A stretch of 50,980 bases of DNA from Candidatus Heimdallarchaeota archaeon. GTDB taxonomy: Archaea > Asgardarchaeota > Wukongarchaeia > Wukongarchaeales > JBHIFL01. The notes under the pieces are model-generated. The model worked only from the letters and a program-made list of their open reading frames with translations, had not been told where the DNA came from and searched no databases. Every line of letters begins with the position of its first letter. Within the stretch, counting starts at the first letter, position 1. Shown one piece after another: positions 1 through 50,980 of the stretch. The stretch spans positions 1 through 50,980 of the forward strand of contig JBHIFL010000022.1 in assembly GCA_046761065.1 (NCBI GenBank), given 5' to 3'. The position numbers were made by a program, and so were the translations under genes.

Positions 1-130
1 CTTATATATGAAAAAATTTATAGAAAATATGCAAAATGTTTTTATATAATTTTTTATATTAATACAACTCAAATGATAGGGTATGTATAGCCTGTAAAAA
101 TTAGATATTACTGAACAGGAAAATTGGAAA

Positions 131-547
131 ATGCAAAAAAATCAACAAAACAGAAAAAAACCACTCTCGAATCAGAATAATAAAAAAAAAGTGTTTCTAA
201 ATATTTTGCGACTATTTTCATTGTTATTTTTCATTGCAGGATTCATCATAGTAGGGACCTTCGTCTTATTCATACTCATTCTAGGGAAGGCAATAATTTC
301 ATTTATAAACATTGTAACTATTGAAGGGTTTGTTTTGTCAATCTTGGGAGCCCTCTTTTCTCTTGCTGGACCAAGCGCCCTCATGAAACGGATTACCCCT
401 CAAAGTGTTGATATTTTAGTAAAAACGGTAGAGCGAGAGCAGAGAGATGGTACGCGAAGCCAACAAGTTAATCATGCCCTAGTACTTGGATTGCTGGGCT
501 TACTACTTATTGGAATCGCGACGGTTCTTTGGTTGATCCTCTCTTAA
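131..547 (+). CDS. Hypothetical membrane protein (about 3 TM segments)
   Basis: 138-aa ORF with basic N-terminus and long hydrophobic stretches; no recognised family. Confidence 0.6.
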   Translation: MQKNQQNRKKPLSNQNNKKKVFLNILRLFSLLFFIAGFIIVGTFVLFILILGKAIISFINIVTIEGFVLSILGALFSLAGPSALMKRITPQSVDILVKTVEREQRDGTRSQQVNHALVLGLLGLLLIGIATVLWLILS

Positions 548-774
548 TCCTTCCCCACTTCTCTTCAACGGAGGGGTGGGTTGGAACATGGGAAAAGGAA
601 AGGATGAGTTCTGGTGAAGATGAATATTGAGTGAATATGGGAAAGTGAAGATTGGCCAGTTTGAATGTGAAAGGGTTTGCTGATGCGGTTTTTGTTTTTG
701 GGAGGTTTCCATTATTTTCTTTTATCAAGATTATTCTGTACCATAGTGCCCTTAATCTTTGTAAAAAAGAACAA

Positions 775-1278
775 ATGAAAGATATTAGTGAAGATATGAT
801 GATTAAAACAATAAAATCAGACTGGTATTTCATTATTCCAGCGTCAATAACCTTTTTTTCCGCATTAATTATTACATGGTGGGATTTTGTTAAGATTCAA
901 GAGATGTCATACCATACGAATCTGATAAATATTACTGGCTTGCTTCTTTTTGTGATAGGTGTCGCTATCCGTAGAATAGGTAAGAGAACTTTAGGAAAAT
1001 ATTATGCATACGGTCTGAGAACCCTACAAAACCACAAACTTATCACACATGGAGTCTACAAACACGTACGGCACCCTATATCCCTTGCCATGTTTATGTA
1101 TGGAATAGGCATCCCTCTGATTTTTACGAGCTTCTATGGGGTTCTAATTATGCTTATGCTCGTTCCTTTAACCCTTTATAGAATAAGAATCGAGGAAAAG
1201 ATGTTAATCGAAAAGTTTGGAGACAATTATAAAGATTATATGACAAGAACTAAAAAATTAATTCCATTCATCTACTAA
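775..1278 (+). CDS. Isoprenylcysteine carboxyl methyltransferase (ICMT/Ste14) family membrane protein
   Basis: Motifs 'HKLITHGVYKHVRHPIS' and 'RIRIEEKMLIEKFGDNYKDY'; ATG at 775 preferred over the TTG at 652. Confidence 0.85.
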   Translation: MKDISEDMMIKTIKSDWYFIIPASITFFSALIITWWDFVKIQEMSYHTNLINITGLLLFVIGVAIRRIGKRTLGKYYAYGLRTLQNHKLITHGVYKHVRHPISLAMFMYGIGIPLIFTSFYGVLIMLMLVPLTLYRIRIEEKMLIEKFGDNYKDYMTRTKKLIPFIY

Positions 1279-2114
1279 AAATTAATTGAGTGGATAAAAG
1301 CTGTTTGGGCATTGATCTAATGGATTGGCATAGAGAAAGGGTGGGACATCGGTCTGTTGGGTGCATTTTTCTTGTAATTAGAAACATGGAAGGGCAATTA
1401 ATGGCCTTCCACATCATTGGGGTTGGATGGAATTCAGAGAATAATGATTTTGTAGATGCGTATCAACTGAAGGGCGTCTTCTCCAGCTTGATTAGGGTTT
1501 TCTTGACAGAAGCAAAGCAGATCCGTTCTTTTCCGTTCCCATTGTAATTTTCTAGGATCATATGGTTGGCACATATTGGCACAATTCATTCCCTTGTTCA
1601 AAAATCGAATGCTTCAAAAGATTCAGTTTTGAACCACTCTTTAAAGGGATATGATGTGAAAAGATCTCTAACTTGCATTTTGTAAAAAAATGGCAAGGGA
1701 TTCAGTGGTGAAATCTGCTGCTCAACCCAACCCCTGATCCCCTGCCCTCGTATTAAAGTAAGACAAAAATAGATAAAAAATCTTCTGGAATAACCAAATT
1801 ACGGGTTTGGTAGGAGCTTAAGTATGAGTTGAAGCGTCTCTCACGATAAGTTGAGTTCCAATAAATAAAATCCAAGGTTGAGTAGCGACACGTTTCTGTC
1901 ATTTCAGCTTTTGTTTCGCTTTTGGGACCATTTACTATTATAAATATCCTCAGAAAGACCTAAGAAATTCTAAAACCACAAACCGGAAAATCTGGTCTCC
2001 AACTCATTCAGGGCGAGTTTTCTCATCTCTGATATTTACATATTTTTGCGGATATTCCGTCCATAGGTGGCATTTTCGATAATGATGAACCCTTCTTGGT
2101 CGAGGATAGAAAGT

Positions 2115-2681
2115 TTATCCTTGATAATAGAATTGGTTAAGCGCAGCTATTTTCCTCTTTCTGTCATTGAATGTTTCTTTTGATCTGATAGATGTGTTAG
2201 AATTCTTATTTGTGTGATATTGTTTAGGAACTGCTCGTGAGACGTGAATCGGATCCAAGAAGTTGGAAATGTTTTTTGCTATCTCAACTTTTATTTTTTT
2301 CAACCACTCCGGGGCGTTTGGATCTTTTTAAGTCCATGATTGATTAATAGATTCTAGGATGATGCAAATTCTTTCCAAAGGGAGTAATATTCGACTTGGT
2401 TTCGAGATCTTGGTAAACTGACTCGTCCACTACTACAACGACGATAAGCTAATCAGTTCGACTCAGATGTAGACATTATTCTTGCGTCAAGAGTTCACAA
2501 AGTTCAAGACCCAAAGCTACTGTTAAAAAAGTATTAATCGCAGAAAGGAGACTGCTAAAAAGTTCTTCGTTCAATCTAGATCCAATAGTCTAAATTAAGT
2601 ACATAAGTTATTCTCTTCCTAAAACCGTCACCTGTTTCAGTATATTAACTATCAATAACAATTTTGCGTCTCCTCCCCCAT
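2115..2681 (-). pseudogene. Decayed longin/roadblock-like (Asgard-type) gene remnant
   Basis: Minus strand reads 'RLNEELFSSLLSAINTFLTVALGLELCELLTQE*CLHLSRTD*LIVVVVVDE' with in-frame stops at 2476-2478 and 2449-2451; boundaries approximate. Confidence 0.4.
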
Positions 2682-3070
2682 ATTTTGATGGAGTTTAGTC
2701 AAACGCCATGATAGCATCTTAAACCCGAGTAAATCTGATTTTTTGGTCAAGACATTAGCAGAAAAATTTTACAGTTGTATCGTTGTTTCGTGGCAAAGTG
2801 AATTGTGGCAAATGCATTTAGCACGCTTATATTAGACTTGGCACGTCATATTATTTAAATGTCTAAAAAATATACGAGCTAATTGGTAACTGAATCGTCT
2901 TAGTAGTCCAAATTATAATACGGGGCTTCACAGTAGCTCATGCTGAATTTATATACCTGAACTATTGAGCCTATCTCAAGGTTCGCTTTGGAGGCGATTC
3001 AAACCTCTTTGGGCCCTCTGTTTAATATTAAGTTTACTTCATCTAAATATGTAAAATCGGAAGGATAAGA

Positions 3071-4444
3071 ATGAATGAAATTGGCCAAAAAAGGGTGGCT
3101 TTACTTATAGCGACGCTAGGATCGTTCCTGACACCCTTTATGGGATCAGCAGTCAATATTGCGCTGCCCTCAATTGGGAATGAATTTGCAATGGACGCGG
3201 TTTTATTAAGTTGGGTCAATACCTCCTATCTTTTAGCGGCAGCAATGTTTCTTGTGCCTTTTGGAAGACTTGCAGATTTATATGGACGTAAAAGGCTTTT
3301 TACCTACGGAGTGTTGAGTTATACAGGGTCATCTCTTCTTGCAGCCATTTCAAGCTCTGCAATGGGATTTATTGCCTCCCGAATTTGGCAAGGAATCGGT
3401 GGAGCACTGATCTTTGGGACGGGCGTAGCAATTTTAACGTCCGTATTTCCTGTGGGGGAGCGGGGAAAAGTGTTGGGGATAAATACAGCATCAGTTTATT
3501 CTGGACTTTCTCTGGGCCCGTTTATAGGCGGCTTTCTAACGCAGCATTTTGGTTGGAAGAGCATTTTTCTTACTAGTGTTCCCTTAGGCTTAGGAATCAT
3601 AGTATTAATTTTCTGGAGATTGAAGGGTGAGTGGGCCGAGGCAAAGGGTGAGGAATTCGATTTAGGTGGGTCTATAATTTACGGGTTCATGCTTATAGGG
3701 ATAATGTATGGGTTTTCACTGTTACCTGCCATGTTGGGGATCTGGATTTTACTAGGAGGAGTCGTAGGACTTTTCGCATTTATAATTTGGGAAATGAGGG
3801 TAGAAAGCCCTATTTTGGAAATAACGCTCTTCAGAATGAACAGGGCTTTTTCATTCTCAAACCTAGCCGCATTGATTAATTATAGCGCGACTTTTGCCAT
3901 CAGTTTTCTATTAAGCTTGTATTTGCAATATATAAAAGGGTTGAATCCTCAAAATGCAGGTTTGATTTTAATAGTCCAACCGGTGATCCAGGCTATGTTT
4001 TCCCCGTTTGCCGGTCGACTTTCTGATAGAATTGAGCCCCAACGAGTTGCTTCGTTAGGAATGGCTTTAATCGTTGTAGGGCTTGCTTTGTTCACACAAT
4101 TAAATGAGACAACAACGTTGGAGTTTCTCATAGTGGGTTTAATCCTCCTCGGTTTAGGATTTGCCCTGTTTGCTTCGCCCAATACGAATGCAGTGATGAG
4201 TTCTGTTGAAAAAAGGTTTTATGGGGTGGCCTCGGGCATTCTAGGAACCATGCGTTTAACAGGCCAGATGCTAAGCATGGGAATTGCCATGCTGCTTTTT
4301 GCGATATACCTGGGTCGGGTTCAAATAACCCCCGAATTCTATCCACTGTTTTTGAAGAGCATGCATACTGCCCTCATTATTTTTGCAACCCTTTGTTTTG
4401 GTGGTATATTTGCATCACTAGCACGAGGTAAAGTACGAGAATAG
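3071..4444 (+). CDS. MFS transporter, DHA2 (EmrB/QacA-like) drug efflux family
   Basis: Many TM helices; motif A 'GRLADLYGRKR'; 'VNIALPSI'; 'GPFIGGFL'. Confidence 0.92.
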   Translation: MNEIGQKRVALLIATLGSFLTPFMGSAVNIALPSIGNEFAMDAVLLSWVNTSYLLAAAMFLVPFGRLADLYGRKRLFTYGVLSYTGSSLLAAISSSAMGFIASRIWQGIGGALIFGTGVAILTSVFPVGERGKVLGINTASVYSGLSLGPFIGGFLTQHFGWKSIFLTSVPLGLGIIVLIFWRLKGEWAEAKGEEFDLGGSIIYGFMLIGIMYGFSLLPAMLGIWILLGGVVGLFAFIIWEMRVESPILEITLFRMNRAFSFSNLAALINYSATFAISFLLSLYLQYIKGLNPQNAGLILIVQPVIQAMFSPFAGRLSDRIEPQRVASLGMALIVVGLALFTQLNETTTLEFLIVGLILLGLGFALFASPNTNAVMSSVEKRFYGVASGILGTMRLTGQMLSMGIAMLLFAIYLGRVQITPEFYPLFLKSMHTALIIFATLCFGGIFASLARGKVRE

Positions 4445-4605
4445 CTAAGAGTTTAGTCCGTTCTTGTACTCTCCCGATCAAATGATAGATAAAAAAGTGA
4501 AAGCTTCTGCTTTCAAATGAGCTCTCCAAAGTGAATCTCATCGATATATAATCAGATGATATTGAACTCTATTAATTGAGGTTTTTTTGATTGGAGCGAC
4601 AAAAT

Positions 4606-5979
4606 ATGAATAAGGGTAGTGATAAAGGAGCAGTATTCTTGGTTACAATACTGTCTTCGTTTGTTACTCCCTTTATAGAGTCTTCGGTTAGTATTGCGCT
4701 GCCTTCAATTGGATATGAATTTGTACTAGACATAGTTATATTAAATTGGGTCGCTACATCCTATTTTTTAGCTGCAGCAATATTTCTTGTGCCCTTTGGA
4801 AGGCTAGCAGATATTTATGGGAGGAAGAAATATTTTACCTACGGTGTTTCCTGTTATACGGGGGCATCTCTTCTTGCGGTGTTGTCTGGCTCTGCGCTCG
4901 TACTTATTGGGGCCCGATTTCTGCAAGGAATTGGTGCAGCAATGATTTTTGGGACAAACATAGCGATTTTAACATCTGTCTTTCCTCCTGGGGAGCGGGG
5001 AAAAGTGTTGGGGATAATTATAACGACTGTATTTTTAGGGCAACTATCGGGCCCCTATTTAGGTGGCTTTCTAACACAACAGTTTGGCTGGAGAAGTATT
5101 TTTCTTTTCAATGTGCCTTTGGGTTTAATAATGATTATAGTAATTTTCTGGAAACTGAAGGGTGAGTGGGCCGAGGCAAAGGGAGAGAAATTCGATTTAG
5201 TAGGATCCGTTATCTATGGGCTCATGCTTCTAGGAGTGATGTATGGATTTTCTCAATTACCTGAGATTAGGGGTGTATGGTTCATTCTAATGGGGATTAT
5301 AGGACTTTATATATTCGTTAAATGGGAAATAAAGGTGGAATGTCCTGTTTTAGAGATAACACTTTTCAGAAAAAACAGAGTTTTTGCATTCTCTAACCTA
5401 GCTGCGTTGATTTATTTCAGTGCAACTTATGCAACGACTTTCCTATTGAGCCTATATTTGCAATATATCAAAGAACTGAGCCCTCAAAATGCTGGCTTGG
5501 TTTTAGTGGCCCAACCTATGGTCCAAGCTACTTTTTCCCCGATTGCTGGCTGGCTTTCCGATAGAATTGAGCCTCAAAGAATTGTGGCCTGTGGAATGAC
5601 ATTGACAGTTGTAGGACTCTCCCTATTCATGTGGTTAAACAAAAAAACACCTATTGAGTTAATTATCACTGGCTTAGCTATCCTTGGTCTTGGCGCCGCT
5701 TTATTTTCCCCACCCAATTTTAATGTGGTAATGGGTTCGGTTGAAAAGGAGGTTTACGGAGTCGCTTCAGGGACACGTGGAACCATGCGTCTGTTAGGGC
5801 AGATGCTCAGTATGGGAATTACTATATTGTTATTTACTTTATACCTCGGACGGGTTCAAATCACCCCAGAATTATATCCGTTGTTTTTGAGGAGTGTGCG
5901 CGCACTGTTCATCATTTTTGCTGGCCTTTGTTTTTGGGGCGGCATATTTGCATCGTTTACAAGAAGTAAGGTACACTGA
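4606..5979 (+). CDS. MFS transporter, DHA2 family; tandem paralogue of 3071-4444
   Basis: 'GRLADIYGRKK'; shares blocks such as 'LKGEWAEAKGE' and 'GRVQITPE' with the upstream gene. Confidence 0.92.
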   Translation: MNKGSDKGAVFLVTILSSFVTPFIESSVSIALPSIGYEFVLDIVILNWVATSYFLAAAIFLVPFGRLADIYGRKKYFTYGVSCYTGASLLAVLSGSALVLIGARFLQGIGAAMIFGTNIAILTSVFPPGERGKVLGIIITTVFLGQLSGPYLGGFLTQQFGWRSIFLFNVPLGLIMIIVIFWKLKGEWAEAKGEKFDLVGSVIYGLMLLGVMYGFSQLPEIRGVWFILMGIIGLYIFVKWEIKVECPVLEITLFRKNRVFAFSNLAALIYFSATYATTFLLSLYLQYIKELSPQNAGLVLVAQPMVQATFSPIAGWLSDRIEPQRIVACGMTLTVVGLSLFMWLNKKTPIELIITGLAILGLGAALFSPPNFNVVMGSVEKEVYGVASGTRGTMRLLGQMLSMGITILLFTLYLGRVQITPELYPLFLRSVRALFIIFAGLCFWGGIFASFTRSKVH

Positions 5980-6169
5980 ATGGTCGGACTGCTTTAGAAT
6001 GTACGATAATAATTTGATGTTCGATAAAATAATAGAGCGTTCTAAGATCTTCTACGAGCAAGTAATTGCTTGTTATTCAGTCGAGTGAAGCAAATATGAT
6101 CAATGATGCTTCAAAGGGATTTTGCAGTGCTCCAAGACCTTATAACGGTTGTATTCCCACTTTTTTATT

Positions 6170-6811
6170 ATGGAGACAAAAGCAGTGATCTTTGACTTAG
6201 ATGGGGTGATTATAGATTCCTTTGTCGTGATACCAGAAATTTACAAGATCATAAAGAAGGAGCTGAATCTAGCGGTACCGGAACAGGTCTTTGAATCTGG
6301 AAATTTCTTTAAGGTGGATTGGAAAAAGCATCTGAAGCGGCTGGGTATCACCTCCCCCCAAGAGATAAAAAAGGTTGTGGAGATCTACTATAGGGAGTAC
6401 GCAAGGCTTGAACACCTCATCAACCCTTTTCCTGACATTAAAAACGTTCTAGAGGAACTTTCAACGCATTTTAAGCTTGCAATCGTCTCAAATAGTCATC
6501 TTGAGAAGATTGAATCCATGCTAAAAAAATTTAGACTACTTAATTACTTTGATTGTGTTATTGGTGCTGATCAAGGCACTCTGAAACCTGACCCAACGCA
6601 ATTTTTCCTTTGTTTAGATTGCTTAAAAGTAAAACCTGAATCGGCCGTTTATATTGGAGATATGGAAGATGATGTGCTTGCAGCCCGCAATGCCCAACTC
6701 AAGAAAGTAATTGTCGTAACCTATGGCTTTCACTCTGAAGATAGACTGATGAGGGCCAAACCGGATCTGATTATTTCCAAACCGGAAGAAATAGTCGATG
6801 CAATTATGTGA
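6170..6811 (+). CDS. HAD-superfamily hydrolase (phosphoglycolate phosphatase-like)
   Basis: Motif I 'IFDLDGVIIDS', 'IVSN', 'KPDP', 'IGDMEDD'. Confidence 0.9.
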   Translation: METKAVIFDLDGVIIDSFVVIPEIYKIIKKELNLAVPEQVFESGNFFKVDWKKHLKRLGITSPQEIKKVVEIYYREYARLEHLINPFPDIKNVLEELSTHFKLAIVSNSHLEKIESMLKKFRLLNYFDCVIGADQGTLKPDPTQFFLCLDCLKVKPESAVYIGDMEDDVLAARNAQLKKVIVVTYGFHSEDRLMRAKPDLIISKPEEIVDAIM

Positions 6812-6909
6812 ATCAATTAAAGACCACGATTAAGATACTGGAAAGAGGGCAAACAGTTACCACTTCTTCTTTATCTTGTTTTATGTGTGATTTATAGGAC
6901 TTATTAGAT

Positions 6910-7863
6910 TTACTCGTTATTCGATCGCACTCGAAAGAGTTGAACAAGTAAAGCAGAAATAAATATCAAGAAGATTCCAAGCCAATCGAGGAAAGTTGGG
7001 AGTTCTCCCAAGAAGACCAAAGCCAATATAGTTATTTGAGGCAGCATCGTGCTGTTAATGATTGTTATTTCAATCGCGTGTAATCGTTGCATGGCCTTAT
7101 TCCAGAGCGTAAAGGCGACTGCAGTGTTAAGAATACTTAGCCATAAGACATAGAACAATCCTAAGCGGGTCAGGGATGGCAAACCATCCCAAATGAGACC
7201 AGAGCCAAGTAAAGCAAGTGAACCAATGCCCATACTTATGGTGGTTACAAGTGATGGAGCAAGCTCCTGCGGTTTATTGATCGCCCTTCCAAGAATGGAA
7301 GACAACGCATTAGCGATAACTCCAAGAAAAACAATAAGAATGCCAAGGCCGCTACTTTCAGAAAGGGTTAGGGGGTAAAAATAGACGTATACCCCTAACA
7401 TCGCTACTCCTATAAGGAAGAGTTGTTTTTTGTTTGGGATTTCTCGTAAAAAGTGAATGGCAAAAATAACCACGAAAACAGTCGTGAGGTTCAAAAGAAG
7501 ACTTACGGTGATCGCTGGTAACAAAGCCAAGCCAATAAATTGAACACCTTGGGTCACTGCATAAAACAGGATTCCATATGTCACCAAGCGTTTCCACCAT
7601 GTTATTGATAGACCTTTCAAAGCCCTTCTCTGGTCGGGAGTCACCAGGATGACGCTTAATAGCATCAAAGAAGCGATAGAATATCGAAGTCCAGCAAAAA
7701 TCATGGGAGGAATCTCTCGTAACCCATATTTGATAATAACCCAAGATGATGACCACAACACTGTAACTAAAAGGGCTTGAACGACTGCGAGCCAATGGGA
7801 TTTGTCAATTCTCTTTAAAGCTGTCCGCAACCCCTTAAACTGAGAGAATTCTGATCTAGCCAT
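6910..7863 (-). CDS. DMT/EamA family transporter
   Basis: About 10 TM helices; 'LWSSSWVIIK', 'AFTLWNKA', 'FLGE'. Confidence 0.88.
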   Translation of the reverse strand: MARSEFSQFKGLRTALKRIDKSHWLAVVQALLVTVLWSSSWVIIKYGLREIPPMIFAGLRYSIASLMLLSVILVTPDQRRALKGLSITWWKRLVTYGILFYAVTQGVQFIGLALLPAITVSLLLNLTTVFVVIFAIHFLREIPNKKQLFLIGVAMLGVYVYFYPLTLSESSGLGILIVFLGVIANALSSILGRAINKPQELAPSLVTTISMGIGSLALLGSGLIWDGLPSLTRLGLFYVLWLSILNTAVAFTLWNKAMQRLHAIEITIINSTMLPQITILALVFLGELPTFLDWLGIFLIFISALLVQLFRVRSNNE

Positions 7864-8104
7864 TTACTTACAGGTGTCTTGGACGCATTATAAGCAAATC
7901 GCTATTGCTAACAATAAGAGATGATCCAAGAAGACGCCGTGAAAAGCCTACAGAGAACCACACTTAAGTGATCTTACAAGATTTGTGATTATTAGATGTT
8001 TAATCCCTAAAAAAAGGAAAAGATAGAAGAAAAACCCCTATGGTGAAGATTTAGAATCAACAAGGACTTGTGCTCAAAGAGATATTGCTTTAGTTGCTCC
8101 TTAG

Positions 8105-9736
8105 CAGATTTTCCAAAAATTCAAAGGCATCTTTAAACCCGGAAATGCACCAACCCCGTTAAGGGCCGCTTGGGCATATGGGAGGCATTCCATAGGGCTA
8201 CAATTTGCTGAAGATACACCGTCCCAAGCACCCAAGCATGAGCCGCTGCAAGTCCCCGCTGGCGGGGGGTTTCTAGGTCTAACTGGACCGTTAGATGCCC
8301 AATAGCCCGTTCTACAGCGAGTCGCTCGATCCGAAAGAGGTCTTTCCCGGACTTGCCCCGTTGGTACGGCCGAGTGAACAGGATTTGCCATACTGTGGCA
8401 AAACCGCGCCGTAACGTCCGCAGACGCGCCTCACCTTGAAAGCCACTGTCAAAGAGGGCGAGTAGGGGCTTGACTTTGCCCTGCAGTAAGCGGGTCACCT
8501 GTTGCCCAAAGCGTTGCAGCTCTTCCGCCAGCGGTTGCCCCGCCGTCGTGACGGTGGCCCAGAGGGGGATCTGGGACCACGTGTCCACTAGGATCCGCCC
8601 CATCCGCCCAAAGAAGTAGCGCCCCTTGCTGGCCTGGTAATGGAGGGCGGTCCCGGGATCCTTGGCTCCATGGGCGTTGCCCATCAGCCCATACAATTGG
8701 TCCAGCTCCTGGGGCCGCCCCCAGGAAGGTAGCCGCTTCTGAATGGTAGGGATGCGAAGCAGCTGCTGGCAGAGCTGCGTCAACACCACGGCCGCCCTCT
8801 CCATGGCGGTTAACTGCTGGAGATACTTCGAAAAGGTGCCTGCTTGGACCGCCCGGCGTTCTAGCTGTAACCACTGGGATAACCCCAGGTGGTCCTTGAG
8901 AAATCGGTTGAACGTAGCTTGGGAGGGGAATCCCCACAGGAGATAAAATAGATAGAATTTGAGGTAATCGGCCCAGCCCCGGTGCTTGTTAGGCCGTGTA
9001 CCAACGGCGGCATCTACCCAATCGAGGGGAGGCAGGGCCTGAAACACGGCATGGACGTCAGCCTCCTGCGGGGTGGGAAAATCTATAGATTTACTGAGGT
9101 TAAGGGAGCTTTCCAGGGCAAAATCGTCCCCAGCCAGCACCAGCCCCTTGAGCAGGCGTTTATCCAGCAGTTCGGCCACATTCCGGGCGAGGAGCCGTTC
9201 CAGGTAGGTGGAGAGCTCGTCCTTCACGAAGGTGTTGTAGGTGGTCTTTTTGAGGCCCGTGGGGGGCACTTCAAAGAATTGGCATAAGGAGGCGTCTTGA
9301 GCCAGTAGGGCGAGCGCAAAGGTGGGGGGTTTCCGAAGCACCAGGCGATTCCAGACCCAGATGAGGAAAAAAGGCTTGCGTGGGAGGCGAGGGCGGCCCA
9401 CGGGGCGAGGGGAGGGTGGATCCTCCGGGAAGAGCTGCTCAAACGTGTGCCGCGCTTGATTGAGGAGGGAGCGGACATGTGGGGGGAGATACACCTGAAA
9501 CAGGGCCGAACTAGGGGAAAAAAGCAGAGTCTCGCTCCTGCGTACAGCGAAAAGCATATTAAACAGAAGAGTCAAGCCGAGATGGAGGAGGATGGTCTCT
9601 AAAGTGAGTTTAGTCATAATTGCTTGGGAGTCGTTCTCCTCATTAAAATATTCCTGTCCGGGCGACAAAAACCAGAGGTCAAAGCAAGAAGGGATGTGGA
9701 AAGGTTAGAGCCCGCAAAAAATTTTTGAAAAGTCTG
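8105..9736 (-). mobile_element. Complete insertion sequence (DDE, IS4/IS5/IS701-like superfamily), 1632 bp
   Basis: 17-bp terminal inverted repeats CAGATTTTCCAAAAATT / CAGACTTTTCAAAAATT (15/17 match); 4-bp direct repeat TTAG at 8101-8104 and 9737-9740; visibly GC-richer than the flanks. Confidence 0.9.
8133..9668 (-). CDS. DDE transposase with an internally duplicated HTH-like domain
   Basis: 'VGRPR', putative catalytic 'LAGDD', 'LFDSGF', 'RLAVERAIGHL'; 'GRYFFG'; ATG at 9617 is an alternative start. Confidence 0.8.
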   Translation of the reverse strand: MSPGQEYFNEENDSQAIMTKLTLETILLHLGLTLLFNMLFAVRRSETLLFSPSSALFQVYLPPHVRSLLNQARHTFEQLFPEDPPSPRPVGRPRLPRKPFFLIWVWNRLVLRKPPTFALALLAQDASLCQFFEVPPTGLKKTTYNTFVKDELSTYLERLLARNVAELLDKRLLKGLVLAGDDFALESSLNLSKSIDFPTPQEADVHAVFQALPPLDWVDAAVGTRPNKHRGWADYLKFYLFYLLWGFPSQATFNRFLKDHLGLSQWLQLERRAVQAGTFSKYLQQLTAMERAAVVLTQLCQQLLRIPTIQKRLPSWGRPQELDQLYGLMGNAHGAKDPGTALHYQASKGRYFFGRMGRILVDTWSQIPLWATVTTAGQPLAEELQRFGQQVTRLLQGKVKPLLALFDSGFQGEARLRTLRRGFATVWQILFTRPYQRGKSGKDLFRIERLAVERAIGHLTVQLDLETPRQRGLAAAHAWVLGTVYLQQIVALWNASHMPKRPLTGLVHFRV

Positions 9737-9824
9737 TTAGGTGATTAATAGACAATGCATGAAATGTCTCGAGTCCTGATTACTAGTATTGCATTAAGGT
9801 TATCATGGTAATAATTTTCCTGGT

Positions 9825-10610
9825 CTAAAAGGCTAATTCCCTTTTTTGGAAGATATAAAGGGCTGCTAGTAATGCTAGTAGTCCAACTCCAGCTACAAGG
9901 AAGAATTCATCCCATGGGAGTTGTCCTAGGTTGGTTATCGTTTTAGCATTTAAGTAGCTGAAGAGGGATAGCTTCTTCAAAATTTCATATGACTCTTGTA
10001 ATTGACCAATACTCTTGAAGAGGTATTGGGATATTATAATAGCGCCAGAGGCAGTTACTGCTTTATCCAAGAAAATTGTGCCACAAAGTAACGAAATTGC
10101 ACCTAAAGCGAAGAATAGGAGCCAGACTCCTAGGAGGGAGTAAATAAGGTTCGTATAATTCATTGGTTCATTCAATGAATTTGTATAATAATACGTAACA
10201 AGTAACAGGATAATGGGATAGAGGAAATTGTAGCTCAGATACACACTAAATTTCTCAAGTATATAACGCCAGCGAGAGATTGGGTAGCTCAACATAACAT
10301 CGAGGGTATTCTTAGTTACTTCATTACTAATCATTCGAGCAGGAACAAATATAGTAATGAACATTATAATCCACTCCAACCAGATAAAAATGTACATGTT
10401 ATAAAAGCCAACCCAAGTACTCATGTCCACTAGATCACCAAGCATCGCTTTATATATTGGATTATCTAAGAATTCGGCCCAAACTTCTGCTTGAGCTTTC
10501 ATGTCTGGCCATATCGAAGCAATTAGCGGAATTAATATCGCAACTAGAAGAGGGGGAGCGATACCCATTAACCATTGTTTCCGCAAACCTTTCAGATAGA
10601 CATTCAGCAT
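9825..10610 (-). CDS. ABC-2 type exporter permease
   Basis: 'ISNEVTKNTLDVMLSYPISR', about 6 TM helices, C-terminal 'FQKREL'. Confidence 0.88.
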   Translation of the reverse strand: MLNVYLKGLRKQWLMGIAPPLLVAILIPLIASIWPDMKAQAEVWAEFLDNPIYKAMLGDLVDMSTWVGFYNMYIFIWLEWIIMFITIFVPARMISNEVTKNTLDVMLSYPISRWRYILEKFSVYLSYNFLYPIILLLVTYYYTNSLNEPMNYTNLIYSLLGVWLLFFALGAISLLCGTIFLDKAVTASGAIIISQYLFKSIGQLQESYEILKKLSLFSYLNAKTITNLGQLPWDEFFLVAGVGLLALLAALYIFQKRELAF

Positions 10611-10622
10611 GGTATTACCCTC

Positions 10623-11555
10623 CTACTCATAAAACTGGAGGAAAATTTCCTCCAAAGTAGCCTCTTCAATCGTTAAACGTTCAATTTGGTACTTTATAAG
10701 CAATTTAAGTAATTCGTTCACATCTCCTTTAATCTTTAACGTGAAAGTCGTCTCATCGGTCTTTTCTATGGAAATAACTGAGTCTAGTGTATTAAACTCC
10801 TCTTCTGAAGGTATAGTTGTCGAGGCAAATTTAATTTTGACATCTTGTAAAGATTTCGCTCTAAGATCTTCTACGTTTTCTACTAGAATCATTCTGCCTT
10901 CTTTGATAATCCCAACACGATCACAAACCACTTGAACTTCTGCTAAGTCATGAGAACTTAGAAAAATGGTTATACCTTCTTTTTTTAGTTGTTTAAGGAT
11001 TTTATGGAAATAAGCAGCCATTAGTGGATCTAAGCCGGAAGTCGGTTCATCTAAAATCAATAGTTCAGGTTTCGAAGCTAACGCTGCGATAAGACCGACT
11101 TGTTGCCTGTTTCCAGAGGAGAGCGCTTTGATTTTTAATGTCAAATCAACTCTGAAAATAGATTTCAAATATTTTAAGAACTCACGATCAACTGGCCGAA
11201 ACTTATGCAAATATTCAATCAGCTCTTCTCCAGTAAAGTTCTCGTATAAAGCTAGATCTTCTGCAACGTACCCAATGCGTCTCCTGATTGTTAGCGCATC
11301 TCGGTGGTGATCTAGACCAAAGACCGTAATGGTTCCCTGTTGGATTCGTAAATAATCCAAGATAGACCTGATAGTAGTCGTTTTTCCCGCGCCATTTGGC
11401 CCAAGGAACCCAAAAATTTCTCCTTTGCGAATTCCAAACGTGACCTCCTCGGCACCAGTCACTTTTCTCCCAAATTTCCTTTTATTCCCGAGTTTCAGCT
11501 CTCGACCATAAATTTTCGTCAATCCTTCAACCCGAAGGACTTCTATGGCGGACAT
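10623..11555 (-). CDS. ABC transporter ATP-binding protein
   Basis: Walker A GPNGAGKTT, signature LSSGNRQ, Walker B LILDEPT, H-loop SSH. Confidence 0.95.
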   Translation of the reverse strand: MSAIEVLRVEGLTKIYGRELKLGNKRKFGRKVTGAEEVTFGIRKGEIFGFLGPNGAGKTTTIRSILDYLRIQQGTITVFGLDHHRDALTIRRRIGYVAEDLALYENFTGEELIEYLHKFRPVDREFLKYLKSIFRVDLTLKIKALSSGNRQQVGLIAALASKPELLILDEPTSGLDPLMAAYFHKILKQLKKEGITIFLSSHDLAEVQVVCDRVGIIKEGRMILVENVEDLRAKSLQDVKIKFASTTIPSEEEFNTLDSVISIEKTDETTFTLKIKGDVNELLKLLIKYQIERLTIEEATLEEIFLQFYE

Positions 11556-11593
11556 AGTGTTTCGCCTTTCATGATTTTTGTATTCATTGCATA

Positions 11594-11614
11594 ATTTGCG
11601 TGACTAACGCAAAT
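11594..11614. promoter_or_regulatory. Palindromic operator between the divergent ABC operon and regulator
   Basis: Perfect 8-bp inverted repeat ATTTGCGT-gacta-ACGCAAAT in the intergenic region. Confidence 0.6.
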
Positions 11615-11677
11615 AACTAAACATGCGAAACATATATAAATCTTCCTGTTTGTATTTGAATATAGGTATTGATTCTT

Positions 11678-12244
11678 ATGTCCAATAAGGGTACTCCTCT
11701 TGAACGTCCGGACATTCTGAAGCTAACAGAGGAAATATCAAATTTTTTTGAAGATATTATGTATGATCGGGGAGGATCTCCACTTCTCGGTCGTATTTAT
11801 GCTTTATGTGTCTTAACAGCTCCTTCAAAACCGTTATTGCAAAAAGATCTGGTCACTAAGTTTAATGTGAACCCTTCAACAATAAGTCGTAATTTGAAAG
11901 AGCTCGAGACTTGGCGATTGATCGATAGAAGGCGCGAGCCCGGCTCCCGAGAATGGAACTATCAAGTTGACCCTACCTCATTTCTTGAACTATTGGTAAA
12001 TAGATTTCAGCAAAATGCTGTGACACTTCGGGAACGAAGAGATGACTTAAAGCGGATACGGGAACACTGGGGACACACTTTGAGTAAGGAATCTAAACAA
12101 ACCGAAGAAGGAAAACGCGTTCTTCACGTTCTTAATTTTTTGATTGAATGGATAGCCATAGTGGAGGGTGAATTGGAATCATTTGTCCAGACCCTTCATA
12201 ATCGGTTTTTCGAATTGGAAAGGCAGATTAAGAAGCAAATTTAA
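11678..12244 (+). CDS. GbsR/MarR-family transcriptional regulator
   Basis: 'GRIYAL', wHTH 'PSTISRNLKELE', 'PGSRE'; divergent from the ABC operon. Confidence 0.85.
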   Translation: MSNKGTPLERPDILKLTEEISNFFEDIMYDRGGSPLLGRIYALCVLTAPSKPLLQKDLVTKFNVNPSTISRNLKELETWRLIDRRREPGSREWNYQVDPTSFLELLVNRFQQNAVTLRERRDDLKRIREHWGHTLSKESKQTEEGKRVLHVLNFLIEWIAIVEGELESFVQTLHNRFFELERQIKKQI

Positions 12245-12387
12245 CGTATTTTCCTTTTTCGGGATTCGGTTATTTGGCCATTTCTTAGATTTTAATTAAG
12301 GAAAATTGTGCCCTTGATACCTCGCTTGCTGCCGATGAAGCTTTATAGAGTAAAAAACAGAATCTAAATGAGTTGAAGTAAAGAATT

Positions 12388-13410
12388 TTAGTACCATTTG
12401 ACAAACTTGGAGTCTTGCTCCTCATTTATTGGCTTTTGAACTCTTTTAAGAGTTTTTTCTTGGAGTTCATGGATAATTTCAGGTATTTCACTCCTTCCAC
12501 CGAGAAAATATTTTTCTTTTTCTCCCACCATGATACTTAGGATTAATACTTCCTTTTTATGTTCTTCAAACTGCTTTCCAAATGTAAAAAGGCTATACCC
12601 CAGTGTCTCAAACCCCCCGAAGTCGATGATAATGGCGCCTTCCCGATCCGAGTTGTTGGCGAATCCTAACAGGTCATTGAGACTTGTATAGATCGTGGTC
12701 ACGATTCGGGCAAGAGCATCACTTTGAATATTGGAATTTTCCATTTCGTAGTGGATATCCAGAGATAGTTTATCCATGGTATAGTAGATTGTGGCATCCA
12801 GCCCCTTTCGGTAGTGTGGATGCCCTACGTCAACAATGAGAGGGCTTCTACTCCCATGTGGCTTTAGGGTTTTTATCACAGTAGTGTAATCAAAATTGAA
12901 GTCTTGTTTCATGATTTTGTCAGCAAACTCGGTAAAGAAGACTTCGGCCATTTCACGCAGGGTATGGAGTTCTAGACCTTGTAAGACCTCAGGAAAATCA
13001 ACATAAAACGGATTTTTTGCCACTTCAAAGCCAATAGCGAACCCTTCAAAGGACTTCACCGGTTCTTCCCCAAGTCCCAATCTGATAGCTAATTTTACCT
13101 CGCTTGGGTCTTTTTGTATTCGCTTCTCGATAAGATATTGAGGGGAAAGAATTACTTTATAGACGTAATTGCGCCCTACAGCGATTATCATTTTCAAGTC
13201 CATTTCAAAAAGACGACTAAAGCTCCGTAAACTAGTAAGTAGTGCAGGGAATAGAAGTTCCGCATCTTCCCTTAGATGGTCCCTGAAAATACCCTCGCCA
13301 AGAGAACAGACGACATTTCCATTCACAGTAAAGAGTATGGAATCTAATCTCCCTAAGGGGTGTTCCCCATCTTTTTCTTTGAGATGGTCTCTTAATCCCA
13401 AAATCCGCAC
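12388..13410 (-). CDS. Hypothetical protein, possibly with longin/roadblock-like domains
   Basis: 340-aa ORF; helix 'DAELLFPALLTSLRSFSRLF' and second helix 'DALARIVTTIYTSL' are each followed by beta-rich segments. Confidence 0.6.
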   Translation of the reverse strand: MRILGLRDHLKEKDGEHPLGRLDSILFTVNGNVVCSLGEGIFRDHLREDAELLFPALLTSLRSFSRLFEMDLKMIIAVGRNYVYKVILSPQYLIEKRIQKDPSEVKLAIRLGLGEEPVKSFEGFAIGFEVAKNPFYVDFPEVLQGLELHTLREMAEVFFTEFADKIMKQDFNFDYTTVIKTLKPHGSRSPLIVDVGHPHYRKGLDATIYYTMDKLSLDIHYEMENSNIQSDALARIVTTIYTSLNDLLGFANNSDREGAIIIDFGGFETLGYSLFTFGKQFEEHKKEVLILSIMVGEKEKYFLGGRSEIPEIIHELQEKTLKRVQKPINEEQDSKFVKWY

Positions 13411-13805
13411 CCGGCAGGATCGCTGTCTCCTAACCTAATGGACTGCGATTCTGATAGTGATTATATACGGATAATCACAAAAAAACATATCCATTGAGTT
13501 GTTACAAATTAGCTCTGAATTGGTGAACGGGGTATGAGATAGTTATTAGGATTGCAAATATTTTGCGAATAGATTAGCCATTATAAAATTACTAACGAAA
13601 AATACAGAGGATAATTTGCTTAGAATATCAAATGAACTTTCAGTCGGGTGAAATCACTGGTTAATTTCAAAAATTCCTGCTTCCTTGAAAGTCTTCCAAT
13701 AACCTATGATAAATGCAATTTACTATTCTTGATATGCGAAAAGTACAAAAAGGACGCTCTACCACGAAGCGTATCTTATATGAAACTTCGGAGGTTCAAG
13801 GTTTT

Positions 13806-14382
13806 ATGGTTGGGCGGAGAAGGTTTCTTAGCAAAATCATAACGGGAGGTATGTCTGCTGGTCTTTCTGTTCTTGGACAGTTCTATTGGTATCGGAGGGA
13901 CAGGAAACATGCTTCTGCTCAATTAACTTCTTCTCTATTGGTATCGGAGGGACAGGAAACATGCTTCTGCTCAATTAACTTCTTCTTCTATACCGTTGGA
14001 TGCCCCAGAGCTCCCACCTGGAATGAACTTGAAACTCGGTACCATTTGGTACCAAATTAAAACAAAAGGCCACTCTATAAGGGGTGGGACCGCTATTGTA
14101 CCTATTCGCAACACGGGGACCCGCTCCCTGTCCAAAGTAAGGGTTACCCTTTATCAGTACGTCCCTTCTACAGGGTATACTTTACTAGGTGGTCGAACGT
14201 TGACAATAACCCCTGGGGAAGTTCGTTTCCCGCGTTTTACCTTACCAAACTTAATTGCCAAGGATCTAGCTGCCCAGCGGATTCACCTTACAGCTCGCTG
14301 CTTTGCGTTCTCATGTGCAGCCCGAGGTGATCCGATACCCCAAAGATCCAAAAAGTTGGTAACATCTCCTAAATCTTCCTAG
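13806..14382 (+). pseudogene. Tat-signal Ig-like (CARDB-like) protein frameshifted by a 52-bp tandem duplication
   Basis: 'MVGRRRFLSK' twin-arginine signal; removing one 52-bp copy joins ORFs 13713-14060 and 13996-14382 into one 174-aa frame. Confidence 0.75.
13882..13985 (+). repeat. Perfect 2 x 52-bp tandem duplication
   Basis: tctattggtatcggagggacaggaaacatgcttctgctcaattaacttcttc at 13882-13933 and 13934-13985. Confidence 0.95.
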
Positions 14383-14395
14383 GAACAAGGAGGAA

Positions 14396-16315
14396 TTGAG
14401 AATCCCTAAATACGCCATTCATCATATTATCCTGCTTGAGACGATAAAGAAACTGAAGCAGAGCTCTGTCCCTGCTGAACAAGATATCGGCAATCTGATT
14501 GAAAATAACCTGCAAGCTGCCGTCATGGGCTGTGTTGCCCCGGATATGTTCTTCTGGAGTCCAGACTATGAAGTTGTCAGAATCCCTTTAAAATTTTATG
14601 AGAATTTTAAATGGCTTGTCGATCTCTACAACAATACGATTGGTAAACTTAAGGAAGCCATCAGCCACCTTGCTGATAAGTTGGAAGAAGCAATGGAAAA
14701 AGTCGCCCCAGCGACAACAGCGCTCGTCAAGACATTAATCGAGGAATTCAAAGAATCCGCTGATCTTTTTAAAAAAAACCTGCAAACAGGGTTGTTTGAT
14801 GGTGTGTTAGCAATTTCAGATTTCATTACGGATCTAGCAGATGTTCCCGATTTAATGCATACGATTTTTGATGAGTTTATCCCCCCTTTACAGAGGGGCG
14901 AGGGAGAGGAAAAATGGTATTGGTTCGATATGATCCATTATCGCTACACCGGGGAATTCGCTAAGAATCTGCTGCAGCTGGCATCTTCTGGATCGGACTT
15001 ACAGAAGGCATTTGCCTATGGATGGCTTACACACTTGGCGGGGGACGTCACCGGCCATCCTTATGTTAATCAGATCGTTGGAGGTCCCTATCGCACCCAC
15101 GCGCAACGTCACGCCACTTGTGAGAATTTCATGGATGCTTGGAAGTTTTACCACTATTGGGGGGAGAATATCAATCAGAAGCTTCATGACAAACTGAACT
15201 TTCCGCAAAACCTCCCTGAAGAAATTGTAACCCTCTTAGATGACACACTACACGCAACCTATGCCAATAAGCGCCACCCGAATCGTATCAATAAGGGGGT
15301 ACCACACAATGGGTTTTTAATGAAGGGAGATATAAGAGATACTTGGGATGTTTTCATTTTTGTCATGGAAGTTCTTGGGGGACTTGTCCCTGAAGAACCT
15401 GAAGAACCCTTCACAGACGTTATCGACATTCTAGATGAAGCTCTGGAACAATTCACAGCACCTCCTTCCCCTCCTTCACATGGTGGTGGCGCTTGTAGTG
15501 CTAAGGATATCTTCTCTTTTGGATTAACTTCCAAATCCCGGGAATGTTATAAGGCGATGGCGGAGGCCATTGAGGACTGGTTTGAGTATATTGGTGAGCT
15601 GTTGGAATGGACATTCGAGACCCTGCTTAGCCTAGTCGACTTTCTCCTTGCCGCATTGCTAACACTCCCTGTTATGGCCGTAGTTGCCATCCTCTATGGA
15701 ATACAAATTATCCTTTATCGCATTTATCGCGAATTGCGCTGGCCTCTAGTGCTCTCCGGGCTCTACTACCCTGAGCCCGATGAACTAGACACTTCTCACT
15801 GTCGAAATCTCATCTCCCCTTACCAGTGCGAAGTCACTCCCTTCACGGACTATCCCCGGACACATGATTGCGACTACGGCAACTTGGAATGCCCAGGAGG
15901 TCATGGTGAAAAGCCGTTTACGGCACCAGGGTGGTATCCTCTGGCTGATCCATCCATCACCCCCGACCGCTTTATCCACGAGGAACCCTTCGGTTTAGCA
16001 GGGGTTGAAAGATTGAAAAAATACGCAAACGCAGCGGATCCGGAGACAACGCGACAGTTGCAAAAGTCAGGAGGAGGGGACGGGTTTGTAGCGGCGCCGA
16101 AACCTTTGGGTCCCATCGGAAATGCCATCGACTTTGCTACTTGGCTAATTGGAAATTCCGCCAACCCCAATATTACTGATATCGTCTTCTGCGATTGGAA
16201 TTGGGATGCCGACCGTGGCATCGGTTATCACTGCTTCAAAGCTACCTTTCCTGCGAAAGGCTCCACCTACGAGATCACTGATGAAACCTATGATATTCCT
16301 CTCCCTGCAGAATAA
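14396..16315 (+). CDS. Zinc-dependent phospholipase C/P1-nuclease-fold family protein with hydrophobic C-terminal helices
   Basis: 'GCVAPDMFFW', 'WFDMIHYR', 'GWLTHLAGDVTGHPYVN', 'RHATCENFMD' metal-ligand pattern; AGGAGG RBS before the TTG. Confidence 0.75.
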   Translation: MRIPKYAIHHIILLETIKKLKQSSVPAEQDIGNLIENNLQAAVMGCVAPDMFFWSPDYEVVRIPLKFYENFKWLVDLYNNTIGKLKEAISHLADKLEEAMEKVAPATTALVKTLIEEFKESADLFKKNLQTGLFDGVLAISDFITDLADVPDLMHTIFDEFIPPLQRGEGEEKWYWFDMIHYRYTGEFAKNLLQLASSGSDLQKAFAYGWLTHLAGDVTGHPYVNQIVGGPYRTHAQRHATCENFMDAWKFYHYWGENINQKLHDKLNFPQNLPEEIVTLLDDTLHATYANKRHPNRINKGVPHNGFLMKGDIRDTWDVFIFVMEVLGGLVPEEPEEPFTDVIDILDEALEQFTAPPSPPSHGGGACSAKDIFSFGLTSKSRECYKAMAEAIEDWFEYIGELLEWTFETLLSLVDFLLAALLTLPVMAVVAILYGIQIILYRIYRELRWPLVLSGLYYPEPDELDTSHCRNLISPYQCEVTPFTDYPRTHDCDYGNLECPGGHGEKPFTAPGWYPLADPSITPDRFIHEEPFGLAGVERLKKYANAADPETTRQLQKSGGGDGFVAAPKPLGPIGNAIDFATWLIGNSANPNITDIVFCDWNWDADRGIGYHCFKATFPAKGSTYEITDETYDIPLPAE

Positions 16316-16394
16316 TAGTCCTCTTAGATGTTTTTTGAGTATGAGATTGGTAGATGCGTTTGCAGCTACTTAGCTGTAAGAAATAATCTTATTG

Positions 16395-17021
16395 TTAGAA
16401 AGGTTGCAATTCATTTGGAAGTTTCGTATACCAAGCCACTTTTCGACTCCGCTCTTCGAATGGTTCCCTGAGCGGATCGAGAATTGGATCCATCACTCGA
16501 ACGTTGAGTGACCAGGTAGGAGTCGGGCTCTCGAGGGTGTTCACATCCATCTCTGCCGAAAAGAACAAATACTCGCGCTGGCCGGGTTGCAAGGTTAGGT
16601 GCTTGCGTCCTAGAAGATCGTAGCCACTCTCCAGCGAGTAGGAATACATCTCGGCATATGTGGCAAACGATGGAGCGGTTCCCTGATTTTCTAGCCAAAG
16701 ATATACTTCTGCATGAGTTGGGTCCACAGGCTCGGGCATGAGCCCTGGTGGATCCACTATCACCAGGTAGGGCACTATCATATTTTCTGGCTTTCGTGGT
16801 GGCGTTATTATAGTAGGGATAGGAGCAACTGAAGTAGTGGTTGTGAGGGGGGCTGTGGTTGTGGTAGGAGTGGTAGGACCCATTGGCGTTGTCGTCTGAG
16901 TTGAAGGTGGCTTTTCTGTCACTTCTGTAATCTTCCTAACGATATCCTCACCGTACAAAAGGTATGCAAGTGCCGCACCTCCCGCCAGCATTGTCCCTTG
17001 AACGGTTCGCCGTTTGACCAA
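16395..17021 (-). CDS. Secreted or anchored Ig-like (CARDB-like) protein with Thr/Pro linker; paralogue of 13806-14382
   Basis: 'KRRTV' plus hydrophobic helix; Thr-rich linker; 'LENQGT...GYDLLGRKHLTLQPG' aligns with 'IRNTGT...GYTLLGGRTLTITPG'. Confidence 0.75.
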   Translation of the reverse strand: MVKRRTVQGTMLAGGAALAYLLYGEDIVRKITEVTEKPPSTQTTTPMGPTTPTTTTAPLTTTTSVAPIPTIITPPRKPENMIVPYLVIVDPPGLMPEPVDPTHAEVYLWLENQGTAPSFATYAEMYSYSLESGYDLLGRKHLTLQPGQREYLFFSAEMDVNTLESPTPTWSLNVRVMDPILDPLREPFEERSRKVAWYTKLPNELQPF

Positions 17022-17317
17022 ATCTTGGCCTCCAATATTTTTTCCTAAGATAAGTTATATCTATTTTTCGCAAACCTCTTGAATCAAATATAATTCTTCC
17101 CTACCTTTAGTCACCATTACCAACTTGTTGGTAGCTTATTATCGGCTAATAAACTACGAATTTGTTATGAAATCAATGGAATTCTCGATCTTTGTAAAAA
17201 TTGAAATGAAAGTAGGGGATTTCCAACATTTAGCAGGCCTATAACTGATATTCACATATATTATTGTACCAAATTAATTTCATATGGTAAGATTCCTTTT
17301 TTCTATAATCCTTTGTG

Positions 17318-18253
17318 TTACCTTTTTAAGTAGTCCAACCTTGCCACCACATTCCGATTCTGTGGGATTCCCGAAAACTCAGCGATACGTTGGCATTTTG
17401 TTCGATACAATACATAAATCACTGGGAGCTGAAAATTATAAACACTCAAAGATTCGAGATTCCCCATGCCTTTGCCAATTACCAGGTCAGCTGCAAAGAA
17501 GGCACGACGGAATGCATCGGATACTTCACTTAGAATTGTCCCCACACAATCGGTGCCCATTGTAATTACGTCGACAATGTGAGTCATCCCAACCGCTTCT
17601 GCGTCTTTAAGGGTGGCATCATTCATGACGGGTTGGTTCTTAACTGCTACGGTTACAGGAGTAAATGACTTGAGTTCTTTCACGAAAATCGTGTCAAAAG
17701 CAATTTCTCCCGCGTTATCCGTGATGTAGAGGATTTTTTTTGCGTTCTTGACGTCGTTGAAGAGGTCATCGATTTGGTCAATGGCCAATTCCGCTTCAGC
17801 TCTACCAAGCAAACTTTGAAGTTGGAAAAGTGAGAATTCATGCCCAAACACCCCAGTTTCCATTGCATTGGCAGCTACTGCGGCAAGACATGCAATCCGA
17901 AAGCGTTCTTGCGGCGAGCGTGCGTTGTTTACCTGGTCTTCAAGGTGTGGTAATAACTTTATTGCCTCGTCGTTTGCTTGTCGCTTGTGGGCAGCATAAA
18001 AGTCCGGATTCTCCGTAAGTTGTTTAATAGTGCGTTCCCGAAGAGTGCCAATCCATGCAGGGGTCTGACGTTCATCATCCGGTGCAAGCTCGTTGAGGTC
18101 TTCAGTCTGTTCGTGGAGAACCTTTAAAAAGGCTCGCATGGTCTCTATTTGTGTGTCAGGATCATCCGTGGCCAGTTGGATTTCGATCCAGGCGCGATTC
18201 AACAGGCAGAAGATACAAGGTGCCTGTACTTGCGCTGCTAATGTTTTCTTCAT
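17318..18253 (-). CDS. DUF89/ARMT1-like damage-control phosphatase
   Basis: 'CIFC', 'YITDNAGEIAFD', 'GKGMGNLESL', 'KC'. Confidence 0.88.
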   Translation of the reverse strand: MKKTLAAQVQAPCIFCLLNRAWIEIQLATDDPDTQIETMRAFLKVLHEQTEDLNELAPDDERQTPAWIGTLRERTIKQLTENPDFYAAHKRQANDEAIKLLPHLEDQVNNARSPQERFRIACLAAVAANAMETGVFGHEFSLFQLQSLLGRAEAELAIDQIDDLFNDVKNAKKILYITDNAGEIAFDTIFVKELKSFTPVTVAVKNQPVMNDATLKDAEAVGMTHIVDVITMGTDCVGTILSEVSDAFRRAFFAADLVIGKGMGNLESLSVYNFQLPVIYVLYRTKCQRIAEFSGIPQNRNVVARLDYLKR

Positions 18254-18565
18254 CGCTTTAGGCTCTCCTTCTTGCTTGTTTTGAGGGGAGGCCCATTTCT
18301 TATGAATTTGGTCTAGCAGGAAAACTGGACGTTTGAATTCGTGATATCTCAGCTGAGAGAGAAGCAGAAATCGTTAAGAACTGATTCTCTGGTTTTTGGT
18401 ACTGGTTGAGGGAAAGTTTATTTAATATCAGGATTTTTACATGCAATTAACCTTAGCAGTTTTAGTAACTGTTTGACGAGTTTTTATATCTCGGCAAGCT
18501 CCCTTCCTACGCTTTTGCTAATGGTCTGGTCAATTATGTCCTGAGCTCGTAGATCGACTTACGTG

Positions 18566-19051
18566 TCAAGCTTGGATGGCTTGTGCATGTTCAGCCTCAT
18601 GTTCGAATGCGATCTGAACCCATCTGGCTAGATTGTCCCACTCAGGACTTCGAAAACGGGTTGAATTGAATAGCTCCTCATCACTCAGCTTATTCAACAA
18701 GTTAATCCATTCTGTTTGGGCTTGTTCCATTTCATCCACGATTTGCTGCCAAGTCCGATTTGATCGTTCAGACACGCTCTGAGCATTGAATGCGTCCACA
18801 TCTGTGATAGCAGAAATATCGACGTGACCGGTTTTGATCGCTTCTCGTGTAGCTTTTAAATCCCAAACGGCCCACCCAGCAAGGTGGGCTAAGACGTCAT
18901 GTACTGACCATTTCGCGGTTATTAGGAAAGCTTTTGTTTTAATGCCTGGTAATTCCCTCAGAATCTGAAATAGGTGCATACGTTCAGCACGCAGTCTGTG
19001 AAGTAAGTCTTGTTTCCGTGAATTCGTCATGTGCTCATGTCTCCAAACCAT
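18566..19051 (-). CDS. DinB/ClbS-DfsB-like four-helix bundle protein
   Basis: 'WSVHDVLAHLAGW' and C-terminal 'HEAEH'. Confidence 0.8.
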   Translation of the reverse strand: MVWRHEHMTNSRKQDLLHRLRAERMHLFQILRELPGIKTKAFLITAKWSVHDVLAHLAGWAVWDLKATREAIKTGHVDISAITDVDAFNAQSVSERSNRTWQQIVDEMEQAQTEWINLLNKLSDEELFNSTRFRSPEWDNLARWVQIAFEHEAEHAQAIQA

Positions 19052-19303
19052 ACTTACTCTATTGACCTTCTAAATCCAGTAGATGATTCATGATTTCTGC
19101 TGATTGAAAATCCTGCGTGTGGTATAGTAGCCCGCTCCTCCATCTGTTAACTTAATAAACTCGCGAATGATCCCTTATGGGGTCCTATGTTTCGGATTGG
19201 CTATGAAACGCAATTTGATTCTGCAGGGGAAACAAGACGATAAACTTCGCGATTTTGCAGCTGATGTGGATACGTCCCTCTAAAGAGACGCCTTCTTAGC
19301 GCC

Positions 19304-20353
19304 TTAGATCACCTCAGTGATGTGAGCCAACTCTTCGGCCGCCTTCTTAGTTAACCCTTCGCTTCCCAAAATTGTGAAGCGATCTCTAATTTTGTGGGCA
19401 ATTGTGAGCGCCTTAATAATGTATTTGGACTCAATTCCCAGCTCTTCTGCTGTGGTGGGCGCACCCAAGGTCAGCAATGTTTTCTTGATCTCTTTCCAGC
19501 TAATCCGGGAGTCATGCAGGTAAGCCATCATAATTGTTCCTACCCCACTTTGTTCCCCATGTAACGCGGGTTGTGGGGCGACCTGGTCGAGGGCATGAGA
19601 AAATAGGTGCTCGGCGCCCGAGGCGGGACGTGAGCTGCCAGCTATTGCCATCGCCATGCTGGAAGATACCAACGCTTCCAAAAGGACATTGAGCGCGTAA
19701 TCGTAATCAGCACGCATCTGGGTGGCTTCTTGAATAATCGTCTCCGCGGTCATCATGGAGAGTTGAGCTGCGTATCCGCCGTAATATTCGCTCTTAATTC
19801 GATGTGCGAGGCGCCAATCTAGGACTGCAGTGTAGTTAGCAATACCATCTCCACACCCGGCACTGAACAGGCGCCGGGGTGCTTTCTCGATGGCATCAAG
19901 GTCCGCTATGATCGCTAAAGGGGTTTTTGCCTCTATGGAAACCTTACTGCCCATATCCTCGATTGATGCCCGTCCGGAAGCAATTCCATCATGGCTGAGA
20001 GCGGTAGGTACACTGATGTAAGGGATGTTAGTTTTAGTTGCGGCGAGTTTCGCCACATCTATAGGTCGACCTCCTCCCACTCCTAAAACGAATCTAACCT
20101 GATTCTTTTTAATTTTCGTGATGCAGTTTTCGACTTCTTGGAGGGAAGCGTTGGTGATAGTATGAGCAAGAACCTCAAAGATGCTTTGATCTTCGATGGG
20201 AGAGGTGAATTGGTGGGTTGTTTCATCGCAGACGATTAACGCCGGAGAAGCTCCACTTAGGCCAATTTCTTCTATGAATTCTGGTATGTGAACAAGAATA
20301 CCTCGCCCCCTTACTATAAATGAAGGTAATTGGATTTTATGCATTTTCCACAC
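19304..20353 (-). CDS. egsA: sn-glycerol-1-phosphate dehydrogenase
   Basis: 'GVGGGRPIDVAK', 'PTALSHDGIAS', 'SSRPASGAEHLFSHALD', 'LHGEQ'. Confidence 0.95.
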   Translation of the reverse strand: MWKMHKIQLPSFIVRGRGILVHIPEFIEEIGLSGASPALIVCDETTHQFTSPIEDQSIFEVLAHTITNASLQEVENCITKIKKNQVRFVLGVGGGRPIDVAKLAATKTNIPYISVPTALSHDGIASGRASIEDMGSKVSIEAKTPLAIIADLDAIEKAPRRLFSAGCGDGIANYTAVLDWRLAHRIKSEYYGGYAAQLSMMTAETIIQEATQMRADYDYALNVLLEALVSSSMAMAIAGSSRPASGAEHLFSHALDQVAPQPALHGEQSGVGTIMMAYLHDSRISWKEIKKTLLTLGAPTTAEELGIESKYIIKALTIAHKIRDRFTILGSEGLTKKAAEELAHITEVI

Positions 20354-20407
20354 CCACCAACCACTTAGAATGTTTCCCCAATAATTTATTAATTATTCAC
20401 AGCTTAG

Positions 20408-21136
<729 letters not shown>

Positions 21137-21162
21137 TCAGGAGGATGATTGATTGAAAACGC

Positions 21163-22263
21163 TTATTCCCAATCTTCTAGGCGGCTTTGGAGCTTTTCTA
21201 GAACAGCAGGTAATGTTGTATATTCCATTTCATCTAAGGGTAACATCCCTGGCTCAAAGGGCCCATGACGACGTAGGAAGTCTGTAATATCTGCGCAGCG
21301 TTGACGGAGCCGATCAAAGATGGGATCATCAAATAGATCTACCGGCCCCTCTAACATCCCATTTTTAACTTGGAAACCCAGGCCCACCACTCGTGGCGGC
21401 CCATCAAACCGGGTACATTGGCTATATCCCATGGATACAGGCATCAATGGACCTCGATGACTGCCTCGCATCCAACCCGAGACAATATGACCGAGAGAAA
21501 AGCCTTCCAGTACTTCTCCAACCGCTGGGAAGCCACTCTGAGACCGGATCACACAGACCGGATCATCTTTTCCAACGTATTTCCCTGCAATCAGTGCGAG
21601 CTTTTCGGTACTAATCGAGGCCGCAATCCCACGTTTTTCGTCCTTCGAATGGACGTATTTAATAACATAACGACTTTGATGTCCAATCATTGCTAGAAGA
21701 TCATACATTTCTTCAGGAAGGCTCATCTGGATCTTTTTATTTTCTTTGATGTCCACTGCTGTAAATCTAAAGCCCCTGTGCATGTTTGGGTCGATTATAA
21801 GCCCAGCTGTACAAAATGGATCTGCAAAAATGCGATAAACTGGAAAGTTGAAGGCTCCTGGCTCTGTTTTATCGGCGGCGAAGATTAAGAGCGGCTCAGC
21901 TGGTCGCTCATCAAATTCCATCTCCGCGACTCCAGGCCCCATCCCTTTGATATTACCGCTGAACGCATCAGTGAGAAGATCTTGCCCAGCACCGTAAAGC
22001 CCAAGTTCTTTTGCGCGCTCAGCACCCTTCACAAAGGCATTCCAGGAAAGCTCATGGATTTCTGCACTGTCTACTCCTTTCGTATGAGTCATGAGAAGTT
22101 CGGTGTCGTCACCAGCGTTGAACACAAACGCATCTAGAATAATATTTTCGTCAATTGCGTCTTCCATTTCCTCTTCCATCATGTCTATAATGTCTTCATG
22201 TACTGTTACATGGCCTGGAATGGAGCCAATATCTGCCTTTATCAAAGATACTGTTATTTTCAT
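21163..22263 (-). CDS. fbp: Bifunctional fructose-1,6-bisphosphate aldolase/phosphatase
   Basis: 'KADIGSIPGH', 'LYGAGQDLL', 'DKTEPGAFN', 'YVGKDDP', 'GWMRGSH'. Confidence 0.95.
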   Translation of the reverse strand: MKITVSLIKADIGSIPGHVTVHEDIIDMMEEEMEDAIDENIILDAFVFNAGDDTELLMTHTKGVDSAEIHELSWNAFVKGAERAKELGLYGAGQDLLTDAFSGNIKGMGPGVAEMEFDERPAEPLLIFAADKTEPGAFNFPVYRIFADPFCTAGLIIDPNMHRGFRFTAVDIKENKKIQMSLPEEMYDLLAMIGHQSRYVIKYVHSKDEKRGIAASISTEKLALIAGKYVGKDDPVCVIRSQSGFPAVGEVLEGFSLGHIVSGWMRGSHRGPLMPVSMGYSQCTRFDGPPRVVGLGFQVKNGMLEGPVDLFDDPIFDRLRQRCADITDFLRRHGPFEPGMLPLDEMEYTTLPAVLEKLQSRLEDWE

Positions 22264-22486
22264 TGAATGGCTTCACCTATTTCAATTCTTGATGTTATAT
22301 TTTATCATGAGAAAATATCTCTCTTATGTATTCTTAAATCTTCTGTCAAATTTTTTTAAATCTAAAATCTTGTAGGTCTGTTTTTCCTACTTTTTTTTTA
22401 TAAAACACGTAAAATTTTTAATGTTCCCGGAATTTGCTCACTCTGAGTTGATTAAATCGCCAATAATCACATTATCGGTATTTTGA

Positions 22487-23053
22487 TTATTTACGTTCTT
22501 CGATCAATCGCTTCATGTCTTTGATCATTTCAGCTTTGAGTGCTGGATAGTACAAACCAGCCGCAGGATGGTAAAGGGGAATAAGTACGTGCCCTTCATA
22601 TTCAATTTTTTGTCCATGTAGCCTCCCGATTCCGGTCTTTCCGAGAAGGGCTTTCACAGCATGGTTTCCTAGGGTGCCGATGACCTTCGGTTGGATCGCC
22701 TGAATCTGCCTCCAAAGATATGGACTGCAGGTCTGGATCTCATCCTTCTTTGGCGTTCTGTTGTTCAGGGGTCTGCATTTTACGATGTTTGTTATAAAGA
22801 CTTCCTCCCGCGACAATCCTACTGCTGCGAATAGCTCTCCTAGGAGCTTCCCTGCTCGCCCAATGAAGGGGCGCCCCTCTTGGTCCTCTTGCCTCCCTGG
22901 TCCCTCGCCTATCAACATGAGGTCTGCGTCCTTAGGCCCCTCTCCTGGCACTGCCTTCGTCCGCTCCTTGTGTAACCGACATTTGGTGCACTTCCGCACT
23001 TCGTCCGCTATTTGTTCTAGCTCGTCGTGGGTTATTAGTTGGATCTTTTCCAC
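22487..23053 (-). CDS. udg: Family 4 uracil-DNA glycosylase (Fe-S)
   Basis: 'CTKCRL', 'GEGPGRQED', 'PFIGRAG', 'KCRP', 'YHPAA'. Confidence 0.93.
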   Translation of the reverse strand: MEKIQLITHDELEQIADEVRKCTKCRLHKERTKAVPGEGPKDADLMLIGEGPGRQEDQEGRPFIGRAGKLLGELFAAVGLSREEVFITNIVKCRPLNNRTPKKDEIQTCSPYLWRQIQAIQPKVIGTLGNHAVKALLGKTGIGRLHGQKIEYEGHVLIPLYHPAAGLYYPALKAEMIKDMKRLIEERK

Positions 23054-23199
23054 CCTTTAGCATTGGTTTTATTTCTCTTCCTATCCGACATATCCGCTCT
23101 TCCCAAATCTTTGAATCATGTCTTCGGAGAATTGTCTCTGAGAACGTACTTTCGATGATAGGTATTTTGTTTTTTCTTATTTCACTACGAAGGAATCCT

Positions 23200-23742
23200 T
23201 TAGGCTCGCTTATACCTTGCGACTCTCATCTCATCCGCAAAATACTCTCCCCAAATATGATTCAGGGCATTAACCTTCTTCGCATTAGTTACTGCCTTGA
23301 TGTATTCGTCTTCCACCTCCGCCACCAGGACTCTCCCCACAATCCAGATGTGATCCCCTATCTTTACATGCGTCTCCATCTTACACTCCAGCCAGGCATA
23401 CGCCTCTTTGATCCTCGGGGGCTGCACTTTGTCCGCTTTCTTGTGATTAAGACCTGCTTTCTCGAGCTCGCTTACCTCGTAGGGCCAGTCCTGCTCGAGG
23501 ATGTGCATCAGGGGACCGAAGGATTTATCAACGTAGTTCGCAACAAACTCGCCGTTCTCCTTGATGTTCCGCCACGTGTCATGTGTGGGGTTGCTTCCGA
23601 AGCCAAACAAGGGCGGATGGAAGCTGCAGGGGGAGGTGAAGCTGAAGGGGGCCGCGTTGGGGATGCCCCGCGTTGATACGGTGGTGATGACGACGGTAGG
23701 CCTCACGGAGAACTTCGTATATTCTCTATTTTGTAATCTCAT
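23200..23742 (-). CDS. Flavin reductase-like (flavoredoxin) protein
   Basis: 'NAAPFS', 'DTWRNIKENGEFVAN', 'LECK', 'GDH'. Confidence 0.88.
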   Translation of the reverse strand: MRLQNREYTKFSVRPTVVITTVSTRGIPNAAPFSFTSPCSFHPPLFGFGSNPTHDTWRNIKENGEFVANYVDKSFGPLMHILEQDWPYEVSELEKAGLNHKKADKVQPPRIKEAYAWLECKMETHVKIGDHIWIVGRVLVAEVEDEYIKAVTNAKKVNALNHIWGEYFADEMRVARYKRA

Positions 23743-23978
23743 CTTTCTATCCTCTGCCAATCCGTCATGGCCCATGTATAAAATTGTTTAGGCGACTGAA
23801 TTCGAAGCTTCTTGAGGGACCTCCAACACAACGCGGGTTACCACTGGCAACCCACCCCGTTTTAGAAACTACTAACTGGTTGAACTATTGGCATTTCCTT
23901 CTGATTCCCCCCTTCCGGGAGGACTGTCCAAAGTGGATTATTACCGGTTGGGCACTAGTTCGCGTTGATAATGCTGGT

Positions 23979-24977
23979 TCAGTGTGCAACGAGCACACAC
24001 CACTCTAACATGGTCTCTGCCACCGGGAAAGCATCTATCCCAGCTCCTTCCAGTACAACACCGGTTGGGGTGGGATGCGCTTTCCCCGTGCACACATTGA
24101 CCACCTCCACCTCCCAGCCTGCATCAACGAAGCACTCCAACGCCGTGCGGCGGAAGAGCAGCATGGACAACCCCGTCTCACGAATCTTCTTTGCGTTGAC
24201 TTCATCATCCTCCGGATAGAACTGAGATATCGCTAGAAACGTTCCAGCGACAATACGTCGAAGCTCTTGTAACAGATTTCCTGGGTCTTCAACATTGGAT
24301 AGCCCTAAGTTTGTCGTCAGTGTCTCGACCGCCCCCTCCTTGAACGGAGTACACCGCGCGTCAAATGCGAGTAAGCTGACGCGGTCATATAAGCCCAAAA
24401 ACGTCAACCATTGGTGGTCACGCTGCAGCACACGCGGGCTAAAGTCGGTGGCGACGACTGGCTGCCCGAGCCTGCGTGCCAGCTCCTCAACCAAGTAACC
24501 GCGTCCCGAACACAAATCAATGATCGGGCCATCCGCCGTGGAAAGACGTTTGACAACGTAGTTGACCTGACTATCATAGCAAGCCAGATATTCTGGAGTG
24601 TACAACCCCACGCGAGCCAAATCCGCCGTGGTCTTTGCCTGAGCATAGTCGCCACGTTCTTCCAATACCAGTGCGCGGAAGAATTGGTCCGCGGGGGTTA
24701 ATATGTCCAACGGCGCGTCCAGCAGTTGCCGTTCGACCTCTGGATGCTCACCCAGATACACCATTAATTGGCTATCCACCTGTTCCCATAGATCGTTGCG
24801 TGTCCGGTCCGGTGTGAGAAACAGGCCCATGCCTTTACGAACAGGATAGGTAGCAGCGCAGACCCTACACTGCGCCTCTGCCGTCTCGATTCGGGCTCCC
24901 CGGCGGTCGGTGACGGTCCAGACTAACTCGCCGCGACAAACCGGACACCCCAACATCTCGATCAGGTAGCTGTGCAT
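23979..24977 (-). CDS. Class I SAM-dependent methyltransferase with N-terminal Trm112-like zinc ribbon
   Basis: 'CPVCRGEL...CRVCAATYPV' and 'IIDLCSGRG', 'TDFS'. Confidence 0.8.
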   Translation of the reverse strand: MHSYLIEMLGCPVCRGELVWTVTDRRGARIETAEAQCRVCAATYPVRKGMGLFLTPDRTRNDLWEQVDSQLMVYLGEHPEVERQLLDAPLDILTPADQFFRALVLEERGDYAQAKTTADLARVGLYTPEYLACYDSQVNYVVKRLSTADGPIIDLCSGRGYLVEELARRLGQPVVATDFSPRVLQRDHQWLTFLGLYDRVSLLAFDARCTPFKEGAVETLTTNLGLSNVEDPGNLLQELRRIVAGTFLAISQFYPEDDEVNAKKIRETGLSMLLFRRTALECFVDAGWEVEVVNVCTGKAHPTPTGVVLEGAGIDAFPVAETMLEWCVLVAH

Positions 24978-25112
24978 TATGGTGCCTCTTATTTATCGTG
25001 GGCTGTAAGTAATTCCTTACTCACGATACCCTCATATTTTTGGTCTGACTCTGTTGGAGTATCGCTTCCAGCTGTGAGCCAGCTTATACCCATTTGTCAT
25101 CAAGATATTTGC

Positions 25113-25602
25113 CTAACAACAGTTAATGGACTTTCCCTTAATCTTCAAGTCTTGTTTTAGGGCTTTTGCTGTAAAGTATTGGATGTACGTGGCAGTTTGT
25201 TCCCTCGGTCCAAGTTTGGTCAGCAGTTTTTGGTCTGCAGTATACACACGACACCCTTGAAGGTCGCCAATAGCCAGATAGGCTGCATCATAAATTGTGA
25301 TATTGTTTAGGGCACGCTCAATCGTTCTCCTCGCATACTCCCCTCGGAGGGGAAGTGTCAGAAACTGGTAGTCTTCTAAAACTTTCGCAGCCTTTTTAAT
25401 ATCTTGTCCCTTGAAGGCTTCAGAATAACGTAGGGCATAACACTTCGTACGCTAAGAGTGATGGGATCGCTAGCTCAATTAAGCCATTTACATAGTCCTC
25501 ACGCAGGGCTCTAGCCTGAGCCGAGTATTTTTCCTCTAAAAACCAACGCACTATGACCGAGGCGTCAGGCACAAACAAATCTATCTTCGCTTCTCGCGCC
25601 AT
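25113..25602 (-). pseudogene. vapC: VapC PIN-domain toxin, frameshifted
   Basis: 'DASVIVRW...YEVL', then a frame switch near 25437 to 'ALRYSE...ITIYDAAYLA...YTADQKL'. Confidence 0.85.
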
Positions 25603-25829
25603 TTTCGGATCTCCTCCTCACTTCTCCACCCTGGCTTGGCTCGTCGAAGTGAATCCGTCACTATCACTGCCTGCAGCAAACGACGTCGATCAATATGGCG
25701 GGTCCGCATCTCTTCTTCTTCAATTTTACGTTCAATAGCGTCCCGAAGCACTTGACTCCAATTCACATGCGCTAACCGATCCATTTTAGCTTTCGTTTCC
25801 TCATTCACACGCACACTGACAACCGGCAT
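25581..25829 (-). CDS. vapB: VapB-type RHH antitoxin
   Basis: 'VVSVRV...VNWSQVLRDAIE'; overlaps the PIN gene; upstream palindrome TTGTATTACAA near 25850. Confidence 0.85.
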   Translation of the reverse strand: MPVVSVRVNEETKAKMDRLAHVNWSQVLRDAIERKIEEEEMRTRHIDRRRLLQAVIVTDSLRRAKPGWRSEEEIRKWREKRR

Positions 25830-26176
25830 GTCTGACCCTCATGCATGAGTTGTATTACAAGTAATAAAAAAATTATGTCTCGGCTGAAGCCTTTATCCCA
25901 CCCAGTTTACTGACTTATCCTCTTTATTTACCTTGCCTTATTTGAAATATTTATGCTGTACCTTTCATTTACTACGAAGGCGATATCCTACCCTTTATCG
26001 GTTCTAGTGTAAGACGAAATTTCTTCTCCCCCCATTTAATCAATGCAACGCGTGAAAGGGATGACCTAACCATGCGTTAGACTCCCTTCCATTATTTTCT
26101 TAAGTCAAAAGATCTCTATAAAGCCATTTACATATTTAGTGTTTTGTTAATTCTATTTTACTTTGTATCTGTCTTT

Positions 26177-26497
26177 TTAGTCAAATAACGTTAAATCCTT
26201 GTAACCTCTCCTAATTATTGCACGGTGAGTGACATTTCTGGGAACAAAGGTGGTACCCCTTTTTGTACACGTATATTCCTTGCCATCGCTGGTTACTTCG
26301 ATTTTCCCATCTAAAACGACGCCCCATTGCGCTTCATGCAAATGTTCTGGAACTTCTACATCCTTTTCAAACCTCATAAAGATGAATTGCTGCTTTTCGC
26401 CTTGCAAAAGATGTGAATGTACCCCCCCGATTGGGATGTCGGCTTCCAGTAGGGTTGTAATCATCTCCGGAAAGAACTTATCTTTTGGCATTTTCAA
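26177..26497 (-). CDS. Cupin-domain protein
   Basis: 'PEHLHEAQWGVVLDG' and 'VPRNVTH'. Confidence 0.8.
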   Translation of the reverse strand: MKMPKDKFFPEMITTLLEADIPIGGVHSHLLQGEKQQFIFMRFEKDVEVPEHLHEAQWGVVLDGKIEVTSDGKEYTCTKRGTTFVPRNVTHRAIIRRGYKDLTLFD

Positions 26498-26917
26498 CTC
26501 CTCCTTTTAGCAGCGCTTCTTGTTTAAGACACCCAAAAGTAATTCTTTACTCAAGATGAGATCTTATATTCATGGTCTAGCTCCGCTGACGTGTTAGACC
26601 TCTTATAACATGATGTTGCGCGATATTTTGGAACTATGCTTGCTCTGCAATGCGTTGTTCGCTCCCTTGTCTTTTTCAGAAATAATTCTGATTTCCATCA
26701 CTAACATTTTGGCTCTATTCTTCGGAAAGTTTTGCACGAAATTACTATGCTTTTTGAATGGGGGTTTCAATCCAACATTTAGCATCGTAGAGTTTCCCTC
26801 TAAGCCCTCTATGTTTTCCTCCCTTTCTAATAAGTGAAGTGGAGGAAACCTTTCTCGCTTCATAAACCAGTCTTTTTCCTAGGATAGCGTCTCCAGCTTT
26901 TGTGTGAACAGTCATTG

Positions 26918-27262
26918 TTACGTTCCCTCCTTTAGAGTGCCTTCAGCTATCATTTGTTTGACTGCTTCAAAGACCGGTTCAAGCTCTAGACCATAATGCT
27001 CCGCAATATCACTGGGGTATACCGGCCCCTGATGTTGCTCCAGATACTCTTCTATCAACTTCTTAGCTTCTTCAACGGATGTGGTTCTAACACTAAGTAT
27101 CTCTATTTCGCCTAATCTATCTAGTTCATGTTCAATTGCCTTTCTGGTGAAATCAGAAAAATTGAGAAACATCCCTGCGTCGATCAGTTTCTTTATTTTC
27201 AGATATGTTGACCTAGAAACTTTACAAGCCACTTGTTGAGAGACTTCCTCTTGCGTTGTCAT
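26918..27262 (-). CDS. RHH (CopG/ParD-like) plus winged-helix small DNA-binding protein
   Basis: 'LIDAGMFLNFSDFTRKAI' and 'YPSDIAEHYGL'; likely ATG at 27262 within the 26918-27502 ORF. Confidence 0.7.
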   Translation of the reverse strand: MTTQEEVSQQVACKVSRSTYLKIKKLIDAGMFLNFSDFTRKAIEHELDRLGEIEILSVRTTSVEEAKKLIEEYLEQHQGPVYPSDIAEHYGLELEPVFEAVKQMIAEGTLKEGT

Positions 27263-27913
27263 AAAATCACGGTCATTACAAATATGTAGAAATATGTAAC
27301 GGTTATTAAGGATTTTCTTTGAGACGGATTCCAGTCCAAAATGGTTCCAAAGCACTTTTATTCGGGTCCTTCCCGAAAGAACTGGAAATTCTAAACATGG
27401 AATTAGTTCGAAGTCGTCTTGTTTATTGCAAAACGGAGAGCAACCGGAATGCTCACCGCTTCCTGAGTCATAAAAGCGCCAGTACTCAGCGGGTACGGTC
27501 AAACCACCGATGATGGGTCATCTCCGCCCAACCGCACCACAGATTGAATGGCGTATTGTGGGCCAGGGGATCTTCCAACGCGACATCGCGACAGAGCTAG
27601 AAGTTGCACCTGGCTGTCCTGCGAGGGCTGCACAACCATTGCACACCTCTTAGAAAATCCGTGAGAAAAAATACTACAGCATCTAGAGTATGCCACTTTT
27701 TTCTTCTCTCGCTCCTCCCAGAGAAAAAAGCTTAGGTTGGCAAAGGACGAGTCTTATTTTGGGTTTTTTGCTCCAACTTTTCTTTTCCTTTTACTAAGCT
27801 CTTTCGGAACTCAACGATGTATCCTTTGGTAACCTTCCATGTTCACTCTCAATCCACCTAAAGTACGCCTGAATTAGACGGTGCAGACAAAGGCAGAAAC
27901 AACCTCACCCCCG

Positions 27914-28120
27914 TTAAGATTCCGTTATTGCTAACTGAATTGAAACCTCTTTTTTTCCACCAAATAACCGGGATGCGTTAAGGACTTCAATCCCTGCGGG
28001 TTCGCCTTCTTCATCATAATCGACAATAATCCCTTTACCCACTTCATCGCTTTCTTGGAACGGCTGGTCTTTTAGCTTGATATACAATGCATCCGCATTA
28101 GGGTCATAAATAATCCACAT
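27914..28120 (-). CDS. DUF2283 family protein (putative antitoxin)
   Basis: 'YDPNADALYIKL...DYDEEGEPAGIEVLNAS'. Confidence 0.85.
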   Translation of the reverse strand: MWIIYDPNADALYIKLKDQPFQESDEVGKGIIVDYDEEGEPAGIEVLNASRLFGGKKEVSIQLAITES

Positions 28121-28381
28121 GCTCTCCACCTTTCCAATATTTGCTGATCTTTGATGTCTATAGCCGCTAATTTCTTCCAGTTCTGTTTCACGCCTTTGAT
28201 AAAAAATCTGGAGTAAGTATTCCTTTGACGTATGTGGATCCAGGATCTTTTTATGAACGACACACCCAGTTTCATTCTCAAATAATTCATCAGGATTAAG
28301 TAAAGCTGCTTTAACTAAACTTTGAGCAGTTTTGCGTGCTTTCATTTGTTCAAGCGCATAAAGTAGAAAGTGGATCTTCAT
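28101..28381 (-). pseudogene. DUF4258-like (putative toxin) gene frameshifted into DUF2283
   Basis: 'ALEQMKAR...ALLNPD'; the expected C-terminus 'SKISKYWKGGE' lies in another frame after 'SGYR'. Confidence 0.65.
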
Positions 28382-28486
28382 TTTTATGTCATACCGTGTT
28401 AGGATTTAAAATCGATCAAAACTATCTTACCCTTGTTATGTTCCATATCTTCTTAAAGAACTTCTAGAAATGAGAGCAAGAGGGTA

Positions 28487-29236
28487 TTGAAATTTTCCAG
28501 AGTCTTAAAACATAAAAAGAGCATATTGGCTCTATTTCTAATTTCATTTTCCCTCCTTAATTTTCCTTTTCTCCTCTATCCCCTAGGAAATCCCTATACC
28601 AAAATCAAAAATCAACCTCCCATCCATTTAGATGGCAAAGCCCTGTTTATCGCGGATATCCACTTTAATGGCAGACCCATGGATTTGGGGACGTATTTGG
28701 CCTCCGAATCAATCAACCATCTTATCATCCTCGGCGATCTATACGAATCTCCCCAGATCTATTATGATCTTGGCATCCAGACCACTTTACAGCTCCTGAA
28801 TCTTGATGCTTATTCCGGACAGATCTATTTTATTTGGGGCGCCCCCTTCGACCCTCAACTTAATATCACCCCTCATGACCCTCTAGTCAATATCTCCGCC
28901 CCCAAGTTCCAATCCCTAGGACACTTCGGCTACTTTGTTACCCCACATTACAGGATTCTAGCACACCACGGGACCCAAAGATCCCGTATTGGATCTGTTG
29001 CTTTCCTTATCAACTATTTGATTTCGTACCCCCTTTTAGAACAGCTTTGGCGGAAACGCGCAGGAATCCCCAAGGACATCTGGGTTTTCTCTGCCCATAG
29101 CCACATCGCCAAACTGTATCCCGACTTAAAGATCGCTAACTGTGGGGGCTTTAAGGACATCCTCTTCTTTCATCCGCGCCTCGGGGAAGGGATTCTGGTG
29201 GCGGACCACATCCAACTGGTTACGATCCCCTTTTAA
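28487..29236 (+). CDS. Membrane-anchored calcineurin-like metallophosphoesterase
   Basis: N-terminal TM helix; 'IADIH', 'LGDL', 'HHG', 'AHSH'; the GNHD motif is degenerate (GAPFD). Confidence 0.75.
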   Translation: MKFSRVLKHKKSILALFLISFSLLNFPFLLYPLGNPYTKIKNQPPIHLDGKALFIADIHFNGRPMDLGTYLASESINHLIILGDLYESPQIYYDLGIQTTLQLLNLDAYSGQIYFIWGAPFDPQLNITPHDPLVNISAPKFQSLGHFGYFVTPHYRILAHHGTQRSRIGSVAFLINYLISYPLLEQLWRKRAGIPKDIWVFSAHSHIAKLYPDLKIANCGGFKDILFFHPRLGEGILVADHIQLVTIPF

Positions 29237-29336
29237 AACGCCTTCTTCTGATTTTCTCCTCCCTTCGCAATCATGATCCGATATTATGGCTATGAAAGAT
29301 GCACACCAGATGGCGAAAAAATAGAACCGTTTTTAG

Positions 29337-30101
29337 CTATATTTTTTCACAAGATATCACATGTTCCATCGGGAACTCTAACCCGTATCTCCTTAACTCT
29401 TTCTCATATGTTGTGGTGAAGCTCGGGTCGACATTCCATTCTTTGAGTCGCTTTAAAGCGGCATTGAAGTTTAGTTTTAGGTTTGTTTCAAAGTAATTGA
29501 CATTGATTTTTGTGAAGCCTGTTTTGTGCAGGAGGGTAGCCACTTCGTCAGCTGAGGGCGAAAACCATTCAGGTTGTAGTGTCATGGTCTCTAGCGAATA
29601 CGAATAGTCAGCTTTGATGAAAAATTCTTGAGCTTTGTTTTCGGGGATTGAAACGAGCTCTGCATGCACCATCTGGCCCTTAAATCGTAAAATTCGGTAG
29701 AATTCTAGTAGAGTGGTTTCTAGGCCGTGTAGATCAAGATCGCAGAACAGTTCATTTGAGACAATTAGGTCGACTGTTTCATTTTTGATGCCTTTCATAT
29801 TTCTAACATCCCCTATAATAATTTTAACGATGTGATCAAGGTCCTTTTTTTGTATGGTTTCTCTTAGTATTTCTAGAGATTTTTTGTAGGATCCCATAAA
29901 GAGATCATAGGCAATAACCACCCATTTTTCACCGCCTCTCTCGGCTAACGGTATGGTTAATCTCCCACTTCCACAACCAGCTTCCAGAACAGTGGAAACC
30001 CGGTTTAAGTCGATTTTTTCTAACATAAAGTCTACTAGTCTGTTATACATCGCACTGCATGCTGATTCAAATTGTTCATTTGCAATCTTCATAATTCTCA
30101 T
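29337..30101 (-). CDS. Class I SAM-dependent methyltransferase
   Basis: 'VLEAGCGSG', 'GDV', 'EFYRIL'. Confidence 0.85.
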   Translation of the reverse strand: MRIMKIANEQFESACSAMYNRLVDFMLEKIDLNRVSTVLEAGCGSGRLTIPLAERGGEKWVVIAYDLFMGSYKKSLEILRETIQKKDLDHIVKIIIGDVRNMKGIKNETVDLIVSNELFCDLDLHGLETTLLEFYRILRFKGQMVHAELVSIPENKAQEFFIKADYSYSLETMTLQPEWFSPSADEVATLLHKTGFTKINVNYFETNLKLNFNAALKRLKEWNVDPSFTTTYEKELRRYGLEFPMEHVISCEKI

Positions 30102-30130
30102 CCTTTACTATGCGAGTTGTGGGGGAACCA

Positions 30131-30819
30131 TCATAACGTTGCAGGTATAAAGTCCAACAGGTCACTCAGTTTCTCTATTATAATGTCGGCATCCTCTTCT
30201 TTATCCCGCTTCTTGACGAAAGCCGTCTTCATTCCTACTCCTTTGGCACCCTGAACATCTGCTATTGGATCATCACCCACGTGCAGACAACGATTTGCTC
30301 TTACTCTCAGCTTCTTCAATGTGGCGAGATAGATCGATGGGTGCGTTTTGCGCATCCATACTCGTAGGAGAGAGTGATAACAAGGAAATATTTGTTAAAT
30401 TCGTCTCTCACTTTTTCCAAGAGGCGCTAGTGGGTATTGGATATCAGTCCCAAATTATACCCCCTATTTCGCAATGTCAGAAGTGTTTCAATGGCATCCG
30501 GATACCAACATGCTTTCCTTGTTGCCAATCCTTTGTCTATGGCTTTTTTAATGATTTCTTTGCCGGTTTCAAGTTCGAATGTTTCCAAAACTTCCAGAAT
30601 CATATTGTCTAAGAGCGATTCCCGCAAAGTTTCTTTCAGGGTGTTACGATAGGCCCTATCTACTCGGAAATAAGTCTCTAGGAACATATTTTTGTTGATT
30701 TCAATTTTTGTCTCCATAAACCTGATGATCGGGTATATGATATCCTCCTCTTCTTCAATCTGATAGCGCATGGTGTTGAAATCGTCAAATGTGATCGCAT
30801 CAAATTCTGTTAACAACAC
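30131..30819 (-). pseudogene. HAD hydrolase pseudogene
   Basis: 'ITFDDFNT', 'LISN', TAG stop at 30427-30429 and a frameshift before 'RKTHPSIY...HVGDDPIADVQGA'. Confidence 0.8.
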
Positions 30820-31050
30820 ACTCTCCTCCTTTGTCTTGCTATGACAAGTTACTTTTAAAGTGTAAGTATATTCAAAATGTGTACTTTTTATGTTTATATT
30901 AAATAAATTTCAAAGTAATGTAAGCTTGATCCGAATTACATCAGAGTGTCAAAAGGTCCACAGGTTTTTTACCCTCCCTCATAAAGCCAAAGGCTTTTAC
31001 CGGGGTCTATATTAACGATTTTAGAGACATTCATAGATGGAGAACAAGCA

Positions 31051-31800
31051 ATGAGTAGAAGGGTACGTTTCCTGTCTAAACTGATGAAGAATGTCCTTTT
31101 ACCATATGAGGTTAGTGATAAGTATGTGGAAAAGATCATTGGTAAATTCGAAAACCACTATGAAAAAGCGTATTTCCAGTATTTTGTCAAACTCGTGGGA
31201 CTAAGAGCTCATATCTTAGATTTAGCGTGTGGGGATGGCAGACACACCCTACAACTTTCTATGCACTTAGATCAAATAGTAGCACTTGACCTCTCCCAGA
31301 ATAATCTAAAAATGGCAAGGGAAAAATGCCTAGCCAGAGAGAATATCGCCTTTATTCAAGGTTCCATGCTTGAACTACCATTTCTTCCGAGCACTTTTGA
31401 TGGTATTTGGTATTCCCAAGCGTTTGAATATGTGCCTCCTGATTGGCGAGAAATGTTCTTATGCGCTCTGAACCGTATCTTGCGCCCCTCAGGCCTTTTA
31501 TTTATGAGCGTGGAAACCTGGATGCACCCCAGCCTTGTGACATCTTTGAAAGAGCTTTGGAACGACTTCAAACTATTTTTCTACTGGAAGTTCCTGAAAT
31601 ATACGCCTTTGCTATGGGGGGAGTTCCTGTATTACCTCTCACTAAAATTTGCAAGGGTGAAATGCTCAGGTTGGCACTATCATGTGCATACAGACAAGTG
31701 GACATTGTACAAGTTGGTGAGCAGGTGTGGGTTTGTGGTAGAAAAGTTGAACCCTCATAACGGTTACATCTATGTCCTATGCCGGAAGACACCGAGGTGA
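31051..31800 (+). CDS. Class I SAM-dependent methyltransferase
   Basis: 'ILDLACGDGRH', 'LDLS', 'LPF', 'RILRPSG'. Confidence 0.85.
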   Translation: MSRRVRFLSKLMKNVLLPYEVSDKYVEKIIGKFENHYEKAYFQYFVKLVGLRAHILDLACGDGRHTLQLSMHLDQIVALDLSQNNLKMAREKCLARENIAFIQGSMLELPFLPSTFDGIWYSQAFEYVPPDWREMFLCALNRILRPSGLLFMSVETWMHPSLVTSLKELWNDFKLFFYWKFLKYTPLLWGEFLYYLSLKFARVKCSGWHYHVHTDKWTLYKLVSRCGFVVEKLNPHNGYIYVLCRKTPR

Positions 31801-32018
31801 GTGCAGCACCACACCTTTGGGTTAAATGAAATACTAAACAACTCCATTTTGAACTTTTTATCTTTTTTCATCTTTATCTGTAAGAAAACCCCATTTAGTC
31901 CAGCTTTCTTTATATAGCAACAGGTCTTGCAGAAATAATTTAGTTCTGGCTCAACATAACTCCTGGTTTGTAGTCATTTGAAATCAAGGGAAAAGAGTGG
32001 AAGAATTTAGCTTCCATC

Positions 32019-33179
32019 ATGATCAAGAATGGGTTTGTAGTAACAAGGGATGCCTCCGATAAATTGGTGCCTGAAGGAGCAATATACATAGAAGATTCAA
32101 AGATAATCGATATTGGAAAGACAAGAGATCTCGATAAAACATATAAAGCCGAGTAAATCATCGACGCATCAAATGGCGTTATTATGCCAGGATTCGTAAA
32201 CTCGCATGTCCATTTTTTATCTGTTCTTAGGCGTGGCGTTGAGGATGACTTACCGCTCGAACAGTGGCTTGGGTCACTGCCTTGGTTCACTCCCGCTCGA
32301 ACAGTGGTTCCTCTGCATCAACTGGCGAGTAAGGAGGAACTCGCTGCTGTTTACAGGCTTGTATGTCTTGAAATGATTAAAGCAGGAATAACCTGCCACT
32401 CAGCCGGGACAGGATTGCTCCGTGAGAGGTATGAAAGTGGACTCAGGGGTTTTTGCGCTTTTCTTGTCACGGATGAAGTTGGAGATTATAAAAGTGTCCT
32501 TCAATGCGTACAAAAAAACTACTCAGATCGATTTCGGTTTGGACTCGGACCTTGGGCACCAGTGGTACCTGAGAACACCCTATTGGAGGTAAAAAAAGTA
32601 GCTGAGAGGCATAATCTTAAGATACATATGCATGTAGCCGAGTCTAGAAGAGAAATCCGAGAAATAAAAAGGAAATACAGGTGTGATAGATCTATCGAAT
32701 ATCTTGATCGATTGGGATTATTAAGCCCAAAGTTGGTCGCAGCTCATTGTATTCATGTATCATCCAGAGAAATGGATCTGATGCAGGTGAAAAGACTCGG
32801 GATAGCTCATTGTCCTTCGAGTAACGCGAAGTTAAAGGATGGAATCGCCCCTTTAGTTGATTTCTTCAGAGCAAAGATCCTCCTCGGCTTGGGGAGTGAT
32901 GGTCCTGCCACGAACAATTGTATTGATATGTTCCAAGAAATGAAGTTTGTATACCTCCTTCAAAGAGCAGCCCATTGCGATCCGACAGTAATCAACGCGA
33001 AAGATGTTTTAGGGATGGCAACGATTGGAGGAGCAAAATTACTTGGTATGGATAATAAAATCGGCTCTATTGAGATTGGTAAAAGAGCGGATATTACCAT
33101 CTTCGATGCCACCATGGGGCAATGGCAGGGCGGTGGGTTTTTTACCACCCTCTCGGAGAACTCCTCTATAATAGTTTAG
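32019..33179 (+). pseudogene. Amidohydrolase (MTA/SAH deaminase-like), interrupted and C-terminally truncated
   Basis: 'MIKNGFV' start, in-frame TAA at 32154-32156, then 'PGFVNSHVH', 'HMHVAE', 'HCPSSN', 'LGSDG', 'GKRAD'; similarity lost after ~33105. Confidence 0.75.
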
Positions 33180-33589
33180 AGTGCCCTCCTCACCAATAAA
33201 TACATTACAACCGCTGCTTACTCAGTCGACTAATCAAAAAGTGAAGGCGAATGTACCTTTTGTCCCTCCCTTGGGGTTTTTGTTTGTCCTAGGGATGAAG
33301 TCTATGACATCGTTTACAATCCATAGTTCTGAAAGCGGCAAGTTTAAGCCCTTTCGATACCGCATCGAAGAGGTCAAATTGGAAAAATCAATCAGGAATG
33401 GTCTTAAACGGTTAAGGATAAGTCGGTAACGGGAAGATGCATCATGTATCGACTTCATCAGGTGTTTCCGGAGCCGAATGATCGGATTTGGACTGTGTAC
33501 AGTAGTTATCTTAGGGTTTTATGAGGGTCAAAAACTTTTATATATACAGATATATATGGGCACGCCAGTCTGGTTAAAGAATCAGTAAG

Positions 33590-33940
33590 TTGGTTAAAAT
33601 GAACGGGAGAAGAATTCTCAAAGGATCTTTAGTCGGTATTGTTATTGCAAACGTCCCCACCGCAATCTTTCAAGATTCAAACATCGCTGTAGGAGTAGGA
33701 ATTACTTCCTTTTTTCTCGGAACAGTTATAGCCGGGTACGTCGCAGGAGACATGGCAGGAGGCGCCATAAGTGGGGCTATTATTGATGGGTTAATCTTGG
33801 TACTTGCAGCCGTCTCTCTCCAGACTGGTTCGTTAGCAGGTATTGCCCTTCTAATAATTTGGGAACTGCTTCTTGTCCCACTTATATTGGCTGGTCTAAT
33901 TGGTGGGTATGTCGCCCAACGAAAAAGTAAACCAGAATGA
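33590..33940 (+). CDS. Small Gly-rich membrane protein (DUF5518-like)
   Basis: 'IAGYVAG...GGAISGAI', 'GLIGGYV'. Confidence 0.65.
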   Translation: MVKMNGRRILKGSLVGIVIANVPTAIFQDSNIAVGVGITSFFLGTVIAGYVAGDMAGGAISGAIIDGLILVLAAVSLQTGSLAGIALLIIWELLLVPLILAGLIGGYVAQRKSKPE

Positions 33941-34270
33941 TTGATTCCAGCCCTTAAAAATTTTCCAATCATCCGAAGGGTTTGACACGGTACTCCTCCG
34001 GGTCGAGCTCGCATAGAGGTCAAGGTAGGTGGTGGGCATCGGCCTTCCTCCACCGGACAAGTCCAATATAATATACTTCATGACATCTATCGGTAAGTTC
34101 CTGTCGTCTTGTCGGATCTCGACCTTATAAACCTTATGGCGAGCACCAAATGCGCGATTTCTGCCCTTCTTGAAGGCATCACACGAGTCAGTTTGTTTAC
34201 ACATTGTACTTGTAGGAATACCATTGAATTTGTCGAAATAACTCACTCTCATCAAAGTCATGACAAACAT
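33896..34270 (-). CDS. Hypothetical protein
   Basis: 124-aa ORF with AT-rich upstream region; no motif recognised. Confidence 0.35.
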   Translation of the reverse strand: MFVMTLMRVSYFDKFNGIPTSTMCKQTDSCDAFKKGRNRAFGARHKVYKVEIRQDDRNLPIDVMKYIILDLSGGGRPMPTTYLDLYASSTRRSTVSNPSDDWKIFKGWNQSFWFTFSLGDIPTN

Positions 34271-34482
34271 AAAAAATTATACTTATCTATACTTTGATAA
34301 TATAAGTAATGTTTATTTACCCTTGAAGTACATACATCTAATTGTACAAATTTCGGAACACAAAAACAGACATTGAATTGTTTTCCAATAGAATACCTTC
34401 TATAAAGTTCAGTCAAAGACTAAGTGGACTAAGAATGCAAAAGGTCAAGGTCACGAAAACCCGCGAAGAAGAAGGATCCCTG

Positions 34483-35406
34483 ATGAAGGCCTCAGCTGTG
34501 AAGACCGCCTCGGTATATGTGCCGGGACATATCACGGGCTTGTTCGAGATCTGTCCTGCGCGGGATTTTGCCCATATGGGCAGTCGAGGGAGTGGGTTTT
34601 GCATCGACAAAGGCGTCAAGACCACTGTGACAGTGCGGCCACGCAATAACGATGCACAACCGTCGGTGGTCCATGTCTTCTTCGACTCGTGGCCAACCGC
34701 AGCACCGGTTACACGAACAGTGGTGCATCGGCTGCTCGCAGACACCCCAGGCGCTTATGAGATCTGGATTCGCCACGAGTTCGACATTCCCATTGGGGTC
34801 GGGCTGGGGGCGAGTGGGGCAGGGGCTCTGGGGACGGCTTGGGGGCTTGCAAAGGTGTTAAACCTGGGGAAGAGCCCACAGGAATTAGCACAGGTCGCGC
34901 ACATTGCGGAGGTTGAGAACCGAACGGGGTTAGGGGACGTGATTGCGCAATTCCACGGAGGGTTTGAGATTCGACACAAACCGGGGGCACCCGGGATTGG
35001 GGAGATCACGGTGCTGGGTGATGTGTGGGCGCGGGACGTCGTCTGTTTCTGTTTTGGGGAGGAGATCGAGACGGCCAGGGTGCTGAGCGATCCGAGAATG
35101 GTGCGACGGATCAGCCGGAGGGGCCACCAATTGCTCGAGGAACTGGCCGTGGGGTTTTCGCTGGAAGCGTTTTGCAAACTATCTCAGCGCTTCGCAAAAA
35201 CAACGGGATTAGTGACACCGAAGGTGGCGGCGATGTTACGACGGGCGAAGCGGGTGGGGGTAAAGCTGGGCTCGATGAGCATGTTAGGGAATTCGGTGTT
35301 CTTGTTTGTCGAGGAGGGGCGGAAGATCCTCCCGCGGCTAAGGAATGGGGCGAAGGAGGTGCTGGTGACGCAGATCCCGAAGAAAGGCCTCAATGGGATG
35401 ACCTAA
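34483..35406 (+). CDS. pok: Pantoate kinase (GHMP family, archaeal CoA biosynthesis)
   Basis: 'VPGHITGLF', 'GSRGSG', 'PIGVGLGASGA', 'AEVENRTGLGDV', 'PGAPG', 'SMLGNSVF'. Confidence 0.92.
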   Translation: MKASAVKTASVYVPGHITGLFEICPARDFAHMGSRGSGFCIDKGVKTTVTVRPRNNDAQPSVVHVFFDSWPTAAPVTRTVVHRLLADTPGAYEIWIRHEFDIPIGVGLGASGAGALGTAWGLAKVLNLGKSPQELAQVAHIAEVENRTGLGDVIAQFHGGFEIRHKPGAPGIGEITVLGDVWARDVVCFCFGEEIETARVLSDPRMVRRISRRGHQLLEELAVGFSLEAFCKLSQRFAKTTGLVTPKVAAMLRRAKRVGVKLGSMSMLGNSVFLFVEEGRKILPRLRNGAKEVLVTQIPKKGLNGMT

Positions 35407-36221
35407 TGCCTCATGTATCAAAAAAACATCCCCGATATATGTCGCTCAAGATCCGAGAGGACCTAGTGTGGGGGTTTCGGGCTGGGTTGGTGGTGGAGGC
35501 CGGGCTCATCGCGCATGGGCGGGGGGAGGCGTTAGACTATCTTCTAGGAGAGAAAAGCCAAGAGTTTGCCAAGGAAGCGGAGAAAGCAGCAGTTGCGGCC
35601 CTGTTAACCGCGGAACATCCAATGATTTCAGTCAATGGGAACACAGCTGCGCTGGTCGCTCCCGAGATTGTCCAGCTGGCAAAGCTTGTCAGGGCAAAAT
35701 TGGAAGTCAATATATTTCACAGGACAGTGGAGCGAGAGGAGCGGATCCGCGACATGCTCATCACAAGCGGAGCGAATCCGACCGACGTGGTAGGAGTGGG
35801 CGAGGCGGCGGATACTGAACTGCCAGGGATCGCGAGTGCACGGCGGCTGGTGGCGCAGGAGGGGATCGCGCGAGCGGATTGCCTTCTGGTGCCCCTCGAG
35901 GACGGGGATCGCACGGAGGCGTTACGGCGACTGAACAAGACAGTGATCGCGATCGATTTGAACCCCCTGTCGCGTACGGCGCAGAAGGCGTCCATCACGA
36001 TTGTTGACAATGTGGTGCGGGCCATCCCGAAGATGATTGCGTTGGGGAAGGAGGTCGCCACCGGGGAGCCAGCGCAGCGGAAGCAGTTGGTCAATGCGTA
36101 TGATAACCAGAAGGTCTTGAGAGCAGCTATCTCCACGATAACAACACGGCTTTCGGCTCTTACGGATCTAGATGTGTCTTTCGAGAAGGGAGGAGTGAAA
36201 GCGGAAGGAAAACTCCTCTAG
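35406..36221 (+). CDS. pps: 4-phosphopantoate-beta-alanine ligase (phosphopantothenate synthetase)
   Basis: 'HPRYMSL', 'GLIAHGRGEALDYLLGE', 'SVNGN', 'VPLEDGDR', 'IDLNPLSRT'; TAATG overlap with pok. Confidence 0.93.
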   Translation: MPHVSKKHPRYMSLKIREDLVWGFRAGLVVEAGLIAHGRGEALDYLLGEKSQEFAKEAEKAAVAALLTAEHPMISVNGNTAALVAPEIVQLAKLVRAKLEVNIFHRTVEREERIRDMLITSGANPTDVVGVGEAADTELPGIASARRLVAQEGIARADCLLVPLEDGDRTEALRRLNKTVIAIDLNPLSRTAQKASITIVDNVVRAIPKMIALGKEVATGEPAQRKQLVNAYDNQKVLRAAISTITTRLSALTDLDVSFEKGGVKAEGKLL

Positions 36222-36351
36222 TGAAAAGATTGGACCATTACGAGAAAAAAATTTCCAGATTTTGTTTTTCTAGTATTTAGGGAAGTGGAAGGAGAGAAAG
36301 ATTTATAGTTCTTATAGATTCTATAATTATGATAGCGAAGGAAGTGAAAGT

Positions 36352-36621
36352 TTGACAACAATTCAAATCGATGAAGAAACAAAAAAGAAGCTCTTGGAGA
36401 TTGGGGGAGAATTACAAGCACGGATGAAGAAGAATATATCATTCAATGACACGATAACGTTTCTGATCGATGCATATAGAGGAAAATTGGGGCTTTCAGC
36501 GTTGTTGCCTCTTTACGGAAGCTTGAACAAGGACGCAAACGAAGTTAGAAGAATATTTGTAGAGTTAAGGAAAGAAGAGGAAGCCAGACTTGAACGACTT
36601 ACAGGGCGATCTAACCATTGA
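36352..36621 (+). CDS. vapB: VapB-like antitoxin
   Basis: 'MTTIQIDEETKKKL...SFNDTI'; overlaps the PIN gene. Confidence 0.75.
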   Translation: MTTIQIDEETKKKLLEIGGELQARMKKNISFNDTITFLIDAYRGKLGLSALLPLYGSLNKDANEVRRIFVELRKEEEARLERLTGRSNH

Positions 36622-37015
36622 TACCAGCGCGTGGATAGAATTCTTTCTTGGGACGCCCCAAGGCGAGCTCATCAAGGAGTATCTAGAGCAACCTGAGCCG
36701 AAACGGGTGTTTATTCCAATTCAAGTGCTCGCGGAGATCTATTACATTTTATGCAGAAAAAAGGGAGAAAATTACGCAGAGCACTGTATAAAACTCCTTT
36801 CGGATATCAAAGAGGTAACCATTGACAGCTCAGTTGCCCTTGCTAAAGAAGCAGGCAAGTTGAAATGTACGCGGACAATCTCATTAACGGATTGTAGTTG
36901 TATTGCGCTGGGGAAACGTGCGAACACCAAAGTAGTGTTTGCCAGAAAGGAGAAAGAGATTGAGAAAGAGGAAACCAAACAGCCCTTTGAGGTTTCCCTT
37001 CTTTTTCTCGAATGA
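36590..37015 (+). CDS. vapC: VapC PIN-domain toxin, intact
   Basis: 'IDTSAWIEF', 'LAEIYY', 'SLTDCSCIA'. Confidence 0.85.
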   Translation: MNDLQGDLTIDTSAWIEFFLGTPQGELIKEYLEQPEPKRVFIPIQVLAEIYYILCRKKGENYAEHCIKLLSDIKEVTIDSSVALAKEAGKLKCTRTISLTDCSCIALGKRANTKVVFARKEKEIEKEETKQPFEVSLLFLE

Positions 37016-37260
37016 AACAGAAAAAAGTAATGTCGGAATCTTAATTTACGTAATGAAATAACCTAGGAAACGTAATAGAAGAGCTGGAGAGAAGCCAACC
37101 GGTATTAAAAATCTGGTTTATTGCCAAGCTAGATGCCTTCTCGAGGAGGAATGAGAAAAATCCCAACGCATGACTTGAAGACTAAAGGAAAGCCGACTAA
37201 TAGTTGTTAGGGAAACATCTTGATGAAAGAGGGGAATAAGCTGGCTTACAGCTGGTTGCG

Positions 37261-37640
37261 ACACTTCAGCGGAGTTGAACCATAAATATAAGGTCTCATC
37301 TTGAGTAAAGAATTACTCATAGTCGTCTTAAGCAAGAGGCACTGCAAAAAGGAGGAGTTGAATAATACCAAAAGATAAGTTCTTTCCGGAGATGATTACA
37401 ACCCTACTGGAAGCAGATATCCCAATCGAGGGGGTACGTTCACATCTTTTGCAAGGCGAAAAGCAACAGTTCGTCTTTATGAGGTTTGAAAAGGATGTAG
37501 GAGTTCCAGAACATTTGCATGAAGCGCATTGGGGCGTCGTTTTAGATGGGGAAATCGAAGTAACCAGCGATGGCAAGGAATGTACGTGTATAAAAGGGGA
37601 TACATACTTAATTCTCAATGCTGTCAAGCACCGCGTAAAA
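37261..37640 (+). pseudogene. Inverted, degraded copy of the cupin gene and its upstream region (source ~26215-26594)
   Basis: Near-identical 'MITTLLEADIPI...PEHLHEA'; start ATG changed to ATA; C-terminus diverges. Confidence 0.8.
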
Positions 37641-37899
37641 GTTTATATCCTTGCAAATATAAAGTTACCGGAATTCTATCTTATAATCGGAAATCAAGCC
37701 TCGAGGTCTCCGCAGTATTTACAAAAAACTTTTTCCGGCTCAGATAATCTTTATCATATTTTTTTCAGTGTTTTTGATTGACATCAAATTTGAATGATTT
37801 CGACCAGCTGCATACTTAAAATGAATTGTTTATTTACCATATTAGTTGAACCGCATGTGAATGTAATCTGAAAATTTTCAAAAGAGCCCAGACATCGCT

Positions 37900-38532
37900 T
37901 TACTTAGAAGCTTGGACAATCCATCTCCCGCTCTCATCTTTGAGTAATTTCAGGTCTTTGAATTTTGTAAATAATTCTTGAATTTCTTTTTTAGTATAGA
38001 AACTGTGTGGTAATCCTGTTTCTGGTCCAATTAGTGGAATAAATGTTCCTCTCTCTATTTCTTTACGGGTTTTGAAAGTATTCCATATTTTCACGCAAGA
38101 AAGGTCGGGAATTGTGATGAAGATCTTCCCATTCGGCACTAACGCAGAATATATTGTATCAATTAGATTTTTTATTTCTGACTTTTTCCCATGATGAAGA
38201 GCTGTAATTGATATAATCAAGTCATATTTTTCTTTGGGGATCTTACAAAGATACATATCGGCTACTCTTACAGCCAATTTATTATCTAAAATGACTTTTG
38301 CCATATCTATTGCAGTTTTACTTGAATCAATGCCAGCAATTTTAAAACCCGATAGTTCTAGCAGTTTTAGGTATCTACCGTCTCCACAACCAATGTCAAA
38401 TACTGATTTGAGTTTGAAGTCAGAGTTTTTTAGAAATTCTTTGAAGAGGGGATGTATTTCTTCACCCAGTGATGCCCAAGCTTTACCTACTCTTTTGTAC
38501 TCCTTGTAAATCTCATCCCAAATTGTCATCAA
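37900..38532 (-). CDS. Class I SAM-dependent methyltransferase (TehB-like)
   Basis: 'VFDIGCGDGRY', 'GIDSS', 'LVPNG'. Confidence 0.85.
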   Translation of the reverse strand: MMTIWDEIYKEYKRVGKAWASLGEEIHPLFKEFLKNSDFKLKSVFDIGCGDGRYLKLLELSGFKIAGIDSSKTAIDMAKVILDNKLAVRVADMYLCKIPKEKYDLIISITALHHGKKSEIKNLIDTIYSALVPNGKIFITIPDLSCVKIWNTFKTRKEIERGTFIPLIGPETGLPHSFYTKKEIQELFTKFKDLKLLKDESGRWIVQASK

Positions 38533-38625
38533 AAAGATATGTAATTACGCAGCAATAAAAAAGATTTTACAACTCTGCACTCCCTTTATCATGGTTACGA
38601 AATTTCAAAGACGAAAAATACGTCT

Positions 38626-38920
38626 ATGCCAAATACGTCCCCAAATCCATGGGTCTGCCATTAAAGTGGATATCCGTGATAAACAGGGCTTTGCCATCTA
38701 AATGGATGGGAAGTTGATTTTTGATTTTGGTATAGGGATTTCCTAGGGGATAGAGGAGAAAAGGAAAATTAAGGAGGGAAAATGAAATTAGAAATAGAGC
38801 CAATATGCTCTTTTTATGTTTTAAGACTCTGGAAAATTTCAATACCCTCTTGCTCTCATTTCTAGAAGTTCTTTAAGAAGATATGGAACATAACAAGGGT
38901 AAGATAGTTTTAATCGATTT
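38626..38920 (-). pseudogene. Inverted, truncated copy of the metallophosphoesterase 5' end plus upstream region (source ~28408-28702)
   Basis: First 72 aa identical except 2 residues; upstream ~80 bp also conserved. Confidence 0.9.
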
Positions 38921-39069
38921 TTAATGACAGATTATAGGTGTAGGATGGGAGATTTATGGGGTGATAGGATGCTATTCCTATTTATTTTCCTTAAATAGGC
39001 TCGAAGAAGGACAACTATGGGACATAAAAGGATTTATGATGGTCTAGTCTATAAATCGGCCGATAGGGG

Positions 39070-40881
39070 TTATTTCAGGTAAAAATATTCACCTATATCT
39101 CTCTGTTCCCGATCCAAGCGAGAACCGGGTTTATTGACTCGTGGGCGTCCGCTTTCCGGATCTCGGCGAAAGGTGATCTGGACATCTTTAAGGAAGGCAT
39201 TCATACCAGTACGAAGATCAACGGGACGACTGGCCTCACCAACTCGTCCCGGGATCCCTTGGAAAACAATCATTGAGTCGGCAAGGTAATCGATCATGGT
39301 GACATCATGTTCAACGATGAATGCGGCTTTGTCCTTTTCTTCAAGGCGTTCAATGCGCCTCTTAATAACTTTAGCGACAGTCAACCGATCCTCAGCAGAA
39401 ATGTACGCGCTTGGCTCATCCAGGAGGAAAAGGTCAGCATCTCTAGCAAGACAGGCAGCAATTTCAACCTTTTGTAATTCTCCTCCACTAAGGCTTACGA
39501 GTTCCCGGTCCATGAGCTGGTCTACTCCTAGCCCCTTTAAGACATCCGATTTAAACCAAGTGGTCACAATACGCGCCTGGTTAACCTGAGCTAAGTAGTC
39601 CTCAACTACTCCTTCAAAGGAGGGCATGATGTACTGTGGTTTATAGCTAATTTGTAATTCATCTGTCTCATTCAAAAGGGACTTTCCTTCATCAGGTTCA
39701 AGTACACCCGCCAGCAATTTGACAAAGGTCGTTTTCCCAATGGCATTTGGCCCCAAACAGCCAATAATTTCTCCTTCTCGGATGTCACCATGCTGTGCCT
39801 TAAAGGTAAAACCATTGAGAGATTTTTTCATCGGTTCAAACTCGAGGATGATTTGTTTGGATGCACGTTCAGAAGGCAACACGGGGCGGACTTCAAATTT
39901 AATCCCTTCAGGACGGAACCGCATATTCTCGTCGGGTAGATAACCCGTTAAGAAGAGATTGATCCCTTCACGAACTCCATGAGGGTGTGAAACAATCCCA
40001 TAAACACCTGGATGCCCGTAGAAAATTGAAATCACATCCGAAACATAATCAAGGACAGCCAAATCATGTTCCACGACAACAACAGTCGTGTTGTCATCCA
40101 GGAGCGAACGGATAGCTCGAGCCATCCGCATTCGTTCATAGACGTCCAAGAAGCTAGAGGGTTCGTCAAACAAGTAGAGGGTGGCATCGCGAAGTAAAGC
40201 GGCTCCAATTGCCGTTTTTTGGAGTTCTCCTCCGCTCAATTGCGATACTTCTCGATTAAGAACATCTGAGAGACCTAGAAAAGCACTGACTTCTTTGAGT
40301 TCACCTTTTTCATCGGCTCGTTCGAGATTTTCTTGCACGGTCCCCTTAAGCTGGGCGAGCTTGTCGACATATTGGGGTTTCAGAACGGCGCGAACTTGTC
40401 CCGCAGACAAGTCTTCAAAGAATGTTTGGAGTTCTGAGCCGCGGAACACTTTGATTAATTCATCCCATGAAGGAAATTCGTCAAAACGTCCTAGGTTTGG
40501 CTTCAGATCGCCTAGGAGGATGCGGAGGGCTGTACTCTTCCCTGCTCCATTCTGCCCAACAAGACCAAGCACTTTCCCCCTCTTTGGAATGGGTAACCGG
40601 AACAGTTCAAACATATTCTTACCATATCGGAAGATGAGGTCGAATTCCAGCCGTTTGGGGAGGTTGACGACTTCAACAGCACCAAAAGGACACTTTTTAA
40701 CGCAGATCCCAGCTCCTATGCAAAGAGTTTCGATAATGGTTGGTGGTTTGTCCTCACCCTCCTCAAAGGTCACCGTTTGATCACCTGCCAGCCAGCGGGG
40801 ACACAGGCGCTGGCATTCGTGCGTACATTTGGTCGGTCTACATTTCTCTCGATTTACTACTGCGATACGAAGTTTAGTCAT
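39070..40881 (-). CDS. rli: ABCE1/Rli1 ribosome recycling ATPase
   Basis: N-terminal Fe-S domain; two NBDs (GQNGAGKS, GPNAIGKT, LSGGELQ twice); C-terminal 'TFRRD..SGRPRVNK'. Confidence 0.96.
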   Translation of the reverse strand: MTKLRIAVVNREKCRPTKCTHECQRLCPRWLAGDQTVTFEEGEDKPPTIIETLCIGAGICVKKCPFGAVEVVNLPKRLEFDLIFRYGKNMFELFRLPIPKRGKVLGLVGQNGAGKSTALRILLGDLKPNLGRFDEFPSWDELIKVFRGSELQTFFEDLSAGQVRAVLKPQYVDKLAQLKGTVQENLERADEKGELKEVSAFLGLSDVLNREVSQLSGGELQKTAIGAALLRDATLYLFDEPSSFLDVYERMRMARAIRSLLDDNTTVVVVEHDLAVLDYVSDVISIFYGHPGVYGIVSHPHGVREGINLFLTGYLPDENMRFRPEGIKFEVRPVLPSERASKQIILEFEPMKKSLNGFTFKAQHGDIREGEIIGCLGPNAIGKTTFVKLLAGVLEPDEGKSLLNETDELQISYKPQYIMPSFEGVVEDYLAQVNQARIVTTWFKSDVLKGLGVDQLMDRELVSLSGGELQKVEIAACLARDADLFLLDEPSAYISAEDRLTVAKVIKRRIERLEEKDKAAFIVEHDVTMIDYLADSMIVFQGIPGRVGEASRPVDLRTGMNAFLKDVQITFRRDPESGRPRVNKPGSRLDREQRDIGEYFYLK

Positions 40882-41013
40882 GAGCCAACCTCCTTATCAC
40901 TCCCCCAAATCAAATAGGCGCATTTTGTCTTAAAAAAATGATGGAACCTCCCTTGTGGATATCACGGCGTGTTTAATCGGCAAAAGTAAATCTGAATGCT
41001 AAGTTGGTAAAAA

Positions 41014-41451
41014 TTATTCCATAAGTTTCAGATAAACTTTGTCCGCTTGTTCTACCTTCTTGATCCGACCCTTCTCGATTAAGGTTTCAACAGCAGCATC
41101 AAAAGCGGTCTTTTCAATTGGTTGCTTGCCTGATTGCGCTGAAGTCATCACATGATTCATGAAGATGGCTTCAACTAATTCAAGTTTGGAGGTGAACGCT
41201 TCTAAGACCGCTACTTCTTCTGGAGATGGTGCAGTCGGGCTGAAACTCTCGACTGTGGCGGCAACAGGGAGAACAGCGGCTATTGCGGTAGCAAGATTCT
41301 TCCCACCCACACTCTCCGAAAAGCCATAAAGATCTGCGATCACATGAACGGCATAATCCATAAAAGCTTTGACGGAGGGAAAACTACCTTTCTCGACCAG
41401 CTCTTGGATAAAATCCACTAGGTTTGGAGGGAGGTCGATGTCAATTTCCAT
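41014..41451 (-). CDS. RHH (CopG-like) plus C-terminal winged-helix hypothetical protein
   Basis: 'IDLPPNLVDFIQELVEKGSFPSVKAFMDYAV'; 'ETLIEKGRI'. Confidence 0.65.
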   Translation of the reverse strand: MEIDIDLPPNLVDFIQELVEKGSFPSVKAFMDYAVHVIADLYGFSESVGGKNLATAIAAVLPVAATVESFSPTAPSPEEVAVLEAFTSKLELVEAIFMNHVMTSAQSGKQPIEKTAFDAAVETLIEKGRIKKVEQADKVYLKLME

Positions 41452-41472
41452 ATTTTACTCCTCTTTATGATT

Positions 41473-41796
41473 CTATTCGCCGGAGAAGGCATCCAATACA
41501 TCTTTGACAATAGATGCGTATCCGGGAGAGATATTGAATTTCTGGCGTGTTTTATATTCGCCTTCCTTGTTTCGTTGCCATCCATAAAGGCGGATTTGTT
41601 TCTTACCCTGACTATCTACTAAGACAATGGCCTTAAACCAATTACCCATTCGGGTAAGGGTACGCCCTCGAAGAACCTGCACACCTTCGCCCACTGGGAA
41701 GTTCTCTGGGTCTTCTGGCAACAGCTCCTTTAATAACTCCTCTTCGGTCAATCTTTTCACCTTATATTCGTTCTTCTTGGCTTCTTTAAAAATCAA
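41473..41796 (-). CDS. Hypothetical protein, possibly PC4/YdbC-like nucleic-acid-binding fold
   Basis: Beta-rich 'KQIRLYGWQRNKEGEYKTRQKFNI' plus C-terminal helix; start may be the TTG at 41751 after GGTGA. Confidence 0.6.
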   Translation of the reverse strand: MIFKEAKKNEYKVKRLTEEELLKELLPEDPENFPVGEGVQVLRGRTLTRMGNWFKAIVLVDSQGKKQIRLYGWQRNKEGEYKTRQKFNISPGYASIVKDVLDAFSGE

Positions 41797-42241
41797 CCGT
41801 TCGGAGAATCAGGGATTCAAAGACGTCCATTTAAATACTACTTCTATCTTGTTATTTTACTACGATTCATTAAACTCCAAAGTTTCAAGTATTGGGAGAT
41901 CTTCTCTCTTTGTGTGATTGGAGTGGTCCCCATTCATTGTTGCCAATTATGTTATGTTCCTTCATGACAGAAATACTCCCTCTGCCTTCTAAGATCCATA
42001 CTTTTTGATGCATTCTTAGATTATATTCTTATCTTCTTCACAAGACGGAAGCACATCAAAAAATCTTTGATAATCTTCCCTAAGCAGACTCTTAAAAACA
42101 TGGAAATTACTTGTGTATTACCCAATACTCATTCATATTTCTAGTTAAGATGTTTTGAAAAAGAAGCCAAGAGTCGCAAGATACTAATCAAACACAACAA
42201 ATAAAAAATGAGCGAATGAATCAAAAAATAACAATACCAAT

Positions 42242-42457
42242 GGCCCGGCTGGGGTAGCCGCCCAAGACAAGTAGTTAAGCGGCCAAGTGGTTAACGTAAC
42301 AACGTCTTTAAAACCTGAGGGACTGTGGATCGATGTCTAGGGACATCCTCTAGCTCTCATAACCCTTCCCTTCGGGTAACCCGATAGGAGATTATTCGCC
42401 GCGGGTTCGATAAAGCTCTAGAGTACTAGAATTTCGAAAATCCCGCGCCGGGCCCCA
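42242..42457 (+). tRNA. trnH: tRNA-His(GUG) with encoded G-1 and CCA and five predicted introns
   Basis: G-1/GCCCGGC...GCCGGGC-C73-CCA acceptor; GGGT/ACCT D-stem; AGGGA-CT-GTG-G arm (anticodon 42325-42327); GCGGG/CCCGC T-stem; 140 nt of intervening sequence. Confidence 0.85.
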
Positions 42458-42499
42458 TTTCCTTTAAATGAAAATAAAGGCAAAATCTATAGAAATACA

Positions 42500-42634
42500 G
42501 CCGCCATAGCTCAGTTGGTAGAGCGTCTGGCTGTTAACCCGACGCCGGTTGGTGGCCGGAGACATAAACCAGATGGTCACAGCTCCGCACATTTGGCGTT
42601 GCGACTACAGGTTCGAGTCCTGTTGGCGGCGCCA
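42500..42634 (+). tRNA. trnN: tRNA-Asn(GUU) with two introns (37/38 and 50/51)
   Basis: GCCGCCA/TGGCGGC acceptor plus G-CCA; anticodon GTT at 42533-42535; introns 42537-42567 and 42581-42608. Confidence 0.93.
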
Positions 42635-42676
42635 CTCTTCTTTTTTTGTTATCACTGTTATTGGTAATTGTTGGTA

Positions 42677-42761
42677 TTTTCAGAAAAAAATTTCAATGGT
42701 CTTAGTAATAACTTACAACGGCTGTCCTTTTTTCAGAAATAACTTACAATGAAAGGAGTCC
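42677..42761 (+). repeat. Left repeat array (about 3 degenerate units) of the mer island
   Basis: Core AATAACTTACAA occurs twice; 42702-42731 matches the reverse complement of 46592-46621 at 29/30. Confidence 0.8.
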
Positions 42762-43123
42762 AGATCTCACACCCTTTATATTGGGGGCGTTGCATTTAAA
42801 CCTATTTTTCTTCATTTAATCATAAAACCTATTCGATAAGACTACCAACGCTTTATTATTAGGAACATAAAAAATGAGAATGGTTGATTTTTAAGTAAGA
42901 ACAGGATTATATGGAATGTATATACTTATGGCCAAAAAGATGGTTGATTCCTGGGAAGTGGGATCAGACCCCCAAATCTTGTGTGGACTTATTATTGTCA
43001 GTGACACTTTACAGGTAATAGGAACTTGTTTCAAGGTCTAATAACGGAATTTTTGATAAATTATAGCTTTTAAAAGATTTTATGCTTGATAGAACCTCCA
43101 TTAAGATAAGGTTATAAATAATA

Positions 43124-43139
43124 ATGATAAATATATCAT
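43124..43139. promoter_or_regulatory. Putative ArsR operator
   Basis: ATGATA-aata-TATCAT palindrome abutting the arsR ATG, just downstream of TATA-like TTATAAATA. Confidence 0.55.
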
Positions 43140-43466
43140 ATGACAAAAATATCAGATATCTTGATAACCTATCAATTGTTTTTCCAAGCCCTAGCAAATT
43201 ATTCGAGGCTTGCTATCCTTAGTCTCCTAGAGAAGGGGCCTAAGACGGTCACCGAGATAAGCAAGGAACTTGGGTTTGAACAGAGCCGGGTTTCGCATAA
43301 CCTAACGTGCTTAGCATTCTGTGGGTTCATAACCAGCGAGAGGAACGGGAAGAACAAGGTGTATTCCTTGAATACTGCCACCATCCAGCCCTTGCTCGGC
43401 CTTGTTGACCAGCACATCGAGAAGTATGCTAGTAATCTTCGGGAGTGTAAGGTGCTTAAACGATGA
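43140..43466 (+). CDS. ArsR/SmtB metal-sensing regulator
   Basis: 'FQALANYSRLAIL', 'QSRVSHNLTCLAFCG', 'YSL'. Confidence 0.9.
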   Translation: MTKISDILITYQLFFQALANYSRLAILSLLEKGPKTVTEISKELGFEQSRVSHNLTCLAFCGFITSERNGKNKVYSLNTATIQPLLGLVDQHIEKYASNLRECKVLKR

Positions 43467-43695
43467 GAACACCGCTGAATAAGACTAGTAAAGAGGCCCC
43501 ATAAAAAAGAACACAGGTTTAGCCTCTTTTGGGATATGGGCACTTTTAATTCTGTGCTGTGCACTTCCACTTGTCCTGATAGCAGGAGGGGCAACGGTTT
43601 TGGTAGGTATGATATTTCAACAAACGATTATATTGATTTCCGGGGCGTTTTTTATAATATTTAGTGGCCTAACCTACTTAAGACGGAGAATATAG
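43463..43695 (+). pseudogene. MerF/MerE/MerT-like small mercury transporter, frameshifted near its 5' end
   Basis: Frame 43501-43695 reads 'GIWALLILCCALPLVLIAGG...YLRRRI*' (two TM helices with a CC pair); the ATG at 43463 overlapping the arsR stop is off by one base at the C-run 43497-43500. Confidence 0.7.
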
Positions 43696-43718
43696 GATAA
43701 AATCAGGAGGAATACGCG

Positions 43719-45122
43719 ATGAGAAGTAAGAAAGAGTTTGATGTGATCATCCTTGGGGGTGGCGCAGCCGCCTTTGGAGCCGCGATGAAGGCGGATGAAC
43801 TGGGGGCGAAAACGGCGATGATCGAGCAAGGCACGCTTGGTGGAACCTGTGTCAATGTAGGGTGCTTACCGACAAAGCATCTCCTCCATGTGGCTGAACG
43901 AGTCCATTCCACAAACCATCATCTGGTCGTCGGGTTAACGAGTAAGGCGTCCATCCAATTTCAGACCATCATGGAAGAAAAGGATAACCTGGTTACCCAG
44001 ATGAGAGAAGAAAAATACGAGCAAGTGTTGGCCAATCTACCCAACGTCACCCTCATCCAAGGCTACGCTCGGTTCGTATCTAGGAATGCAGTGGAGGTCA
44101 ATGGGGAAACATATCAGGCCGAGCGATTCATCATTGCGACCGGCTCCTCCACCTTCATTCCCCCCATTAAAGGAATAGAAGAGACAAATTACCTCACCAA
44201 TATTGAGGCGCTGAGTTTAAAGCGCAGACCCGCCTCGATGATCGTCTTGGGCGGCGGCCCGTTAGGCGTGGAGTTCGCCCAGATGTATGCAAGATTTGGG
44301 ACCCAAGTGTGCATGCTCCAAAAGGCGGCAAGATTAGTCCCTCGCGAGGAGCCAGAACTCTCTAGATTGCTGCAACATTATTTAGAAACCGAAGGGATAG
44401 AGATCTACACTTCCGTTGACGTGCAAGCCACTTATAAAGAGGATCAAGAAGTAGTTGTCACCGCAATTGTCGATGGCGAAACAAGGGTATATCGAGCAGA
44501 AGCCTTGTTGGTCGCCACCGGGCGAAGGCCAAACACCTCCGGGTATGGGCTTGAACTCACTGGAGTCGAGCTGGATACGCGGGGAGGAATCATCGTGAAC
44601 AAAGAAATGCAGGCCGCGGAACATGTGTGGGCGGCGGGGGACGTGAAGGGGGAACCCATGCTGGAGACGATCGCGGCTCGGGAAGGCTTTATCGCGGCGC
44701 ACAACGCGCTCTCCCCTTCGAAGAGACAGATGGATTATACGGTTGTCCCTCATGCCATTTTTACTGACCCCCAGCTTGCTTCCGTGGGATTAACTGATGA
44801 ACAGGCCAACCAACAAGGCACCATCTGCAGCTGCAGGACAATCTCGATGGATCTCGTCCCGAAAGCCCGGACCATCAAAGATACGCGGGGCGCAATAAAG
44901 ATGGTCCTGGATAATGAAACGCAGCGAATCGTGGGGATCCACATTTTAGCTCCCACGGCCGCCGATCTCATCCATGAAGCCACCTTCATTCTCAAGGCGA
45001 ATCTGACGATTTATGATGTGATTGATACCCTCCATGTTTTCCCCACCTTGTCCGAGGGCATCAAAATCGCGGCCCAGTCGTTTGTCCGAGATGTCCGCAA
45101 GATGGCCTGCTGCGTAGAATAA
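43719..45122 (+). CDS. merA: Mercuric reductase (no NmerA domain)
   Basis: 'GGTCVNVGCLPTK' redox centre; 'HVFPTLSE'; C-terminal 'MACCVE' Cys pair. Confidence 0.92.
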   Translation: MRSKKEFDVIILGGGAAAFGAAMKADELGAKTAMIEQGTLGGTCVNVGCLPTKHLLHVAERVHSTNHHLVVGLTSKASIQFQTIMEEKDNLVTQMREEKYEQVLANLPNVTLIQGYARFVSRNAVEVNGETYQAERFIIATGSSTFIPPIKGIEETNYLTNIEALSLKRRPASMIVLGGGPLGVEFAQMYARFGTQVCMLQKAARLVPREEPELSRLLQHYLETEGIEIYTSVDVQATYKEDQEVVVTAIVDGETRVYRAEALLVATGRRPNTSGYGLELTGVELDTRGGIIVNKEMQAAEHVWAAGDVKGEPMLETIAAREGFIAAHNALSPSKRQMDYTVVPHAIFTDPQLASVGLTDEQANQQGTICSCRTISMDLVPKARTIKDTRGAIKMVLDNETQRIVGIHILAPTAADLIHEATFILKANLTIYDVIDTLHVFPTLSEGIKIAAQSFVRDVRKMACCVE

Positions 45123-45208
45123 CTTCAGGAGGAATTTTGATTGTAGTGAGCTAGCAATGAGGTACAATTTGGTGATGAATGTGATAGAGAAAAAAATTGG
45201 TGTGGACT

Positions 45209-45735
45209 ATGAATTTAAAGCTTTTAACTGAATTTCAAATATGGGGAAACAGAAAGGTACTCAAACTCTTAGAGACCCTTACTGAGGATGAATATTATTC
45301 CAATTTAGGCGAGAATATTGGGAGTATTCACCATAAATGTGCACACATAGTCAGTGTGTACGACTTTTTTATTAAAATCTTTGAAGATGAGCCTTTTCCT
45401 CGTTTCCGGACATGATCGGCTTAAGTAAGAATGAGATTTTAAAGAAATGGGATAATGCCCACCAACGATGGCTAGAATTCCTACAAAATCAATAAGAAGG
45501 CTTAGTTGGCTTGTCTTTGGCAAACGGACAAAGAATTGATGTGGTCCATATTTACAATGATGCCCTCTTGCATACGATTCATCATCGCGCCCAAATTCTG
45601 ACGGCTCTCAGGTTGCTCGGCAAAGATAAAAAGGCGGTCCATCCAAGGGATACCAATACTGACTATCTTCTGTATCTCTTCAGTGCGCAAAGGAATCTAA
45701 TTCACCCCCCTTTAGTGAAAAAAGGTGACAATTAA
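45209..45735 (+). pseudogene. DinB family protein, frameshifted
   Basis: 'GSIHHKCAHI' and 'HTIHHRAQI' in different frames. Confidence 0.75.
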
Positions 45736-45754
45736 ATCATTTTAAGGATCAATA

Positions 45755-46223
45755 ATGCCCGAATTAAACAACAACCATGAACCAAAAGAAGAACGAACCC
45801 CCTACCCTCAATACCCTCCTCTAGATGATAAAGAGAAGGAAAATTCCTGAAACACTCATCGCCGTCTTTTGCACATACAACGAAGATGGCACGATTCATA
45901 CCGATTCGGTCTGGTTCAAATACGAGATCGTGGCAATCCTCTTTGGCATCCAAGAGGTCAGTCGGAAGATTAGAAATCTGCAGCGCAACTGCCATGTCAC
46001 CGTCTTAATCGATACTCATGACCCACCCTATAAGGGCGTCTAAATCTATAGTATCACCGAATATGACTATGATGATATGATTGGCAAACGGGTAGCCATT
46101 TTTGAGAAGTACACCTTGCGGGAAAATGCTTAAAAATATGTGACTACTTATGCCCGTCAATTTAAACCAGTGATCGTACGAATCAAGCCCGAACGGGTCT
46201 TGAAATGGGATTACACGAAATAA
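45755..46223 (+). pseudogene. Pyridoxamine 5'-phosphate oxidase-like (PPOX class) pseudogene
   Basis: 'CTYNEDGTIHTDSVWF', 'KIRNLQRN..VTVLID', 'IKPERVLKWD' with stops and frameshifts. Confidence 0.75.
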
Positions 46224-46300
46224 CTTGGCGAAATCCCACAGTACCAAAATGCTAGTGTTACGAGGAGGAGCAGCATTCCCTGCTTTGTCCCTTTTGGATA

Positions 46301-46525
46301 CTATTTGACTCCAATATCATGTTTCTTAGAACGATGGCGAGTCAAACTGCTTTTCTTTTTGGTTCGAAATTCACAACCCGATTGGTTACAGGAATGCCAC
46401 ACGACGCCCATATTATGTTTATGGGCAAGATTTTGTTTTAGATTATTATGATGTTTTGCATGATACTCACAATGGGGGCAAGGATACCATGTGATCTCAA
46501 TCTCGTGTTTATCTACTAAATGTCC
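46301..46525 (-). pseudogene. Remnant of a tandem C2H2 zinc-finger array
   Basis: 'GHLVDKHEIEITWYPCPHCEYHAKHHNNLKQNLAHKHNMGVVWHSCNQSGCEFRTKKKSSLTRHRSKKHDIGVK*YP'. Confidence 0.8.
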
Positions 46526-46555
46526 TCAAGTTTCTAATGTCATTACAAACGGTTA

Positions 46556-46745
46556 CTAACAAAAGTGCACCCGTAGTAATTTTTTTCTAACAAAAGGACA
46601 GCCATTGTAAGTTATTACTAATAAAAGGGGACCTGTTGCAAGTTATTACTAATAATGGACACGAGTTATTATAGAATTCTTCTGAAAAAAAAGGAGACTG
46701 TCTATTATACTTGTATGTTTCATTGTTATTTTTTTTCTAAGAAAA
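46556..46745 (-). repeat. Right repeat array with 31-bp period, inverted relative to the left array
   Basis: CTAA anchors at 46556, 46587, 46618 and 46649; TTG(T/C)AAGTTATTACTAA occurs twice; further degenerate units to ~46745. Confidence 0.85.
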
Positions 46746-46825
46746 CTAGTAATTGTCAAAATGACTTGGATTGAATAAAAAATCTCCATTGATAATGGTC
46801 AAGACGTTTTACATATCATTTGGGT

Positions 46826-47419
46826 TCATTCGATGGGGATGTTTTGACCAGAAACATCCCCTTCCTTTGGGTGACGAATCTTGATAGTAACCTCTAACAC
46901 ACCGTTGTTATATTGTGCTTTGGCAGTTTCTGGTTGAACTTCGTAAGGAAGCGTTAATTTCTTTTGGTACATATACTCCCCCTTCCCAGCCTTGATCTGC
47001 ATCATCCGGTCAGTTGTTTTCAATTTAATGTCCTCTTTCCGAACTCCAGGGAGCTCTACAATGATTTTTAGTTCGTTAGGTCCTTCAATAATATCGATGA
47101 GCGGTTCTCGACTTTCAAAGGTGATTGCACCTCGCGGGCTGGGACGAACATTCCCAAATTCTTCAAACTGAGGTTGTCCTTCCGGACCAAGAGAATATTT
47201 AAATCCATAAACAAATGGCCTGCGTATCTTGAGATCTTTATCTGGTTTAACTTTGATCTCTTTGTCGAAATGTCGAATACGTGGTGGGAAATCCGGCCAT
47301 CTAGCGAAGTCTCGAAACATTGCATTGATATCTTTAAGCATTCGTTCGAAGATATCGTCCCAGTATCCTCGTCGACTTTTCTTCTTCCTGAATGGCCAGT
47401 CGTCGTTCCACCAGCTCAT
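46826..47419 (-). CDS. hsp20: Archaeal small heat-shock protein Hsp20
   Basis: 'PFVYGF...GPEGQPQFEEFGN', 'REPLIDI', 'ELPGV', 'YNNGVLEV'. Confidence 0.93.
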   Translation of the reverse strand: MSWWNDDWPFRKKKSRRGYWDDIFERMLKDINAMFRDFARWPDFPPRIRHFDKEIKVKPDKDLKIRRPFVYGFKYSLGPEGQPQFEEFGNVRPSPRGAITFESREPLIDIIEGPNELKIIVELPGVRKEDIKLKTTDRMMQIKAGKGEYMYQKKLTLPYEVQPETAKAQYNNGVLEVTIKIRHPKEGDVSGQNIPIE

Positions 47420-47470
47420 TTAATCCTTCTCCTTTCGAAACCTTCTATCATTAAGGTATTTATTATATTG

Positions 47471-47519
47471 GATAATATTATTTTGATGTTTCTTTATTAC
47501 GATAGCATTTAAATGTTAT
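47471..47519. promoter_or_regulatory. hsp20 promoter/operator, copy 1
   Basis: ATAGCATTTAAATGTTAT palindrome and a nearby GATAA...TGTT element, both shared with 49079-49131. Confidence 0.6.
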
Positions 47520-47759
47520 AAATGTCACAATTATTAATAAATAAATATAAAATTGGATGAAACCGATCCTTCTCTCACATATCAATGTCTGTAGGGATTC
47601 TAAGTACCTTTCGGTTTTCTAAACTCAGCTTAAAGAGAAAATAAAGCATTAATTAGCAATTCTTATTGGACACTGCTATTATAATAGGATATTTTACCAA
47701 ACTATTAACTGATCTGAGGAGAATTAATTTTGAGGGTTCGATTAAGACATGTTTTCGAA

Positions 47760-48353
47760 TCATATGCGTTCTTCAATGCAAGTTGGACATAGTGCAAAGC
47801 TTGTATAAATCGTGAGGACATCACTCCATTCCCCACAAATTTCACAGTAGCCTCCAGTAAGAATCGTTTCTCCTTCATTGAACTGTGTGATATTGTTATT
47901 CCAATGTAAGTGAATTAATTCCTGCAAGATATCCACAAGTTCTGGAACAATCCGTAAAACATCGGAGACGGTCAAGATGCCTACTGGAATCCCATTTTCA
48001 ACTACAACAAGCCGTCGAATTTTCTTAGTATTCATCAACATCATGGCTTGATATGTGGAGGTGTCTCGTGTAACTGACACAACGGGTTTCGAGGCGACCC
48101 GTCCAACAGGGTAGGTCTTGAGATCCCGATTTTGTAATATGCCTCGAGTAAGCAGATCGCGCTCAGTTAGAACTCCAAAGATTCGCCCTTCCTCGTCTAC
48201 AACGATCAGGGTTCCGATCTGATGTTGGGTCATGAGTCGTGCTGCCTTCCCGATCGAGGCATCAAATCGGATCATGATGAGATCACGAGACATGACATCA
48301 GACACCGGTAAATCTGCATGGATCTCCTCGATTAGAGGCATTCTATCTGCCAT
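47760..48353 (-). CDS. CBS-domain protein with C-terminal zinc ribbon
   Basis: Tandem CBS domains ('GVLTERDL', 'GILTVSDV') plus 'GYCEICGEWSD...LCPTC'. Confidence 0.9.
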   Translation of the reverse strand: MADRMPLIEEIHADLPVSDVMSRDLIMIRFDASIGKAARLMTQHQIGTLIVVDEEGRIFGVLTERDLLTRGILQNRDLKTYPVGRVASKPVVSVTRDTSTYQAMMLMNTKKIRRLVVVENGIPVGILTVSDVLRIVPELVDILQELIHLHWNNNITQFNEGETILTGGYCEICGEWSDVLTIYTSFALCPTCIEERI

Positions 48354-48530
48354 TAGAGTCAATTTTATTCTCCTCTTTCAAAGTTTTCCTTTATTGTTTG
48401 TTAAATAAGCTTTACAAGACTTTTAGACATCAAATCTTCGCGTTATATGCGTTCGTGCGAACTAATCCAAGACAGGATGACCCTAAATGTGGGATTAATC
48501 AGTTATGAAAAAAATGGGAAGTGACATACT

Positions 48531-49034
48531 TTACTCGATTTTAATTGCCTTTTTAGGTTCTTTCGGCTCTCGAGGGATTTGAATTTCTAGTATTCCTTTT
48601 TCTAGTTTAGCTTTAATTTCTTGATCAGTCATCACATCTTGCGGCAGGACAATTTGTCGGATAAAAGTGCCATATGCGCGTTCTTGCCGGATGTAACCCT
48701 CACCTTTTTCTTCTTCTTCGGATTTCCGTTCTCCTCGGATGGTAAGGTACTGGCCATCCACCTCAATATTAATGTCTTTTTTGTCTAACCCCGGAAGCTC
48801 CGCTCGAATAATGTAACCTTTGTCCTTTTGGATGACATCTATGACGGCTGTTCGGGGTATTGTATTAAATCGATCTAATGGTTTTCCCCAAAAGAAGTCA
48901 TCAATACTTCGACGGAAGTTGGTTAAAAGGGAGTTAAAATCGGACATCCAACTCCATGGGGAATTCTGCCACTGAACTATTGCTTTTGGTTTGTTAGTTC
49001 TTTGAACATCCAGATCATTTTCTTTATTAGCCAT
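48531..49034 (-). CDS. hsp20: Hsp20/alpha-crystallin small heat-shock protein
   Basis: 'AELPGLDKKDI', 'ERAYGTFIR', 'GILEIQIP'. Confidence 0.93.
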   Translation of the reverse strand: MANKENDLDVQRTNKPKAIVQWQNSPWSWMSDFNSLLTNFRRSIDDFFWGKPLDRFNTIPRTAVIDVIQKDKGYIIRAELPGLDKKDINIEVDGQYLTIRGERKSEEEEKGEGYIRQERAYGTFIRQIVLPQDVMTDQEIKAKLEKGILEIQIPREPKEPKKAIKIE

Positions 49035-49078
49035 TTTGGTTCACCTTGTGTATGATTTTTCGCTTTCGATATATTAAA

Positions 49079-49131
49079 ATAGATAACACTAATTTATTGT
49101 TATCTATAATATAACAACATTTAAATGTTAT
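49079..49131. promoter_or_regulatory. Divergent hsp20/regulator promoter with two palindromes
   Basis: ATAGATAACA-N9-TGTTATCTAT and AACATTTAAATGTT. Confidence 0.65.
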
Positions 49132-49153
49132 GATTTTCACATTCCTCCTAGGA

Positions 49154-49897
49154 ATGATTATGATTCTATCAGATGATAAAGAGGGCTTGGCACTCATTTC
49201 TAATGCATTAGGCAACCCTGTACGTCTTCAAATTCTTGCAAACCTCGCAAGAGGGGAAAAATACATCCTACAATTAGTTAGAGAGTTGGGGCAACCCCAA
49301 CAAGTGGTCTATCGCCATCTACGCTACCTCGAAAAAAAGGGTCTTATCAAATCTTCAGTTCGACATTATCGGACCTATAAAGGCAAAGATATTCCCCCAT
49401 CTCGGCAGCGGAAATATTATCGAATCGATCATACCTTGTCCATCAGTATTGACATTGGTCCCTTCCTTTTCTACCAAGATGTGACCCTGTTGTCAGAAGA
49501 TACAATGGAACAACTACCAAAGACCTTACAGAAGGAACTCAGGGAAATAGATCAACTCCAGGATAAAGCCAAACAAAAACTGCAATTATATCAAAAATTA
49601 CTCGAGTTAGAGCAACAAAACAAAGAATTGGAAGAGAACCATCACAAATTATTAGTCCAACGACACCATCTCCACGAACGCCTTAAAAAAATTCTTAATA
49701 CACTGTTTCCGTCACCGGAAGAGCAAGAAATCGCCTATCAGTTAATTGGGCAGGAATTTGAAAGCCTTGACGAACTGGCTCGCTATCTAGATATCCACCC
49801 GGAGTCCGTTAAAGCGATCCTCTCCAAGCTACGAGATCACATTGATTACCCCTTTCTTGAACCCCGGAAAACTGAAAGGTTTGAATCAATAAGGTAA
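49154..49897 (+). CDS. ArsR-family (Phr/HSR1-like) heat-shock regulator with coiled coil
   Basis: 'ALGNPVRLQIL', 'QQVVYRHLRYLEKKGLI', 'RKYYRI'; divergent from hsp20. Confidence 0.8.
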   Translation: MIMILSDDKEGLALISNALGNPVRLQILANLARGEKYILQLVRELGQPQQVVYRHLRYLEKKGLIKSSVRHYRTYKGKDIPPSRQRKYYRIDHTLSISIDIGPFLFYQDVTLLSEDTMEQLPKTLQKELREIDQLQDKAKQKLQLYQKLLELEQQNKELEENHHKLLVQRHHLHERLKKILNTLFPSPEEQEIAYQLIGQEFESLDELARYLDIHPESVKAILSKLRDHIDYPFLEPRKTERFESIR

Positions 49898-50032
49898 GAT
49901 TGTTTAATTACATATAAAAAACGTAATTATTTGTTCTGATGGCATTTTAGGGTTCTTAAGATGTTCCAGTTACTCTACTCAAACATTTAAGATAAATGCA
50001 TAAGGTTTGGACTGCAACAGGTTAGATGAAAA

Positions 50033-50911
50033 ATGCTTCCAAAGAAAGTACTTATAGTAGGCCTTCTCAAAGCTGATTCTGGAAAAACTACCTTTTCTCG
50101 AGGCCTTATTTGTGCTTTGAAAGAACGGAATATTAATATCATTCCTTTCAAACCCGTATCTGGTCATAATTTCTATTTTCAGTTTGATACGCTACAGGAA
50201 AATGTGAGAAACCAGTGCCTATTTTCACACGACATCGACACACTAATCGCTTCTGCACAGACTCAACTACCTGTGGAGTTATTGAATCCTGTAGATCGAC
50301 TTCTTGTCCCACTCGATTTCGAAAAATACATCCAATTCCCAAGGCAATATTTCACTCATATCGAGAAGGTAGATACACTCCTGCTACAAAGAATGTCTTT
50401 TCTGCGTGACAGAAACCGACTCCAACTCGATAATGTTTACTTAATCAACAAACCTGCAACAGATAAAGTTCTCTGGACCCCTCAATTGATCGAAGAAATC
50501 CTCAAGGGGGCAGATCAGGTAATTGAAATGGAAGATCTTTATCAATTGGTCACATATCATGCAAAATATTTTGAAGAAATCACCACTACTGCTTTTAATG
50601 CAGTGGGAGAACGCGCAGAACTGATCTTAATCGAAAGCTTAAATGATGTCGCATGTCCAGCTCGCTGTGCGACAAGTGCAGACATTATAATAGCGGTTGT
50701 TCCTGGTTGGGCTCTCTTTTACTCACCTAAGGATTTCTTCCGAACTCTGAACCTGCAGCAGCAACTCAAAGGAGAACAGCGACCCATTCTGATGGAAGAC
50801 CTATGCCCTGTAATTGATCCAGTTTGGAAGATTCGTCTGAATTTTCGGACTCAACGAGAGAAGATAGGCCCTGAATTTGAACACATTGCTGAGTACATTG
50901 TTTCAAGGTAA
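50033..50911 (+). CDS. Archaeal P-loop ATPase (BioD/CobQ-like N-terminus)
   Basis: 'DSGKTT', 'PFKPVSGHN', 'NPVD', 'LIESLND'. Confidence 0.75.
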   Translation: MLPKKVLIVGLLKADSGKTTFSRGLICALKERNINIIPFKPVSGHNFYFQFDTLQENVRNQCLFSHDIDTLIASAQTQLPVELLNPVDRLLVPLDFEKYIQFPRQYFTHIEKVDTLLLQRMSFLRDRNRLQLDNVYLINKPATDKVLWTPQLIEEILKGADQVIEMEDLYQLVTYHAKYFEEITTTAFNAVGERAELILIESLNDVACPARCATSADIIIAVVPGWALFYSPKDFFRTLNLQQQLKGEQRPILMEDLCPVIDPVWKIRLNFRTQREKIGPEFEHIAEYIVSR

Positions 50912-50980
50912 TTGTTCTGTGAGACTTTAATAGCTTGTTGCCCTAAAAGTGGTCCCTCAAAAAGGCATCTTTACCTCTCT

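Follow-up and report, generated by a model that had tools for sequence, protein, structure and literature searches.

To our knowledge, the multi-intron tRNA genes of the Thermoproteales have been reported with at most three introns per gene. In the Asgard archaea, introns occur in 92-95% of the tRNA genes of three complete genomes, and more than half of the genes carry several (PMC11291895). A recount over 90 Asgard genomes gave 2.2 intervening sequences per gene in three focal families and "up to five in a single gene" (Goswami et al., 10.64898/2026.10.13.758758, an October 2026 preprint), so that the figure of three introns, taken as the known maximum in the preliminary description of the locus studied here, is outdated. 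The focal classes with this heavy burden are the Jordiarchaeia and Atabeyarchaeia, and the Wukongarchaeia are not mentioned (10.64898/2026.10.13.758758). As for the enzyme, an (alpha-beta)2 arrangement of the splicing endonuclease EndA is reported in most Asgard genomes (10.64898/2026.10.13.758758, section 2.6). The crenarchaeal loop of EndA, and K44 especially, confers a broad substrate specificity that includes D-loop and bulge-helix-loop introns, and relaxed HBh'-type motifs are cut by the loop-bearing enzyme of A. pernix (PMC3241643).

Here, we consider a tRNA-His locus of 216 nt at positions 42242-42457 of a contig of 50,980 nucleotides, the whole of which was analysed and is called the window below. 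The locus lies on the + strand, as do the upstream box, exons and introns described below, and exon mapping and BLAST of the spliced model place all six exons colinearly on that strand. We think it likely that this is a functional, single-copy tRNA-His(GUG) gene with five introns, at 42258-42287, 42293-42311, 42331-42362, 42366-42395 and 42412-42440. Indeed, deleting the five intervals of the preliminary description, two of which differ from ours, returns exactly the 76-nt string that it had claimed, and ARAGORN calls this string tRNA-His(GTG), in a fold whose acceptor stem has 7 bp in addition to G-1:C73 and in which the CCA is encoded. The product thus has the GUG anticodon and the extra G-1 paired with C73 that mark a histidine tRNA, with an acceptor stem of 8 bp, and both ARAGORN and an alignment with compact Asgard tRNA-His genes over positions 1-76 show that excision yields a canonical cloverleaf matching intron-less homologues. 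An acceptor register in which 42242 is G1 was rejected, as it puts a C at position 8 and loses the CCA.

The unspliced gene escapes standard scanners, as had been foreseen: across the whole window ARAGORN calls no tRNA, and the only match of the Rfam tRNA model, with E up to 10, is the neighbouring tRNA-Asn (42500-42631). The minimum-energy structure of the whole precursor contains the acceptor stem and the intron-5 motif (z = -3.0). With its exons colinear, on a single strand and within 216 nt, the locus is neither a split nor a permuted tRNA gene; and covariance models of group I and II ribozymes gave no Rfam intron match at the locus with E up to 10, the inserts being just 19-32 nt long.

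Three homologous loci (L055, L056 and L057), recovered when JGI and NCBI metagenome contigs were scanned for the pattern, keep all five inserts. Over the length of the gene their identity to the window is 76-89%, the downstream tRNA-Asn is present in 3/3, and G-1:C73 is paired in 4/4 loci when the window is included. Further coverage of the locus, at 80-95% identity and with single-base indels only, comes from Logan contigs of mangrove and sediment metagenomes from three further studies. In the four-way alignment, one of 76 exon columns (revised model) is variable, against 59 of the 142 in introns (Fisher p about 2e-12, a value that overstates independence as the four sequences are kin), and the single variable exon column is an indel of a D-loop U. 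The intron changes are spread over all five inserts, with 24/30 variable columns in intron 1, 5/19 in intron 2, 10/32 in intron 3, 5/30 in intron 4 and 15/31 in intron 5. Over the same four loci the proposed helices are 95% paired, compared with 33-52% when the partners are slid, and there are four pairs with compensatory double changes, one in each of the inner helices of introns 1, 2, 3 and 5. Invariant exons together with covarying intron helices are what one expects of a working split gene, and argue strongly against a pseudogene. Nor is the locus a product of chance, judging from the compact Asgard tRNA-His genes that match the spliced model and from the homologous loci that hold its exons invariant. 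The claim of the preliminary description that five excisions are needed, leaving micro-exons of 3-5 nt, thereby gains comparative support. Beyond the metagenomes, when 40 relatives were searched by BLAST with the unspliced locus, no orthologue emerged, and only a similar T-loop intron in a tRNA-Thr of one of them (G026); a scan of the genome contigs with the conserved intron-3 block gave no match.

Upstream of the gene, an A/T-rich box at 42196-42210 (AACAA-ATAAAAAA), some 32-46 nt 5' of G-1, is a candidate archaeal TATA element. Across the four homologous loci most of its A residues do not vary, while the upstream sequence around it is only 72% conserved. Exon 1 (42242-42257) holds G-1, the 5' strand of the acceptor stem, U8-G9, the 5' strand of the D stem, A14 and G15; it is invariant in 4/4 loci, matches the spliced model exactly by BLAST and falls within the ARAGORN tRNA-His call. 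Exon 2 (42288-42292) is the D-loop pentamer TGGTT, including G18 and G19, a conserved TGG(T)T flanked by two variable introns that belongs to the two-intron solution scoring highest among the conserved ones for the D arm. Exon 3 (42312-42330), again invariant in 4/4 loci, runs from A21 through the 3' strand of the D stem, G26, the 5' strand of the anticodon stem and the loop CUGUGGA to U39, and by BLAST the 20 nt of 42312-42331 match the spliced model exactly. C40 can be assigned to 42331 or to 42363, and the product is identical either way. In our revised model exon 4 is the trinucleotide CCC at 42363-42365, anticodon-stem positions 40-42, and is invariant within an 18-nt invariant block (42351-42368). 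Exon 5 (42396-42411) supplies U43, the variable loop CGCC, the 5' strand of the T stem and the T loop from U54 to U59, and exon 6 (42441-42457) supplies U60, the 3' strands of the T stem and acceptor stem, C73 and the encoded CCA; both are invariant and exact BLAST matches. The variable loop measures 4 nt in all the Asgard tRNA-His genes compared.

For the intron motifs, we took as strict hBHBh' a 4-bp central helix between two bulges of 3 nt, one on each strand, with cleavage following the second nucleotide of the bulge, and flanking helices. Intron 5 (42412-42440, 29 nt, T-loop position 59/60) is of this kind, and deserves the name of textbook bulge-helix-bulge that it had been given: its central helix TTCG/CGAA is paired 4/4, the T stem forms a 6-bp outer helix and the inner helix has 3 bp; 15/31 columns are variable, and there is one compensatory pair. 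With the junctions first proposed for introns 1-4, the central helix is paired at 3/4 and one flanking helix is missing for each in the primary transcript, and the inner helices CGC/GCG and ACGT/ACGT and the central helix GATC/GATT that had been singled out there are all present. In the D arm, those first junctions also turned out to be the best conserved two-intron solution when ranked across the four loci. Intron 1 (42258-42287, 30 nt, position 15/16) has a relaxed HBh' motif, in which the inner stem is kept by differing sequences, with 24/30 columns variable and one compensatory pair. Its central helix GGGT/GCCA is paired at 3/4 in the window and 4/4 in the three relatives, which have (G/A)CCC; the window's one mismatch, G10 opposite A42285, is G-C in 3/3 relatives. 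The inner helix measures 3-7 bp and the outer helix is absent. Intron 2 (42293-42311, 19 nt, position ~20a/21) is the weakest of the five motifs: it is relaxed, its borders slide by up to 3 nt, and its central helix reaches just 2.2-3.0 of 4. The inner helix (2-4 bp), which is ACGT/ACGT in the window, has U-A in place of G-C in L055, a compensatory change, and in L055 and L056 an outer helix appears only once intron 1 has been removed.

The anticodon arm is where the first reading had to be revised. In the window alone, a valid anticodon arm can be rebuilt in 300 distinct ways with two excisions, as any pyrimidines will do at positions 41-42 and the region is rich in them; a parse of this arm from a single sequence is therefore under-determined. 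We required candidate parses to be valid in all four loci, which 66 solutions were, and ranked these by motif geometry with an ad hoc score. The top-ranked solution (15.0, against 14.0 for the runner-up) ends exon 3 at 42330, sets the exon CCC at 42363-42365 and starts exon 5 at 42396. Every valid solution has two excisions in the anticodon arm, and the total for the gene stays at five. The exact junctions in this arm are uncertain, and we infer the preferred ones from a ranking in which they stand modestly ahead. On that ranking, intron 3 (42331-42362, 32 nt, HBh') most likely sits at position 39/40 instead of the canonical 37/38 that had been proposed. Its central helix GUGG/UCAU is paired 4/4, with two G-U pairs, and is invariant, as are the inner pairs GA/UC; the bulges are AU|C and AA|C, and the 2-bp inner helix is accompanied by a 4-bp helix, CUAG/CUAG, in which A-U replaces G-C in L055, a compensatory change, and which encloses a variable loop (42341-42349). 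The introns of the neighbouring tRNA-Asn, checked for BHB motifs, have relaxed motifs only, and are of no help in placing the 39/40 site of tRNA-His.

Intron 4 (42366-42395, 30 nt, position 42/43, with its 5' end revised) takes on a full hBHBh' motif only after intron 3 has been removed. In the primary transcript its central helix scores 2.0 of 4 and its outer helix 0; after removal of intron 3, the central helix GAUC/GAU(U/C) rises to 3.6-4.0 of 4, with Watson-Crick pairs throughout in L055 and L056, the outer helix gains 3 bp through the pairing of G34-G36 with C44-C46, and the inner helix UCC/GGA has 3 bp in 4/4 loci, so that the motif is then a strict one. This dependence on the upstream intron had been anticipated in the preliminary description, and it survives the change of junctions. 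Across the four loci, pairing is 100% for each of the 7 pairs of the central and outer helices, and position 42395 varies (T, C, A), as expected of a bulge nucleotide. The anticodon stem that results, AGGGA/UCCCU, is all Watson-Crick and the same as that of Candidatus Wukongarchaeum yapensis (G002), a member of the same GTDB order. We also inspected introns 3 and 4, both well conserved, by eye for a C/D-box guide RNA, and found neither a C nor a D box.

As for the original junctions, those of introns 1, 2 and 5 stand exactly, as does the 3' end of intron 4. Three ends do not hold, namely the two of intron 3 and the 5' one of intron 4: the micro-exon on which they relied, ATCCT at 42345-42349, reads CGCCC in L055 and TGTCT in L056, would break the 31:39 pair there and is absent from the 66 solutions. 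The alternative offered at the same time, with introns at 42331-42353 and 42357-42395 around a micro-exon CTC (42354-42356), is formally valid but disfavoured. Its GATGTC/GACATC helix is 70% paired in the relatives, its second intron lacks an inner helix, and the conserved CUAG/CUAG pairing leaves no space for a 3' bulge and central helix.

What, then, would the processing of this gene look like? We envisage transcription from the conserved A/T box ~35-45 nt upstream into a precursor of ~216 nt, whose five BHB-type introns would be cut by an (alpha-beta)2 EndA and whose exons would be joined by RtcB, giving a 76-nt tRNA with encoded G-1, C73 and CCA. Intron 3 would leave before intron 4; G37-C40 could then serve as the central helix, and the anticodon and variable loop as the outer helix, of the intron-4 motif. 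As this motif is complete only without intron 3, splicing in the anticodon arm is probably ordered, with a sequence fixed for these two introns, and the order from intron 3 to intron 4 would prevent release of the 3-nt exon CCC. Perhaps a similar dependence extends to the D arm, as in two relatives the intron-2 motif is likewise better after removal of intron 1.

The machinery for such a scheme is encoded in the genome, including, to judge from its loop, the broad-specificity endonuclease that had been predicted. Two EndA genes, with PF01974 and PF02778 matches, lie on contigs C15 (7589-8104) and C2 (24654-25142), and an RtcB gene (533 bits) on C14. For the alpha-like EndA, of 195 aa, the best PDB match is the catalytic alpha subunit of A. 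pernix (E = 7e-41). Its catalytic motifs (Tyr, His and Lys) are present, the alignment runs gap-free across the Crenarchaea-specific loop, and lysines occupy the places of K44 and R46. Its 214-aa paralogue keeps the Tyr and Lys positions and is devoid of the catalytic His, as in a structural beta subunit. From their sequences, the two genes fit the predicted (alpha-beta)2 enzyme; they may come from different organisms, given the 8.2% contamination of the assembly.

That assembly, in which the window is contig C22, comprises 4.42 Mb in 234 contigs at 42% G+C, with 91.5% completeness, and derives from hydrothermal-vent metagenome runs. Its catalytic EndA is closest to sequences of Baldrarchaeota and Odinarchaeota, and G002 is one of only two species genomes in the GTDB order; from the affinity of EndA and the presence of this order-mate, the organism accordingly belongs to the Asgard archaea. 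Genome-wide, just 12 tRNAs score above the threshold of the Rfam tRNA model. Our own tRNA scan, anchored on an acceptor stem plus T arm, yields 42 credible tRNA loci with a median length of ~136 nt, and all but three of them are longer than 77 nt (39/42, the three being of at most 77 nt). The longest four measure 281, 256, 227 (on contig C28) and 212 nt, the last being tRNA-His. By length, the load comes to roughly 66 nt of insert per tRNA gene, or ~2.3 introns, and 26 loci have a T-loop insert, which the best motif places at 59/60 in 25/26. The tRNA-His gene is thus an extreme case within a genome-wide pattern of interruption, and no isolated oddity.

It is also very probably the organism's sole histidine tRNA gene. 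In the anchor scan, the combination of G at -1 and C at 73 is unique to this locus. Short-word BLAST of the 4.4-Mb, 91.5%-complete assembly with the spliced model and with compact Asgard tRNA-His genes found no second tRNA-His, a check that the preliminary description had proposed, and returned only the exons on C22 and generic T-arm matches. A further 34 uninterrupted stem-loops with a GTG anticodon loop occur elsewhere, and their flanks have no recognisable tRNA context. With apparently no other tRNA-His gene to draw on, every histidine codon would therefore depend on five successful splicing events.

Could the same gene be spliced at other places? The rival closest to our model, which we regard as unlikely, keeps five introns and moves the junctions in the anticodon arm: either to a 37/38 intron at 42329-42364 followed by 42370-42395, with the micro-exon CTTCC (C38 and stem UUCCU), or to a variant of the first parse (…GGATC + 42348-42349 + 42396…). 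The 37/38 parse is the runner-up in the ranking, with a canonical site and an anticodon stem that serves as a 4-7 bp outer helix, C38 is found in some Asgard tRNA-His genes, and, as any pyrimidine pair satisfies positions 41-42, many solutions are valid. It nevertheless entails an anticodon stem with one or two G-U pairs and reaches just 2.6 of 4 in the central helix, whereas the preferred parse gives the all Watson-Crick stem seen in G002; and the micro-exon exactly as first drawn would cost L055 and L056 their 31:39 pair.

In a more radical rival, the locus would be a tRNA-His pseudogene, either decaying or silent, and the working copy would lie on unassembled DNA. An assembly in 234 contigs and 91.5% complete leaves some room for such a copy, and four of the five motifs are relaxed. 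Yet exons that stay invariant while introns diverge across four loci with compensatory helix changes, a conserved upstream A/T box, the want of any other tRNA-His-like sequence in 4.4 Mb and the similar build of most other tRNA genes in the genome all stand against it, and we consider it very improbable. Still harder to credit is the idea that fewer than five excisions take place, with inserts retained as expansions or with a different cloverleaf that has 2-3 introns. A minimum-intron search does find cloverleaf-like solutions with 2-3 excisions upstream of the T arm, but these have mismatched or G-U/A-U-only stems, combine a His-type G-1:C73 acceptor with the anticodon AGG, which is not that of His, score 6.0 against ~13.5 for the real arms and ignore segments that are invariant in relatives. 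We rejected these minimum-intron parses for their low quality and their anticodon; parsimony alone is misleading here.

Across the phylum, BLAST with the 76-nt spliced model found tRNA-His in 28 of 120 genomes, and several of these genes are uninterrupted, while introns of their own limit the alignment of others to a part of the model. Compact genes resemble the spliced model at 87% identity over positions 1-76 (G054) and at 83% (G006), and it is relative to such genes (G054, G006, G068 and G086), together with the 5' 53 nt of the G002 gene, that five stretches of 19-32 nt interrupt the locus, which makes them intervening sequences as defined in the census of the preprint. Two of the five positions recur in tRNA-His elsewhere in the phylum: the 15/16 intron is also found in G016, G026, G036, G074, G097 and G115, and the 59/60 intron in G028 and G111. 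Other tRNA-His introns lie at 9/10 (G040) and at 53/54 (G002). This last is the one tRNA-His intron of Candidatus Wukongarchaeum yapensis, whose gene is uninterrupted over positions 1-53, has the anticodon arm AGGGA CUGUGGA UCCCU and, once spliced, is identical to our model at 65/73 positions. C38 is present in some of the Asgard tRNA-His genes.

These observations suggest that heavy interruption of tRNA genes is also a trait of a lineage near Wukongarchaeum. It is tempting to go further, and we do so tentatively, being rather more inclined to doubt than to assent: the Wukongarchaeum-order lineage could be a further, possibly independent hot spot of tRNA introns, in which the sole tRNA-His would be made through obligatorily ordered, five-step splicing, and in which a 3-nt exon would survive because the downstream motif awaits the removal of the upstream intron and religation. 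Whether or not this holds, among tRNA genes backed by comparison at the gene level this is one of the most fragmented, with exons of 3 and 5 nt that stay invariant between diverging introns that keep their helices. It offers a concrete substrate for two Asgard questions: are relaxed introns in D arms and stems spliced, and is multi-intron processing ordered? It also shows that parsing such genes from a single sequence is unreliable, with 300 valid solutions for one arm.

How, finally, does the locus compare with the systems already described? The interrupted tRNAs of other Asgard archaea (PMC11291895; 10.64898/2026.10.13.758758) are its closest counterpart: they belong to the same phylum, nearly all of their tRNA genes are interrupted, many of the introns are non-canonical D- and T-arm insertions missed by scanners, and the two EndA paralogues are consistent with an (alpha-beta)2 enzyme, splicing having been shown for none. 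In contrast, the genome studied here falls in the Wukongarchaeum order, where the tRNA-His of the order-mate G002 has one intron. The EndA of A. pernix (PDB 3P1Z; PMC3241643) is matched by the predicted Asgard enzyme in the loop, where the latter has lysines at the K44 and R46 positions, in the Tyr/His/Lys motifs and in a second paralogue that lacks the catalytic His. The multi-intron tRNAs of the Thermoproteales (Sugahara 2008; Fujishima 2010; PMC4090602) are similar in their non-canonical positions, their relaxed HBh' or hBH motifs and their (alpha-beta)2 EndA with the crenarchaeal loop, and differ in that here there are five introns and an Asgard host. Outside the Archaea, nuclear tRNA genes of Cyanidioschyzon merolae (PMC3728597, PMC9602550) likewise combine D-, anticodon- and T-arm introns with BHB-like motifs in a single gene; unlike our locus with its six colinear exons, they are eukaryotic, have up to three introns per gene and are in some cases permuted. 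The phenomenon itself is thus a known one, and this tRNA-His is at the upper end of the intron range reported for Asgard archaea. What the comparison of sequences adds is a gene-level map with covariation support, a conserved 3-nt micro-exon, a motif that depends on the prior removal of its neighbouring intron, and a lineage not yet described as intron-rich.

Introns are widespread among the tRNA genes of this genome, and the five-intron tRNA-His gene (window 42242-42457) is not its longest tRNA locus. An anchor scan of the organism's own assembly returned 42 tRNA loci, on which all genome counts given here rest, and only 3 of these 42 were judged by their length to be intron-free. The T-loop intron at 59/60, 27-34 nt long, was found in 25 of the 42, as at C1:148950-149125, C5:26249-26413 and C19:47016-47151, and the central helix was complete (4/4) in 14 of 26 T-loop inserts. 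Three loci, all on the minus strand, exceed the tRNA-His gene in length, with 281 nt (C125:1245-1525), 256 nt (C5:32469-32724) and 227 nt (C28:4174-4400) from position 1 to position 73; each may carry five or more introns. These genome-wide counts, as well as the assignment of both splicing endonuclease (EndA) genes to a single organism, call for caution, because the assembly measures 4.4 Mb, against 1.9-2.2 Mb in two genomes of the same order, and its estimated contamination is 8.2%.

The gene adjoining tRNA-His is itself interrupted. This tRNA-Asn(GTT) (42500-42634; Rfam 55.5 bits) encodes its CCA and is broken up twice: by a 31-nt anticodon-arm intron at about 42540-42570, whose sliding borders allow positions from 38/39 to 40/41, and by a 28-nt intron at the border of variable loop and T-stem, where the best motif (42581-42608) has a 4/4 central helix. 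The resulting exon joins agree with the loose ends of compact tRNA-Asn contigs from other organisms (…AACC/AGATGGTC/ACAGGTTCGAG), and both introns recur, with differing sequences, in L055 and L056, two of the three metagenome loci homologous to the tRNA-His gene.

Within the tRNA-His gene, the stretch 42351-42392 covers intron 3 in its 3' half, the micro-exon CCC (42363-42365) and most of intron 4. Only 3 of its 42 positions vary among the four loci, whose overall divergence is 11-24%. This conservation is unusually high, beyond the obvious need of the proposed helices; C/D-box motifs were looked for in this stretch, and none was seen. Separately, intron 1 (42258-42287) contains AGTAGTTAA (42270-42278), which differs by one mismatch from AGTGGTTAA, the D-loop-plus-A22 string of the mature tRNA, joined from exons 1-3. 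This near-copy may be due to chance, or may be a remnant of the intron's origin; it recurs in a AGGTAATTAA-like form in the third homologue, L057, and is absent from L055 and L056.

In another Asgard family, a tRNA-Thr(GGT) (L005, G026:C38, around 56560-56760) has introns at 37/38 and 59/60, and its T-arm with T-loop intron is 77% identical to the T-arm and intron 5 (42412-42440) of our tRNA-His, a likeness much of which the splicing motif may force. Closer in taxonomy, the tRNA-His of Candidatus Wukongarchaeum yapensis, of the same order (L030/L058, JAEOSI010000011.1), carries just one intron, of 28 nt, at 53/54, the T-stem/T-loop border, and lacks an encoded CCA, whereas CCA is encoded in the window's tRNA-His and in all three of its homologues.

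Follow-up and report, generated by a model that had tools for sequence, protein, structure and literature searches.

The window analysed here, a stretch of 50,980 nucleotides, belongs to a Candidatus Heimdallarchaeota archaeon whose genome is a 4.4-Mb metagenome-assembled genome (MAG) of 234 contigs, 91% complete and with an estimated contamination of 8.2%. Within this window, two mutually inverted arrays of TTAGTAATAACTTACAA-type repeat units bracket approximately 4.1 kb (about 42661 to 46759) that hold arsR, merA, two pseudogenes, and a zinc-finger remnant (Table 1). The left array begins approximately 30 bp past the 3' end of a tRNA gene that contains an intron and lies about 4 kb from the zinc-finger fragment, and the stop codon of an Hsp20 gene is found 66 bp from the right array. 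The open stretch at 46304 to 46525 is the remnant of a eukaryote-style tandem C2H2 array, left by a many-fingered gene that has been truncated at its 5' end.

Table 1. Features of the repeat-bracketed segment and its left flank, in window positions
Feature	Position	Strand	Remarks
tRNA-Asn, intron-containing	42500..42631	+	3' end faces the left array; candidate attachment site
Left-hand repeat array	42661..42758	+	inverted with respect to the right array; read as an L-like end
Left-array units	42680-42699, 42702-42721, 42733-42752	+	
ArsR/SmtB-type metalloregulator	43140..43466	+	cargo
Mercury(II) reductase MerA	43719..45122	+	cargo; TIGR02053, 567 bits
DinB-family pseudogene	45197..45735	+	split over two frames
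PNPOx-like gene fragment	45825..46250	+	interrupted about 72 codons in; convergent with the zinc-finger remnant
TAG after ...HDIGVK	46301..46303	-	native stop of the gene, or a stop that arose from a Trp codon
Zinc-finger open stretch	46304..46525	-	74 codons; 2.5 C2H2 fingers joined by Trp linkers
Finger 2, C-x4-C-x12-H-x4-H	46319..46390	-	intact; inside the sole ATG-started ORF
Finger 1, C-x2-C-x12-N-x4-H	46415..46480	-	Asn codon at 46432-46430
In-frame TGA at the 5' break	46526..46528	-	family homology breaks off at this point, midway through a finger helix
Right-hand repeat array	46553..46759	-	about 6 to 7 units in all; read as an R-like end
Right-array strong units	46571-46590, 46602-46621, 46633-46652	-	31-bp period; degenerate units flank both sides

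Translation of the minus strand over 46190-46561 reproduced exactly the half finger, the Asn-bearing finger, the intact finger, and the repeated linkers that the first-pass annotation had described. With respect to the ligand pattern C-x2-4-C-x12-H-x3-5-H, finger 2 fits, finger 1 has an asparagine at the position of the first histidine, and only half of the first unit is present, namely, the final six residues of a finger helix (H-x4-H) at residues 2 to 7 of the translation. The three linkers of the fragment have the motif H-x-[IM]-[GE]-[VI]-x-W-x-x-C in common, and the one joining the two surviving fingers is a non-canonical linker of eight residues; a pair of fingers joined in this way offers too little for the recognition code to predict which DNA triplets they read. 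No additional finger remnant is found on either side of the stretch in any of the minus-strand frames, nor after the TAG in any frame. A six-frame translation of the 4.4-Mb genome contains just 30 instances of the strict C2H2 pattern, no two of them within the same open frame, so the tandem arrangement of the fragment is not due to chance; the fragment is moreover a unique stretch within its genome.

An ATG at 46411 is the sole canonical start of the stretch; it opens an ORF of 36 amino acids (46411-46301), and finger 1 is thus not translatable from a normal start. That this short ORF is still in use, encoding a small single-finger protein that binds DNA or RNA, is very unlikely, even though it combines an ATG with an intact finger that retains all four ligands and small single-finger proteins are known in archaea. 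Upstream of the ATG, 38 codons homologous to the family remain open without a start codon, as is characteristic of a longer gene that was cut short; none of 60 relatives has an orthologue, and the genes adjoining the ORF are pseudogenes. The fragment is best interpreted as what remains, at the 3' end, of a gene whose 5' part was lost.

Word-indexed protein searches retrieved no matches. An exhaustive HMMER search retrieved 1135 proteins at an E value of ≤0.001, with 366 at ≤1e-10; the best single stretch scored 78.8 bits, and many members of the family carry 3 to 23 matched stretches. Most members are composed of units of approximately 30 to 32 residues with the consensus C..C.YK.K....LK.H.A..HDIGV.W. 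In an alignment of 48 of these sequences, the Cys and His ligands are invariant and both linker Trp columns contain at least 90% Trp. The column that holds the asparagine of the fragment is at least 90% His, which supports the His-to-Asn decay proposed for finger 1 in the first-pass annotation. As had been suggested, a many-fingered protein was very probably encoded by the parent element.

The assignment to classical C2H2 fingers comes from the relatives and from the predicted fold. Scored alone, the fragment stays below the Pfam cut-offs (21.2 bits with PF13909, for which the cut-off is 27, and 18 bits with PF00096, for which it is 25.2), and among 130 relatives, matches with an E value of ≤0.001 were obtained for PF13909 (81 proteins), PF23612 (80), PF23223 (75), and PF00096 (68); the models matched are of the zf-H2C2_5, zf-C2H2, and ZNF462/ZN142 types. 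An AlphaFold2 model of the fragment, built on the 48-sequence alignment, has a mean pLDDT of 83 and presents the strand-strand-helix (beta-beta-alpha) arrangement twice. The top Foldseek matches to this model in the PDB are all DNA-bound C2H2 fingers (CTCF, Tramtrack, and TFIIIA) with a probability of 0.99 to 1.0, at E values no better than 5e-3 due to the small size of the model. The description of the array as eukaryote-style C2H2 is thus borne out.

The TAG that terminates the stretch had been taken to stand where a tryptophan is expected. The codon may instead be the original stop of the gene, because the relative P0060 ends with TAA at the identical position and no remnant of a nuclease-like domain, as found in part of the family, follows. 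The TniQ-type protein of genome G172 stops two residues before the position of the TAG. A read-through of the TAG as pyrrolysine or Trp was rejected, as nothing finger-like lies beyond it and P0060 ends there with TAA.

The two top-scoring proteins of the family come from the genome assembly of the beetle Exocentrus adspersus (P0001 and P0002; accession numbers KAJ8909654.1 and KAJ8910029.1); they comprise 1459 and 2395 amino acids, with 15 to 23 matched stretches. On a TARA ocean contig, P0005 adjoins a family-B DNA polymerase, and P0004 is found among helicase, RING, and NUMOD genes. On TARA scaffold L016 (10001-11200) and in P0016, P0094, and P0099, arrays with Trp linkers are followed by a C-terminal PD-(D/E)XK-like module in which Pfam finds no match, and on a giant-virus-like contig, one such nuclease-fused array has a Clp protease and a family-B DNA polymerase beside it. 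The eukaryotic and viral affinity ascribed to the array in the first-pass annotation is therefore borne out by relatives from a eukaryote and from a giant-virus-like contig. The many-fingered proteins of this group (P0005, P0016, P0094, P0099, and KAJ8909654.1), many of them with a C-terminal PD-(D/E)XK-like domain, have the same finger and linker consensus as the fragment and are 40 to 53% identical to it over 74 residues. They differ in arrangement and in context: their arrays are either N-terminal to the nuclease-like domain or very long (15 to 23 stretches) and stand in viral or eukaryotic surroundings, whereas the array of the fragment is C-terminal and stands in an archaeal mobile island.

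When 400 Asgard genomes were searched with a profile, 44 gave matches, and these revealed a second architecture. In G172:C74 and G163:C179, the fingers make up the C-terminal two-thirds of an ORF placed directly after a fused tnsAB gene (TnsA_N plus rve) and a TniB-family tnsC. On the metagenomic contig L073, which encodes P0030, tnsA and another ORF precede TniB and the zinc-finger ORF, and a group II intron follows. These three (G172, G163, and L073) are the complete relatives with a C-terminal array in the TniQ position; on the incomplete contig L017, TniB is directly followed by the zinc-finger gene (P0020). The intron of L073 (4863-5699) encodes a reverse transcriptase with RVT_1, GIIM, and HNH domains directly after tniQ(ZnF). 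In G172:C74 (locus L055, 227-880 and 7909-8781), the tnsAB-tnsC-tniQ(ZnF) element seems to lie beside or inside a DNA-methylase-like gene and carries a methylase-like paralogue with 71 to 74% nucleotide identity over approximately 440 nt, a setting that mirrors the Heimdallarchaeota element of a recent preprint (10.1101/2025.07.27.667033).

The N terminus that precedes the fingers in the TniQ-type relatives with Trp linkers is conserved over approximately 90 residues and is missed by the Pfam TniQ model (PF06527). An hhalign comparison with six canonical Asgard TniQ domains aligned this short N terminus with the N-terminal part of canonical TniQ (probability of 92.6%, E value of 4.4e-7). Fusions of a canonical TniQ with C2H2 fingers, joined by classical linkers, are also present in G029 and G095. 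The same TniQ-like N terminus is found in the orphan genes of G207, P0051, and P0069. The orphan of G207:C38 has 404 amino acids. At this locus (L051, 6148-6756 and 6765-7976), two orphan genes with a TniQ-like N terminus converge, one with a SWIM-like Cys/His motif and one finger and the other with about ten fingers, and no tns genes lie nearby. G212 and G270 hold remnants, and G254:C5 holds a stand-alone zinc-finger gene of 157 amino acids without the TniQ-like N terminus. The first-pass annotation had suggested an HMM search for intact homologues and fused domains, and such proteins exist, with a TniQ-like N terminus in one type and a nuclease-like C terminus in the other.

These two architectures allow the end of the fragment to be compared with both. 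In the virus/eukaryote type the fingers precede the nuclease-like domain, and proteins of the TniQ type have a C-terminal array and end 2 to 15 residues past the last His. The fragment ends six residues past its last His, so that it has the same C-terminal array, ending a few residues past the last His, as the TniQ type. The scores themselves do not separate the types, since the fragment scores about equally against members of either. The possibility that the remnant comes from a gene foreign to any transposon, either a zinc-finger protein with a PD-(D/E)XK-like nuclease or a host transcription factor that was broken inside the island, has in its favor that most of the best 150 family members lack a TniQ-like N terminus, that the best single match (P0003) is not of the TniQ type, that P0005 adjoins a family-B DNA polymerase and several relatives have a C-terminal nuclease-like domain, and that one Asgard genus has a conserved C2H2 host protein of 393 amino acids. 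This origin is nonetheless decidedly improbable. The nuclease type has its fingers at the N terminus, and the last finger of the fragment is succeeded by a stop, with nothing nuclease-like beyond it in any frame and no remnant of the viral-type nuclease domain in the whole genome; every full-length Trp-linker locus inspected in Asgard genomes (G207, G163, and G172) carries the TniQ-like N terminus; and the host family, which has no Trp linker, gives much lower scores. The host protein, seen for example at L031 (G044:C190, 1336-2517) as approximately 390 residues with about eight C2H2 fingers, no Trp linker, and an additional C-terminal domain, is conserved in 21 of the 25 genomes of genus g28, with a ribosomal protein S11-like gene as its neighbor, and appears to constitute a many-fingered family encoded by the host and distinct from the transposon type.

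Within the genome, the repeat arrays are confined to this locus. The 20-nt consensus TTAGWAAWAAYTTRCAAYGG, with up to three mismatches, has six matches in the 51-kb window where 0.1 is expected, three on the plus strand (42680-42752) and three on the minus strand (46571-46652), and the repeat unit is absent from the rest of the 4.4-Mb genome. When both ends are followed inward, the left one is colinear with the outermost 110 nt or so of the right one, which has approximately three to four extra inner units with an exact 31-bp period. Such an asymmetry between left and right is typical of Tn7 ends, and the units would then be putative transposase sites. The zinc-finger fragment lies 28 bp inside the denser, right array, close to the 30 bp or so noted at first, and reads inward; this orientation, inward from the dense end, is as in the tns operons.

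Beyond the source genome, no counterpart of two phased repeat units was detected in the GTDB genomes scanned (0 matches). The sole match in JGI metagenomes lies inside a bacterial glycosyltransferase-like gene and was rejected as a chance match. An autonomous parent element was likewise not found in the GTDB genomes or JGI metagenomes scanned. The flanks of the segment show no clear TGT termini or 5-bp target duplication, the best candidate duplication matching at 4 of 5 positions; decay could have erased both termini and duplication.

In related Asgard elements, three to five repeated motifs of approximately 20 nt, spaced 20 to 40 bp apart, are found just upstream of tnsA(B). They are clear in L073 and G174, kilobases away from the gene in the tniQ position, which encodes fingers in L073 and none in G174. 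A weight matrix made from the units of this locus picks the R-end repeats in three related elements with binomial P values of 0.002 to 0.03. However, column-permuted matrices perform as well in 37 of 300 trials, and this similarity was consequently not counted as evidence; the likeness of the unit to Asgard R-end repeats, for which a hand count gave 16 of 22 positions in one unit of G174, was set aside because it is not significant against the permuted matrices.

Outside the island itself, a zinc-finger gene with an adjacent array was found on the 4.3-kb metagenomic contig L075. There, P0051, an intact TniQ-like protein with Trp linkers, starts 83 bp downstream of four 29-bp units (1912-2025), and an inverted partner array of three units with a spacing of 20 to 22 bp (1698-1759) lies 155 bp further upstream; the contig holds no tnsABC. 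By hand count, the first 12 nt of the L075 unit agree with the unit here at 10 of 12 positions. The two arrays of L075 have only the second half of the unit in common, which is not the half that resembles the unit here. They may be the ends of transposons in tandem or belong to a derivative that lacks tnsABC.

The first-pass annotation had proposed that the zinc-finger protein recognized the 31-bp repeats and formed a system with them. In the form that the many-fingered protein itself bound the phased repeats of 29 to 31 bp, as a zinc-finger/repeat-array system or as autoregulatory operators, this proposal gains from the distance of 28 bp between array and fragment, from the second locus on L075 with its four 29-bp units, intact gene, and lack of tnsABC, and from the agreement of the two units over their first 12 nt. 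It is not supported by the intact relatives, whose array occupies the TniQ position and whose repeats, where clear, stand upstream of tnsA(B), and in the Tn7 family the end repeats are bound by TnsB: the motifs of L073 and G174 are kilobases from the tniQ-position gene, the upstream regions inspected at the zinc-finger operons of G172 and G163 show no clear array, and the orphan and remnant homologues G207, G212, P0069, and P0060 have no array beside them. In addition, inverted arrays at both ends of a segment with cargo fit transposon ends, and the L075 arrays share only the half of the unit that is unlike the unit here. The expected co-occurrence of repeats and zinc fingers thus holds for P0051 and fails at the other loci examined, and binding of the repeats by the fingers is considered unlikely. 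Since orphan genes occur without an array and operon repeats stand upstream of tnsA(B), the reading of the arrays as transposon ends is kept as the most likely one.

The pairing on L075 is awkward for a simple one-off deletion. An array next to a zinc-finger gene at two independent loci could reflect recurrent loss of tnsABC, a satellite lineage without tnsABC, or fingers that bind the repeats. There is a small chance that the pairing is functional and not a deletion scar, with the fingers reading the end repeats or with a satellite devoid of tnsABC being moved in trans. In the satellite version, a Tn7-like lineage may keep only the zinc-finger selector beside its R end, with the present locus as a decayed member and L075 as an intact one.

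The content of the bracketed segment looks like cargo that was acquired and is decaying. The G+C content of merA is 53%, compared with 37 to 43% in the surrounding sequence, which suggests acquisition from elsewhere, and the DinB-family and PNPOx-like genes are broken. As each of these two genes is interrupted by frame changes, the entire right half of the island appears to be in decay. Taken with the arrays, this supports a mobile-element-like island bounded by repeats. An artificial origin of the arrangement, as an assembly chimera or as contaminant sequence in the MAG, is extremely improbable: although the MAG is split over 234 contigs with 8.2% contamination and repeats can mislead assemblers, the fragment lies within a contig of at least 51 kb, between an archaeal intron-bearing tRNA gene on one side and, on the other, an Hsp20 gene with orthologues (41 to 44% identity) in genomes of the same order, its G+C content is in line with the neighborhood, and the two arrays are mutually consistent inverted copies. 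In both same-order genomes used for the empty-site comparison, the Hsp20 orthologue and the tRNA are on separate contigs, and no empty site was recovered.

The fragment probably derives from a decayed, non-autonomous Tn7-like element, in which it would be the tail of a zinc-finger TniQ that has lost its 5' part. This reading builds on direct observations (family membership, the truncation, the lost zinc ligand, the inverted arrays, and the architecture of intact relatives). The array with HDIGVxW linkers would have served for DNA binding at the C terminus of a short, TniQ-like target selector, as used by Tn7-family elements in Asgard archaea, and would be the last surviving piece of the transposition machinery in an element of approximately 4.1 kb (about 42661-46759) situated beside tRNA-Asn. 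The two repeat arrays would be the transposon ends with predicted TnsB binding sites, the denser one being the presumed R end, and a deletion between the R end and the fingers would have removed tnsA/B, tnsC, and the 5' part of tniQ. By analogy with known elements, TnsB would bind the repeats, and the fingers, when the element was intact, would have recognized the site of insertion instead of the end repeats; the chosen target would then be passed to TnsC and TnsB via the N terminus of TniQ.

The genes that define such an element are absent. PF06527 has no match anywhere in the 91%-complete genome, and tblastn searches of the whole genome gave no match to the TniQ-like N termini of the relatives and none with an E value below 1 to three Asgard TnsAB proteins; a phylum-wide TnsAB search also had no match in G000. 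No TnsC was found in the island or elsewhere in the genome: the only matches to the TniB-family model lie on contigs C19 and C2, with 23 to 25 bits, and the model matches in all 14 control genomes as well. For this reason, the locus is filed only as a probable relic and not as a Tn7-like transposon.

Elements of this design are known. Archaeal, mainly Asgard, transposons of the Tn7 family have been described by Thesier, Hsieh, Schargel, Wingo, and Peters in 2025, five of them with TniQ fused to tandem C2H2 fingers; some lie beside tRNA genes, and one transposed in E. coli (10.1101/2025.07.27.667033). In that work, genes within 50 bp of an element end were counted as candidate targets and archaeal elements targeting tRNA genes were reported, and in the Tn7 family end repeats are bound by TnsB, with TniQ domains reading the target site (10.1101/2025.07.27.667033). 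The TniQ-C2H2 selectors of the preprint and the intact relatives described above have tandem C2H2 fingers at the C terminus and occupy the tniQ position after tnsA/B and tnsC. Like the present locus, the published elements lie beside tRNA or housekeeping genes; their ends have repeated transposase sites, to which the arrays here would correspond. In contrast to them, only 2.5 fingers are left here, without a TniQ domain and without tnsA/B/C, and the fingers belong to the Trp-linker (HDIGVxW) subtype, whose Asgard representatives have the N terminus of about 90 residues that Pfam does not detect. A survey based on PF06527 would therefore miss this subtype and under-count the elements.

The Tn7 and Tn5053/Tn402 families use TnsB/TniA, TnsC/TniB, and TnsD/TniQ, and Tn5053 carries mercury resistance. 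The locus resembles Tn7 and Tn5053 in its inverted ends with multiple repeats, denser at one end, in reading inward from the dense end, in a mer cargo module, and in its position beside the 3' end of a conserved gene, a candidate attachment site. It differs from them in the absence of transposase genes, of recognizable TGT termini, and of a 5-bp duplication, in units that are approximately 31 bp apart instead of 22-bp sites, in its archaeal host, and in a mer regulator of the ArsR type. The kind of element is already known from the work of Thesier et al. (2025), and the copy here is most likely an ordinary relic of it.

As such, the locus is a data point for Asgard transposons of the Tn7 family that are aimed by eukaryote-style zinc-finger arrays. 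The occurrence of one finger subtype in Asgard elements, on a giant-virus-like contig, and in eukaryotes hints at an exchange of DNA-reading modules with the eukaryotic virosphere, and an array placed directly beside a zinc-finger gene without transposase genes, as found here and in one relative, could mark non-autonomous derivatives.
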